64,000 nucleotides of DNA from Neolecta irregularis DAH-3 (lineage: Eukaryota): assembly GCA_001929475.1 (NCBI GenBank), contig LXFE01000157.1:1-64000 (forward strand). Reading direction: 5' to 3'. The first letter of the stretch is position 1; every line of letters begins with the position of its first letter. A model generated the notes under the pieces. The model searched no databases and was not told the origin of the DNA. It was given only the letters and a program-made list of their open reading frames with translations. Position numbers and translations under genes: made by a program. Positions 1 through 64,000 of the stretch are shown here, one piece after another.

Positions 1-200
1 GTTTGATTCTTAATACCTTTTGACACCGTTACTACCACCTTGGTGTATTATAGCATTTCATGATAAGGCCACAATGTCTGATTCTTAACATCGTTCTACT
101 CCCGGCGCTATCCTGAATCTAAACATTCTTGCCTCAAACGGCTCTTCTCAAAATCAAGGATATAATCTCCAGTTCCCCGCTACTCTTCTTGGCATTTGTC

Positions 201-2220
201 ATGGCTACTCCCTTTGTGCAAAGCACTTCCCCGTTACTTTCCAAATCGCTCAATTTGGAAGGGTCGGAGTATGATGCACAGTCACAGACCGTCATCACAA
301 TTGCAGAGTCATTCATGCGCGATTTCTCAGTGGCTATGGAGAAGTGTCATATCGACAGAATTGTTGGGTTGATTCACCCTGACGGTTGGTGGCGAGATAT
401 GCTGGCTCTAAGTTGGGAACATCGTACAGTTCATGGCACTGACGAGATCCACAAGTTTCTCGTCCTGTATCTTGCAAAAATCCGGATTTCCTGCATTAGG
501 CTTGAAGATGGAAAGATACCTGTCTTGTCTAATATAGAAGGCGCTTTTGCTTGGATCGAAATGTTCTTCAACTTTGAGACCGAGGTCGCCGTTGGTCGGG
601 GTGTAATCAGACTGCGACAGGATCGAAATACTTGGAAAGCTTTTACAATATATACTTGCGCTTCAGAGCTCAAGGGATTCGAAGAAAAGGTAGGTCCGAC
701 TCGAAGCAGTGGTACAATTCACGGCGAGATTCTTGGTCGGAAGGGTTGGTCTGAAAAACGTCGAGAGGAAATAGAGAAAGGAGAACATGAAGTTCTTATC
801 ATCGGTGCTGGTCAAGCTGGTCTTTGTACAGCTGCAAGCCTTGGCATGCTTGGAGTTGATGCTCTGATAATTGAAAAAAACGATAGAATTGGCGACAATT
901 GGCGAAAACGCTACGAGTTTCTTGTCTTGGTATGTCCATCCCAGGATTAGCATTGGCTTGCCAACACTCTAGCATGATCCTGTCTATTATAACCATTTTC
1001 CATATCTTCCTTACCCAAAACACTGGCCAGTTTTTACTCCAAAAGATCGGCTAGCTGATTGGTTTGAATGTTATGCAGCTGCTCTCGAACTGAACGTGTG
1101 GACTCATACGACACTTGTAACGATAAACTTTGATCAAGAACGTAAACGCTGGATTGTTAAGGTCATCCGCAAGGATGGGACCAAGCGAACCATAACTCCG
1201 GCACATATTGTCATGGCCACCGGTCTTGATGCAAACCCGAATATTCCAAGTTTCAAAGGGATTGAGAGTTTTGAGGGAAATGTTCATCATGCAAGTGCGC
1301 ACAATTCTGGGAAGAATTGGGCTGGGAAGAAAGTCGTAGTCGTTGGCTGCTGCAACTCGTATATTCTTAAATGCCTATGAGGCTAACATTAAAGTGGAAT
1401 GGACATTAGCCATTTCTTGTACGAACAAGGTGTTGAGGTAACTATGGTGCAAAGATCCAGTACATATGTAATGTCCAGTATGCACGGGATCAAAATTCTC
1501 TTTCAAGGCCTTTACGAGGAAGGTCGTTCTAGGGATGTTGTACATAGTTGACGCTCTCAGGCGGTCCCCCAACAGAAGATGCTGACCTCGTATTCGCTTC
1601 TATTCCAATCCCAGTCATGGCAAAGCTTCACCAAATCAAGACCAAGGAGATTGCAGAGTTAGATAAGGAGATTCTTCATAACCTTGAAAAAGTCGGATTC
1701 AAGTATGACATGGGTATCGATGGAAGTGGGTTTTTCATGAAATACTTGAGTCGAGGTGGGGGATATTATATTGACGTGAAGCATCGCTAGTCCCGCAACT
1801 GAATTATAGGTAGGCTGCTGTAAACTCATTGGAGATGGAAAAATTAAAATTAAACAAGGAGTAGAAATCGATTCCTTTGACAAAGATGGAATTATTTTCT
1901 GCGATGGGTACCACCTTTCCTGTTTCGTGAATCATATCTAATCATCAAGTTCGAAACTTGAGGCTGACATCGTTGTGCTTGCAACTGGCTACAGAAAGGA
2001 TGTGCGAGAGACTGTCCGCAAACTTTTCGGCAATAAAGTCGCCGATTGCTGCAAGGAGGTGTGGGGATTGAACGAGGAAGGTGAACTTCGGGGCGCGTGG
2101 CAGCGATCCGGCCACCCTGGTTTGTGGATTGTCGGAGGAAACCTTCACTTTTCAAGATTCTGTAGCAGGAACCTGGCCTTACAGATCAAGGCAATCCAAG
2201 AAGGTTTATTGGATTATTAA
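201..2220 (+). CDS. Flavin-containing monooxygenase (FMO/YUCCA-like family with N-terminal SnoaL-like domain), 6 exons
   Basis: Contains the FAD motif GAGQAG, HDPVYYNHFPY, the FMO motif FEGNVHHASAH, the NADPH motif VVGCCNSG, ATGY and the C-terminal LALQIKAIQEG. Five short GT-AG introns (e.g. 930-972) join the ORFs. Confidence 0.92.
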
Positions 2221-2649
2221 AGAAAATGATAGATGTGGTCCATAGTAGCTTGTTTAAATAATATGAAATTATTCAATTGTCGCTTTCTCCATTAACTCTA
2301 ATCGAACATTAAAGAAACTCGAGGTTGACAAACTTGTGCTTACATCTGAGTGAACAATGTTTTGATTATGAAGAAAAATTGTGTACAATCACCAAATACA
2401 TATATTACATCCCAGTGGACTAGATACCTTGAAGATATTTACTATGAATCTTTGTGAGATCATGGGTAGAAATAAAAAAAAATTATCACCATTCTCTTTG
2501 CAATGCAGCCAAACGATCTTGAGATCATTTATTGGCTGATGAGCTAATATCATATATTAATGCTTTTGTATATGAATTGTCTGCAAACTCGGTCTCTAAG
2601 CCCCCAAAGTGATTTTTAACGATTTCCGCTCCAAGATCTCAGTAACAAG

Positions 2650-4681
2650 TCAATATTCCAGCAGGCCTTCTTGGATTGCTTTTATCTGCAACGCCAAATG
2701 CTTGCTATGGAATCTCGTCATCATGAGATTTCCACCCATATACCAGAATCCCGGGTGCCCAGAACGTCGCCATAGTCCTTGAACTTCTCCTTCGTCGTCC
2801 AATCCCCATACATCACTGCATCGATCTGCAACTTTGTCTCCAAGAATTTTACGAGCTGCTTCCTTCATATTTTTGTATCCCGTGGCAAGAACAACTACAT
2901 CGGCTTCAACAATCGATCTAATGTATTAGATCAGAGATGGATCATAGAAGGATGCCCATCTTCAAATACAACACCATTCCGGTCGAAATGACTGATTTGA
3001 CCTTGCTTAATCTTGATTTTCTTTTCGATGATTAGTTTCGAACAACCAATCTAAGGGTATTAGCTCTTGTACTCACTGAGCAGAGTTTATTCTCACATCA
3101 ATATAATGTCCTCCTCCTCGATGAAAGTATTGCGATAACACCCCTGCATCGTTAATTCCGCGATTGAGTTTGAAGCCAGCATTCTCGAGACCTTCGTATA
3201 GATCTTTGTCAGCTACCTCGAGCTGCTTTATTTTGATTTTATGTATCTGTTCAAGAAAGTCGAATGGCACCGATTGAAACAAGAGGTCTGCATCTTCAGT
3301 TGCTGGACCGGCTGATTTATCAGTTTCGCCTTTTGTGACAGGAAATGCATACATCCATCAAATATGCCTTTGTAGATCGTACTGTAGATACTCTCAAGGG
3401 TTACAACCAACGTACTTGACCTTTGAATCATGGTGGTATCTGCTCCATGCTCGTAAAAATCTTGTGCTATGTCATGTGCTCTTAACCATAAAGCATTGTC
3501 TAGTCAATAGTTTCTTACGAATTAGCGGATCCAACTACAACAGCCTTCTTCCCGGAAAAGTCTTTTCCCGTGGTATGTCGATTTGAATGGTGTACAATGC
3601 CTTCAAAGTCTTCAATACCTGGTATGTAGGGGATGATGGGTTGGCCATTTTGACCTGTTGCAAGAATAATATGAGACGGATATAACGTGCGAACAGTTCC
3701 ATCGGCTCGTATAACTTTGACTGTCCATTTCTTAGAGGCTTCATTGAATGTCGTCTCTCCAGTTACTGACTTTGTCCAAACGCGCAATTCAAGAGCTTTT
3801 GCATAGCTCTCAAACCAATCTGCAAGACGATCTTTTGGAGTGAAGACAGGCCAGCTTTCCGGGAAAGGCATATAGGCAAGATGGTCAGTATATACCGGAT
3901 CATGCTAAACGTGAGAAACGATTACGAATTTGTCAGGCTGTACCAATACGAGAAATTTATATCGCTCTCTCCAATTATCTCCTATGCGCTCGTTCTGTTC
4001 GACAACTAGAGCATTCACATTTAACATTCCCAGGCGCGCAGCCATAGTAAGTCCTCCTTGACCTGCGCCAATTATAAGAACATCGGGATTTCCTTGTTCA
4101 ATTTTCTCTTGCCATTCTTCAAGCCAGCTTTGGCGCCCGAGTTTCTCTGAATGACTGACTCCTTTCTTTCGACGGAGGCCGATTGCTTCTTCAAACCCTT
4201 TTAACTCATTCATTCGTGTGAAGATGATATGAGCTTTCCATTGATCTTTGTCCAGCATCAATCGTATAACTGACCTGCCTCGAGCAATCTTGGTTTCAAA
4301 AGATGCGATCATCACGATCCACTTGAATATGCCAGCGGCATTAACCAGGAACGGAGTTTTTCCTGCTTCGAGAGCAAAGTATGAGAATTGAGTATCATTG
4401 AGCCGCTTCTCGAGAACCGCGCGGATGGAGGCCTTTCCGCGAAAAGTATGATATTCCCAAGTCAAAGCCAACATATCTCTCCAGCTGCAGTCCGGGTGAA
4501 TCACTTCAAGAAGCGATTCTATATCGTTATTCTCCAAAGCCGATGAAAATTTCCCCATGAACAAGTTCGCTTGTCCAATTACATTGATAGTAGGGCATGT
4601 AGGCGGAGAAATTGCAGGCCTTGAGGTATCATGACCTTCTTTCTTTAGAGGGAGCACAGGGATATGCAACGGGGCAGTCAT
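2650..4681 (-). CDS. Second flavin-containing monooxygenase, a convergent paralog with 6 exons
   Basis: Contains GAGQGG, HDPVY, FEGIVHHSNRH, VVGSANS and LALQIKAIQEGLLEY. It has the same five intron positions as the + strand paralog; the last intron (2918-2955) is GC-AG. Confidence 0.92.
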
Positions 4682-5212
4682 GATGAACAACAATTCACAA
4701 GGGAAATTATGGGCTTATATTCTTGCCCGTGGTTCCTACGAAGGATTCCTTTACCATTCTCACTAGGCTTGGATTACACTAATGTTATTAGCCGACAGGT
4801 TTCAGATCCTGTAACTCTGAGTAATAATGACAAGCATTTTGAACTGCGAACATCTCGACCTTTGGAGTCTATTCAGTTACCCTCATCAACTATCCTGTCA
4901 TGTCGTTGATTTTAGCTGGTGATGCTTGCTGCAACCCCAGTGAAAAAGTCAAGTAGAACAGATTCGGGCACCTCCGATGATAGCCTAGAACCTTGATGAT
5001 AGAACTATCAATCGAAGAAGAACCTTTTAATTTCTTAGATCATCTGTAACCTAAACTAGGGGCATCTTAACATAAATCCCTCATTTATCCGCTTGAGGAC
5101 CTGAATGTGTGTAAAGTCAAAACGGGCTTGTGAACTGGCTAAGGCCTTTGGTCTGAGAGTTTGCAATAAGTTTCCTTGTAACCATTCTTTTTAGTCTCTC
5201 AAATAGAGGCCT

Positions 5213-5363
5213 ACAAGCTCGTGTAAAAAAAGCCGGATCATGCTATTTGATTAGGGTCGTTAACACAGACCCGGATATCCAGAGACAAGCTCGTGTAAAA
5301 AAGCCGGATAGCAAAATCATATCAGTTGATTAGGGCCGTTAACACCGACCCATATATCCGGAG
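5213..5363. repeat. Two degenerate tandem copies of a ~72-79 bp unit
   Basis: ACAAGCTCGTGTAAAAAA(A)GCCGGAT...TTGATTAGGGYCGTTAACACMGACCC..ATATCCRGAG starts at both 5213 and 5285. Confidence 0.85.
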
Positions 5364-5627
5364 ATAGACTTGGTGGAAGCTCGTTATGGTTGAGAAGAAA
5401 CGCTTTCTGAAAAGTCATGACACTCTTGTATGATGGAAAGCCAATGATTGACAATTATAACAGAAACCTACTACTGGTTCTTAGTGTATCTCTTTGGCAT
5501 GTTTATAAATTTTAGCTATACTTTGTCGGTCCTGCCAATGACCATGTTGCTCCTTGGCCCAGTAGGAGCGTGGGGGTGGTGGGGTGTAGTCTGGCTAGAA
5601 TCATGATCACTTTGACCTTGACTCCAC

Positions 5628-6305
5628 ATGACCACCACTCTTAGTGCAAAATCGCACAGCGGTATTCCTGAATCGCCTTGGATTGAAAGCGTCGATGTTT
5701 TCCTTCAATCGAGGGATCAGGTGGAGCCGAAACTACAGGAATTCCAAGAACTGATTCAGTACCCGTCCCAGCAGCAAATCGACTTCTGACAAACGCTAGG
5801 AAATACAAATACATGGAAAGTCAATTAGTGAAAAAAGCAAGCGGGTTAGCTCAGAAAATTCCGGACATTGACAAGACCTTGATGACCGTGAAGGAAATAC
5901 AAAAGAAAACTGTATGCTCTCTCTTCCTTTGAACCATGGGCTAACAAAATACTCAGGAGCAAGAAGAGGATGCAGATGTTCTATATGAGTTAAATGACAC
6001 CTTAAAAGCTCACGCTAGCATACCTCCGACAAAAGAGGTGTACCTCTGGCTCGGGGTATAAATTGAGTTCGTAAAACAGCTAAGTCATTATTCAGGCAAA
6101 TGTAATGCTGGCGTATCCGAACCAAGAAGCAGTCGATCTTCTTGAACGAAAACTTCAGGATGCGAGAGGAAGACAACAACAATGCAAAGCAGATATCAGC
6201 TTCATTCGGGAACAAATTACAACAACAGAAGTATCGATTGCCAGAATTTACAACTGGGACGTGAAACAGAGAAGAATGCAAAAGGAAAATATTGATGTTC
6301 TTTAA
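5628..6305 (+). CDS. PAC10: Prefoldin subunit 3, 4 exons
   Basis: Spliced translation contains GIPESPWIESV, KYKYME, YELNDTL, VYLWLGANVML and FIREQITTTEVSIARIYNWDVKQRR. Confidence 0.93.
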
Positions 6306-6332
6306 AATAGATAAAGATAGTCGTGAGGTATT

Positions 6333-7248
6333 TGTAGTATGAGAACTCGGTGTAGGGAGTCAATTCTCTCTCCTCCACCTCCAGTCCCGGCCCCCCATCG
6401 AAGACCGCCATTCCCGGCCCCGCCATCACCGCGCCCGTCCTATCTCGCCTGTGCCTGCTCTGCCCTCCCGCCTCATCTGTCCCGCGCGTCCCTCCTGCCT
6501 CGTCCGCCAGCTTGCCGCATCCCGTATGCCTCTCCATCTTTGCCTCCAAGGCAGACTACACCCCCGAGCTGGACCCGCGACTCGTCCCCCTCCGAGTACA
6601 GGTCCATCAAGGTCCGCAGCCTCAACATCGTCCAGGCCCATCCCACCCTGCGCTACAGCAACCGCCACGACCACCTCCCCCAGTCTGGTCCGGCTTGTCC
6701 AGAAGTCTCGCGTCCTTCCGCAGGTCCGCCAGGATCACTGACATAGCTGACGATCTCAACGTAAAGAAATGAGGATACTTATCGAACGCGTTGATTAGTA
6801 CGCCTAGGATATCCGTGCGCTGCCAGTCGTAGGAGTGCTCTGACGCCGCCTTTCCGCTGCCGGCGAGCTTTACGGCGTACAGCGCCTCGATGAATGAGAA
6901 AAACTCATTGAGCATGCGGAACGAATCGGCAACCAGCTCCAGGGAAGGGATCGTGTAGCCGCAGACGATCTCAAACACGAAGGAGACCGAGTCGATGGCC
7001 AGCAGGGTGCCGATGCGGGTGGATCGCGAAAGGGGCGGCCTCAGGGCGGGTCCAGTTCTGGGATGGGAGCGAGCGGGCGCAGTCGGCCTTGGAGGTGAGG
7101 ACGGCGAGGCAAACGGGATGCGGGAAACCGCAGGCCGGCGGACGAGGCAAGAGGGACGCGCGGAACAAGTGAGGCGGGAGGGGAGAAGAGGCAAGGGCGC
7201 GGGTACTAGAGGTGGAGGGGAGAAAACATACCGAGTCCTTATACCACA
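6333..7248. mobile_element. GC-rich non-autonomous element with degenerate ~170-225 bp inverted arms (TGT...ACA termini) and captured gene fragment(s)
   Basis: The left arm (6333-6557) matches the reverse complement of 7081-7248, e.g. TGTAGTATGAGAACTCGG vs TGTGGTATAAGGACTCGG, and shared CCCTCCCGCCTCA..TGT.CCGCGCGTCCCTC.TGCCTCGTCCGCC and CCTCCAAGGC.GACT. An extra partial arm lies at 7249-7380. No TSD was found. Confidence 0.7.
6784..7032 (-). pseudogene. Degenerate N-terminal fragment (TM1-TM3) of a CDF zinc/cobalt transporter (ZRC1/COT1/zhf1 family)
   Basis: Translates as LSRSTRIGTLLAIDSVSFVFEIVCGYTIPSLELVADSFRMLNE...SYDWQRTDILGVLINA. The family motifs DSFHMLND and SYGWQR are mutated, there is no start codon, and it is truncated after TM3. 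Confidence 0.85.
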
Positions 7249-7426
7249 GCGCGGGACAGGTGAGGCGGGATGGGAGAGGAGGCACAGGCGGGATAGGAGA
7301 GTAGATAGGGCGGGATGGGAGAGGAAGGAGGGACTGGTGGGACTGGAAAGGCGGGCGGGACTGGAATGGCGGGCGGGACAAATAGTAAAGTGGATTGCTC
7401 TCAAATAATCATTTATCACAACCTCC

Positions 7427-7933
7427 ATGACCACCAGATTCATCGCCCGCCCTCTGTTCACCCTACATTACCACTTGAACTCACGCATTTCACACCTTCG
7501 TTCCTACTCAACCTCAAAAACTCTCGAGCTCACACCCCGCGCAGCCAAAGTTTGAGCTCCGCTTCCTGCATGCACTTATTCTAGCAACTACACCATATCA
7601 AACAACGCGAAAATAACCCAAACCTCCAGTTACGAGTCATTGTAGAATCAGGAGGTTGTCACGGCTTCCAGTACAAACTCTCTCTAGACGAAACATCCTC
7701 TCAAGACGATGTGTACCCTCCCTACCTTAAAGTTGTAACAAAGTAGTGTCTTTGAACGAGACGGCTCAAAGGTGATCGTTGATCAGGTTTCTCTGGATTT
7801 ACTAGATGGAAGCAAAGTCGATTATTCGACCGAATTAATAGGTTCGGAATTCAAGGTTATTGAGAACCCATTTGCTGTTAGTAGTTGTGGCTGTGGCACC
7901 AGCTTTAACTACAACTTTGAAAAGCAAGGCTAA
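7427..7933 (+). CDS. ISA2: Mitochondrial iron-sulfur cluster assembly protein IscA/ISA2, 3 exons
   Basis: Spliced protein has an Arg-rich presequence, LRVIVESGGCHGFQY, DYSTELIGSEF and SSCGCGTSF. Confidence 0.93.
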
Positions 7934-8025
7934 AGCCAATCTTTTGTAGTATAACATGAGCATGGGACTTTTCGGTATTCATTTCGCAAATTTATTTTAC
8001 TAATTATCTTGACACATTTCAACTT

Positions 8026-9334
8026 TTAATTCATCTGGCGGATCAATTTATTTATGAAATCCTCGCGATTGCCTAGATCGCCTCCTTGAATGAAATGTTT
8101 AAATTTTCGATTTCGAAAGGATCCGGTTGGATTACTCAATTTGAACGGCCACAGGAAGTTATTGACTTGTTTGAAATTAGGACCAACCGTAACTAATTCA
8201 CTACAACAGTTAATACATTACATTAATGGGGAGGGTGACATACTGAATAAGATCTTCAATACAGATAATTCCATATTTCCCGAGATGTTGTTCAATCATT
8301 TGATTATTGTCAATAGGAATTCGTTGACCGTTGATTTTGGCGTAGCCTCGTTTGTATACTAGTTCTCTTACACTTTTCAAATTTGGCGAGCCGTATGTTA
8401 CGTATGGCTCAACAAGTTGTAGCATCTGAGAAGTTGCTCGAGTGATTTTAATAAAAGTTCCGTTGTTAATTTGCAATAATCGCAACAGCTGGAGAATCTT
8501 TCTTGGCTTGGGTGCGATTTTATTGATTCTATACATTGAGCTTGGGTTGAATGGATACTCAGGTACCCCTTGATTCGAATTACAAAGGCCAATTTGGCCT
8601 CGGGTTCGACGTAGAAATCACCAGTGCTCTTAGCGAGTCGTCGAAGACGGATCTGTTCTCGTTCTGCTTGACGATACTCTGCAACATATTTCTCAGCTCG
8701 TTTGAATACAGTCTCTCGCTTTGCCTTGTGGTTCTGTAAATCAGCCACAGCCTCGAATCCCAGAATATAAAACAAATAAAGTCAGTCCCGAAAGATGGTT
8801 AACGTGGGACTTCATTGCAATTTCTTGCTAGTCTCCAGCGATATTATGTCATCATGCTTCTTGAATCAGGAAAAAAGTTTACCTTTTTCTTTTCAATGAG
8901 CGCAGCAAGCCGGTCTTGGCGTTGTTTCTCGTGCGTCTTTCTCTTCTTGAGAAGACTTTCAGGAGCAAGGATTTGCTGCTTTGTTGGTACTGTGCTGCAA
9001 CTGTTAATTTTCAATTCGCAAGGGAAAGTGAAGAGTCGGGGACATATGGGATGAACCCGCCAAACATTTATTTAATTCAAGCGATCATAAAAAAGGACCG
9101 CAGGAACAAAACCCTCTACGAGGAGATGTAGGGATAGTGTAATATACACTCTTTCAAAAAGATCCCGAGTATGTAATTAAAGAGACGGAATTTTCATCTT
9201 GTGCAATAACGCAAGAATACACATTTCGACTCTCAAAACACCGTGTCTCTGCCGAGAACAGTAGGAGAAAGTCTGCTGGCCGTATATTCGATAGAACTGA
9301 CAATAACGAAAAATAGCACTTACGTTCCGACCAT
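8026..9334 (-). CDS. RPL7: 60S ribosomal protein L7 (uL30), 5 exons
   Basis: Contains [48 protein letters not shown] and ICIEDLI. The first micro-exon ATGGTCGGAAC|GTAAGT (9334-9324) is inferred. Confidence 0.93.
8778..8860 (-). ncRNA. Intronic box C/D snoRNA in RPL7 intron 2 (snR39/snR39B-type guide)
   Basis: C box ATGATGA (8855-8849) and D box CTGA (8785-8782) with a short terminal stem. The 13-nt guide ACCATCTTTCGGG is complementary to the conserved LSU rRNA segment CCCGAAAGAUGGU. Confidence 0.85.
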
Positions 9335-9499
9335 ATGATGCGATAGGTGGTGGATGAGTGGTGTTCAATTTCTGACTGCTTTTTTCAATATTTGAATGTT
9401 AATAGTTTCGACTCGTATAATTAATGGAGATTCTGTCCGAATCGGGATCGGTTCCTCCTGCGTCCACCACGCGAACTTCATTTACTCAAAATCTTTATT

Positions 9500-12400
9500 A
9501 TGGAAAGGTCTCGCAGAACATTACAAAAACAGTCGAATTCGGCCAGATTGGCTGAATTGAAAAGACTCCGCGAGGAGGGGACGACACGTCTCAAGGATTA
9601 CCAGGTTGCCGAAGAGGAAAAGATATTTGATCAAGTGGACGAGGAGGAATATAAGAAAGTTGTGCGGGCGCGGCTGGATCGAGATGATTTCGTGGTTGAC
9701 GATCATGGGGAGGGATATGTTGATAATGGAGTCGATGAGTGGGACCGTGAAGAAGCGCCAGATAGCGAAAGCGACGATGACCGGTCGGGCAAGTCGCTAT
9801 GCCCTTTACACAATTAACCAGGCGCAGGTCATAAAAGGAAAGGGGCCAAAGACAAAGAAAGGATGGAAAAGCAAAAAGGCGATATTAACAAATACCTAAA
9901 TCGAAATATTATCCCGTCCACCCCGAAACCTGTACGCTTTTATGGTATCTCTTTAACAATAGGTTGTTTCAAGTCAACAGGATAACCAGTTCATGGCAGA
10001 TCTCCTCGGTAATGTCGATGACTACTCTACTTCAGTGCCGAAAAGAACCAAATCTCTTAAACGGAGAATTGACGATAAATCCCACTTATTTCCCCGCAAA
10101 CGAGCTTCATCACCTCCGATGCGGAATCTCAGCATCCTTAATCGTCCGACAGGATCACGCACACCCGGGGAAACCAAACAAGAAATACATAGCTCTCCTC
10201 CGTCCGTATCAAATGCAGACATGGACTATAGCGACGGCGGGATCATGGACCTCGACACAGATATACCGGATCCTCCAACTCCGCTTCTAGGAAATTCTAC
10301 GCAACATATAGAAGAAGAAGAAGAATTTGAATCGAAACCACTTACCGGAGGAACAATTAGTGCAAAAACAGTAAATATCACATCGACGCGACTAGGTCGT
10401 CTAAAGCATCTGACAATTCCTGGTAAGACACCCCTGCACGACGGAGAAAGCTCGCCCATCCACGATACATTCAATTCCCGAGAATGGGCACAAGTTAATA
10501 ATTCTCTGAATATCTCGGAAACACCATCGACTCTCTCATTCGGAAAAATACAATCTCACGAAGCCCTAGAACAAGATGGAAGTATCCGTTTCTTTTGGAT
10601 AGACTATGTCGAAGTAAACGGGGTCCTTGGACTATTCGGCAAAGTTAAAACACTCCGAGGGTATGTCAGTGCCTTTTGCAAAGTTGAAGGGATTTTGAGA
10701 AATCTCTACTTTTTACCCCGAGAAACACGATTTCGTAGGGTTTCCTTCTCACATCACTACAATTGACTAAATCCAGGGGCCGGAAATACCACAAATGAAC
10801 AAGTCCAGATGGAGGATGTGTATGAAGAAGTCTCAAATTTGTTTACGAAATTGAAAATCACACAATGGAAAAGTAAACCAACTACACGCAAATATGCTTT
10901 TGAGATTCCGGGGATTCCGGCTCAATGCGATTATCTAAAGGTTCTTTGTCCATCTGATAGTAAGCCCCGCTCTTTTAAAACATTCTTCTAATTATCATAA
11001 ACGAATTTACCGACAGATTTGACTGGAGAGACTTTCTCTCTCGTATTTGGGACCAATACCGCTCTATTTGAACAGTTTGTGCTTTATCGAAAAATTATGG
11101 GACCGTGTTGGTTGACTATTAAGGAACCTAATTTATCCGCCGCTCAGAATTCCTCTTGGTGTAAATTAGAGTTTGGAGTCAGCGATCCTGAATGTATTAC
11201 ACCGATAGATGATAATGTCCCACCGCCTACATTCACATTGACAAGTCTTGCACTGAGAACAGTGATGGACCATAAAGCCAACAAACAGGAAATTGTCCTG
11301 GCTTCCCTCCGAATTTTCGAAAATGGTGCGCTATTACTCGAGATGTGGTCCTAATTGTCACAGTAAGTCTCGATGATCCCACGCCAGCGGAAAAACTGCC
11401 ATGCAGTACGTTCACTGTTGTTCGGCCTTTACGAACCGTCTTTCCGGCCGGTTTCGAAGCGCAAGTAAAAAGCCATCGTGGAGTTATAAAGCTAGAAAAA
11501 ACAGAGGCTTCATTGCTGAACTGTTTAATTTGTTCCGTCCCTTTAGAGCCAATATTGATCAATAGCGAAAATACAACAAATTGATCCAGATTTTCTGATA
11601 GGTCATAACATCGAAAATGTCGACTACTGTACTCTTCTCGCGAGAATGAAGGAACGAAAGACGCATAACTGGCATCGTATCGGTCGATTGAAGAGATCAG
11701 AATGGCCCAAGGGTTATGGCCGCACAGGTTTTAGTTTCGCCGATCGAGGTATAATCGCCGGTCGATTAATAGGGGATCTTGCGAATGATCTTGGTAAGGT
11801 ATGAAGAATATTATTATCGTAAGTCTGAAGAAGTAGAGTTTGATCAAAGCTACTTCTTGGAGTTTAAGTGAATTGGTTCAACTTCAACTCGGGATTAAAC
11901 GAACAGACGTTGATGCTGAAAAAACGATGAGCAATTCCACACAATCTGGTCGTGGAATGATGGATTGGCTTGAGCATTGTGAAGTTGATACCTATTATAT
12001 CGCTGCTATCGCTCTTAAAGTCCAAATGCTACCACTTACTCGCCAACTTACCAATCTTGCTGGGAACTCTTGGTACAACTCCCTACTCCTAATCCAGCTC
12101 ATAGCAAGGGCGCGAACGCTTGCAGGAACTAGAGCAGAACGAAACGAATTCATCTTGTTGCATGAGTTTCATCGAAATAAATATATCTGCCCTGACAAAC
12201 AACGGGGGAAGAAACTTGCAATAAAGGAAGATGAAGAAGATGACCCTGAAGTTGCCGCCTCTTCAAAGAAGAAGGAGAAATATAAAGGTGGTCTAGTCTT
12301 TGAACCTGCAAAGGGATTATACGACAAAATTATTTTGGTGATGGATTTTAACTCCCTTTATCCAAGCATTATACAGGAGTATAACATATGTTTCACTACT

Positions 12401-14305
12401 GTCGATCGTAGCGAGTTTGTAGGGATCCTTTTGTCCCTTGGTTTCTTACGCAAAGGTTGAAACTTCAGATAATATGCCGGAATTACCTGGCAGAGAGATT
12501 CCGCTGGGCATTCTTCCGCGGTTGATCGCCACATTGGTCGGTCGAAGAAGGCAAGTCAAAAGTCTGATGAAAGATAAGAATGCCACCCCCGTCCAGCTTT
12601 CTCAAGTGTGTCTGAATTTGAAAGATTCCGGCGCTGACTGCTAGTGGGATATCAAACAGCAAGCTCTCAAACTTACGGCTAATTCCATGTACGGATGCTT
12701 AGGGTATACCAAATCTCGCTTCTATGCAAGAGCACTTGCTATGCTTACGACCTTCAAAGGAAGAGAAATCCTTACAAATACTAAGGCGCTTGCAGAAGAT
12801 ACTATGCAATTGCAGGTTATCTACGGAGATACTGATTCTGTTATGATCAATACAAATGTCGATACCTTTCCCGATGCTATGCGAATCGGGAACGAGTTCA
12901 AAAAGTTAGTCAACGAACGGTACAGACTCCTCGAGATTGATATTGATAATGTTTATCAACGATTGCTGCTACACGCCAAGAAGAAGTATGCTGCGCTAAA
13001 TCTCGTAGATGTTGGAGGGAAACTTGAACCCAAGATCGATATCAAAGGTTTGGATATGAAACGCCGGGAATACTGTAATCTATCAAAGGACGCCTCGCAT
13101 TACATTTTGAGTCAGATTTTATCTGGAGAACAAACGGAAGTCGTTGTTGAGAAGATTCACGAATATTTAAGAGAACTAGCCAGCAAGATGCGCCATGGGG
13201 ATTTCACATTCCACAAATATATCATTCATACGGTATGTTTCATCTGGAGGATGAACTCTCATTATAAGCGAATGGGAAAGAATCCAGAGGATTATCCTGG
13301 AGGTAGAACGATGCCCCATATCCAAGTTGCCTTGAAACGTAAGGCGAGAGGACAACCTGTTCGCATAGGCGATGTCATTGCATATATCATAACGGGCGAA
13401 GATGATTCAACGCATGTCGCAGATCGTGCTGTCCCGAAAGAAGATTTTGAAAAGCCAAATCATGGTCTTATTATCGGTATGTTAGAATTGTGTTTTTTAT
13501 ATTCTGAGTAAAGATTACAATTACTACCTGGGCCACCAGATCCTTCCACCAATAGACCGCCTCTGTGCACCTATTGAAGGTACAGATGCTATGCGCATCG
13601 CGGACTGTCTTGGACTGGACCCTGTCAAATACAAAACAACGAGCATTACTCAAGCCGAAGTTGAAATTCAACCCTTAGAAGCTCTTATCAGCGACGAAGA
13701 ACGCTTCCGTAATACTGTCAAATTTGAAGTACTGTGTAATAGTTGTCACGAGAAAACCTTATTCGAAGGTCTTGCGAAATCGACTGTATCTCTGTTTTCA
13801 CGACGATTACTGATTAAAGAATATGATTACTCCCCGTGGTTTCGTGTGTTCATGCGGAGCAGCCTTAACTCTGCTTACTATTTCAGCACAGGTAGAACAT
13901 CAACTTCGTGCCCAGATTGCATTATATTATGAGGCCTGGCTCATATGTGATGATACATCATGTGCTAATCGAACTCGTCAAATTTCCGTGTATGGAAGAA
14001 GATGTCTATCGAAGGGATGTCGCGGGAGAATGAACTACGAATATTCAGACAAGATGCTTTACAATCAATTGCTATACATTGAAAGTCTATGGGACGTCGA
14101 CAGAGCCAAACCGGACAAGGAAAGCAAATCAACCGGTATCAATGTTCTTACTTATGATACTGAAGCGAAAATAGCGGCTGTGGGCCTTCTTGCTGAACAC
14201 AACCGTGTAGGATTTGAGAAAATCGGGAATATTGTGAAGGGATATCTGGCTAAATGTGGGAGACGATATGTTGATTTGGCTAGTTTATTTGGATTTATGG
14301 AATAA
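9500..14305 (+). CDS. POL1: DNA polymerase alpha catalytic subunit, ~14 exons
   Basis: Contains the N-terminal [14 protein letters not shown], the PolB motifs [19 protein letters not shown] and YGDTDS, and C-terminal Cys clusters. Confidence 0.97.
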
Positions 14306-14477
14306 TCAACGAGTTTCAAACTATGACGGCATTTTGCTTTATCACAGCGAGTTGCATATTATATCAAAATTAGACGTTTGTATAGCATTGGCAAGCGATT
14401 CTTAGTGTTTAAGTCACACGAAAGAAAGGTCGAGGCTGAAGACGGTTGATTGGCCACTTCTCTCCACAACCAACTAC

Positions 14478-15231
14478 ATGTCATACAACGGAATTGGACT
14501 CTCCACTCCCAGGGGCAGTGGAACAAATGGTTATGTTCAGCGATCCCTGCAAGACTCTATAGATTATATATTTACTTATCAATAGCGCTCACATTCGACA
14601 TCCTCGTCAGCAAGAAACCTCGATGCCTGCCCCACCAAAAGCCCGCAAAGCTGATCCCGAAATCCTCCTACATGATCAGAAACGCAAAGTAGAAGCGAAG
14701 CTATATGAGCTACGTGATATACTGGAAGATGAAGGTGTTTCTGAAGAAGAAATCGCAGCCAAGGTTGAGGAGACGAGAGCTCAACTGATGTTGGACCTAC
14801 AAACGCAGGAAGATAAGAAACAGCTGAAACCTCATCAAATTCATGAAATGGCAGTCGAAAAGGAGAAGGAGTTGGAGCGTCTACAGAAGGCTTTCGATGT
14901 GGACAGCGAGGGAAAATCTCTGCGAAGGCAAGAAAGAAAACGCTTTGACGAAGCTGAATTTGACGGTGTTCCCAAGGGACCTCGGCAACGTCCTCGATGG
15001 GACGGACGAAGGCGGGAACATGAGAATGGGGATGATACTCGAGGAATTCTTGATGATCGGAGGAGAATTGACCTGGATGATCGCCGTGAATTCCGGAGAC
15101 AAGCCAGTGGACCTACTAGACGAAGACGCTCCCAGTCACCTATTAGAGATGGCCGGAGAATCCGGAGACGAAGCTCTTCTTCGGAAGGATCGTATTCCTC
15201 TCGTTCTAGATCTCGGTCAAAAACTCCTTGA
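14478..15231 (+). CDS. CWC21: Pre-mRNA splicing factor Cwc21 (SRRM2 N-terminal family), 2 exons
   Basis: Starts [23 protein letters not shown], has the cwf21 domain [12 protein letters not shown] and an RS tail. Requires a GC-AG intron at 14549-14585. Confidence 0.93.
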
Positions 15232-16395
15232 GCTGGGTCTATTTTCTATATATAAAATTTGTCCGACAGTATGCGAACTGATTTTTGAATTTGTATTTTA
15301 CAAACTGTCAACTGTGGTACTGAAGCGTGTGGCACGGTCACCACAATAAACAAAATATTGGATTGTTATTCTTTCAATGATAAGGTAACATATCAATGAT
15401 TGTCCCAGGCGATAGAGAACATCAATGAATATACCCGACCATCCGCTGGAAGGGGAAATGGGCTACATTTTACTCTTTCCCGATGCGTGTTATTATTTTC
15501 AAAACATGAGATCGTCCATTGGCATGTCCGCACCATTATGCCACAGGAAGCAACGGTCATACAAGCATATCTTAAATTCGAAACTTGTTAACCAAGCATA
15601 CCCAATATTACATGGATTAAATTTCCTCGTCTGATCAATCTTTTGTGTCGTCTGATATCATTAGGACACGAGGCTATAGAGTACATTGCATCCTTGGGTT
15701 TCATTGACGTTGTTTAAAAATGTTATCATTGTTGATAATAAAGAACAGGGAATTTCCTACGACTGAATTGCCATCTCAAACTTCCAAGCTATGAACGAAT
15801 AAAAGAATCACAAATGATAATTATTCTTCCATGATGAAGGGGTCCGACCACCATCTCTCCCAGTCTTTTACGTGTTTCTGCTTACCAAATATCTTCAGAG
15901 TCGATATGAGGATTTTGTAGCTTCCTGGTTTGATTTTTCACCTGATGCCAAAGTGATATTCCATGTTTCGATCCGCGTAAGAGGATCTGATACGGGAATA
16001 ATATGGTTTGTTGGTAGTCTGAATATTTTCCCCGAGTTTGTTACTCAGATCTCCATTTTGAAGAATAGTGTCCGAAATCGTCTCTGTGTTAAAAACCTCT
16101 TCCAAAGTCAGCAAAATGAAATGTGAAAGAACTATACATATTACACAGGCAAGTACCAGATCACTAACTGATGATAAAGCTTCATTGGACTTTTCATGGA
16201 CTGGATAAAGTCCATGGTCCATCACCAACACTGCTGAAGTTTCTTCAAAACCGTCGTTTCGAGTCTTCTAATTAGACCACTCAACAAACACCCGTCTTTT
16301 TGAGAGAGCAGGAGCTCACTGATGTCCGAGTTCTCATTGGTCCACCCGAAATTGATCGTGACTGTCAATAAGACAAAATTGTCAGCCACAATTAT

Positions 16396-16473
16396 GCGCT
16401 GTTGGGTTAGTGGTATACTGTGTGCTTGCCAAGCTGTCTGCACGCGACTCGGGTTCGATTCCCGAACAGCGCA
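16396..16473 (+). tRNA. tRNA-Gly(GCC) with a 7-nt intron (16432-16438)
   Basis: Acceptor stem GCGCTGT/ACAGCGC, D-loop AGTGGTA, anticodon stem TGTGC/GCACG with loop TTGCCA[intron]T, T-arm TCGGG-TTCGATT-CCCGA, discriminator A. Confidence 0.9.
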
Positions 16474-16668
16474 TGAATTTACCTAGTTTCTATTTTGCCG
16501 ATATCGCTTTTGTATTGAAAGTGTTTCAGAGCTGGATTAAGGGCAGATAATTTCAATGCTAAAATTCATAGAATCATCACATTGTTAATAAAATTATTCC
16601 CAAGAAGCCTGTAATTATAGAAAACAGATGCAGTAACGTTCAGGAACTACACACAGGATCTTCTTCAA

Positions 16669-19264
16669 TTAAACAGGAACCTTCTGCATTTTCTTTGCTG
16701 TTCCAATTTGTGTGTTGTTGACCTACAGATCAGTTTCTACGAATGGAAACAGAAAATACCAGTCTTGCAAATCGTAAACTGCATAAAGTCTCAGGGAGAT
16801 GAGCACCTTTCGGAGAGATATTGACAAACATTAGAGTTTTCGAGTTGCCCCCGAGCGAGTATTGTAGAAGATATGTCAACTGAGAATAATGAATAAAGCT
16901 GGTTAAGATATGCATACTTTGGAATTCCGATAGGGAACATGGCCATTTTCTTTACCATTTCCGAGAGCTGATATGACATCGCCAAGACAACTCAAACTTT
17001 TGTTTATTGCCTGCGTTTCCTTGAGCCGCTCGCCCGTACTTTGACTATGATTTAATCGTTCACTTCCCGCCAAATCCACAAGGTTTAGAGTTCCTTCGCT
17101 TCGCTCCCCGGTAAGCTCGTTTTTCCCCACTAGTTTGAGAATAAACACGCTGTGACTTCGACTAGATCGCTCGTTTGATTTTGTGGCTGCAACAGTCCGG
17201 TTATTGCTCGCTTGTTGAAGTAAGGAAGTTAGTCGTTCTGGATTATCAAGAACAACAGAGGTAAGATCAGTGATTGTAGTTTTACACTCTTTTGGCTCAT
17301 GTCGGATTTCATGTTTCTTTTTGTCAATTTCTTCTGCCTTGCCGAGCAGATCGTTAATTGTTTCATTGTAGATTTCGAGAAATTGACCTTCCATGGTGTA
17401 TATCCATCCTTTTTCTTTGAGAGTAGAGGCTGTATCGTAAATCTGGCGGACAGCTAGGGGTATCATTCCATCTGGAGAGGACATAGTAAACGTCTTGCCA
17501 GAACCTGTTTGGCCATATGCGAAGATGCAAACCTGTCTATTAAGAAGGGCGGTCTGGGTGCAGTATACATTATATCCATCAAGGGCACTCTGTACTAGTT
17601 GAGAAATCTCTTCGAATACTTGTCTGTTTTGGCTTTCGGGACCAAAGACCTGAAATTAGCGAAAGCCGTGTCATGGCACACCTTATCGAATGAAAAAGGA
17701 TAAGCTTTCGTGGAAACATTGCCCAAAGAACTCTCAGCTGTTGGACCCATCAATTCAATTTCCTTTCCTTCTTGATGAGAATCAGGAAACACGATCTCCG
17801 CGGCTCCACCTGACTCTTCGTTTTTTTCATGATGAAGCATAGGCCGAACACGGCAAAATACTCGAATGTTTCCTTTCAACTCTTGAATCTGATTGTGCAA
17901 TTTCCGGCGAACAGTTTCCTCTTCGCGGAGTTTTCGAAATGCTTCGTCTTTTTCGGTTGATGTAATAGAGAGTTCTGATTTGAGATTTGATATTTCCTGG
18001 CTCGCGGTCTTTAGGGACATTTCAAGGGTTTCAATCCGAGTTCTCAAGACACGCCCGTTGGTTTCCAAGGAGATATATGATGATGATTGTTCTTGGAAGG
18101 CGCTCTTCTATCAGTGTAAATCAGAGGCCAATTATACCTCAAGAGAAGCAATTTTGTTCTTCTGCCTCTTGACTTCTTCGATAAGAGTATCGTTCTCGCC
18201 TCGGAGGCATTTCAAATCTCGCTCCTTATTTGCAAATTCTTGATCTAGTTTCTGCTTCTCAAGAGCAGTTTGAGTCTTCAACTCCTGAATTTGTGACGAC
18301 ATTGATATCCTTTGTTCTTCCATTCGATTCTTCAGTGTCCTTTCCATATCTTCTGTAGCAACTTTATAGCTTCGGTTAGTGTCATCGAGTTCTTGACGAT
18401 GTAGCTTTTGGAATTCCACAATTTCAGCTCGGTGTTTTCTAACGAGTGCCTCAACTTCGCTTCTACGTTCCTGTTGTTCAATAGATAAGTTGTTCTTCAA
18501 TTCTTCAATTCTCTTTCTTTGATAGTCACTTCCACTAGACAATTCCGCTTTCTCGGCCATCAAGGCAGCTCTGCTTTCTTCGAGTTCCTGAACTGAAGCA
18601 ATTAGTCAACTGGACTATATGCTGGTTATGACGCACCTCTAGTCCGTTCTGTGTCCACCATTTTCTCCAGGATACCAAGCTCATATTGTTTTACGGACAG
18701 GCGTTCCTGAGTCTCTTCTGCCCACTTTGTCATGTCCTCCAGTCGACCCTTGGTATCCCATTTGGGACGAGATGATTTTGGACCAACGCCCGCAGCAACA
18801 GTCCGAGTCATTATACAAGGAGCATCTGCAGAGCTCGGCGGTCGAGTCGCACCTTGCTGACTGGCAGGTCGAGTAATACTGGCAGCACTGGGGGGTCTTT
18901 TGGTTTGAATAGTAGCCGTACTGACACTTCTTTTGGTTGCCATTCTTGCAGGAGTAACAGTGGGAAGTCTTTTTGCTGTCTGTCCAGCCTTCTCGACCAG
19001 TGTCTGGCGTTTTGATTCGCTGTCTTCGTCAGTTGGAGGTGCCTTTCGTTTCTTGAGCACGGTCACTGACGCTATTGGTACCGGTGGAGGCATTATACTC
19101 GCTGAAATATTGTTTGAGATGTCTTGGAGAGGTGTATTGGGCTTTATGGGTGTCTGTGAAAGCTTCGAAGCTGGTTGCGGGAGGCGGGAGACGACTTGTT
19201 TTAGAGCTGCAGTAGCCGAACAATCGTCATCCATCACGCTGAAGCCTTGATTTTCGTCTGGCAT
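16669..19264 (-). CDS. KAR3: C-terminal-motor kinesin-14 (Kar3/KlpA/Pkl1-Klp2 family)
   Basis: Basic N-terminal tail, coiled coil, [39 protein letters not shown] and LVDLAGSE. Confidence 0.93.
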
Positions 19265-19497
19265 AGACCGGTGATACAATTCGATAACTACAAAGTGGGT
19301 ACGGGTTACGCGATGCGCTGGGTAGATGCAGACAGACAGCAGGCAAGTTTGGGTGTGGATGGGTATCGAGCGCGTATTTTCCCAGCATAAACAAAAACTT
19401 GGGAACAACTTGAATTAAACAATGACTTTCAACACAAGATATCCACACGCAACGCCCAAACAGATAGTCAACGAACCGCCAGCAACAACTGACTCAT

Positions 19498-22400
19498 TTA
19501 TCTCATCAGTATTGCAATGAGTTTTTTCTTCTCTTTAACACTTATGCCAGAAACAAGAGCATCTAGCCATGTATCTCCACCCGCTTTGCTCCTCATACTC
19601 TCAATTTCTGCCTCGATAGAATCCTGCGAAAGCATGTTGATCATCTTTGCGATTTTGTTACTTATTAGCCATTCAAACACTAAACGATCTCTATTTTCCC
19701 AGTCCGAGCGGGATGTATTCGGGTGACTTTCAACATACCAGGCCTCAATCAAACTTGACGCCCTCTTTCGACTTAGATCCGGTGAAATTACCATTATTTT
19801 CTGAATAAGGACCTCTGTCTCAAGCCGTCGCTTAAGTCTCCAATAAAAGAATCGACGAGCTTCCGGCCAGTTGAGTTCCGCACGAATCGCTCCTTTGGCC
19901 TTCATACGTCCAGAACGATCGTGAAGGTCAGCGAATTGTATGCTTATCTGGGAATATATTGGTAAGAGAACTTTCTCGCGCTCTACAAGTTTAGTTTTTA
20001 TCGACGACTGTTCTTCCGCAGACAGTCCTTTATTTTCGAGCTGAGCTTTTAGTGATTTATATGATTCATCTAGACGGGAAATTGTGTCCAATAGCTTGTC
20101 TCGTCTATACTTTATCCCGACAAGACCTTCTGGTTCAATAACACCGGCCCGAGATTCAAGGTCGGCGTACATTTCCATTTGGTCTTCATTGATAGAAGGA
20201 TCTACCACGACCTGATATATCAGCATTGGACGGTAATCTCATATGGTACCCATGAACCACCTCGCAACTCCGAATTTGGCGGAATGTACACAAATATTGG
20301 TTGTTGATATTTGACAAGCGCATCGACAATGAAGCTGCCATACTTCAGGACTTCATTGAACATATCCCGCTGACCTCCAGAAAACCCACGCCAATTGGCA
20401 AATATAATAAGAGGTAACTGTTCTCCATAATTGAAGTCATTAATAGCCTGAGCAGTCTTGAACGCCGAGTTAGGATACCATACTTGACCGGCCTCCATAA
20501 TGAGTTGTTCCGTGGATTCCGCGTTCGCAGGGTCCGCCGGAATGACATTTTCAATTGATCGAGTCTCGACGGCAATAACACCCATTGGTATTCCTCCGAG
20601 ACGCGCCCGACCAACGACCTACATTTGTCACCTTTAACTGAGATAATTGGAATATACCACCGTCCTTGCCCAACCGTTTAAAGTCTCTCTGAATGAACCT
20701 TTGTCAAAGAACCCTGTCTGAAAGGAATCGTGGGCTTCTTTACCAGCAAGCGCCCATCTAATATCAAATGTCCCTTTCGGAGGGTAATATTCGATACTTC
20801 TATCCCAAGGATCGAGCACAGGAGTTATCGGAAGGGGACCATTGCGTACCGCAGGAACATATGATAGCCATTGGATGATCTTGTGGATGCCCTCAAGGTC
20901 GTTTTCGGCGGTGAGGTGAGAGACACCGTTTTTATGCATGATTTGGGTTCCTCCTAGCTGCAAGTTAGATGAATAAACTTCTCGACCAAGAAGTTTATTG
21001 ATCGCAGGAGCACCCGTCAGTATCTAATAAGTTAATATAATTAGTTACGTGAAAAAATGGTTCTTGCAATTGGTTGTCCTTCAATCTGAATGGCACGTTG
21101 GCCGAGACGAACAAGATAAGCACCAATACCTGGAAATGTTGGATGAATATATGAAGTAAACCATACCAACACTTCGACAAGTGACAAGGGTAATCGTGAA
21201 GATATCTCGGTAAGCCCGACTGGTAGCACCAGCAATCAACCCAGAACCCTTCAAACACTCCACACCCAGTCCATCTTCTTGACCGATGATAGTAACAAGT
21301 TTATATCGCTCCTCGTCGTCATCGACAATTTTTACGCATTGTACGGTTTGGGTTCTGTTTTCGGTGAGTCTCTTGTACACATCTGGGGTAAAATAGAGAT
21401 AGTTGAAGCCTTTGTCTGGTCGCTCCTTATCCTTCCAGGCAACCGAGAAGAGTGGAAGTAGCTCTTCGGCGATACCAAGACGAGCGCCAGAGTTTGCGGA
21501 TAGATAAATTCGTGGAATCCCTCTTGCTTGAGCGAATTCGGTAGCATTGAAAAAGAACTGATCTTCTTGTGGACCGAATGAACCGATCCTGAACGTTATA
21601 TCATTTGCAATGACAACGAATTGTCGACCAGTAGGAAACTCTGGCGTTTTGGTAGTCATTAGCCAGGCAATCATTCCAAAGGTATTCGTCCCGGCTTCAC
21701 GAATAACTTCTTGTAGTTCCCCTTTCTCGTCGAAAACCAATTCTTTGGCATCGAGGATATCATCGGGAATCTTGGCCTTCGCATCCTCACTCATTAGTTG
21801 CTGCCATTCTTTTTTGATGGTCTGTCGAAAGATTTCTGGATAATCATAAGCATACGTAGTTCCCATCAAATGGGCCTTCTTTCTTCGAGGTTGGAGCAAT
21901 TCCTTGGTCGGATAGGGCGCCGTAATTGATCGAAGGTGCATTGATCCGACTGACCCAGTACTTGAGCTAAGACTTTTGAAAATCCATCGCCCCTTATCAG
22001 TCTTGATTTCAGCGTACATGTCAACATTGACAACAAAGCCGGAAACATTGGAAATAAGGACGCGAAGGGGGAATAAATCACCAGTATTTGGGTCTGTGCA
22101 AATGATTCGGATTTCGGCATTTGTAACACGCAACCTCCAGAATCGCTTTCCAAATCGTTCGATGAAACCTCCAAGGGCAGTTTCAACTTGAGAAGGAATG
22201 AGACCAAATGCAGGCGTGAAATTAATGAAAATATGATTCATGTCCGATTGTTCGGTTCCGGCTATCTCAAGAGAATCGAGAATGTCACTGACAAGTCGAT
22301 CAGATTCGGTAATGAGATACTCGGTCGTGGGTATTTCGTCCTTCAACCGACCAGGTCTTACTAAAGCCCGGGTGAAAAATCGTTTATCGGAATCGTTCTC

Positions 22401-25400
22401 TTTTCCAACGGCATAATATGAATGAATGTTGCGATTTCCTGTGAAAACGGGCCTGAAACTAAAATTAGATAACCGAGACAATTCAAGCTGGAAAGCCAAA
22501 GCAGGCTCGATATGTCGGATAGTTTGGTCTTCCACGAATTTAGGCCCTCGAAATGTCAAATAGCTTGGATAACTATCTCCTTTTCGAAGGACGATGAATG
22601 TAATTCTTCGGAGACGACGAGCGTTAAACTCGGGTACCCAGGCATCTACAATATCTTTGGCGGCTCTTAAAAGTTCCGTATCATCACCTTCCCACTGCTG
22701 TACTCCAATGATAAGTACATTGACGAATTCAAGCTTTTCAATCACACTTGTGTCGATTGATTTTCGTAGTTTTCCCACGACAGGTCCTCCAGTTCCAGGT
22801 CCAGGAAATACCTCGAGTGTTCGTTGAAGGTGGTCTTCAACATCGTAAAGATCCTTCACCGGAAGCATTACTCCAGATCGAAGTGGTTCTGAGGTCGAGG
22901 ATTTTGTAAGAACACTCATATCACTGACCGAAGAGATTCTTCCACGAACTGAGTACGGATTAATGAATCCGAAACTATCGAGACAAGGTGTAGAAGGCAC
23001 GGAGGGAGTTCCTGTGCCGACATTCATACCCATACCAATAGGACCCAATTTGTCCGGTCGTAATTGATATTTCCATGATGTCAGGAACGGAGTCTCACCC
23101 TCAGTGTGGTAGCTGACGGCACTAACATGATAAGCACGATAAGCCCTCCGGATGTAGACTTCAAGTGCCGCAAGGGAGAGCCATGGGTCTTCGTGAGCGA
23201 AAAAGAGTGGAAGAACATCAAAAACCGAGTAACGAGAATCGACAAGTTCTTTGATGTCTTCAATGTATGGAGTGCAATGATCGACCCCGGCATCTCCGTA
23301 CCGAGTCCGGACAACTGACCGACGAAGAATGTGTTCCATTTGCATAGCGCGTTCTTCGAGAGACGGTAGAGCACCTTTAATGAGGACTTCGCGAGCTTTA
23401 AGCGAGACTTTTGAAGTTGAACGAGTTTCCAATTCAGTAATACTTTTCAGGATTGATGTGAAATATGTCGAAATATCTGTCGTGGAGGCTTCTTTCTGGA
23501 GTTTGTCGAGGATAGCGAGTACGAGATTATTCCTGGACCCAACTCGAGCATGAGAAAGGGCTAGTGATCAGGAAAATCGCTTGACATAGGGTCCAAACCA
23601 ATCCGAATGACATGATCGACATTCTCCTTGTTTTCGTCTCGCAACATCAGAATCACATCTTCTTCTCGAACGTGCAATTTGGAAAATAAGCGTTCAACGT
23701 TGTAGTACTGCTCTAGCAAATCAACGAACACGCCCCATTCAGATGCCTTAAGCCCATCCTTGAATCTGTTGGCGACATTGGGGAGTGGTTTCAGTAATCC
23801 TTGAAGTAATATGGCTTCAGCTGGATGAAGATGATGTTCCATAAAGGAATCAAAGGCTTTGATGATCTGTCTGGCCGGGAACTCATGACCTCTGGATTGA
23901 GCTTTCTCAACAATAGCGCTTAGATCTTTATCAAGCTTAGCTGGCATTCTGGAGCTGAGAGCAGAATAAGCAGCCTCCCATTCGCCAAACGGAACTTGAG
24001 GATTTTGAAGGACTTGACTGAGACTAGAAAGCGTCGATGCCATGATAACCTGATTATCGAAACCTTCAAGAATATGCTTGAGTATACCAACGAGAACAGC
24101 ACTTTGTTGAGCCGGCTTGTTTCCAACTATCTGGGGAGGCCCAAGGGGAGGCAGTTGACCTACATATGGTTGGGCATGTTTCACTCTCGATGGATCATCG
24201 AGAGTGAGAATTCCAAGAATATCTCCGGCTTGCAGTGAAGCACCAGGTTGTTGAATAAGTTGAACAATACCATCTTCGGAAGCGACGAGAGGCATAATCA
24301 TTTTCATGACCTCGACTTCGGCGTATGGTTGTCCAGCTTTAATGTGTTCATCACTATCAACTAAGAAACGGACGAGCTTTCCAGGAGATGGGGATCGAAG
24401 TTGAGTGGGATCGTTTTCTTGTTCAAGGAGACAAGTCTTTCCGTCTATCGATAAACGCGTGGCTCCGATTTCTTCACGCCAGTAACACGAGTGGCTTTTG
24501 CCGTCCAGAAGAATGAGAAGACTTCCGTCGACAAGAGAACGAACGCCGACGGAACATTTCGATCCATTAATGAAGAGATGATATGATTCCGCAGAACTCT
24601 TAGCACAAGTAAATCGATATCGTTGCCCCTCGTAAATGAAGTCAACAGGAAAGACTGTCTTCAGGATATCCTTGCTCGGGACTTGTCCTTTCTCTAGTGA
24701 TCGTCGATATTCTGCATAACATGCTTCGCTGGCGACATAGGCCTTTGCAATGGCACCACAAATGACTGCTAACATGGGATCTGGGCGTTCGGCAGTGAGT
24801 TTATTCGAGATAAGCATATCGAGCCATCCCGTCGTGATCGTATTTTCTTCAAAATCGGAAGTTTCGAGTAGTTTAATGAGGTACTCGACGGTTGTCTTGA
24901 AGTCCCCTCGAATAGACATTTCTTTCAGAGAGACTACCATATTTTTTCTCGAAACGCTGCGATTTTCACCGTAAGCGAAGACATGACCAAATTGAGAATC
25001 AGACATTTCGTGAATTCCTTGCAAATAAGCAGATACTGCAAATTTTATATACCTCCAGCGCTCGATACACTGAAGTATCCCCAGACATTAGAACTACTTC
25101 GGAAGTTCAATTCTTGCATCATACCACTAGATGGTTTAAATCCTTCACCGGGGTCTTCACTAGTAATTCGACAAGCGGTACAGTGGCCACGCGGGGTAGG
25201 CCTTCTCTGAGTAGTAGAACTAGCTTCGTTGGAGAAGTCGAAATCGATTTCAGTTGTGAGTTTGGGATCGAGGCCGTAAAGGAGCCGAACATCGCGTATT
25301 CTATTGAGACGAAGCCCCATTGCAATCTGAAGTTGAGCCGCAGGAAGATTTACTCCGGTAACCATCTCGGTAGTCGGATGCTCGACTTGTAATCTGGGAT

Positions 25401-26603
25401 TCAACTCGAGGAAAAAGAATTTATCTTCAGCATGACTATAGAGATATTCAACGGTCCCTGCAGAGACATATCCGACAAGCTTTCCCAATCGCACAGCTGC
25501 TTTTTCCATCGCGTGGAATGTCTCAACATTTGCGATCGTTACTGGTGCTTCTTCAATGATCTTCTGGTGACGACGTTGGACTGAACAATCACGGCCGAAG
25601 AGCGAAATGTTGTTTCCATACTGGTCCGCAAGCAATTGAACTTCGAGATGTCGAGCATTACCTGCAAGTTTCATGATGAAGATCGGAGAGCCGGGAACTT
25701 CAGCTTTGACTTGTGCGTACGCAGTCCGGAAAGTCTCCTCTTCCTCCACTTTGCGAATGCCCTTCCCACCACCTCCCTCCGAAGCTTTAATCATAACAGG
25801 AAATCCAATATTCACAGCTCGTTCAAAACCATCTTCCGCGTCATGGGTACATGCTTTTGAGTATGCTTCATCTGCTACACTGACGATGCCCTCGCTATCG
25901 ATTACGACTTCATCGATACCTGTTCCAGACCATGCCATACACGGAACCTTGGCTGATTGGGCAATAATTGTAGACGAGATTTTATCCCCGAGCGACCGCA
26001 TAGCGGATCCTGGGGGTCCAATAAAGACAATTTTATTTTTCGATGCAGCGAGAGAGTCGGGAAGCCTGGGATTTTCTGATGCGTGTCCCCTTTCAAGTCA
26101 GTTTCAGTTGAGAGATTTTAGGTGCACCATCCGGCCCAGACAGCATGTACACCCATTCTCTCAGCTATATCAACGATGAGAGGTACATTAGAGTAGTTCT
26201 ATTAAAACGTAAGTATACATTCATATGTTATGAGAATCATGTACGTTATTGTTACTTCCGCCAGGTACTTCGACATACTGGTCTGCCATTCGGATATATT
26301 CAGCATTTACTTTTAAATCTTCGGGTGTGGCCATGACTGTAAACTTTATAGCTCGCTCGTCGCCAAATGTTTCGTAGGCCCTGAATCCTCAGAATTTGAG
26401 ATTACACCCGGGTATTACCATTTTCGGACACTACGAATTTCTTTTACAGCTGCAATTCCGTTATTTGCGATGAGAATGCTTGATATGACCGTGTGTCCTC
26501 CGGAATTTGCAATGAAGTCTTTTACAGGACTCGAGGCAGCGATTTCAAGTGAATTTCCCCCCAGAAAATGAGATGCAACAGCTGGCCGGGGAGACTGTGA
26601 CAT
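19498..26603 (-). CDS. ACC1: Acetyl-CoA carboxylase, ~10 exons
   Basis: Contains [33 protein letters not shown], the biotinyl motif EVMKM, and the CT-domain motifs NSGAR and [10 protein letters not shown]. Confidence 0.97.
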
Positions 26604-27631
26604 CCTGCAAGATGGTACAAGACAGAAGGCGCGTATAGGGCGAATAAATGGGGGAGGTTTGAAAACAAAGAGGATGGGGATGGAAACACACGACACTGGT
26701 ATATTAATCTTTTCTGGTTGGGCAAAGGGGTATTCCGTTGGGGAACACTCACCACCTGGGTTGCTGTTCGTGACCAATCACGAGACACCATTGCAACTAA
26801 TATAAGAGAAATAGCTAGCCATAGCTATTAGACCAAAAAGAAAATCACGATCGCAACGGTGGAATTCGGACATCTTGCATCATATCTAGTGCAAGCCAAA
26901 AAGGTGCGACCAAAATGTTAAATTAGTCCTAAAGTTTACAGCGATATACTGCCCATTTTTTAAACTATAAGCTCTAATCACAATATGTTTGGATACCAAC
27001 GCGTGAACGTAATTAGATTCTAAAAGGAAGTAAAATATTATATTCTGAGCAAAGGGTATGAGTCGATTCAAGCCCGAGTTGCTACAGTTCGGTCTGAGAG
27101 ATAAAGAATTTCGCAACAGCTTCCAACCACCGAATAATCCAGTATATAAAATGGACAGGTGATATCAAAAGAGACTTGAAGATAGACAAGGATGCGAGTA
27201 TCGCTCCTAATATATTCTACCTGTGCTCTAGAACGTCAGAAGCCGGCGACGTGGTTGAAGGCAGCCGTAAGCATGCATCCACACACGGGGTGGATTTCGA
27301 GGACAAAGAATGCGATGTGACATGGTTTGGAGGAGTGAGGGTGATAAGGAGATGGCTGGAAGCCTGAGTTTTGGTGGTTAGGCCCCCACAAAAATTCCAT
27401 TAACTTAGGCTGGAATTCGGCACTCAAAACGCGAATTATTCACATATTTTGTTGAGGGCAGCCCCCACACGTGCCTTAAAAACCAGCGGATCAATTAGGG
27501 GCCTTTGATCCGTTTGATTCGGCTTTTGTATAAATACCCCTCTCAGCCCACTTGTCTTTCTAACTAAGGCCTGCTTTGACGTTTCACCAGCAACATCTCA
27601 TCCCAACTAAACAACTCTCAACATCTGAATC

Positions 27632-28031
<400 letters not shown>

Positions 28032-28264
28032 ATACCTCTAATCCAGTGCGTGGTCTTGGATAGCGTTTGGTATTTCTATTTCAAATTCAACTTGTGCTTC
28101 GGTATTTGTATATCAATCGTTAGGAGTTTTGTAAATAGCCAATTAGATGCTACTGCTATCACCATTTTCTTCTGCATATTCAGCACTTCCGTTTGTGTTA
28201 CGTGTTCTTGTTAAAAAGGACCCTGTCAATTTATCTGCGTCCTGCTGGTGGTTCCAGGTAATCA

Positions 28265-29337
28265 TTACAAAGGTCTTTCTTTCTCATATACAACACCAGG
28301 GGTTTTCCCTCCTTTATCTGCATGTCTCCAGGTATCTGGCAATCCAGCTGAAGGATCTTCCTTTGGTAATCCCATTTCTTGCCGGACGCCCAGCACGGCG
28401 TTTCTGAGTATTGAAGACATTTCATTTCGTAGCTCCCTGACTCGTTCCCCATTCCTCAAAACATCTGGAAATGCATTTTCAAATACGTTTCTTGTATTGT
28501 GCTTTTCATCATCACATATCTCTCCCCACCTCTTGACAAAGGGCTCGATTAGTGTTCCAGGTATCGGATTGCCAAAGCGAATCCGCACATCCTTTCGTAT
28601 CCTTGGCACGAATCTTGGCCATTTTCTAGCTTCATGCATAACTTTATCCATTCCTGTAAAGAAGAAAGGAATGACAATAGGTTGTCGTCCCGTAATCGCA
28701 GTAGTTTCGAGTATTAACCTTGATACTCCCCATTTGAAATACCGCATCTCGTACTGAGGATGTTGATGGATTCTTCCTTCCGGGAAAACATGAACCCATG
28801 AATTTCTTTCTGAAAGTAAACGAACGGCATCTCCGATTGCAGGCTGAAAAGGTCCCCGACCGTGTCGGTAAACTGGCAATGTTTGACCTAGATCGAAGAA
28901 TGCGTGAAAAAATCTATAAATTGGCTGATGATCCCAAGAAATTTTGCGAAACCTGTTTGTAAAACAGATATCCACCGACCCAAGCGCATATCTTATATTC
29001 TGCGGATTTGACAATATTCGATATGGTAACAATCCAAATAACACAGGATCATCTATTCTGACCTTCTCGTCAATCAAACGCCCTGAATCTCATTCGGACT
29101 TCCTACACAGATATGTGATTCGAGACTTTAATTATTGAATTAGTAGTCGGCAGTATAAAGAATACCAGTAATAATACCCCGATCTCTATTTTCCAGAAGG
29201 TGTACAATGCGATCTAAACCTTCAATCTCTACTGATCTTTGTAACGACAAAAAGGCTTTTGATATGAGGCCTACTGATAGTAGTGTTGCTTTCGAAAGAT
29301 ACTGCCATGTCGAACTGCGAGGTTGTAAACTAGTCAT
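28265..29337 (-). CDS. TAZ1: Tafazzin (cardiolipin transacylase), 3 exons
   Basis: Contains the HX4D motif SNHISVIDDP (spliced), WVHVFPEGRIHQ and YFKWGVSRLILE. Confidence 0.93.
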
Positions 29338-29538
29338 GATAATCTAGATAGGATGCGTGAAGGTGTTTCTTGGCTTTTGAGTCCAACATCCTCTTCAATG
29401 GTAAGACATCAACGGCGACATTGAAGCTTCGATGCTCCATATCATAATCACTATCAGAAACTCGGAAATTGAACCAAAGTTGCATGAGGTCGTTCAATAT
29501 ATTATCATACTTCGCTAGAAGATCAAAAAGACGCCTCA

Positions 29539-31138
29539 TCACCCATGAGAACTGTAGATTGAACTTTTAAGATAGTTTCGAACGGTCCGATCTCTCTTTT
29601 CACATACGTTTCTACCTTCCTCACTTTGCCAGTATATTCCCCTAATCTCATAATGCTTTAAACTATCCGGCTTCATCTGAACACTATACCCCCCAACTTT
29701 CGGAGTTTTGTAATACCCATTCTGGACTTTGGCAGGAAACAAAAAATGTTCATGGAGATGATCGACATACTCTAAGACACTTTTCTTTCCGGAAAGACAG
29801 ACATAGTCGATTATTGCAAGATGCGACGTGTACTCTGGAAGCCCAATCCCACCAGAGTGTGGAACTATTGGTACAGCAAATCTATGCAGATGAGCGCAAG
29901 CGAACAATGAGAGGCACTTCTTTGCCATCAATAACACAGCGAGAACTTCATTGACACCACCCAATCGACAAGAGTCGATTTGAGCAATGTCAATGGACTC
30001 TGCTTGAAAGAGCTGCTTAAACATAACTCGAGAATGGCAATGTTCGCCGGTAGCTACTGCAATATTAAGAGGTTCGAGTTCTTTGCGGATAGTTGCATGA
30101 CCGAGTATGTCATCTGGAGACGTTGGTTCTTCGATGAACCTTGAGATAAGCAAAATATAAAAGAGTGAAAGCTACCAGGGTTTGAAGTCAGCGAGTTCTT
30201 TCATATAGTCAACTGCTTGTTGGACATCCCATACCTATTGTTTCAGTTTCACCTCGAGGTCGAGTTACTTGATTTGCATCTACCATGAGAGTGTTCCCTT
30301 TGTCATATCCAATGACTTCTCTGGCGAGGGAAAGCCGCTTTTTATCCTTGTTTATATCTTCACCTACTGAGGTTTGGTTATTGGGGTGAATATATACTAT
30401 ATACTTACCTTTCAATTTAAAATAGGTATAGCCTTCCTCTAATGCTTTCTGCAACAGATTCTCAACCTTTTTTTCGTCGTAGCCAAGCCACCCAGCGGAA
30501 GTTGTATACGCTGGGACAGCGCAATTCTTTTCCGCATCTTTAATTCGATCTTCTTTACCAGCCTCCATCTCATTGAGAATCTTGATTGATTCTTCCTGGG
30601 TGATTGCGTCTGTAATATACCGAAAGTCAATACAACGGATGAACTCTTCTGGTGTAAATTCAGAAACCAATTTCCAGACTGGTTTTTGAACGCTCTTGGC
30701 CCATAAATCCCACAAGGCATTAATGACGGCTGCGAGCGCAAGGTGAATTACTCCTTTCTGCGTCCAGTCAAAATCATCCACAGGAACCCATATTCATACC
30801 TCTGGACCGATCCACCGAATCTGGCCCAGGGATAGGTATCTCCATGTATTTCCCATGTTTGCCGTAAGCTCATCGAGAGTCCTGTCAACGAGACGCGGCG
30901 CAAGAGCTCTTATAGCCTCGACGACAACTTGGTTCCCGTCGCCTGAAATTGGCATCCGCAATTCATAGCCCATACCAATTGTAAAGGTCATTCCATGTCC
31001 CTCAAGGTCACAGTCCGTTTTTAAAATGATATAAGCAGCTGAATAATCTCCATCTGGGTTCATGGCATCTGAACCCGCTGAGGTCAATGAAGTTGGAAAC
31101 CGAACATCGTGAACTGAGAAAGATGTAATAGTGATCAT
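29539..31138 (-). CDS. L-fuconate/L-galactonate dehydratase (enolase superfamily, ENOSF1-like)
   Basis: Contains DVRFPTSL, SDAMNPDGDYSAAY, IDFRYITDAIT, AYTTSAGWLGY, MVDANQ, FIEEPTSPDD, ATGEH and LEYVDHLHEHF. Confidence 0.92.
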
Positions 31139-31274
31139 TGCGCAGTGTAATCAACATAATTGTGGGCGAATCAGCCTGAATTTATTTAGTAGAGACGGGG
31201 ATTATGGTGATCACGCGGAGACCAGTGTGTGTTCAAAGAGTGGTATTAAAATTCGACTTCATATATTAAATGTT

Positions 31275-32471
31275 ATGGTTTGCACTCTAATCCTTTCATC
31301 TTGTCCGTCTTCATTCCAGTTCTCTATTGATTTGCATTCATGGACGATTACATCTTCAAGATTCAAGGGAATCAAGAATATTCCATCTGGTCTTCATTTT
31401 ATATCGTATTCATCGGGTGAGGAAGCGGGCTTGAGAAGTGGGGTTTGGATCGATGCAACCAAGGAAAAGCACATTATGGCATGGGATCAGGAAGCGCAAG
31501 AATTTCTCGCGTACAATGGCGATATTTCCTCTGGTTCTTTAATGGCAGTCTAACAGATGTGGCTCTGACAAATGGTAGACCATCCCGAGGTTGCACCTTA
31601 CCTGGCGCCTTATCCACCTTCGACAGTATGGCCTCTCCTTACTTCGTATATACGATCAGACTTGATTGATGAAATTTTACCGAGCTGGAGCATGACATCT
31701 TTGACATCTTCCACTACTGAAGCAGCCCAGCTATCAGATAGACTCCCAGACCATCCAGAAGAAACCCGAATTCGATATACCTCAATACGGCCATCCCGAT
31801 CTTGGAAACCTGGAGCAACGGCAAGCGAAATTACGAGGGACTCAATGGACAAGAGCACGTTACTCGCCTCGTTGGTAAACGGTTCATCATCCCCTGAGAC
31901 AAACTCATCGAAAGATAAATTGGATATACTCGGCGAGATGCAGCTCGCATTTCTACATTTATTACTATTATCAAACTACTCGTCGCTTGAGCACTGGAAG
32001 AATATTATACACGTTTCAACATTTTCGCAAAGCTACTTGCTCGATAATCCCGAATATTTCTCAGAGTTTATTGGTAGTTAAGTCGATGATCTCTTGGTTC
32101 ACGGATCTAGACATTTTGACAGCCCAACTGAAGAATACGCCTGAAGACTTTTGGGTGGATATATTGACCGATTCTTCGTTCTTGCAAAAGACACTGAAGG
32201 CATAACTTCCGGTATTTTTAGCCTTTATACTGAACAACAGTCTTTGCATCACAATATCAGTGAGATATCTCATATCGGGCTCGATAAATCCCTGCAGTCG
32301 CTCCTAGATTTTCTCTCGGAAGCGTATGAAATTGACGTTTTAGACAACAGGGTAACATTCCTAAACGACGAAGATCAAGAACTTGTTTCATTGGATGCGG
32401 AAGACGCTGAAGCTTGGGAAGAGAAAGGCGAATATGCTCCAGTCGTAGTTAACCTTGAAGAATCAGGCTAG
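31275..32471 (+). CDS. AAR2: U5 snRNP assembly factor Aar2, 4 exons
   Basis: Contains IDLHSW..FKGIKNIPSGLHF, ITRDSMDKS, ILGEMQLAF..SNYSSLEHWK and the C-terminal GEYAPVVV. Confidence 0.9.
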
Positions 32472-32508
32472 AACATCACTAGTGATGGTACACTAAATCT
32501 TCAAAACC

Positions 32509-33146
32509 TCAAGTGTCACCAGCTCCTGGAGCTTCAAACTCAATGCCCGGATAGCCACTTCGGGGCATTATCCCCTGAGCTTCCCCTGGAACAATATCCA
32601 TTTCGTTTTTGTGCGGTTCAATTGTATCCACAAACATTGTCTGGTGCAAAGCTTCATCAAGTATTTCTTTATTCTCTCGTTTCCTTTCAGGAGTAGCCAT
32701 TTCCTTTAATAATTAAAAGAAGTAAAATTGAAAGGGATGATACCTCGGAAGTCATTTTTGCAAATGTAGAAGGAGCAAGAGAACCGTTGAGAAGAGATTT
32801 AGATAACAAGGTATTCTTTTTAAGATTGAGGATCCTGGTGTAAACAGATAATTATCAAAAAAGATCTAATACCTTGATCGAACATCATGACGATAGTCAT
32901 TATGCGTCTCGTCATTATGCTGGTGAAAAACATTCGTCTCGATTTCTGCCGATATGTTGGATGCTTCTAAAGGGAATTAGTAGCCCAATAAAAGGTTCTA
33001 CCTGGTATATTTGGACAAGCACCTTGCAAGGCATAGTAAATGGCCTTTCTCGATTTATCTCTGATTTCAGAGCCAGTCTACAGTCAGATCTCGTTCAAGA
33101 ATTCTAGACTCACCTGAAGTTGATCCATTTCGTAAGTTGACATCAT
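32509..33146 (-). CDS. Small (~162 aa) protein consisting of a TFIIS central domain (domain II) only, 5 exons
   Basis: Four GT-AG introns give TGSEIRDKSRKAIYYAL..SAEIETNVF..DYRHDVRSRILNLKKNTLL..LLNGSLAPSTFAKMTSEEMATPERKRENKEILDEAL. No zinc ribbon follows. Confidence 0.8.
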
Positions 33147-33283
33147 TGATCACGTTATCTGTTGGTCATGATCCCTGATAAAGTCGCTAATTAGCCTGGT
33201 AGGCAATTTGGTCAGAGAACAGTCACACAGAAACCTTACCACCAAAATCGCCTAGTTCTCTTTACTTACACACCAATCGTGCC

Positions 33284-33820
33284 ATGGTACAATTTGCAAT
33301 ACGGGGAAAGAACTGACTATTCAAAGCCCCCAAAAGCGAATAAAACCCCTGCTGTTGCAGAAAATATCTCTTTAGGACCTCAGATCAAAGAGGGAGAATT
33401 GTGAGTGCGATGCGCTAGATTGGTCTGTTAATCCCATCTAGAGTATTTGGGGTTGCTAGAATATTTGCTTCGTTCAACGACACCTTTGTCCATGTTACGG
33501 ATTTGACCGGTCGCGAAACGATTGTGCGAGTTACGGGAGGGATGAAAGTTAAAGCCGATCGTGACGAATCTTCTCCATATGCCGCTATGTTGGCTGCCCA
33601 GGACGTTGCTGCAAGATGCAAGGAAATTGGAATCACCGCTCTACACATCAAAATCCGAGCTACCGGAGGAACCCATACCAAGACCCCAGGACCAGGTGCT
33701 CAAAGTGCATTGAGAGCCTTAGCTCGTGCTGGAATGAGAATTGGACGAATTGAAGATGTCACGAGCGTGCCTTCAGATTCTACACGGAGAAAGGGCGGAC
33801 GACGTGGTAGACGTCTCTGA
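33284..33820 (+). CDS. RPS14: 40S ribosomal protein S14 (uS11), 3 exons
   Basis: Contains [48 protein letters not shown] and the C-terminal [11 protein letters not shown]. Confidence 0.97.
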
Positions 33821-34512
33821 GCAAGTGTTTCTTTTCTGCTCTTGTGGAATATATCTTGTGTATGTTGGTGCTTGGAAAGTTCTATGTCGAACATCGGTAT
33901 CACATTTGATCAAGACAGTTTTCAACAAAAAGTCATTGAACACAAAATACCGCTCCTTGGATATTTTATTCTGTCTGTAATTTTCCAGGTACCTGCTACC
34001 ATTCTTGTCGAAGTATTATTTCATTACCATCAGCCGGTGACTCGTGGAGAAAGATTGATATCTTTATTTTCCATTCGTCAGATAATGTTCGCATTGATTT
34101 GACCAATCCCATAAAGGGGTTGGAAATGTTTGATATTATTCACGTTTGAGACATCTGCCAGAATAAATGGTAGAATGTAAATTGAAAATCACATGTAGTG
34201 GGCAAACTCGGGAAGTTAAATGTATCAAAATCAATCAAACAGACGGCTACCTCGGTTGTATCCAGGTCACTTATCAAGCCGAAGTAGGAGACCAAGTGAC
34301 TACCAATAGATCAGATAAGCGAAAAACCGTTTTACTATTTCTATACATTTACGCCGCCTGAAAGCCATCTACAGAAGTTGACGTGAAATGCACGTGAGAA
34401 GAAAGAAAAGATACAAGAAACCAACCAAGGGCAAAAGCACACAGAAGAGGAACCGGAGAGCCAAACACACTATTAATACCCTAGGAACCCCAAAAAACCG
34501 ATAGATGATCAA

Positions 34513-35143
34513 TCATCTCATTCGGCTGTCTCCAGAAGGATTAGCTCTACGCCTTGGACTGAAGGCGAAAGGCGACCCTAGATTCGCCATCGATGAGGAG
34601 GACTTCTTACGACTCTTTGCCAGTCTTTCCGTTGCTATTCGGCCAAGGTGATCTAGAGCTTCGGATTTCGGTATAACTGGTGCTGCCAAAAACTCTGCTA
34701 TCCGTCTCTTGTAGCCGGACTCGGATTGCTTCATTTTGAACTGCATTGCTTGACCTTTGCGTAGCAGGGTTTTCATTTGTTGATTTTGAAGTTTGCGTTC
34801 GACTGATTCCCGTTGAAGGCGCTGGTCAGACTCGATGGTTAAGATGCGCAATTGGAAGAGATGGTGGTTTGCTTCGAGGCGGGAGTTTTTGAGGTCTTGT
34901 TCCAAGTGTTTGATGTAGTCCAGGGCATCCGAGAGACCCTTTCTAAGTGTATCGTTGTCCAGCGAGTCCATACTTGCAGCCAAGTCATCCAAGCACTTGC
35001 GGTCTGGAGTCGGGTGGGTTAAAGGAGGAGAGGTGGTTTGGAGGGGGGCGATCTTGGCCTTTGGAGTCATGGGCGAGCTTGGTGGAGGCGTAGCAGGACT
35101 TCCTTTGTTGTCAGGTACTATATTCAGGTACAGACTTACTCAT
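34513..35143 (-). CDS. Hypothetical coiled-coil protein (fungal uncharacterised)
   Basis: ATGA|GTAAGT...CTGACAACAAAG micro-exon plus a 185-aa ORF with heptad periodicity (SRLEANHHLFQLRILTIESDQRLQRESVE). Confidence 0.65.
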
Positions 35144-35757
35144 TGAAAGCAGGCGACACAGATGCAGAATAAAGCGACAATAAACGGCAAAGGGTAGAGC
35201 AAAGCCGAAGTGGGGGACTGGGCTGATAGGAGAGCAGGAGGTTGAAAAGACCGCAGATGGCCGCGTGGCTGGATTTGCTTAAAATGGAGATGCGCCTCCA
35301 AGTTGCAATCTATTGATAGAAAGAATCACGGAAGAGCAGCAACGCGACTCCTCTATATGCCAGTGCATCTTGCGTCTTAGTCCGCGATCACCACCAGCAG
35401 GAAAGTTGCGTGTCATATTCCCTCTGTGCCATTGCAGCTACCGAATGATCCGCACTGCAATTAACCTCCATAATCAGATGACCCATCCATTATCGTAATG
35501 AGATTAAGACCAGAGAACACATGGGCGCCCCAAAGAGGGGGGGACAGGCCTGCCAGTATTAATTCACATATGATAAGAACTGGAACCGCATCTGAGAATA
35601 TGTCTCGACATCACCTGAACCAAACATGCTGATCTACAACAGTTGCCTGTTTGAAATGGCAAAAGTACTAATATATTGTCATAGCCTTTCTGCCCATCTT
35701 CTATTTCGTGGAAATTTAAAATCTAGTCATTCTAGGTCTGCTATGCCAGCTCACAGA

Positions 35758-36220
35758 TAGTGTCGTGGCCGGGGCAAAGCCCATGCCTAACATGTGACAA
35801 CCAATTTGGGCAGTGGGTGGCAGGGCAGGGATGGGCAGGGTAGGAATATGTTAAAAGGCAAGTATAAATTGCTATATCATGTATATAATTCTTTATATCT
35901 ATCTAAATATTGGCAAGGGAACTGACAGGTGGGTGTGCCAAACAGGCCAAACGGGCGCGCAAGGCAGCAGAGAGAGTCTGGAGAAGCAGGTGAGATTGAG
36001 AAGCGGGTGAGATTGAGAGGCGGGTGAGATTGAGAGGCGGGTGAGATTGAGAAGCGGGTAGGAAGGCGGTTAGGAGGTGGTTAGGGAGGAGACATGGGAG
36101 AAGGGTTAATATCACGTGAAACCCCCCGTTTCGGCCGGGCTTTTTTCTTGGCCCGGCCCATGGGCTTAACCCGCGGGCTTTCATGGGCCGGGCTAAGTCA
36201 ATGGCCCGTCCCCAACACTA
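35758..36220. mobile_element. hAT-type non-autonomous element (MITE), 463 bp
   Basis: Perfect 8-bp TSD CTCACAGA at 35750-35757 and 36221-36228. Imperfect TIRs TAGTGTCGTGGCCGGG / TAGTGTTGGGGACGGG, with subterminal GCCCATG/CCGGCCC repeats. Confidence 0.9.
35989..36056. repeat. 17-bp minisatellite, 4 copies, inside the hAT MITE
   Basis: GGTGAGATTGAGARGCG occurs four times in tandem. Confidence 0.95.
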
Positions 36221-36555
36221 CTCACAGACCATTCCAAACTAAATCACTGACCACTTCTCTTTTGAATACTGTGTTGGTATTAATGAATCAACTCTTTTGT
36301 CCCTTCGAAGTTTGCTATTTGATTGATCAGAATTACCTAAACATGCACTACGCCATTTTCGCCCAATTGCTGTTTTGAACTAGAGGAACCTGGCTCAAAA
36401 AATAACAATCGGTGGCTGAATGTCCTATCCAATCCAAACTCTATAAAATAGGAGAAAACTAGTTGTTTTATCAAAGACTAGGCTCATCCAACAGCCTCGA
36501 GACACCCAAACCAGGTTCCACCTTCCACCACAACCTGGGAAGAGTATATCAGCCA

Positions 36556-37927
36556 ATGTCCTTAAACGACTGTTCCACAGCGCAATCTTCAAGAACCAAC
36601 CATCACTCCGTAGTTTCATCGCAGTCCCTCAGTATGAGAGTTAAAAACGTGCCCACAAACGCTGTTTCTCCAAGGTCCAAAAGTGCTACCAGACCTCAGC
36701 TTCCGTTAGGCACACTAAATAGTCCCAAATCAAGCTTGGCTTTACGAGAGGCAATTGCACGGGCAAAGGCAGCCAAAAAGAAGAACGTTCAGCCAGGCAG
36801 TGGAGCACCTAATTCGTTCTCGCAGAATGCCGACGCCTTTGGGCAATCGCCTCAGATCAACGATCACGATATTGGAATCCAGAGTTTGCTTGTCCGAGCC
36901 CGATCATCAGGTATGTTCCCCTACCCAGAGATGGCCAACAAGGACAGGAAAGTTGAATATCTCAGGGAGAGAACTGAAGGAGATTCCAGAGGACGTGTAC
37001 AATATGTATCATGTCAAATTGGGCTCAGTCGATCTTTCAACGAGCGAAGACGACGCTTGGTATAACAATGTCCATCTTACAACTTTTGTCGCCTCAGATA
37101 ATGAAATCACCAGACTTGATGCTCGATTAGTCGAGGAATTCGGCGGAATAGAACTTGTTGATGTTGAGCTTCCTCAATAACCAGTTACTGATTTCAAGAT
37201 GAGAAATAACAAACTTCAATGCTTGCCATCTGCATTCATTGAACTAACCCAATTAACAAGCTTGAATCTCTCCCGAAATAATCTTGACAACCAAGTAATT
37301 GCACTAATCTCCAGTATTTCTCCCCTTCGGATTCTTCATCTCGCGGAAAACCGGCTCACAGGCCCACTTTTTGATCTCGGTCTCCTGAAGAATCTTGAAG
37401 TCCTCGACATTTCACGGAACGCAGTGACCTCGATTTCATCATATTCTAAGCTCCGTATCCTCAATGCTGAAAAATGTCGACTTGTCGACATTCCCCTGAT
37501 TGAAAGTTTAGTTGAGCTTAAAGTCGGACAGAACAAATTGTCAAAGATTCCCAACTTTCCTAATATGAGATCATTGGATTGTCATGGGAATTCGCTGACT
37601 TCGTTACCTGCTCTTCCCTCCTCAATTACAATCGATGCAGCATCCAATCAAATTTCAACAGTCGATACTCTATCTGAAAGTCTGATTACCCTCCTCTTGT
37701 CAGATAACGCATTGTCTACTTTTCCCAAAAGCATTCTGAGTCAAAGTTCGTTGACTACATTGGACATTTCCGCGAACCAAATTAAAGAATTACCGGGTGA
37801 ACTGGGATTGATGGATTCACTGAAGAAGATCTTACTTGAGGGGAATCTTATCCGGGATAAATCTATCCTGACAAAAGATTGCGAAAGCATCAAACGCCTT
37901 TTGAGAACAAGAATGGGATTGGAGTAA
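36556..37927 (+). CDS. Leucine-rich repeat protein (LRRC40-like), start uncertain
   Basis: Contains ARSSGKLNISGRELKEIP followed by multiple LxxLxLxxN repeats; two introns. Confidence 0.82.
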
Positions 37928-38215
37928 TTTGGTGTATGGGAATGGCGTTCGTGCTCTTCCCTTTCTTTTTGGTATATTGCAACGAGTAGCTTTGATTATT
38001 TATCTCGTTTTCAAAAGATTAAAGAGCAATCATTCATAATACAAAAAGGTTCTAAACAGCAAACGTGTGACCGGGCGGCAAGTATCGAGTAAGAAAATAA
38101 GTAGACGACCCAATCCTCAGTTGAACTGTTGACGTCTATCAAAATATTTCCCGCCCCTGGTATTAACAAGTGTTCATGGTTCCCATATTTACACAATCCA
38201 GTTTTCAAACTTGGA

Positions 38216-40975
<2,760 letters not shown>

Positions 40976-41054
40976 AGTTGATGATTAACAAGAGATTGTT
41001 GTTTTGCTAATTGAACTAATCAAGGTTTGAATGTCGCTTTCGATGAACTCGCGT

Positions 41055-41135
41055 TGTGGTATGAGAACTAAGTGTCGGGGGTCAATTCTGTCTCCTACGG
41101 TGTAGTATGAGAACTTGGTCTACTACACTACCACA
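41055..41135. repeat. Short relic of the same TGTRGTATGAGAACT-terminated repeat family as 6333-7248
   Basis: TGTGGTATGAGAACTAAGTGTCGGGGGTCAATTCTGTCTCCT matches 6333-6375. A second terminus copy starts at 41101, and inverted ends TACTACA and TACCACA follow. Confidence 0.75.
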
Positions 41136-42312
41136 GTCATAGGGCGCCCCTGCCCCTGCCCCTGCCCTCCTCCCTCATCCTCGCCGCCTCCCTGCGCGCT
41201 GCCGCCCGCGCCCTCCGCGGCGACATCATCCCCGACACATTCGCCTATAGGGCAGGAAGTGTAACATACAACGTTAAAGACCTGTCTCGTAGAGGGCAGC
41301 GCAATAATTTGTGTATCTAGAAGTATATAGTGTTACTTACAGCGGACAACAGCACAGAAACTCATCGTCTCGCTGATAATCGGCCAATCACATATAGCCG
41401 ATTACAGCGTCTAAAAAGCACCTACTTCCATAGCTTTACAAGTACATCCATTATGATGAATTAAAAGCCTAAACTTATTTAAAGAGAGGTGAAAAAGCAG
41501 CCGAGAGGTTTAAAAAGAGCTGATTGTACAAATAATCTTTCCAGTTTGAATATCAGTACTTTCTTCCTACAAACATAATCATTTTCCAATCTTCAAAGAA
41601 CATTGAAAACTTTGATTTTCTGTCCCGTTCATGAAATTTGACTTTTAAAAAAGATACCTGCTTGGCTATATTGGGTACAAAGTCCTCAATTCTATTTCAA
41701 TGGGGACTATATCCTATTATTTGAAACTCCCTGAAGATACAATATCCTACAAGAAACAGGAAGAAAATCAGTTGCTTTTTGGCATTATTAATGATAGAAC
41801 TATAGACACAGGCAGGGTTGCATCTCTATCAGAATCCAGGCGTCCGGACTTGCCGCTCAGGAGGCTTCGCTGGGAATATACGATCGCGATTCCGAAAAAT
41901 AAAGGCAACTAGGTATATTATTGCTCCGGTTTGGCCCACTTATAGAACTGGGACATGCGCTTCCTTCATCTCTGTTTGTCTCCCTGCCTACCTCTCAGGC
42001 GGCAAAGCTTGTGTTCGTCCTGACTTGGCTCGGTGGTACTGCTTGCCACAGTCAGGCTGCTTTGATCGGCGTTGACGTCAGTGAGCCTTGAACCGTTGGG
42101 GGAGTCATGGTAGCTTGCGGTGCAGCGCACCGGTGCTGTCTGATCGTGGGGCATGATTAAGTCCCCACACCATTCGGCAAGTACAGATTGATAACCAAAG
42201 CCTACACCAAATTTTTTGATTGACTATGGTGTCCAAGTTCTAACAGGCAGAAAAACAGAATGGGATAAAATTCGCCGGTAGCTGTTTCCCACCCTAAATC
42301 ATCTCAACCTCT

Positions 42313-43355
42313 ATGAATCTCCCTTTAACGTCCCTAACAACCGCTATTCTCTTATATATGGCCTATAAGCTCTTATTTCCTAGAGCGCCCCGATCCCCAC
42401 TGATATATTTGAATTCCCTATCAAAAGAGGAAAAGAAAAGTTTACCATACTCACTCGACTTTTTTCCTAACGGAGAATTCATAAAATCACCTTATGGCTA
42501 CATCCGCGCTTACAGATTTGGCCCATTAGACGGAAAGAAAGTATTGTTTTTGCATGGGATTAGTACTCCATGTCCTGTATTCAGAGATCTAGCAAATACA
42601 AGTGTTGAATCTGGGTTCCAAGTTTTGCTATTCGGTGAATACACTCGGTAGATATTCTAATGAGTAAGATTTTTTCGGGAGAGGATATAGCGATGCGCCC
42701 ACGGATCTTCCCTTCGACGGAAGACTTCATATTTCTCAAATTTTGGCAGTTCTTGCTCATTATCAGTGGAATAAGTTTGATATAATTGGATATAGCATGG
42801 TAAATCAGCTCAGATAGGCTAATAATACTGATTTTGCTTCAGGGAGGAGCGATTGCCACATCATTTACCTCTTTCTTTCCTACTCAAGTCCAGAAAGTCA
42901 TCTTAATTGCCCCGGCCGGTCTAATACCGAGAACAACCATTCCATTGTTTTCACGAATTGCATTATCTCCTTTTATTCCACTTTCCCTCGTACACTCACT
43001 TTTTCCCCCAGGACAAATCGAATCGATCAAAAGGTCCGAAGAAGGCCGTCCTTTCACAGATCGGATTGTTGAAACCCAATCAACCTTCAATCCGGCCATT
43101 GGCTGGGCTACCCTAAGCTCTCTCCGTCATTCACCATTGTTTGATCAGGAGGATATGTTTCGTTCTTTGGGAAACCGAGAGGTATTCGTAGCGTGGGGTC
43201 GCGAGGATACCGTCACACCAATCACTGGGCTGATTAGAATGAAGAATTTGGGTATGAATGTTAGGGAGTTTTTACTTGATAATACAGGGCATGATCTTGT
43301 TTTGACAAGATCTCGCGAACTTTGTGAAGCCATCTCAGAGTATCTAAGGGGATGA
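42313..43355 (+). CDS. Alpha/beta hydrolase with N-terminal membrane anchor, 3 exons
   Basis: Contains LFLHGISTP, DFFGRGYSD, the nucleophile elbow GYSMGG (spliced), WGREDTV and TGHD. Confidence 0.88.
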
Positions 43356-43544
43356 GATCTGGGAGTTTGTATTATCTGCAATGAAATATATTAAATCCTA
43401 TAAATAACAATGCGTAAAGACTGAAATCATTACAAGGGGCTTAGACGATATGGACAGGATGTCGATGAAGATCTAAATTTTAGGTACTCATGCTGATCCG
43501 TTGAAAAATAGATATAGCTCTCACTCTGGGATCTGCAGTTGCTC

Positions 43545-43950
43545 TTACAGACTTACAGGACCCGCAAACTCACATCACTCGCCACTCTCCTTATAAAATC
43601 CTTTTTGGAATCAGGGTCCCTACCTTCGATCCTGTCCTCTAATTTTCCAATCAATACCCCTCCGACGAGCAAAATGCTTGAGACATGATGCAATTTCAGA
43701 ACATGTTTCCAATAAACGTGCTCAGGCCTTAGACAACTATAATCCAATTACTACTTTCAAAGTTGGTCAGATCGTCCTGCTCACTTGCTCAATTTCAAGA
43801 ACAAAGCTTTTAAGCTTGCATTATCCAACGCTCTATGTTATTAAGTCAGTTCATGATGGTAACATATATAGGACAATCAACAATCCATCTAAACCTATAA
43901 ACCCATCCAACATCAAGCTACACAACACTTTCATTTGAAAAAGGGGGAAA
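43545..43950 (+). mobile_element. Degenerate Ty3/gypsy integrase C-terminal relic with a polypurine tract
   Basis: Frameshifted YRT..H..RHSPYKILFG, then FKVGQIVLL..KLL..YPTLYVIKSVHDGNIY..INPSNIK, followed by GAAAAAGGGGGAAA (43937-43950). Confidence 0.65.
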
Positions 43951-44000
43951 TAAAGTAGGTAAACCGAGATCTATCAAAAGAAAAAAAATCGTATTAATAA

Positions 44001-44211
44001 GGGTGTGTTCGCCAGCCACCTTAAAAAGCTATCATCATATTCTTTCATAGTGGCTGGTGAACTTAAATATTTGGATATTTAGATGAAAATTGTGGCTGCT
44101 GAATACACACTGACTGGATCAGTATTCTTTTCTTGAGATATTTGTCAGAATATCTCAAGAAAACTTTGGAATTGAACGTGGCGTTTTCAATGGTGGCTAG
44201 CGAACGCACCC
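44001..44211. mobile_element. PIF/Harbinger (Tourist-like) MITE, 211 bp
   Basis: TIRs GGGTGTGTTCGCCAGCCACC / GGGTGCGTTCGCTAGCCACC (18 of 20 identical). TAA TSD on both sides; internal TIR-like subrepeats. Confidence 0.85.
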
Positions 44212-44237
44212 TAAATTGGAATTATAACGAAAAGCCT

Positions 44238-45940
44238 TCATCCCCAATTCTCCATATGCAACCGGACTCCATTCCATTCTGTCCAAGTTTTCCGACTTTC
44301 ATCAGGAGTTAACCGGCCATGTTCTATACCAACATCAACTAGTGCATCCATGATATCCTGCGCCATTCCCTTGCCTGAACCACAAGCATAAATTGCGCCA
44401 TTTTCTTTATTCAGAACCCTCCAAATAGTTTTTCCTTGTCGACGAATCTCATCTTGAACATATTCTTTTCGCCCACGCCTACTTTCAACGATTGTTCTTG
44501 CAGAATAATCGCCTCCCCATTCTCCACAATAAATTTCGTCAACGTGACAATCTCGACAGCCCTGGATAACGTACACTTGTCCAGAACAAGCGGCGTTTTG
44601 AAGTCGTCTTTGAACAAATCCTCTGAACGGAGCAATTCCAACACCGGCGCCAATTAGAACAATTGGACCTTCAGCCTTATACTCCAGAGCCAGAGCATTT
44701 TTGTGTAAACCCCGGAACATTGGAATGGTTATCATCTCGCGTTCGAACGAAGATGAGGAAATCCATTTCTGACAGCGTTGCTCAAGAAAACCCGTACCAA
44801 CTCCAGCCCGAACCTCATCCCTCCATGTATCATGAGATTCTTGGACAGTAAATGCAAAGTCAAGGATGCGTTGTCCCGTAGGAGATGATTTTGATGGGTC
44901 ATTTGAAAGTGAATAAAATCGAGCATTAAGTGGTGGAAGAATAGAGAAGAGGTGATCTAAAGGTGGACGAGAAGATGGAAATGCATGAAGAAGATGGATG
45001 AGAGTAATCTGACCCGTAGTGCGAAGATGGCAGAATGATGGTTGGCCTGATTATTGATATTTGACACCAGAAATACAAACATACCTTGTGTAGAACACAA
45101 GAAGAGGAGAATCTTCTTTTGGACAGGGTCAGAAGTGTATTCCGCCATCAACCGTAGCAAGGCCTTTTTGGGTGGAAATGATTGGACATCGATTGTCCAT
45201 GCAAGCAATTCCCTCCGAGATGTCGGAAGTTCTCGTGGTTGATCTTCTGCCCACAACGTAGGCCAGCGACCGCCTGTGGTCTTGACAATTATAGGTTCAT
45301 CCGCTTCTTCATCTGAGATATCGAGACAACGAAGTATTTCATCGACAACTTTTAGAGAATTACGAGCCGAAATACCAATCGCCCCTCCAACAAGCCATTC
45401 GTCGCCCTCCGCGAGAGGGTAGTCGCTAACATCCATTGATATGTGATAAACACGTTTTTGAGCTCCCGCTCGAGTCAACTCTCTGGCATCGATAATTTTG
45501 GCGGGATGTATAGGGCGAGGGAAATCAGGCGCAAGATAAGAAGGCGGATAATCGCCATTTAACTTGTGAGACTCTTCGGGAGATACTTTGAACGAGACTG
45601 TAGAAGGTGGTAATTTGATTACATTCTTCAGCTTCAAGCTCTGTGTCAAGACATTGAGGGGCAACGAGAGAGTTTCAAAAGCCTTTCGGTCCGTAGTAAG
45701 AACCAAATGGTCCACGATATCTGTAGGAGTGGCGATTTGAGCTTTCGGCACTTCAAGGCCAAGATGCGAAATACCTTTGAAAATATCAAAAGTTTCATAG
45801 GCCACTTGCGTCAACGAATCTTCTAGGTCAAGATAGCACCTACAATCATAGCAGCAGCCCTGGGACAGTCCGATTGTTGTTTGTGGGTTTACTGGGGCTA
45901 TAAGATTAGTCGCAAAACTTTCTGGTCAAGACACACCCAT
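44238..45940 (-). CDS. FAD/NADPH-binding diflavin-reductase-like protein lacking the FMN/flavodoxin domain
   Basis: Contains ARELT..KRVYH, RFYSLS, GVGTGFL, IGAGVGIAPFRGF, QGCRD, YVQD, YACGSG and the C-terminal ENWG. The 5' micro-exons are inferred. Confidence 0.82.
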
Positions 45941-46301
45941 TGAAAATATAGCACGCAAGGCTTTGAGAAGGAATGAGGGTGAAGAAACAAACGCTGATAT
46001 GAGAAGCCGTGATTATACAAGTGTTCGAAGTTTGGATTACCGAAAAGTAGCAAATGTCAGGCGCTTTTAACTGCAGACGGATCAGGCCACCACAATCTGA
46101 TAAAGAGTGCAATAGTCCTTATCGAAATAAAAACAGCGAAAAGTGGAATTAAAGCACAGTACTCTGTATCCTATAAGATAGTTATCTCGTAGTACATTTA
46201 ATGTATGAATGAGAGAGTTTGTGTTTGTGGTCAACTCGACATCAAATCAAAAGCTTCTCCTTTCTTGCCAGTTGTTTTTGGCGCCGTTCAAATTCGCCGC
46301 T

Positions 46302-48608
46302 ATGGAGTATATTGACATCTGTCTGTGCTCATTTTCTAACACGTCTAGATTGTTTCCCCTTGGTCCGATTCCAGAGCGTCTTCGTTGCAGTTTTTGTGAT
46401 GATCTGGCAAGAGAACCCTTTAAACTTCCCTGTTGTCCATCGAAAACTATATGCGCCAAATGTAGGTTTCTCCCGTTACAATCTATGTTCAAAATCCTAG
46501 GCAAACGTGAGAAGCCAACTGTCTGTGTTGTTTGCCGGAAACCGCTGGGTCTCGAACAGTGTCAGGAGCACAAGTCGTTGAAAACAACGGTTCAGGTGTT
46601 TTTGAAGCGAGAGGAGAAGAAATGGAAGGATGAAATGGAGAAGAATGGGACACCGGTTTTTACTTCTACCATCGACTCGCAAGAAGTAACGGAAGAGAAA
46701 ATATTAGAGGAAACAAAGGTGGGGAATGAGCGGACGGAAGAGAATAGAAAAGCTGGGCAATCATCATCTTCTCTCAAAGTAGACGAAAACGTCATCAATC
46801 AAGATGTTATTAAAGGAGCAGAAGATCTCGTTGGTGATCCTACATCTGTTTCTGTTTTACCTCTCGAAAGCCTTAAAAACACTATCGGAAATACCTCTAC
46901 GAAAGTTGAAAGTGATCACGCGAATATCGACTTGAACTCGCCGAATCAGACAAAATCACTACCTGACCCTGCTCAAAATTCGTGGAACCAGAGTGGTATT
47001 GTGCCACCTGGGGCTAATTTACAGAATGGCGCTTTTCAGCAAGTCCAATCTGGCCGGACCAGGCTTCAGCATGGATTTTCTGGAAGCCCACAGAATATAA
47101 TGACTCAGCCTCACATGGGAAACCCGATGATTCAGGCTAGTATGAACCAAATTATACCACAGGTATCCATGGTATCAATAAATATTTAGTAATCAATCAT
47201 TAGCAGTTCGACCCTTCTTTTAGCAATGACCCAAATGCGTGGTATTCAATGAACAGAGGGTTTCCGGGGATGCCTCCATTCAACCCGATGATGGGTCAAT
47301 CCGGTGGCTGGAATAATGGAAACGGTTATAACTTACTATATACTATGATACATTGTATTGACTTTATATCAAGGATTTCCTATGGCACCCTCTCCTTATG
47401 GATTCTTTCCTGGTCAACAGTTTGGTAGCGAGCAGTTTGGCGGGGAAATGTCTTTTGGGTATCAACAAGATTATTCTCAGCAAGCGGGCTATTTCGAAGC
47501 CAATGGAGGTTACGCCGATGAATCGTTTGCAGGGTATGCTCCTGTTCAGAACTTTACTACGAATGAGCGGGGTCGAGGTGCATTCAGAGGCACCAGAGGA
47601 GGATTTCCTCGGGCCTCTGCAGCTCAAGAGATCATTCCCACAGGACAAGGTGTAGAAGGCGCTCCCACAGCACCTGCAGCATTGCGCAAAGATTCTTCAA
47701 AATTAGCCGCTTCAACTCTTAAAAACACTACCGAATCTCAGGATCTATTTAAGAACGTTCCGAAAGGTCCCAAGGCTATGATGCAAAGAGGAAGGGGGGG
47801 ATGCCCTACCCGTGGTGTCCTGTGAATTTCCAACAGCCGCATTTGAGTATTGACAGGTAGTCTGCGGCCCGTTGCTGTTCAAGGAAAAGGTCTAGAAGGA
47901 GGACAGGCATCTCGTTCAAAGTCACCAGGTCATACACGTCGACGAAGTCCTTCTGTTGTACGTGATAAAGAGAGAGAGATGAAGTATCGATCTCTGTCGC
48001 GATCGAAATCCCCATCAGCATCAACTTCTAAAAGAAGTAAAAGCAAAAGCAAAAGCAAAAGCAAAAGTAGAAGTAGAAGCAGAAGCAGAAGCAGAAGTGA
48101 AAGTATGAGTCGGAGTCGAAGTCTTACACCAAAGGTCGTTGAAAAGAAACGTTCCAGAAGCAAGTCACGATCGCCAAAGGGAAATTCTCGTCGAAGAAGT
48201 AGGCATAAAAGGAATCGAAGCAGATCGACTTCTCGGCATCGTAATGGAAAAAGAAGACATCATCGTAGTAAAGATGATCGAGATGACCGAAAATCTCGTA
48301 GGCATGATAGAGGACGCGAACGAGATTCGCGACGAAGCAGTAAAAAGAGCGAAGATGAGCATGGGGGCAGTGCCAAAGAACAAGAAGGTAGGAAGAGTGA
48401 CACCCCAGATTATGATAACGATGTTTACCTCAATTCTCCAGATGACGAGCATGATTCTGCAGGTCGAAAAACTCGCGATGAAGGTCGTAAAGAAACAGAG
48501 CGGCATGGGCGAAAGAAATCCCGCAGTAAGAAGGCGAGATATGAAGATGAAAAGTTTATTGAAGAAAATGCAGAGCGCGACAGAGAAGCGTCCCGATGGA
48601 AACGCTAG
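46302..48608 (+). CDS. RING-finger protein with Q/G/M-rich middle and RS-rich C-terminus (RBBP6/Mpe1-like RING)
   Basis: Contains IPERLRCSFC..LPCC..ICAKC..CVVC..HKSLKTTVQVFL, the motifs GAPTAPAALR and NVPKGPKAMM, and an SR dipeptide tract. Confidence 0.8.
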
Positions 48609-49230
48609 CTCTAGTTATTGAGTTTACTTTGTATCTAGAAATTGGTGATAGGCTTTTCGCATTCGCATGTCTATATTCCATTGCGTGTCTAATAGATTAA
48701 TTGGGAATCTCATCTTGCAAAAGAATCGACGAAATGGTCGTTGCACGGTGTTCCAACAAGCTCTGTACCGTCTGTTATGGGTGATACTTTGGTCGAGTGA
48801 TGTTGCGGAGTAGGTGCCTGAAACAATTACCGTTATTATTTGAGCTTCATGTTCAGACATATTGCCAAAGGAAAGATTGAAAATGAAATTCTATTAAAGT
48901 CAATGCTCTGAGAATCAGGTAGAGATTTGCGAGAGATGTACCAATCTAGACATCCTTTCAGCCCTTCTGCGTATTTGTTAACATCCATCGAAGCCTGTGG
49001 ATCATGGAATCGGTCCAGTTTTACATTTGAGACTACCAAGATCATTTTGTTTAAGCAAGGATGGCAAGGCGGATAAGAGCATTTATAATCACGGTTCAAC
49101 CAATCTTTACCTTTTGGTTTCCACGGTGAACGCTGACAAGTGGGATGTGTCCCAACTGGGAGGCAGTCCGATACCCTAGTTTTCAGAACCTGCTTTTCAA
49201 CACTCATTGCCCCATATCACAACAGCCACC

Positions 49231-50617
49231 ATGTCAATTCTGGAAGACCAGTTGTCGACTTTGTCTCTCAATCCCAGGTCTCAGGCTTTTGCCATGAAAA
49301 TGGATGAGCAATATCCATCTCTTCGCAGTGAATTCCATCTTCCAGAGGGGATTTACTTTTGCGGAAATTCTCTTGGGCTCCAGCCGAAATCGCTTCAAGC
49401 ATACGTCACAGAAGAACTTCGAATTTGGGCAGCTCATGCCATAAATGGGCACTTTGGTCATGCCGGAAATAGGCTTGGGCGAATATCGACTTACTCGTTA
49501 TTCCGCAGTAAATTATAGGTTCAAAAGAAAAGGAAGTTATCGCAATGGGGAGTTTAACTAGTAATCTCCATTTCTTAATGGCGAGTTTCTATAAGCCGAA
49601 TGTCAATGGACGCTACAAAATCATTATCGAGGGGAAAGCATTTCCCAGCCACCACGTGAGACTTTTCTCTGTACATATTTTGATGGCGCAAGTACACCAT
49701 CGAAAGTCAGATCCAGCATCACGGATTGATCCCGAAAAAGGGTTAGTTACAATCGATCAATTGAACTATCCTATGGATTAACCACCAAACAAATCTTCCG
49801 AGCAATTGATAAACATGCAGACAAAACAGCCATATTATTTCTCTCTGGAGTTCAGTTCTATACTGGTCAGTTATTTGAGATGGAGAAAATTACCAGGTAT
49901 GACCAAAATCTTGGGATAATTGTTGGTTGGGATCTGGCTCATGCAGTAGGAAATGTAGAGTTGAAGTTATCAGAGTGGAATGTTGATTTCGAAGTATCTG
50001 AACTCGGGACCGGGCACTATTGCTGGGCTATTTGTAAATGAGAGATATGACGGATAGCTGCGGTGTGATATATGTTTGATATTGATGTAACCTGAATAGG
50101 CTTGCTGGATGGTGGGGTCACGATAGAGAAACTCGCTTTGAAATGATCAACAGTATGACCTATGTACGAAATGTATTAAGAAGAAGAGTTTAAGCCAATA
50201 CCAGGAGCATCTGGATACCAACTTTCAAATCCCTCTGTCATTGATGTAATCTCTGTCTACTCTCTAGAAATTTACGGGAAAACTGATATGGCCACACTCA
50301 TGAGCCGCTCCAACCTTCTCACCCGTTACTTGAAGAAATTACTACTAGATCTTCCTTCATATTTGGAGATATTCCATATCATTACACCGGAATTATCTGG
50401 CTCACAACTGAGTCTCTATTTCCGGAATGAAAAAATGCAGAATGTCTTTGACAGGTTAAAAGACCATAAGATTACAGTGGATGCCCGACGACTGGACGTT
50501 ATTAGAGTCGCTCCTACTGCACTATACAATACTTTTGAGGAACTAAGACTATTTGTTGAAGCTTTGGGGAATATCTTGGAAAACATATTAAATGTAACAA
50601 CCATACAGTCGCGATGA
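49231..50617 (+). pseudogene. BNA5: Kynureninase pseudogene
   Basis: YFCGNSLGLQP, GWDLAHAVGNV, KYLNSGPG, RLAGWWGH and IRVAPTALYNT are intact. Lesions include a frameshift near 49474, in-frame stops at 49509 and 50055, and a deletion of the WCxY segment at 49991. Confidence 0.88.
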
Positions 50618-50742
50618 CAATGCGAAGCAGCTCTTCTATCAGTGCTTACTTGTTACTGGAATACTGTTTTGATCAAGTTAAAAGACTAATATCGACGCTA
50701 GATAAATTCTTCAGAGTCAGTCCCCACTAAAGACTGATTACT

Positions 50743-51953
50743 TTAAAGCCCACTAAATTCTTCAATCATTCTTACTCCCTTTTCTTTGACATCGCGAGCA
50801 TTCTTTCTCAACGCCGCCTCGCGAATTCTCAAAAATTCTCGACGCTCCTCTACGATACTTTGAATTTGTTTCATCACAATTGCTTTCTTCCTAGACAAAC
50901 GAAAGAAGCCAGAATCAACTAATGAAAGATTGATGAGGGCTAAAGTACATACCTTCTGTGTTCAATGAGCTTACAGATAAATGTTGCGACTCGTTGTGAA
51001 GTCCGCATGCCAGCTTCTTCCCATTCTTCCACATTCATGGCCCCATAATCTATTTCTTGTGCGTTCTAGGTCGTAAGAGGAGAAAGAGGAGGGTTGGTAT
51101 CCCTCATTTGTAGGATTCTGTGTAAGGTTTTCGCGTTCTTTATCATGTTGTGAAGATTTGTAAGAGGTTGATGGCCGTAGTTGTGACAGTGATGGGAGGT
51201 TGTAAGAGTCAGACTCGTGGAAAGGATTGCCCAGATCAGTTTCACCTTGTGATAGAATTTCTCGCTCTTGAGGTATTTGGGTATTGGAATTAGGACATGA
51301 GGGGCTTTGAATATCTCCTTCTTGCTCCAATGAAGAATCGTGTAGTAGTGGTTGGTCGATTGTTCGCTTAATCTCGATTTCCGTCTGAGGCTTTGCATCA
51401 CCTTGGATTTCTGTCGCCAGTGAGTCATGCTTATCAGACTGAGAAGATTGCCAATCATAACTCCCTTCATTGCAGTCTTGTGAAGATTTGAAAACTCTCT
51501 GATTCCCATGAGGTGGCGTCATCTCTTGAATGTGGGCATTATATGCGCCTATATGGTTAATCGGTCCAAACAGTAGAGAAAAGAACCATTTGTAAGTTGA
51601 GAAGTTGGAGTACCAATTCTTACGGGTTCTCTTCTGAAGTCATTCAATGAAGATTGGCCAGGATAAATTCGAAAGAAAGGTTTGTCCATCGTGATTTCAC
51701 GAGCCCCGTGAAGAGCTGCGATGTCGAGAGATTGGTTGTGGGAGTCCTTATTATGAGTCGATTTAGAAAATAAATGTTCTTCGTTATGTTGCGCACTTCC
51801 CATAGAGGGTCCCATAGATGGTAGCGTCGGGTCGGCAGGTTTTTCGAAGTTTTCTAGAGTATCTGGTTTGGCAATTGGCTGCGGCTGCCGAGGAGTTCTC
51901 GAAGAAGAAATAAACGGTCTAGCACCGCTTACCGGTTGGAATCGGAAAGTCAT
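50743..51953 (-). CDS. ECM11-like protein (disordered N-terminus plus C-terminal coiled coil); needs one non-canonical donor
   Basis: The C-terminal MNVEEWEEAGMRTSQRVATFICKLIEHRRKKAIVMKQIQSIVEERREFL resembles the Ecm11 C-terminal domain. Joining the frames requires a GG-AG intron at 51102-51066. Confidence 0.55.
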
Positions 51954-52796
51954 TCTAATTCTAGGATATTTCGAAAATGGTGGTGAATTGGGAGGTTCAA
52001 GTGCAGGGACATCCAACCCGACATCCAATTATTTCACATCAATTGAATTCCAGCGTTGCGACAGTCGGTAGGAGACCAGACGAATTTTCAGGATGGTATT
52101 CTAAAGAAGAATGATTCAGTTCGGCTGAGTTTAGTCTGCTTTGTTCAATTTCCAGTCCCTTTTGATGGTTATTCTTCTTGTAATATGTACTTGTAGCTAC
52201 GTACGAGCACAAGCACCTTCAATAGTCGACAAAAACAAAAGCGGGTATAAAGACAATTCCAATGGACTGTTTTAACAGCTTAAATTTGAAGGTTCCTCGG
52301 TATTTTTTGGAAGGCTGCCCGGATAGGTGAACGTCTTTCGCCTTATGTGTCACTATGCTGTATTGCTATGGCGGTGCGTAGAGACCTAGAAACATTTGCT
52401 TACACTCAGATCGCGGTTTTAGTGAGATGAAAAGCCAATATTTCCCGATCCATTTCACAGCGCTTTATCAAGTATGAATCGCTTTTTCACATGGAATTAT
52501 CGTATGATATTATCTCTCTTCATTCAAGCATTTCAATTCATTGTGACATCCTCTTTCTCCCTACCTTACAAATTACAATCACTTTTCATTGACTTGCCTT
52601 GTCTTCAACTTTGATCTTACGCAGAGTAGAGGGTAATGCTTTATATCATGATAATCGCAACACGGTAATAGTTCCGATTCTTCTAATGGAAAATATAATA
52701 TGTATAAATGCATGTTATTACTACGTTCTAGAGATGAGATTATGCCACTTCTAAATACCGGCAAAGAAAATCAATCAACTAACAATCCAAAACACC

Positions 52797-55021
52797 TCAC
52801 CATTCTGCTTTAACCTCACCGGCCCATTCTTTTCTCATTGGCCTATAGATTCGAACTTCACCTGAAATCATATCTCCTAATACAAAAGTTCCCCTAGAAA
52901 CACGTTTGACGCCACCGCTATTCTGCTGAAGCACCTCGATTGTATCACCAACGACCCTCTCAACTATTGCAGTATGATCAGGAGAGCCAGCTGAACATGT
53001 AGAAACAATGCGACCTGTTGAATCGCGAGTTTCAAATTTACAGCTTAGCATTTGAAGGATATCACCTCGGCGAATCTGGTCAATTGAGACTGGTTGCCCA
53101 ACGGATTCGTATATTAGAGCCCCATGCAAAAGACCCTTTGATGACATAGCTGGTGGATGGAGAGTTTCGAGACAATCACGAGCTAATGTCCAACATTCTC
53201 CGTTGCCAACTTGTGTCCCGAACTTCGAATGGCAATATGCGATGATCTGGTCAGCATATAAGTGACTCGATGCAATCAATTCATTTGTTGGCGGCGTAGG
53301 CGGAGAAGGTGCATGTTTTTGCTCGGTAGTCACAGTTCCCATCGGATCGCGTTCATTGTAACTGACTTTGACCCAAGTCAAGGAGAGATTTGGATTTCGC
53401 AGGCAGTAAATTGATGTCCAGATCATGTTCCCTTTCATTCCATGAGCTGAAGACGTGCCAGTATATTCTACGGCTCGGGAAAACGAAGGACATGGCTCTC
53501 TCTTGTGAAACCAGGGCAAGTGGAGATGGAGATCCAAATCAGGATATGAATGCGGGGAGAGGGAAAACATCGATGGTTTCATGAAGGATGGCTTCGTGTG
53601 AAGCGAGATTTGCGGCTTTGAATGCACTGGAATTGGGGGAGGTCCTTTCAATGATGGCGAGGGCATCGAAACAGGTGCCTGCGACTGAAGACCGTCTCTG
53701 CCGGTGATGTATAGGCGAAGCTGTTCCACCTCTCGGCTGCCAGTGTACTTGTCGCAGCCGTCCTTGCCGACCCACTAGCACTTAGCTGATAGATTTCGAG
53801 AAACACCTACATATATCGTTGGATAGCCACTAGTGGGGTATATCTTTTTGACTTGTTCATGTTCTGCCCCATCTATCTGATAAAATCTAACATGAGGCAA
53901 AGTCGCCGCTAATTCATTGTATGCCGGAAAAAACTCCTAGAAATCAGTGAGAGCCAACTTGACATATATACCTTGCAATACCTACACCAAGGAGCATAGA
54001 TAAGCAACATATATGGTGGCTAGGGTTTAGCATTCTCGCTGGATTATCATACGGAGGGCAGGTTCACTTCGTGTAGTTCAGTTGGGCAACCAGTCGATGC
54101 TTGAACTGATATCGAAGATGGACGTGGAGATAAACCCGATTTGTAGAGTTGTGGAGGACCAGACGCCTTTTCAACTGCTGGAGCTAGAATTCGATTTACC
54201 TTGGGCAATGAAACATTGAATATTTTTGGAGCTGTTCTGCTTATGTCATGATTATTTGAAGCCGAAAGTTGGCTTGCAGCTGTGTACTGATCAGCTCGAT
54301 TTGGGTCTGGTCTCTCCTCGATGCTAGAAGAGGGGGTCATGTTTCCAGTAGTCGACTTTAGAGATTTCTCACCGGTTCCAGAAAATCGGTTGACTAATCG
54401 GAGGCTGTTTTTCAGGTCACTCAAATTTATCTTATCATCTGGCTTCGCTGAAGAGTTGCCATTTTGACTGACTGTGCGATTCAGCATTTTATATCCGCTT
54501 TTTAATTCTTCCTTATTCGTCTCCTGAAGTTTTGCTTTTATTTCGTGAAGGTCGCTGGTTGAAATTGATGTTCCTGGTATCGGTCTGGCCCGAGGAGGCA
54601 ATGACGGTTTCGGAGGCGGAACCTTTATCCCAGACATCGAAAAGGCACTGGACGATCTCGATGATGAAGGTCGAGGGTTTGAGCCTGGTCTGAGTTCCGG
54701 TACAACATACCCGATTCGTTTTGGGAGGGGAGGGGTTTTTTGCATCGTTTCATTGCCTGACACATCGAGTTCTCGTACGCCTAGTTTCTTAGATAGTGAT
54801 TGATGATCATACTTGGGATTACCGTCTTGCTTAAATAGATGAGATGAGGGCACGCTTTTGACGGGTGATCTTCGACCGGCAGTATACGATGAATTCGAGT
54901 GCTTTTCAAGCCACTCCTTATCACTTTTCTTTGGCTCTGACCGAGTTACTTTGTCCATTCCGGTCCGTGCTTTGAATGCGGCATAATCTGCTTTCTCTTT
55001 GATTAATTTCAGGGCCTCCAT
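52797..55021 (-). CDS. AIM3/BBC1-like Pro-rich protein with an internal thioredoxin (WCRYC) domain and a C-terminal cysteine-protease-like fold, 4 exons
   Basis: Three GT-AG introns join the Pro/Ser-rich ORF to IYAPWCRYCK-EFFPAYNELA..QIDG..SGYPTI..YTGSREVEQL and then to QVGNGECWTLA..GDILQ..PDHTAIV..LQQN. Confidence 0.8.
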
Positions 55022-56098
55022 GAACACCTGAATCAATGAAAATAATCGCGGTGATTATGACAGATGGCTACAAGGTGGCACGTGAATAAGACCAATAATA
55101 TTATAATGTAACATGACTCTGTCCCGCTTTTTAATGTCGGAAGCAAGATTGGCATATCTACAAGAATGCCTTGATGTGACTGGGAGTAGATTCAAGCGAC
55201 AAAGCCTGTAGTTGTTGCAATTTTTGACGATCTCCATCGAATAGTTAAAATTTCCTTTTTAACCCTTCTCAGAGATTTCATGCACCAGTCATACTGGCAC
55301 CTCAATCCAATTATCGAAGATAAATACTGTTTATTTCTGCTGACTGAGTCTATTTCCTGGTCTTTGATACCTTTGCGCCCATTTTAGACTCTTAGGGATT
55401 ACCAGGAGATAGGTTAAATGTTCTAAATCTTGTACAACAATCTAGCTCTAGTGCGGGTTGAAATTGCTGATCGAAAGCGTCATTGCTTGCAAAAGGAGAT
55501 CAAGGGCAAATGTAAGCAAATGAACCATTTCTGAAGATATAGAAAATCGAATCTGGAAAGTAGAACAATCTGAGATTGTTGGGATCACTGGAGAGGAGTA
55601 CACCAGGATCGTGTGCAAAGCTTCCAGCAATGAACTATAAATTCAAGATTATTTGAGAGGCGCGATGGTCCATTTACTATATGACAAATATGTGGTGTTA
55701 TGCCAAACTCAAAGAATCCTTGCAACTTGAGATAAAGGATGCCATAAAGAGACACAGGACTGTTGATAAAATGGACGATAATCTCTTATAATCGGACTGA
55801 TTCTTCGAATCATATCAAGAAGCTCAGACGGAAATGTTATCGTTAAAGTTGACACGATTTCAAAAACCTAGCACATTGGAAAGAGGGCTCAAGTTGAAGT
55901 TTATTCCGGATGAGCGTTATCCAACCTTACCCTTGGGCTTTATTATCTGAAAGGAGAGTTTATAAGAAGCCAAATCTATAAGCTTCAAGATCTCTCAGCA
56001 AGAAATGGGGCGGTATAGTGTATTTGGATATATTGGTGATGACGAAGACCATGGCGAAATCTCGGTTGGCAGATGTGCCCTGTCGAGTCAACTTCACC

Positions 56099-59000
56099 AT
56101 GAGTATCCCAGAAAGCAGTAGTAGCAACAAATCACCACCAATATCCCCTCTTTCGATTTCTCCCGTGTGTCCTGTAGCTACGAAAGAACAAACACGTCCG
56201 CCATCGGCGTCGTCGTCATCTGCGAACACATTTACATCCGCACTGTATTCTTTTCCCAACTATTCATCATCCACCCTTGCTCCCTCAAAAAGGCCCCGTA
56301 ATTCAGGTGCCTCTGAATCATCTGAAGGAAGAGGGCGAGGCCCAATGCCCGATGCCGTGGAACAGGCTAGCCGTGAAACTTCGTTGGAGTCGTCAGTAGT
56401 CGATGCGAAAAGGTGGACCATCCATGATGATGATGTTTCTACTCCGCCGCTCGAGGACACGGCATCACCAGAGGTTCCCGCACCTCTTCCTCGCGAACAA
56501 CTTGAGATTATTGATAACCTAAAGGTCGAAAAGCTCATTGCTGGTAGATCAATGTATGTGATCTCAACGCACTGGTACACTCAATTCCGGAATTGGAGTC
56601 ATGGAGAATTTCGAGAATTGAATCCTATTGATAATTCAATGATTATAGATAGCGCAGGGGAGTTGTTTCCTAGAATGAATGAAGGAAACGACTATCTTTT
56701 AATCCCTGACCTTGCTTGGAAGATGTTAATACAGTGGTATGGCATACTGACGAAACACTACAAAGCCTAACATTTAGGCATGGTTCCAACGGTCCCGAAT
56801 GCTCGCGCCCAACAATCAACACCGCTGAGCCGCCTGGTGAAAATCTTCTTGTGGAAATGCATCCACTTCAAGTTCGTCTATTTACCGTCACGGATCAGTC
56901 CCAATCCTCGTTTCCGCTGACAGGAGCCAATGGACAGGTGATTGACGAACTGCGGTCAGTATTCGGCAAGACTAGTAGAAAGCAATCTTTACCTCCCTTA
57001 CTTGTTCGACCTGTCCTCTCAATAAGTCGTGCAGAGTTGTGGTCGACCTTTCGTACACAGATTGTCGAATTATTAGGACTTGAGCCCCAATGCGCAATGA
57101 GGCTTCACAAGATCGGTAACTTGAACCAAATACAAGCAGTCAGCCTCGAGGCCTCGACACTCGCTAAGCTTCCCGACCGATACGATCTAGTCACGCTAGA
57201 TTCCAGTAGTATCGACTCTAAAATGATTAACCATGATCTATCTACAAATGCAGACTTGGCTGTTGAAATACAATCTATCGATTTCACCTGGCCTGTGGAT
57301 GATTACAAAGAGCTTCCGATTCCTTTAGAACTATGGGATGAAAGTGATTCCAAGGTCGATTCTGGCAGTAGCTGGAATTTTCCCTATACTAAACCGATTT
57401 CTTTTCCATCTTCCCATACTCCTATCAACGACTCGAGCACCAAAGATATTGAAGAACCGAAGCTTCAGAATACAGCCATGTACTGTCTAAAGGGCGAAAC
57501 CGGACTGCAGAATCTCGGAAATACATGCTATATGAACTCTGCCCTCCAGTGTTTATCGCATGTTGAGGAATTAACGAAATATTTTCTATGTATGTGCAAA
57601 ATGTTTTTAAAACTTATTATCTAGCGGATGCATATACAGAAGAAATCAACACTGACAATCCTTTAGGAAGCGGTGGGTTAGTTGTGAGAAGCTACGCCAT
57701 CCTTATTCACAAATTATTTGAGAATCCACCGGAAAGTTCGTACGCTCCACGGGGTTTCAAATCGACCATTGGTAGATTCGCTCCCGCGTTTTCGGGCTAC
57801 CAGCAGCAAGACGCTCAAGAATTCCTCGCTTTTCTTCTTGATGGGCTTCACGAAGATCTCAATCGAGTCCTAAAGAAGCCTTATACAGAGAAACCAGATT
57901 TGGGAGAGTTTAGCGATCAGAAAATTCGAGAATTAGCGTTGAGATGTTGGGATACTCACAAACTAAGAAATGATTCGGTCATTGTAGATTTAATACAAGG
58001 GCTTTATAAGAGTACGCTTGTTTGCCCTGAGTGTAATAAAGTAAGAACACTATTAGTGAACATTGTTGAAAGTTTTAGGTTTCGGTCAGCTTTGACCCCT
58101 ACATGGTGCCATATATCCTCTAACCATTGTCTAAGCTTTCAGGATTTGACATTACCTTTGCCAATTATAAAGAAATGGAAGCATGAAATTAAATTTGTTC
58201 CCTGGGATGTTTCGACACCCGTATTCAAGGCATGGTATCAATATTCCAGCCTCTGCTCAACGAATAGATAAAAGTTGTGCTGGACAAGAACAGTACGATT
58301 CGAACAATGAAGGAATTTATTGCAGATCGTCTCAAGCTTGATCCCAAGAAAGTATCGTTTCTCCTTTTTCATTCATCTGAATGCTAGCTATGGTCAGCAG
58401 AAGTGTGGAAACAAACGTTCTATAAACATCACTATGATAGCGAAACTACGTCTGACGTCATCAGTGAGCACGACAACATCTTTGTTTACGAATTACCAAT
58501 ATCCACGGAGTCAACTTCTGAAACACTTGCCAGTTCCGATGAGCAGTACCTCGTACCAATTGTCACATCTCGCGATTGCCCATCGAAAGCATCATGGTCT
58601 TCCATAGAAACTACCTGCTATCCATTTTTCATTGCTCTTTCACACAGAGAAGCCTCAAGTTATGATACCATTTACAACAAAATTAGGGACAAATATCATC
58701 AATTCACAACCGCTCCACAATTATTATATGTGGATGAATCAAAACCGAGTTCCCCTGAATCGAATTCCGATATAGACCAAGACTATATCGATGTGAAGAT
58801 GGATGAAAATCCCGAGGGATCGATAGTAGAAATCAAGAAAGCGCCTCCTCTTCCGAAAAGACCTAGTCCTGCGCCTCCGCCACCCGTTAAACTAAAGCTG
58901 ATACCTCGCTCTACCCATCGAGACCCGTTTCCAACCACGCTTGGTAATCCTTCGAACTTGAGCGAAATCAAAGATATGTTTACTTGTGAAAGTCCTCCTC

Positions 59001-60376
59001 GAGATGTAAATATGGAAGAATATGTCGATACAACAGGCGGAATTACTGGTCCGTTTACACCTCCAGACGACTTACTAGAGCCTTCGTATCATTTTGGTTC
59101 GGAACAATCGATTCTTCTCAAAACTTCAGTGACCTCGTCGAACAATTATTTTGAAGATCCATCGCCTCGCTATAGCGATAGTGAAGACCCCCAGATGAAA
59201 GATGCGAGTGAAGAGGAAGATGTACTCCATCGACCATGTGTAATCGATCATCTACCTCCGTTTGGGCCACCAGATTCTCTCGAAAACAGCCGTAGCAATT
59301 CACGGTCTGGAGTACCTTGGTCCTCGCCAAATTCTGATGTTTTGAGCAGTGAAATCCTGGTACATGCGAGTGACGGTATCCTTTGCGAGTGGGCGGTGCC
59401 AGTGTACGACAGCATATTTCCCGCTGTTGAGACGGAGGTTGGAGGAATTAAAGTACGTGGTTTATGGGACGAGTCTACTTTCTTTCACGATGAAAACCTC
59501 GAAGCGGAAGAAGAAGCTGCGAAGAAAGCCAAACACAGAGAAGTCAATCTGGCAGACTGTCTCGACGAATTCTCAAAAACGGAAGAATTGGGAGAAGAAG
59601 ATACGTGGTATTGTCCCAATTGTAGAGAACACCGACGAGCCACAAAGACTTTTGAACTTTGGAATGTGGCTGATATTGTTGTGATGCATTTAAAACGATT
59701 TTCCAGTGCACGCGCATTGAACGATAAAATCGATGATCTTATCGAGTTTCCGTTACAAGGATTAAATTTGAACGAACGAATTGGATCGTGGAAGTCAAAC
59801 ACAGATCCAAATAAAGAGGATTTTATTTACGATTGTTTTGCTGTTGCTAATCATATGGGCGGAACAGGTGGCGGTCATTATACGGCGTATGCGCGAAATT
59901 TCAAGGGAGACAAATGGTTCTCGTATAACGATTCTTTTGTGAAACATATGGATTCAGCTAGAGTAGTCTCGCCATCTGCTTATTTAATCTTTTATCGACG
60001 CAGAAAAGCAACGGGACAATTCGCCGGTGGTGAAAAATACACACAGATGCTAAATGACTTTGAAATCAAGAATTCAAAGCCTAGGGAAGTGTCGTCTGGT
60101 CTTGTTAAACCTATTATTACTTCAGCTGGTGTTCGTTTTGGAAATGATTCATCTGCAAGTTCAGATAGTACCAAAATCTCACCTGTAAAAGTCATTGAAC
60201 GGTTCCCGGGACCAGGAAGAACGTTGGGAGAAACTTTACCACAGGAAAAGATAAAACCGCTTTGGACACAGACGACGCCCACGCCGACGACAACTACAAA
60301 CGACGAAGATGAGGGGTATGAAGCTGAATGCGAAAAAGATGATGCCAGGATGAACGATGAGATTGAAGAGGGCTGA
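56099..60376 (+). CDS. UBP12: Ubiquitin C-terminal hydrolase, USP4/11/15 (Ubp12) family, start uncertain
   Basis: DUSP domain ([21 protein letters not shown]), Cys box [33 protein letters not shown] and His box [14 protein letters not shown]. Confidence 0.92.
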
Positions 60377-60603
60377 ACTTCCAAGCCTTGATTTCCATGT
60401 AATATTTTGTACGCATTTATTATTTCCTAAAGCGAGCCTACTCTCTAAATCTCTGTAAGCGGATATCGAGGATGTAATCCTCTTCTGTTTGTGTTCTTCG
60501 GGTATAGTTGAACAAAACCATATAAAACATGAATGAAAAGAAACCACAGAAATCCATTATACCACCCCTTGAGTTGCCTAGGATGACCCGGCTAGGGCAC
60601 ATA

Positions 60604-61073
60604 CTAAAATCCAGCTGGCGCAGCCCTTGTTCCCACGGTAACTCGGGTCCATTTGGGCACTACAAATCTTAAACCCGTCCTTGTCTCAAAAGGAAAGGAA
60701 GAAAAATACCTTTATGCGCGCCCTTTCTAAACATGACGCCGTTCTTGGTGAATACAGTATACTTATCCTTGGCCAAAAGTTTATTTTCAGGAATAATAGT
60801 ATTCTTGACATATTCCAACGCTTTACAAGTTTGTCCTTGCAAAATCAACTAGATATTTCTCAAGATAAAAGAAACCTGTTTGGGAGAGGGAGGAGTCTAG
60901 CGTAGCGATTACTTTGTCGATATGTTGTAATCGCTTACGTTGTCTGTATTTCCGTGGACTCGATAACCGCCACGGCGATTTCCTTTGGGAAAAGATTAGT
61001 GGGGAATAGATAATAATGAATACCATAGTAAACCTCCTTGAGCGATAAACGATGCGCGAAAGGCGCCAAACAT
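60604..61073 (-). CDS. MRPL31: Mitochondrial ribosomal protein mL60/YmL31, 4 exons
   Basis: Spliced protein reads MFGAFRAS..GGLLWKSPWRLSSPRKYRQRKRL..KDKYTVF..RKGAHKVPKWTRVT..PAGF. Confidence 0.92.
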
Positions 61074-61200
61074 GAATGAACAAGGTCAAGTGGGAAGAGG
61101 TGACGTCTGATACTGGCAAATTTGATCCCACGTGTGAGTGGGTATTTTAAGCGATATAGAATACTGTAAAAGATACAAAAATGGCGAAATTGTATATAAT

Positions 61201-63807
61201 CTACAGTTCACCATCAAACTTTTGTGCACGAGGAGATTTGCTATTACGCTCAGGGTCTGATGATGGAATAAAGACTTTTGCTTTTAGTACTTTGTCGTCG
61301 ACATTTTTAGGTAAGATATCAGCAGCTGGCGCTTTGTCAATAAAGTCGCTGGCTTTTTCGTAAACTTGATCAGTTTTATCTTTGAGATCTTGGACGATAT
61401 GTTGAGCGAAATGTGTTGTTTCATCGACCTTTTGGTCAAATCCGCTGATCGCGTGTTCAACGAAACCAGGTTCGGTTGCTGCTGAGGATCGACTTTCAGC
61501 GATAGGACCGAGTGCAGCCGAGCTAATCTTTTCGCGAATTTGTTCTCCTTTTGATTGGACGGCTTCGGTGGCAGCGTTGGCTTGAGATTTTATCTGTTTG
61601 CTGGCGTCTTGCGCATATTCCGAAACCAGAGGCAACACGTTTTCTTTTGCGAATTCCGCTTTTTCAAAAGCAGCTTGTCCCCCTTGGCCAGAATTCTGAC
61701 CCGTTTCAGCAGCCGCAGGGACCACATTTTCCTTGATATATTCGATTCCCTCTTGGTATGCCGCTTGACCTGCTTGTCCAGCTGCATTAGCAGCAGACTG
61801 GATGAAATCAGCAGCAGAACCAATATATTTTTCATATATCTCTTCCGGACCAAAGGTTTCTTGGACACCGTAAATTGCTTGACTGGCTTTGGAAACAGCG
61901 ACCCCGGGAGCAGCCTTGATATTCTCGTAAACAGATTCAGTGAACGACATGTAATCTAGATCCAATCAGCAATAAAACACAAAACATATACTTTGAGGAA
62001 AGTCATTCTTGGTATCTTTTGTGCGGATTTTCTTGGCGCCTACAAATTGTACCATTTCAATTTTCTTAAAAGCCAGGGAAGAAATTTCATCGATTTGATC
62101 TTGTACATTTATTGGAATTTCTTCAAGGTTCGAATGAGCTGGTTTAGTCTGAAGTTCAAGGAACTCTACGAATTCTTTTTGGCGAGAATGGAGGTCTGTG
62201 CGAAGGGCATGGTATTTAGCCCAGTCCTAAAACAGTCAGTGGGTTAAAAAGAAGGGGAGGGGCCTTGTAAGTTACGTAATCGAGATATGGCCACTCTCTG
62301 CCGATTTCCTCTTGCAGATTGATACGTATTTCGTCGAGCTGTTTGGTTACAGCGTGAATGTCATTAGAGATTCGTTGATGGAGGTGAGGAAAGATATTAT
62401 TGGAGTATTCACTTGTAATCAGCGTGCAAAGATGTAAGAGTGTACCTGATTTGGATAGTTTTATCTTTGATGGATGCAATTGCATCAAGGGATAGGCTGT
62501 CGAGCTGTTGCAGACGATGGTCCAAGTTTGTGTCCATGGCAGCTAACACAAGGATCTTTTTCTCGATGCTAGAGATTGTTGTATTGCACAATTCCTGTAA
62601 TTGATGGAGATAATCATTGCACACACGACTTTCTTTTCGTTCTGCAGCTTGAAGGATATCGGTTATTTCCGCGACTAGTTTATCTTCAGCGGTGGTTGTA
62701 GCTTTTGCGAGGACGGAGGCGGCAGTATTGATTGTTGAGTCTATGTGTTTGCGCTCTGCTTCTTTTTTAGCTTGGGTAGCAAGGGATTCAGAGTGGTCAG
62801 CAAGGGGGTCGAAGTGGTCAGCAAGAGGTTCAGAGCGGTCAGCAAGAGGTTCAGAGTGGTCAGCAAGGGGGTCAGAGTATTGAGCAAATGATTCAGAGTG
62901 TTGAGCAAAGGATTCATTTTCGGCTCTAGGGTGAGCATGTACGACGCAAAAACAAACCCATTGTTCACATTCTGCGAAAGCTGTCTGTCAGCTCTAAACT
63001 GGAAAACGCGATCATGAATTTTGTCCAGTTGGGGTTGTACATGCTGGTTCCAGAGCAGTCGCAGCTGCACAAACACGAGGGAATGGAGTTTTTCTCGACA
63101 AAAGGCAAGAGCTGTGGATATTTTTGGGTGCGCGTGGGCGAGGTATGTGTTTTTGGAGGCGACGGCAGCGGAACAGAGGCGCGGGGCGATGTGGTTGTAT
63201 GCGGGGACGAGGCGGACCCTGTAGACGGATGCGAGGCGGGCGGAGGAGCGGACGGCGAGAGGGGCCAAGCTGTGGCTGTAGAAGCGGTGTGCATGGGCGA
63301 CGTGGGCCTGGAGGTGTTTGGCGTAGAGCGTGCTGCAGGGGAGGACGAGGTGCCTGTCGAGGACGGGCTGGACTGCAGTGCGGTAGTCCTTGAGGGCCTG
63401 TTTCTGGGCGCGGAGGACGAGCGGGTGGACGCGGGCCCAGTAGGTGCTGTGGGCCGAGGCCGCGAGGGGCGCGTAGTGCCTGTGGGCAAAGTGGGCGCAG
63501 GGGCGCAGGCGATCGACGTAGCGGGCGGCGTATGCGTCGTAGAGGGGCAGCAGGCGGGGCCGCAGCAGGGCGTGCGAGTGGTCGAGGGCCCTGCACACGA
63601 GGGGCGCGGCTGGACCGGCAGGCCGCGCAGGGCACACCACAAGGGCGTGGTAGGCCGCATAGAGGGCAAACAGGCTGCGGTCAGGGCGGAGGCACGCGGG
63701 CAGGGGTGCATATACTTGAGGAGGAAGCGCAGCAGCGGGCGGCGCCGGCGGGCGGGGCGGGGGGCGGCGTCGGCGGGTGGCCTGCGGGGACGGGGCTTCT
63801 TGGCCAT
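61201..63807 (-). CDS. SHE10-like membrane-anchored coiled-coil protein
   Basis: Basic N-terminus, a TM segment, VCP..P.VC, a helical Y/H-rich region, coiled coils and an Ala-rich amphipathic tail; several introns. Confidence 0.6.
62783..62910 (-). repeat. 21-bp coding tandem repeat, ~6 copies, encoding A(D/Q)HS(E/D)PL
   Basis: Consecutive CAGAGTGGTCAGCAAGRGGKT-type units. Confidence 0.9.
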
Positions 63808-63811
63808 GGGC

Positions 63812-64000
63812 AGATGGAGGAGGGAGGTGGGAGGTGATGGATTGATGGAGGTGATGGATTGATGGAGGTGATGGATGGATGGATGGAGGATGAAGTGGAT
63901 GGAGGATGGAGGATGGAGGATGGAGGATGGAGGATGGAGGATGGAGGACAAAGTGTGGAGGATGGAGGTTGGAGATGGATGAAGTGGAGGAGGCAGATGG
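63812..64000. repeat. Purine-rich (GGAGGAT)n/(GGAT)n microsatellite upstream of the SHE10-like gene
   Basis: At least 6 perfect GGAGGAT units around 63902-63945 within a G/A-rich tract that runs off the window end. Confidence 0.93.

What the first reader, a model, noticed from the sequence alone, without database searches (positions are those of the whole stretch)
52797..55021. Hidden thioredoxin (WCRYC) domain fused between a Pro-rich AIM3-like region and a Cys-His protease-like fold
Seen: the ORF track misses two small exons. With three canonical GT-AG introns the 329-aa Pro/Ser-rich ORF continues in frame into PPYMLLIYAPWCRYCK (WCRYC at 53989-53975), EFFPAYNELAATLPHVRFYQIDGAEHEQVKKIYPTSGYPTIY and WVGKDGCDKYTGSREVEQLRLYI, then a C-terminal domain with QVGNGECWTLA...PDHTAIV...LQQN. 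Established: YAPWCxxC, the cis-Pro GYPT and Y.G.R define a PDI-type thioredoxin domain, and the GECW/H domain ends fungal Bbc1/Aim3-like actin-patch proteins. Inference: no signal peptide is evident, so this would be a cytosolic CxxC redox module with an atypical RY spacer linked to a putative catalytic Cys. It could be a redox-gated protease/acyltransferase or a cytoskeletal regulator. I know of no described protein with this architecture.
Basis: partly seen in the sequence, partly recalled or inferred. Interest (0 to 1): 0.8.

Follow-up and report, generated by a model that had tools for sequence, protein, structure and literature searches.

The report
Thioredoxin insert in Neolecta actin-patch protein
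A gene of the fungus Neolecta irregularis appears to encode an actin-patch-type protein (AIM3/BBC1 family) that has picked up a redox-active thioredoxin module in front of its conserved cysteine-enzyme-like end, a rare combination that hints the family's unexplained catalytic cysteine is redox-controlled, but the transcript has not been seen.

Summary
On the minus strand, four exons (55021-54053, 54019-53972, 53936-53811, 53774-52797) joined by three phase-0 GT-AG introns of 33, 35 and 36 nt give one 706-aa reading frame. Other genes in this window have introns of the same size. The window is Neolecta irregularis: its ACC fragment is 99% identical to that species' protein.

The C-terminal 170 aa are a clear AIM3_BBC1_C domain (Pfam 3.8e-45). 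This domain folds as CHAP/NlpC-P60 and keeps the invariant Cys and His. Exons 2 and 3 each hit the Thioredoxin profile, and the two hits abut exactly at the splice junction. Their closest solved relatives are PDI-family domains.

Of 182 family members scanned, only one carries thioredoxin-fold domains: an unnamed 735-aa protein whose two copies lack CxxC. None of 80 metagenome loci has such an insert.

Three things remain open. No RNA evidence could be obtained. The spliced protein could not be folded or profiled whole. Exon 1 shows no detectable homology to the family.

Verdict: a probable lineage-specific domain insertion, which makes this a new variant of a known family. The redox-gating mechanism is inference only. 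Interest is moderate.

The parts
54053..55021 (-). Exon 1: ATG at 55021, 323 codons. Ser/Pro-rich and probably disordered, with three PxxP motifs.
   Evidence: This is a 335-codon stop-to-stop ORF whose codon usage favours this frame. It has no Pfam family at E <= 1 and no similarity to the family's N-termini.
54020..54052 (-). Intron 1: 33 nt, GT-AG, phase 0, containing in-frame stops.
   Evidence: The in-frame TGA at 54049-54047 would end the exon-1 ORF if the intron were retained.
53972..54019 (-). Exon 2: 16 codons, covering a beta-strand and the active site W-C-R-Y-C-K. The Cys codons are 53986-53984 and 53977-53975.
   Evidence: The Pfam Thioredoxin hit is 14.9 bits at profile positions 22-44. 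PDB sequence hits are TXNDC5, PDIA4 and PDI (E 4e-11 to 2e-4).
53937..53971 (-). Intron 2: 35 nt, GT-AG, phase 0, with a CTGAT branch-like motif.
   Evidence: Removing it makes the Thioredoxin profile continuous, position 34 then 35.
53811..53936 (-). Exon 3: 42 codons, the middle of the thioredoxin fold, ending in the GYPT cis-Pro loop.
   Evidence: The Pfam Thioredoxin hit is 18.9 bits, E 0.0016, at profile positions 37-77 of 103. It aligns with PDIA4 and PDI a-type domains over 40 residues.
53775..53810 (-). Intron 3: 36 nt, GT-AG, phase 0. Its AG is part of an in-frame TAG.
52797..53774 (-). Exon 4: 325 codons plus the stop at 52799-52797. It holds the last ~23 residues of the thioredoxin fold (including Y-T-G-S-R), a Pro/Ser-rich linker of ~54 aa, and the conserved C-terminal region.
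   Evidence: This is one uninterrupted ORF. Pfam results are and the alignment with relatives.
52815..53324 (-). AIM3_BBC1_C domain (exon-4 residues 151-320) with a CHAP/NlpC-P60 fold. The catalytic-type Cys codon is 53195-53193, the His codon is 52976-52974, and the Q-N pair lies in L-Q-Q-N.
   Evidence: PF25459 scores 154.3 bits, E 3.8e-45. Cys and His are invariant in 87 of 87 aligned sequences. The model has pLDDT 95.8. Foldseek's best hit is 5d74_A at 1.9e-5. VIA-align gives Z 11.6 to 6ist_C and Z 11.2 to 5d74_A.

Best explanation
This is one nuclear gene of Neolecta irregularis. It encodes a 706-aa cytosolic protein of the AIM3/BBC1 family.

The layout has four parts:
- a disordered Ser/Pro-rich N-terminal half with PxxP motifs;
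- an inserted PDI-type thioredoxin fold of about 80 aa, with active site W-C-R-Y-C-K;
- a flexible Pro/Ser linker of about 54 aa;
- the family's conserved C-terminal CHAP/NlpC-P60-like domain with its invariant Cys and His.

In relatives, the stretch where the thioredoxin module sits is a Lys-flanked polyproline tract. The insert is therefore lineage-specific, or at most shared within a small Taphrinomycotina-like clade.

Likely mechanism (inferred, not shown): the PxxP region brings the protein to SH3 proteins of endocytic actin patches, as in yeast Aim3/Abp1. The tethered CxxC then acts in cis on the oxidation-prone nucleophilic Cys of the CHAP-like domain. It could either keep that Cys reduced or lock it in a mixed disulfide, so that the still unknown thiol-dependent activity follows the local redox state.

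Shown: the reading frame, the domain identities, the fold of the C-terminal domain, and the rarity of the architecture. Inferred: that the introns are spliced as drawn, that exon 1 belongs to the same mRNA, that the thioredoxin module is redox-active, and what it acts on.
For: Gene model:
- Three phase-0 GT-AG introns of 33-36 nt give a 706-codon frame.
- Introns of 30-45 nt join Pfam-supported ORFs elsewhere in the window.
- The stop of the exon-1 ORF lies only 37 nt before the first ATG of exon 2, whereas the flanking intergenic gaps are about 0.8-1 kb. Two separate genes are therefore unlikely.

Thioredoxin module:
- Two independent partial Pfam hits of 14.9 and 18.9 bits are collinear and abut at the splice junction.
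- The best solved-structure matches of both pieces are PDI-family a-type domains.
- The W-C-x-x-C-K, GYPT and Y-x-G-x-R motifs can be read directly in the sequence.

C-terminal domain:
- PF25459 scores 3.8e-45.
- Cys and His are invariant in 87 of 87 sequences.
- The model has pLDDT 95.8.
- It matches CHAP endolysins at Z 11.6-11.2 and E. coli glutathionylspermidine amidase at Z about 7. One of those amidase entries (3a2z) is titled as the Cys59 sulfenic acid form.

Cytosolic location: no hydrophobic segment.

Insertion point: in a MAFFT alignment with 10 relatives, the thioredoxin stretch fills a gap opposite their polyproline tract. The flanking motifs P-P-I-P-x-x-S-K-P and D-L-D-L-x-L-x-x-x-W-F align.

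A functional link between the two folds: a second family member, P0112, has two thioredoxin-fold domains collinear with this one. It falls in the same clade as Neolecta and Saitoella (support 91/92). Its domains look like cytosolic Trx or the Grx3-type Trx-like domain rather than PDI, which would fit a second, independent recruitment.

Family context: Aim3 acts with Abp1 to inhibit barbed-end actin assembly, and Bbc1 is a negative regulator at actin patches (passages read in PMC5896931).
Against: - No transcript evidence was obtained.
- No protein containing this C-terminal domain from Neolecta appeared in three searches, although the species' ACC protein is in the collection. The best match anywhere is 45% identical (P0049). 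The deposited annotation, which the genome paper says is 99.4% RNA-supported, may therefore lack this gene.
- Each thioredoxin piece alone scores below Pfam's 23.5-bit cut-off. The first 40 residues of exon 4 gave no hit on their own.
- The whole spliced domain could not be profiled or folded here.
- The N-terminal beta-alpha unit of full-length thioredoxins is not recognisable at the end of exon 1, so at most the minimal fold is present.
- The residue six places before the first Cys is Leu. Thioredoxin and PDI have a buried acid there (recalled knowledge, not tested here).
- Codon usage in exons 2+3 is only marginally coding-like (0.013 per codon).
- Exon 1 has no detectable homology to the family.
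- The closest named relative, Saitoella, lacks the insert.
- P0112 has lost the CxxC, which shows that a thioredoxin fold in this family need not be redox-active.
- There is no second Neolecta sequence, so purifying selection on the insert cannot be measured.
Confidence: 0.55

Rival explanations
1. The gene model is right, but the thioredoxin fold is a redox-inert structural or binding module. It would act as a folded spacer or a docking surface, as in degenerate Trx-like domains, and the CxxC would be incidental or a leftover from the donor gene.
For: The only other family member with thioredoxin-fold domains, P0112, has no C-x-x-C anywhere. Its domain 1 aligns with the Grx3/TXNL2-type Trx-like domain, where only the second Cys remains. 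The position six residues before the first Cys is Leu rather than the buried acid of thioredoxin and PDI (recalled knowledge). The R-Y dipeptide inside the CxxC is not one of the canonical pairs (recalled knowledge).
Against: Both Cys residues, the preceding Trp, the following Lys, the cis-Pro loop and the Y-x-G-x-R arginine are all kept. These are the residues a decaying module would be expected to lose first. The exon-2 piece matches active-site segments of PDIs at E down to 3e-5 for single-domain alignments.
Confidence: 0.2
2. The thioredoxin module is active, but its client is not the protein's own C-terminal Cys. It would instead be brought by the PxxP region to actin patches, where it reduces oxidised cysteines of actin or of actin regulators.
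For: Family members act at endocytic actin patches (passages in PMC5896931; passage in PMC12422587). The protein is cytosolic. The module replaces a polyproline tract in the middle of the recruiting region rather than abutting the catalytic domain.
Against: No evidence obtained here ties the module to actin. The co-occurrence seen twice is specifically with the AIM3_BBC1_C domain. Exon 1 could not be shown to be homologous to the patch-targeting regions of Aim3 or Bbc1.
Confidence: 0.15
3. The model is wrong. Exons 2-3 are not part of the mature mRNA: they are skipped, or they lie in a decayed remnant of a captured PDI gene fragment. Alternatively, exon 1 is a separate gene, and the real protein starts at the Met in exon 2 or the Met at exon-4 residue 37.
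For: Exons 2 and 3 are symmetric (48 and 126 nt, phase 0-0), so skipping them keeps the frame. Their codon usage is weak. No protein for this gene was found in the collections although the species is represented. Exact look-ups of two simple ORF models also found nothing.
Against: The exon-4 ORF opens exactly at the intron-3 acceptor and begins with the in-register last thioredoxin segment. All active-site and fold motifs are intact, with no frameshift or stop inside the three coding pieces. A single intron removing the whole module would be more than 300 nt in a window where the inferred introns are 30-45 nt. A 37-nt gap between two genes is implausible here.
Confidence: 0.15

Closest known systems
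AIM3/BBC1 family of fungal actin-patch proteins (Pfam PF25459 AIM3_BBC1_C). Closest named member: Saitoella complicata GAO52032.1 (P0049).
   Same: The C-terminal ~250 aa are the same, including the D-L-D-L-x-L-x-x-x-W-F lead-in, the G-N-G-E-C-W and P-D-H-T motifs, and a long low-complexity Pro-rich N-terminal half. P0049 is 45% identical over residues 43-325 of exon 4.
   Different: None of the named members has a thioredoxin fold: 181 of 182 scanned lack it. There is no SH3 domain and no PF17096 AIM3 match in exon 1. The polyproline tract that relatives carry at this position is replaced by the insert.
P0112, an unnamed 735-aa protein from a Logan contig.
   Same: It is the only other family member found with thioredoxin-fold domains ahead of AIM3_BBC1_C (Pfam Thioredoxin 3.5e-13). 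Its second domain is collinear with the Neolecta insert. It falls in the same clade as Neolecta and Saitoella.
   Different: It has two domains instead of one. Neither has a CxxC. Their closest solved relatives are cytosolic thioredoxins and Grx3/TXNL2 Trx-like domains, not PDIs. It is only 32% identical in the C-terminal region.
Catalytic a-type domains of protein disulfide isomerases (PDIA4, TXNDC5, PDI, PDIA3, PDIA6, Mpd1).
   Same: These are the best solved-structure sequence matches of exons 2 and 3. They share the Y-A-P-W-C-x-x-C-K segment and the S-G-Y-P-T loop.
   Different: This protein has no signal peptide and ends in ...K-A-E-W, with no ER-retention tetrapeptide. It has a single domain, R-Y instead of G-H between the cysteines, and an N-terminal beta-alpha unit that is not recognisable. 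It is embedded in a cytosolic protein.
CHAP-domain amidases: phage endolysins LysIME-EF1, Ly7917, PlyGRCS and LysK, and the amidase domain of E. coli glutathionylspermidine synthetase/amidase.
   Same: The fold and the placement of the Cys and His match: Z 11.6 with 119 aligned residues at rmsd 3.7 (6ist_C), Z 11.2 with 114 aligned at rmsd 2.7 and 25% identity (5d74_A), and Z 7.0-7.3 for Gsp amidase entries. One Gsp amidase entry shows the nucleophilic Cys as a sulfenic acid (title of 3a2z).
   Different: Sequence identity is 10-25%. The Pfam CHAP hit is weak (E 0.0074). The protein is eukaryotic and cytosolic, has an extra beta-rich lead-in (model residues ~20-93) that went unmatched, and its substrate is unknown.

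Membership tests
AIM3_BBC1_C (PF25459) | Profile match above Pfam's gathering score | tested here: met
   The match scores 154.3 bits against a cut-off of 27, E 3.8e-45, covering profile positions 1-178 of 180.
AIM3_BBC1_C (PF25459) | Conserved Cys and His of the cysteine-proteinase fold | tested here: met
   Cys125 and His198 of the 256-aa query are invariant in 87 of 87 aligned sequences. Q215 and N216 are at least 90% conserved. The motifs G-N-G-E-C-W, P-D-H-T and L-Q-Q-N are present.
AIM3_BBC1_C (PF25459) | Papain-like CHAP/NlpC-P60 fold | tested here: met
   The AF2 model has pLDDT 95.8 and pTM 0.89. Foldseek's top four hits are Ly7917 chains at E 1.9e-5 to 8.7e-5. VIA-align gives Z 11.6-9 to CHAP and NlpC/P60 enzymes over model residues ~94-248.
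Thioredoxin (PF00085), PDI a-type subgroup | Profile match above Pfam's gathering score (23.5 bits) over the whole domain | tested here: inconclusive
   Only unspliced pieces could be submitted. Exon 3 scores 18.9 bits (profile 37-77) and the exon-2 ORF 14.9 bits (profile 22-44). The two are collinear and abutting. The first 40 residues of exon 4 gave no hit alone. The spliced protein was not scanned.
Thioredoxin (PF00085), PDI a-type subgroup | W-C-x-x-C active site at the N-terminus of helix 1, followed by Lys | tested here: met
   W-C-R-Y-C-K occupies spliced residues 334-339. It aligns with W-C-G-H-C-K of TXNDC5 and PDIA4.
Thioredoxin (PF00085), PDI a-type subgroup | cis-Pro loop before strand 3 | tested here: met
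   G-Y-P-T at residue 376 aligns with S-G-Y-P-T of PDIA4.
Thioredoxin (PF00085), PDI a-type subgroup | Complete thioredoxin fold in three dimensions | not testable with these tools
Protein disulfide isomerase (ER enzyme) | Signal peptide and C-terminal ER-retention motif | tested here: not met
   The first 30 residues have mean hydropathy -0.65 and the best 19-residue window scores 0.59. The protein ends in ...K-A-E-W.
Bbc1 (SH3-bearing) and Aim3 (PF17096) N-terminal regions | SH3 domain or PF17096 match in the N-terminal half | tested here: not met
   Exon 1 has 0 Pfam families at E <= 1. hhalign against the 87-sequence family alignment gives probability 0.6%. BLASTP and phmmer against 183 members give nothing below E 0.75. 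For comparison, PF17096 is found in 20 of 182 relatives.

The most novel reading that the evidence does not exclude
Thioredoxin-fold modules were recruited at least twice into AIM3/BBC1 proteins: a PDI-type module with CxxC in Neolecta, and a cytosolic-Trx/Grx3-type module without CxxC in the organism of P0112. These would be independent 'Rosetta stone' fusions. They would indicate that the family's invariant Cys-His domain is a redox-regulated thiol enzyme at endocytic actin patches, and that a free thioredoxin or glutaredoxin serves it in other fungi.
Probability: 0.2. Interest if true: 0.65.

Novelty: new variant of a known kind. Interest (0 to 1): 0.45.

Why it matters
Fungi widely carry the AIM3/BBC1 C-terminal domain, and it keeps an invariant Cys-His pair. 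Even so, my searches of the held paper library found no study of its activity; the work on Aim3 and Bbc1 that I read concerns their proline-rich and SH3-mediated roles in actin assembly. A natural fusion to a CxxC thioredoxin, plus a second thioredoxin-fold fusion in a related lineage, gives a concrete and testable hypothesis: the Cys is a working nucleophile whose state is set by thiol-disulfide exchange. The fusion would also be an example of a PDI-type module, normally lumenal, reused in a cytosolic protein. Because the insert is bounded by and interrupted with tiny phase-0 introns, it would also illustrate exon-level domain insertion in an intron-dense, compact fungal genome. The finding rests on one genome and has no transcript evidence, so its weight is limited for now.

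Tried and rejected
- **RNA evidence.** The look-up of sequencing runs with kind rna listed no RNA holder for 52700-55150.
- **Own genome.** None is held, so the donor of the thioredoxin module and any paralogues could not be sought.
- **Reading through intron 3.** A by-reference read-through, meant to score exon 3 plus the start of exon 4 together, was rejected by the Pfam tool because of the stop codon. I dropped that reference.
- **Earlier findings of this scan.** Nothing on this genome, these words or this sequence.
- **ESM Atlas.** P0112 gave no usable hit. Exon 4 gave only PF25459 or CHAP clusters, none with a thioredoxin family listed.
- **Exact look-ups.** Two simple ORF models (exon 1 to its stop, and exon 4 from Met37) are not in the collection.
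- **Exon 1 against the family.** BLASTP against two members, hhalign against 87, and BLASTP and phmmer against 183 all gave nothing significant.
- **Metagenome scan.** It gave 80 loci. None is more than 40% identical over a long match (one short segment reaches 50% and two 27-29-residue segments reach 59%), and none covers exon-4 residues 1-38. A regex for an aromatic residue followed by C-x-x-C, run on up to 2 kb upstream of the match, hit 5 of the 80 loci (61 of them have at least 600 nt upstream). By eye, none of the hits resembles a thioredoxin active site, and four of the six lie beside stop codons.
- **Intron-like pattern as a window-wide signal.** It is not enriched over shuffles (23 against a mean of 37, and 65 against 91.5), so it has weight only because of where the matches fall.
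- **A PDI-like coincidence.** The intron-2 read-through frame resembles a PDI helix (a W and an L in register with TXNDC5). I judged this to be chance, because that frame stops after 20 residues.
- **Papers.** The Neolecta genome paper's main text has no passage on introns, gene models or thioredoxin, and I did not look at its supplementary methods. PMC6771142, on S. pombe Bbc1, is not held.
Full report
**What is in the sequence.**
The finding lies on the minus strand. An ATG at 55021 opens a 323-codon stretch that runs to a GTATGA donor at 54052. Three short GT-AG introns follow: 54052-54020 (33 nt), 53971-53937 (35 nt) and 53810-53775 (36 nt). They separate two small exons, 54019-53972 (16 codons) and 53936-53811 (42 codons), from a last exon at 53774-52797 (325 codons plus stop). 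A script that cut these intervals out of the window confirmed three things:
- all three introns are phase 0;
- each has a CTRAN motif a few bases before its AG;
- the joined frame is 2121 nt, that is 706 codons and one terminal stop.

The only correction is that exon 1 encodes 323 aa rather than 329.

**Are such tiny introns credible here?**
Yes. The window holds several housekeeping genes whose Pfam-supported ORFs are broken by short frame changes. In acetyl-CoA carboxylase the two junctions I read are closed by GT-AG introns of 38 and 35 nt. A systematic look at adjacent ORF pairs gave best candidates of 30-45 nt throughout.

The intron-like pattern by itself is not enriched in the window: 23 strict matches against a mean of 37 in shuffles. 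Its weight comes from position. Two strict matches and one looser match fall exactly where the frame needs them. Removing intron 2 also makes the Pfam Thioredoxin alignment continuous: the exon-2 ORF aligns from residue 4 at profile position 22, so residue 16 falls at position 34, and exon 3 aligns from residue 3 at position 37, so residue 1 falls at position 35.

**Whose genome.**
An 828-aa ORF of the carboxylase is 99% identical to the acetyl-CoA carboxylase of Neolecta irregularis DAH-3, and the next hits are at 58%. The genome paper gives 14.5 Mb, 44% GC, 5,546 genes, and DNA and RNA sequenced from fruiting bodies (passages read in PMC5309816). The window has 42-49% GC. No whole genome is held for the window.

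**The C-terminal domain.**
Exon 4 matches AIM3_BBC1_C (PF25459) at 154.3 bits, E 3.8e-45, and weakly matches CHAP. I aligned the last 256 residues with 86 relatives. One Cys and one His are invariant, and a Q-N pair is nearly so. In window coordinates the Cys codon is 53195-53193 and the His codon is 52976-52974.

AlphaFold2 on this alignment gave pLDDT 95.8 and pTM 0.89. Foldseek's four matches below E 0.001 are chains of the CHAP endolysin Ly7917. VIA-align 2 gave the following over model residues ~94-248:
- Z 11.6 (119 aligned residues, rmsd 3.7) to LysIME-EF1;
- Z 11.2 (114 aligned, rmsd 2.7, 25% identity) to Ly7917;
- a long series of CHAP and NlpC/P60 enzymes;
- Z 7.0-7.3 to the amidase domain of E. 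coli glutathionylspermidine synthetase/amidase.

The 'Cys-His protease-like fold' is therefore confirmed. The beta-rich lead-in (model residues ~20-93) was not matched.

**The thioredoxin module.**
- Exon 3 alone hits Pfam Thioredoxin at 18.9 bits, E 0.0016, profile positions 37-77 of 103.
- The ORF that contains exon 2 hits at 14.9 bits, profile positions 22-44.
- Each piece is below the 23.5-bit cut-off, and the first 40 residues of exon 4 gave nothing alone.
- Against solved structures, the exon-2 piece finds TXNDC5 (4e-11 summed over three domains), PDIA4 (3.3e-5), PDI, PDIA3, PDIA6 and Mpd1. Exon 3 finds PDIA4 and PDI a-type domains over 40 residues, weakly, with E 0.05-1.2.
- The sequence shows W-C-R-Y-C-K, the G-Y-P-T loop and Y-T-G-S-R.
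- The exon-4 ORF opens exactly at the intron-3 acceptor and carries the last thioredoxin segment in the same uninterrupted frame as the AIM3_BBC1_C domain.

The fusion of these two parts therefore does not depend on any splice. What could not be done is a profile scan or a fold of the whole spliced domain, because the tools take only unspliced references. At the end of exon 1 I could not recognise the extra N-terminal beta-alpha unit of full-length thioredoxins, so the module corresponds at most to the minimal fold. From recalled knowledge, the residue six positions before the first Cys is an acid in thioredoxin and PDI; here it is Leu.

**Is exon 1 part of the same gene?**
The evidence is structural only.
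- The exon-1 ORF would stop 37 nt before the first ATG of exon 2, whereas the neighbouring intergenic gaps are about 0.8-1 kb.
- A 335-codon open frame on the same strand is very unlikely to be non-coding, and its codon usage fits.
- All full-length relatives have a long proline-rich N-terminal half.

Against this, exon 1 has no Pfam hit at E <= 1 and no detectable similarity to relatives by BLASTP, phmmer or hhalign. It is 'AIM3-like' only in composition: 9.9% Pro, 15.5% Ser and three PxxP motifs. The protein has no signal peptide or membrane segment.

**How rare is the architecture?**
- Two word-indexed searches with exon 4 found 34 longer and 14 similar-length relatives. All carry PF25459, none carries a precomputed thioredoxin family, and the best identity is 46%.
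- A full HMMER pass over 1.84 billion representatives found 836 hits at E <= 0.001. Of the 150 listed, the best is 45% identical, and no alignment reaches the first eight residues of exon 4.
- None of the 181 proteins has an aromatic residue followed by C-x-x-C.
- Pfam scans of 182 proteins (87 + 76 + 19) found PF25459 in all of them, PF17096 in 20, CHAP in 26, and Thioredoxin in exactly one, P0112.
- In 80 metagenome loci, no thioredoxin-like active site lies upstream of the domain.
- Atlas clusters near exon 4 list only PF25459 or CHAP.

The closest named relative is Saitoella complicata GAO52032.1. In a MAFFT alignment, it and nine others show a gap opposite the thioredoxin stretch, where they have a Lys-flanked polyproline tract. 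The motifs just downstream align well.

**The second case.**
P0112 is an unnamed 735-aa protein from a Logan contig. It has a Thioredoxin hit at 3.5e-13 over residues 110-207, a weaker second domain around residues 281-362, and then AIM3_BBC1_C. The two domains are paralogous (BLASTP 3e-8). The second is collinear with the Neolecta insert.

In a maximum-likelihood tree of the C-terminal 262 residues of 35 sequences, Neolecta, P0112, the two Saitoella proteins and the fragment P0057 form one clade with support 91/92. P0112 sits on a long branch, so its place is unsure.

P0112 has no C-x-x-C. Its closest solved relatives are cytosolic thioredoxins and the Trx-like domain of Grx3/TXNL2, whereas the Neolecta pieces look like PDI. 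That difference fits two independent recruitments better than one. With such short pieces, however, I cannot exclude a single old insertion followed by divergence and by loss in Saitoella.

**How it most likely works.**
The following are shown: a cytosolic protein that joins a CxxC thioredoxin fold through a ~54-aa Pro/Ser linker (20% Pro, 20% Ser) to a CHAP-like domain whose Cys and His are invariant across the family.

The rest is inferred. The N-terminal PxxP region would recruit the protein to SH3 proteins of actin patches. This follows from Aim3 acting with Abp1, and from Bbc1, in the passages I read in PMC5896931 and PMC12422587. The tethered CxxC would then exchange electrons with the nucleophilic Cys, either rescuing it after oxidation or holding it in a disulfide. 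CHAP nucleophiles do get oxidised: the PDB entry 3a2z is titled as the Cys59 sulfenic acid form of Gsp amidase.

My probabilities:
- about 0.8 that the thioredoxin coding pieces are genuine coding sequence joined to the C-terminal domain;
- about 0.7 that exon 1 is in the same mRNA;
- about 0.5 that the module is redox-active;
- about 0.25 that its client is the protein's own Cys.

**Caveats.**
- No RNA run could be listed.
- No Neolecta protein for this gene surfaced in the collections although the species is represented. The deposited, RNA-supported annotation may therefore lack the gene, either because gene prediction missed the micro-exons or because expression in fruiting bodies is low.
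- The supplementary methods of the genome paper were not looked at and may bear on this.
- Searches of the held paper library for the Pfam accession, the family name and 'Bbc1' with 'CHAP domain' found nothing relevant. The library does not cover most subscription journals.

**Verdict.**
This is a new domain-architecture variant of a known family in a poorly sampled lineage. It is of moderate interest, mainly as a lead to the function of the AIM3/BBC1 Cys-His domain.

Noticed in passing
window 19498-26097 (-): This is the acetyl-CoA carboxylase gene, split by very short GT-AG introns (35 nt at 25052-25018, 38 nt at 23598-23561, and a candidate of 38 nt at 20249-20212). One 828-aa ORF is 99% identical to the Neolecta irregularis DAH-3 protein, which identifies the genome.
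   Followed up: partly
window 54781-54822 (-): A 42-nt intron-like segment lies inside exon 1 (GTA...CTAAG...CTAG). It is in frame, and splicing it would remove 14 residues from the disordered region. The frame is open either way, so only RNA can decide whether it is used.
   Followed up: no
window 55982-60376 (+): The divergent upstream neighbour is a ubiquitin-specific protease (DUSP domain plus a UCH domain split over three further ORFs). Candidate introns of 41 and 35 nt lie at 56737-56777 and 57590-57624. About 960 nt separate it from the ATG of the gene studied.
   Followed up: partly
P0048; Atlas clusters: AIM3_BBC1_C is not purely fungal. A 435-aa bacterial-looking protein, and Atlas clusters labelled Bacteria (Pseudomonadota), carry the same G-N-G-E-C-W and D-H-T motifs. 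A bacterial CHAP-like origin of the fungal domain therefore seems possible.
   Followed up: no
window 53937-53971 (-), read in the exon-2 frame: Read-through of intron 2 gives a peptide whose W and L fall in register with the helix after the active site of TXNDC5. That frame stops 20 residues later. I judged this a coincidence.
   Followed up: partly
window 60001-64000: The last 4 kb has higher GC (0.486) and a strong GC skew (0.22) compared with the rest of the window. Several overlapping long ORFs lie on both strands at 62409-64000.
   Followed up: no
P0148 (Rutstroemia sp., PQE16037.1): This 700-aa AIM3_BBC1_C family member is named 'gmp synthase protein' by its source. The name is probably an annotation error.
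   Followed up: no
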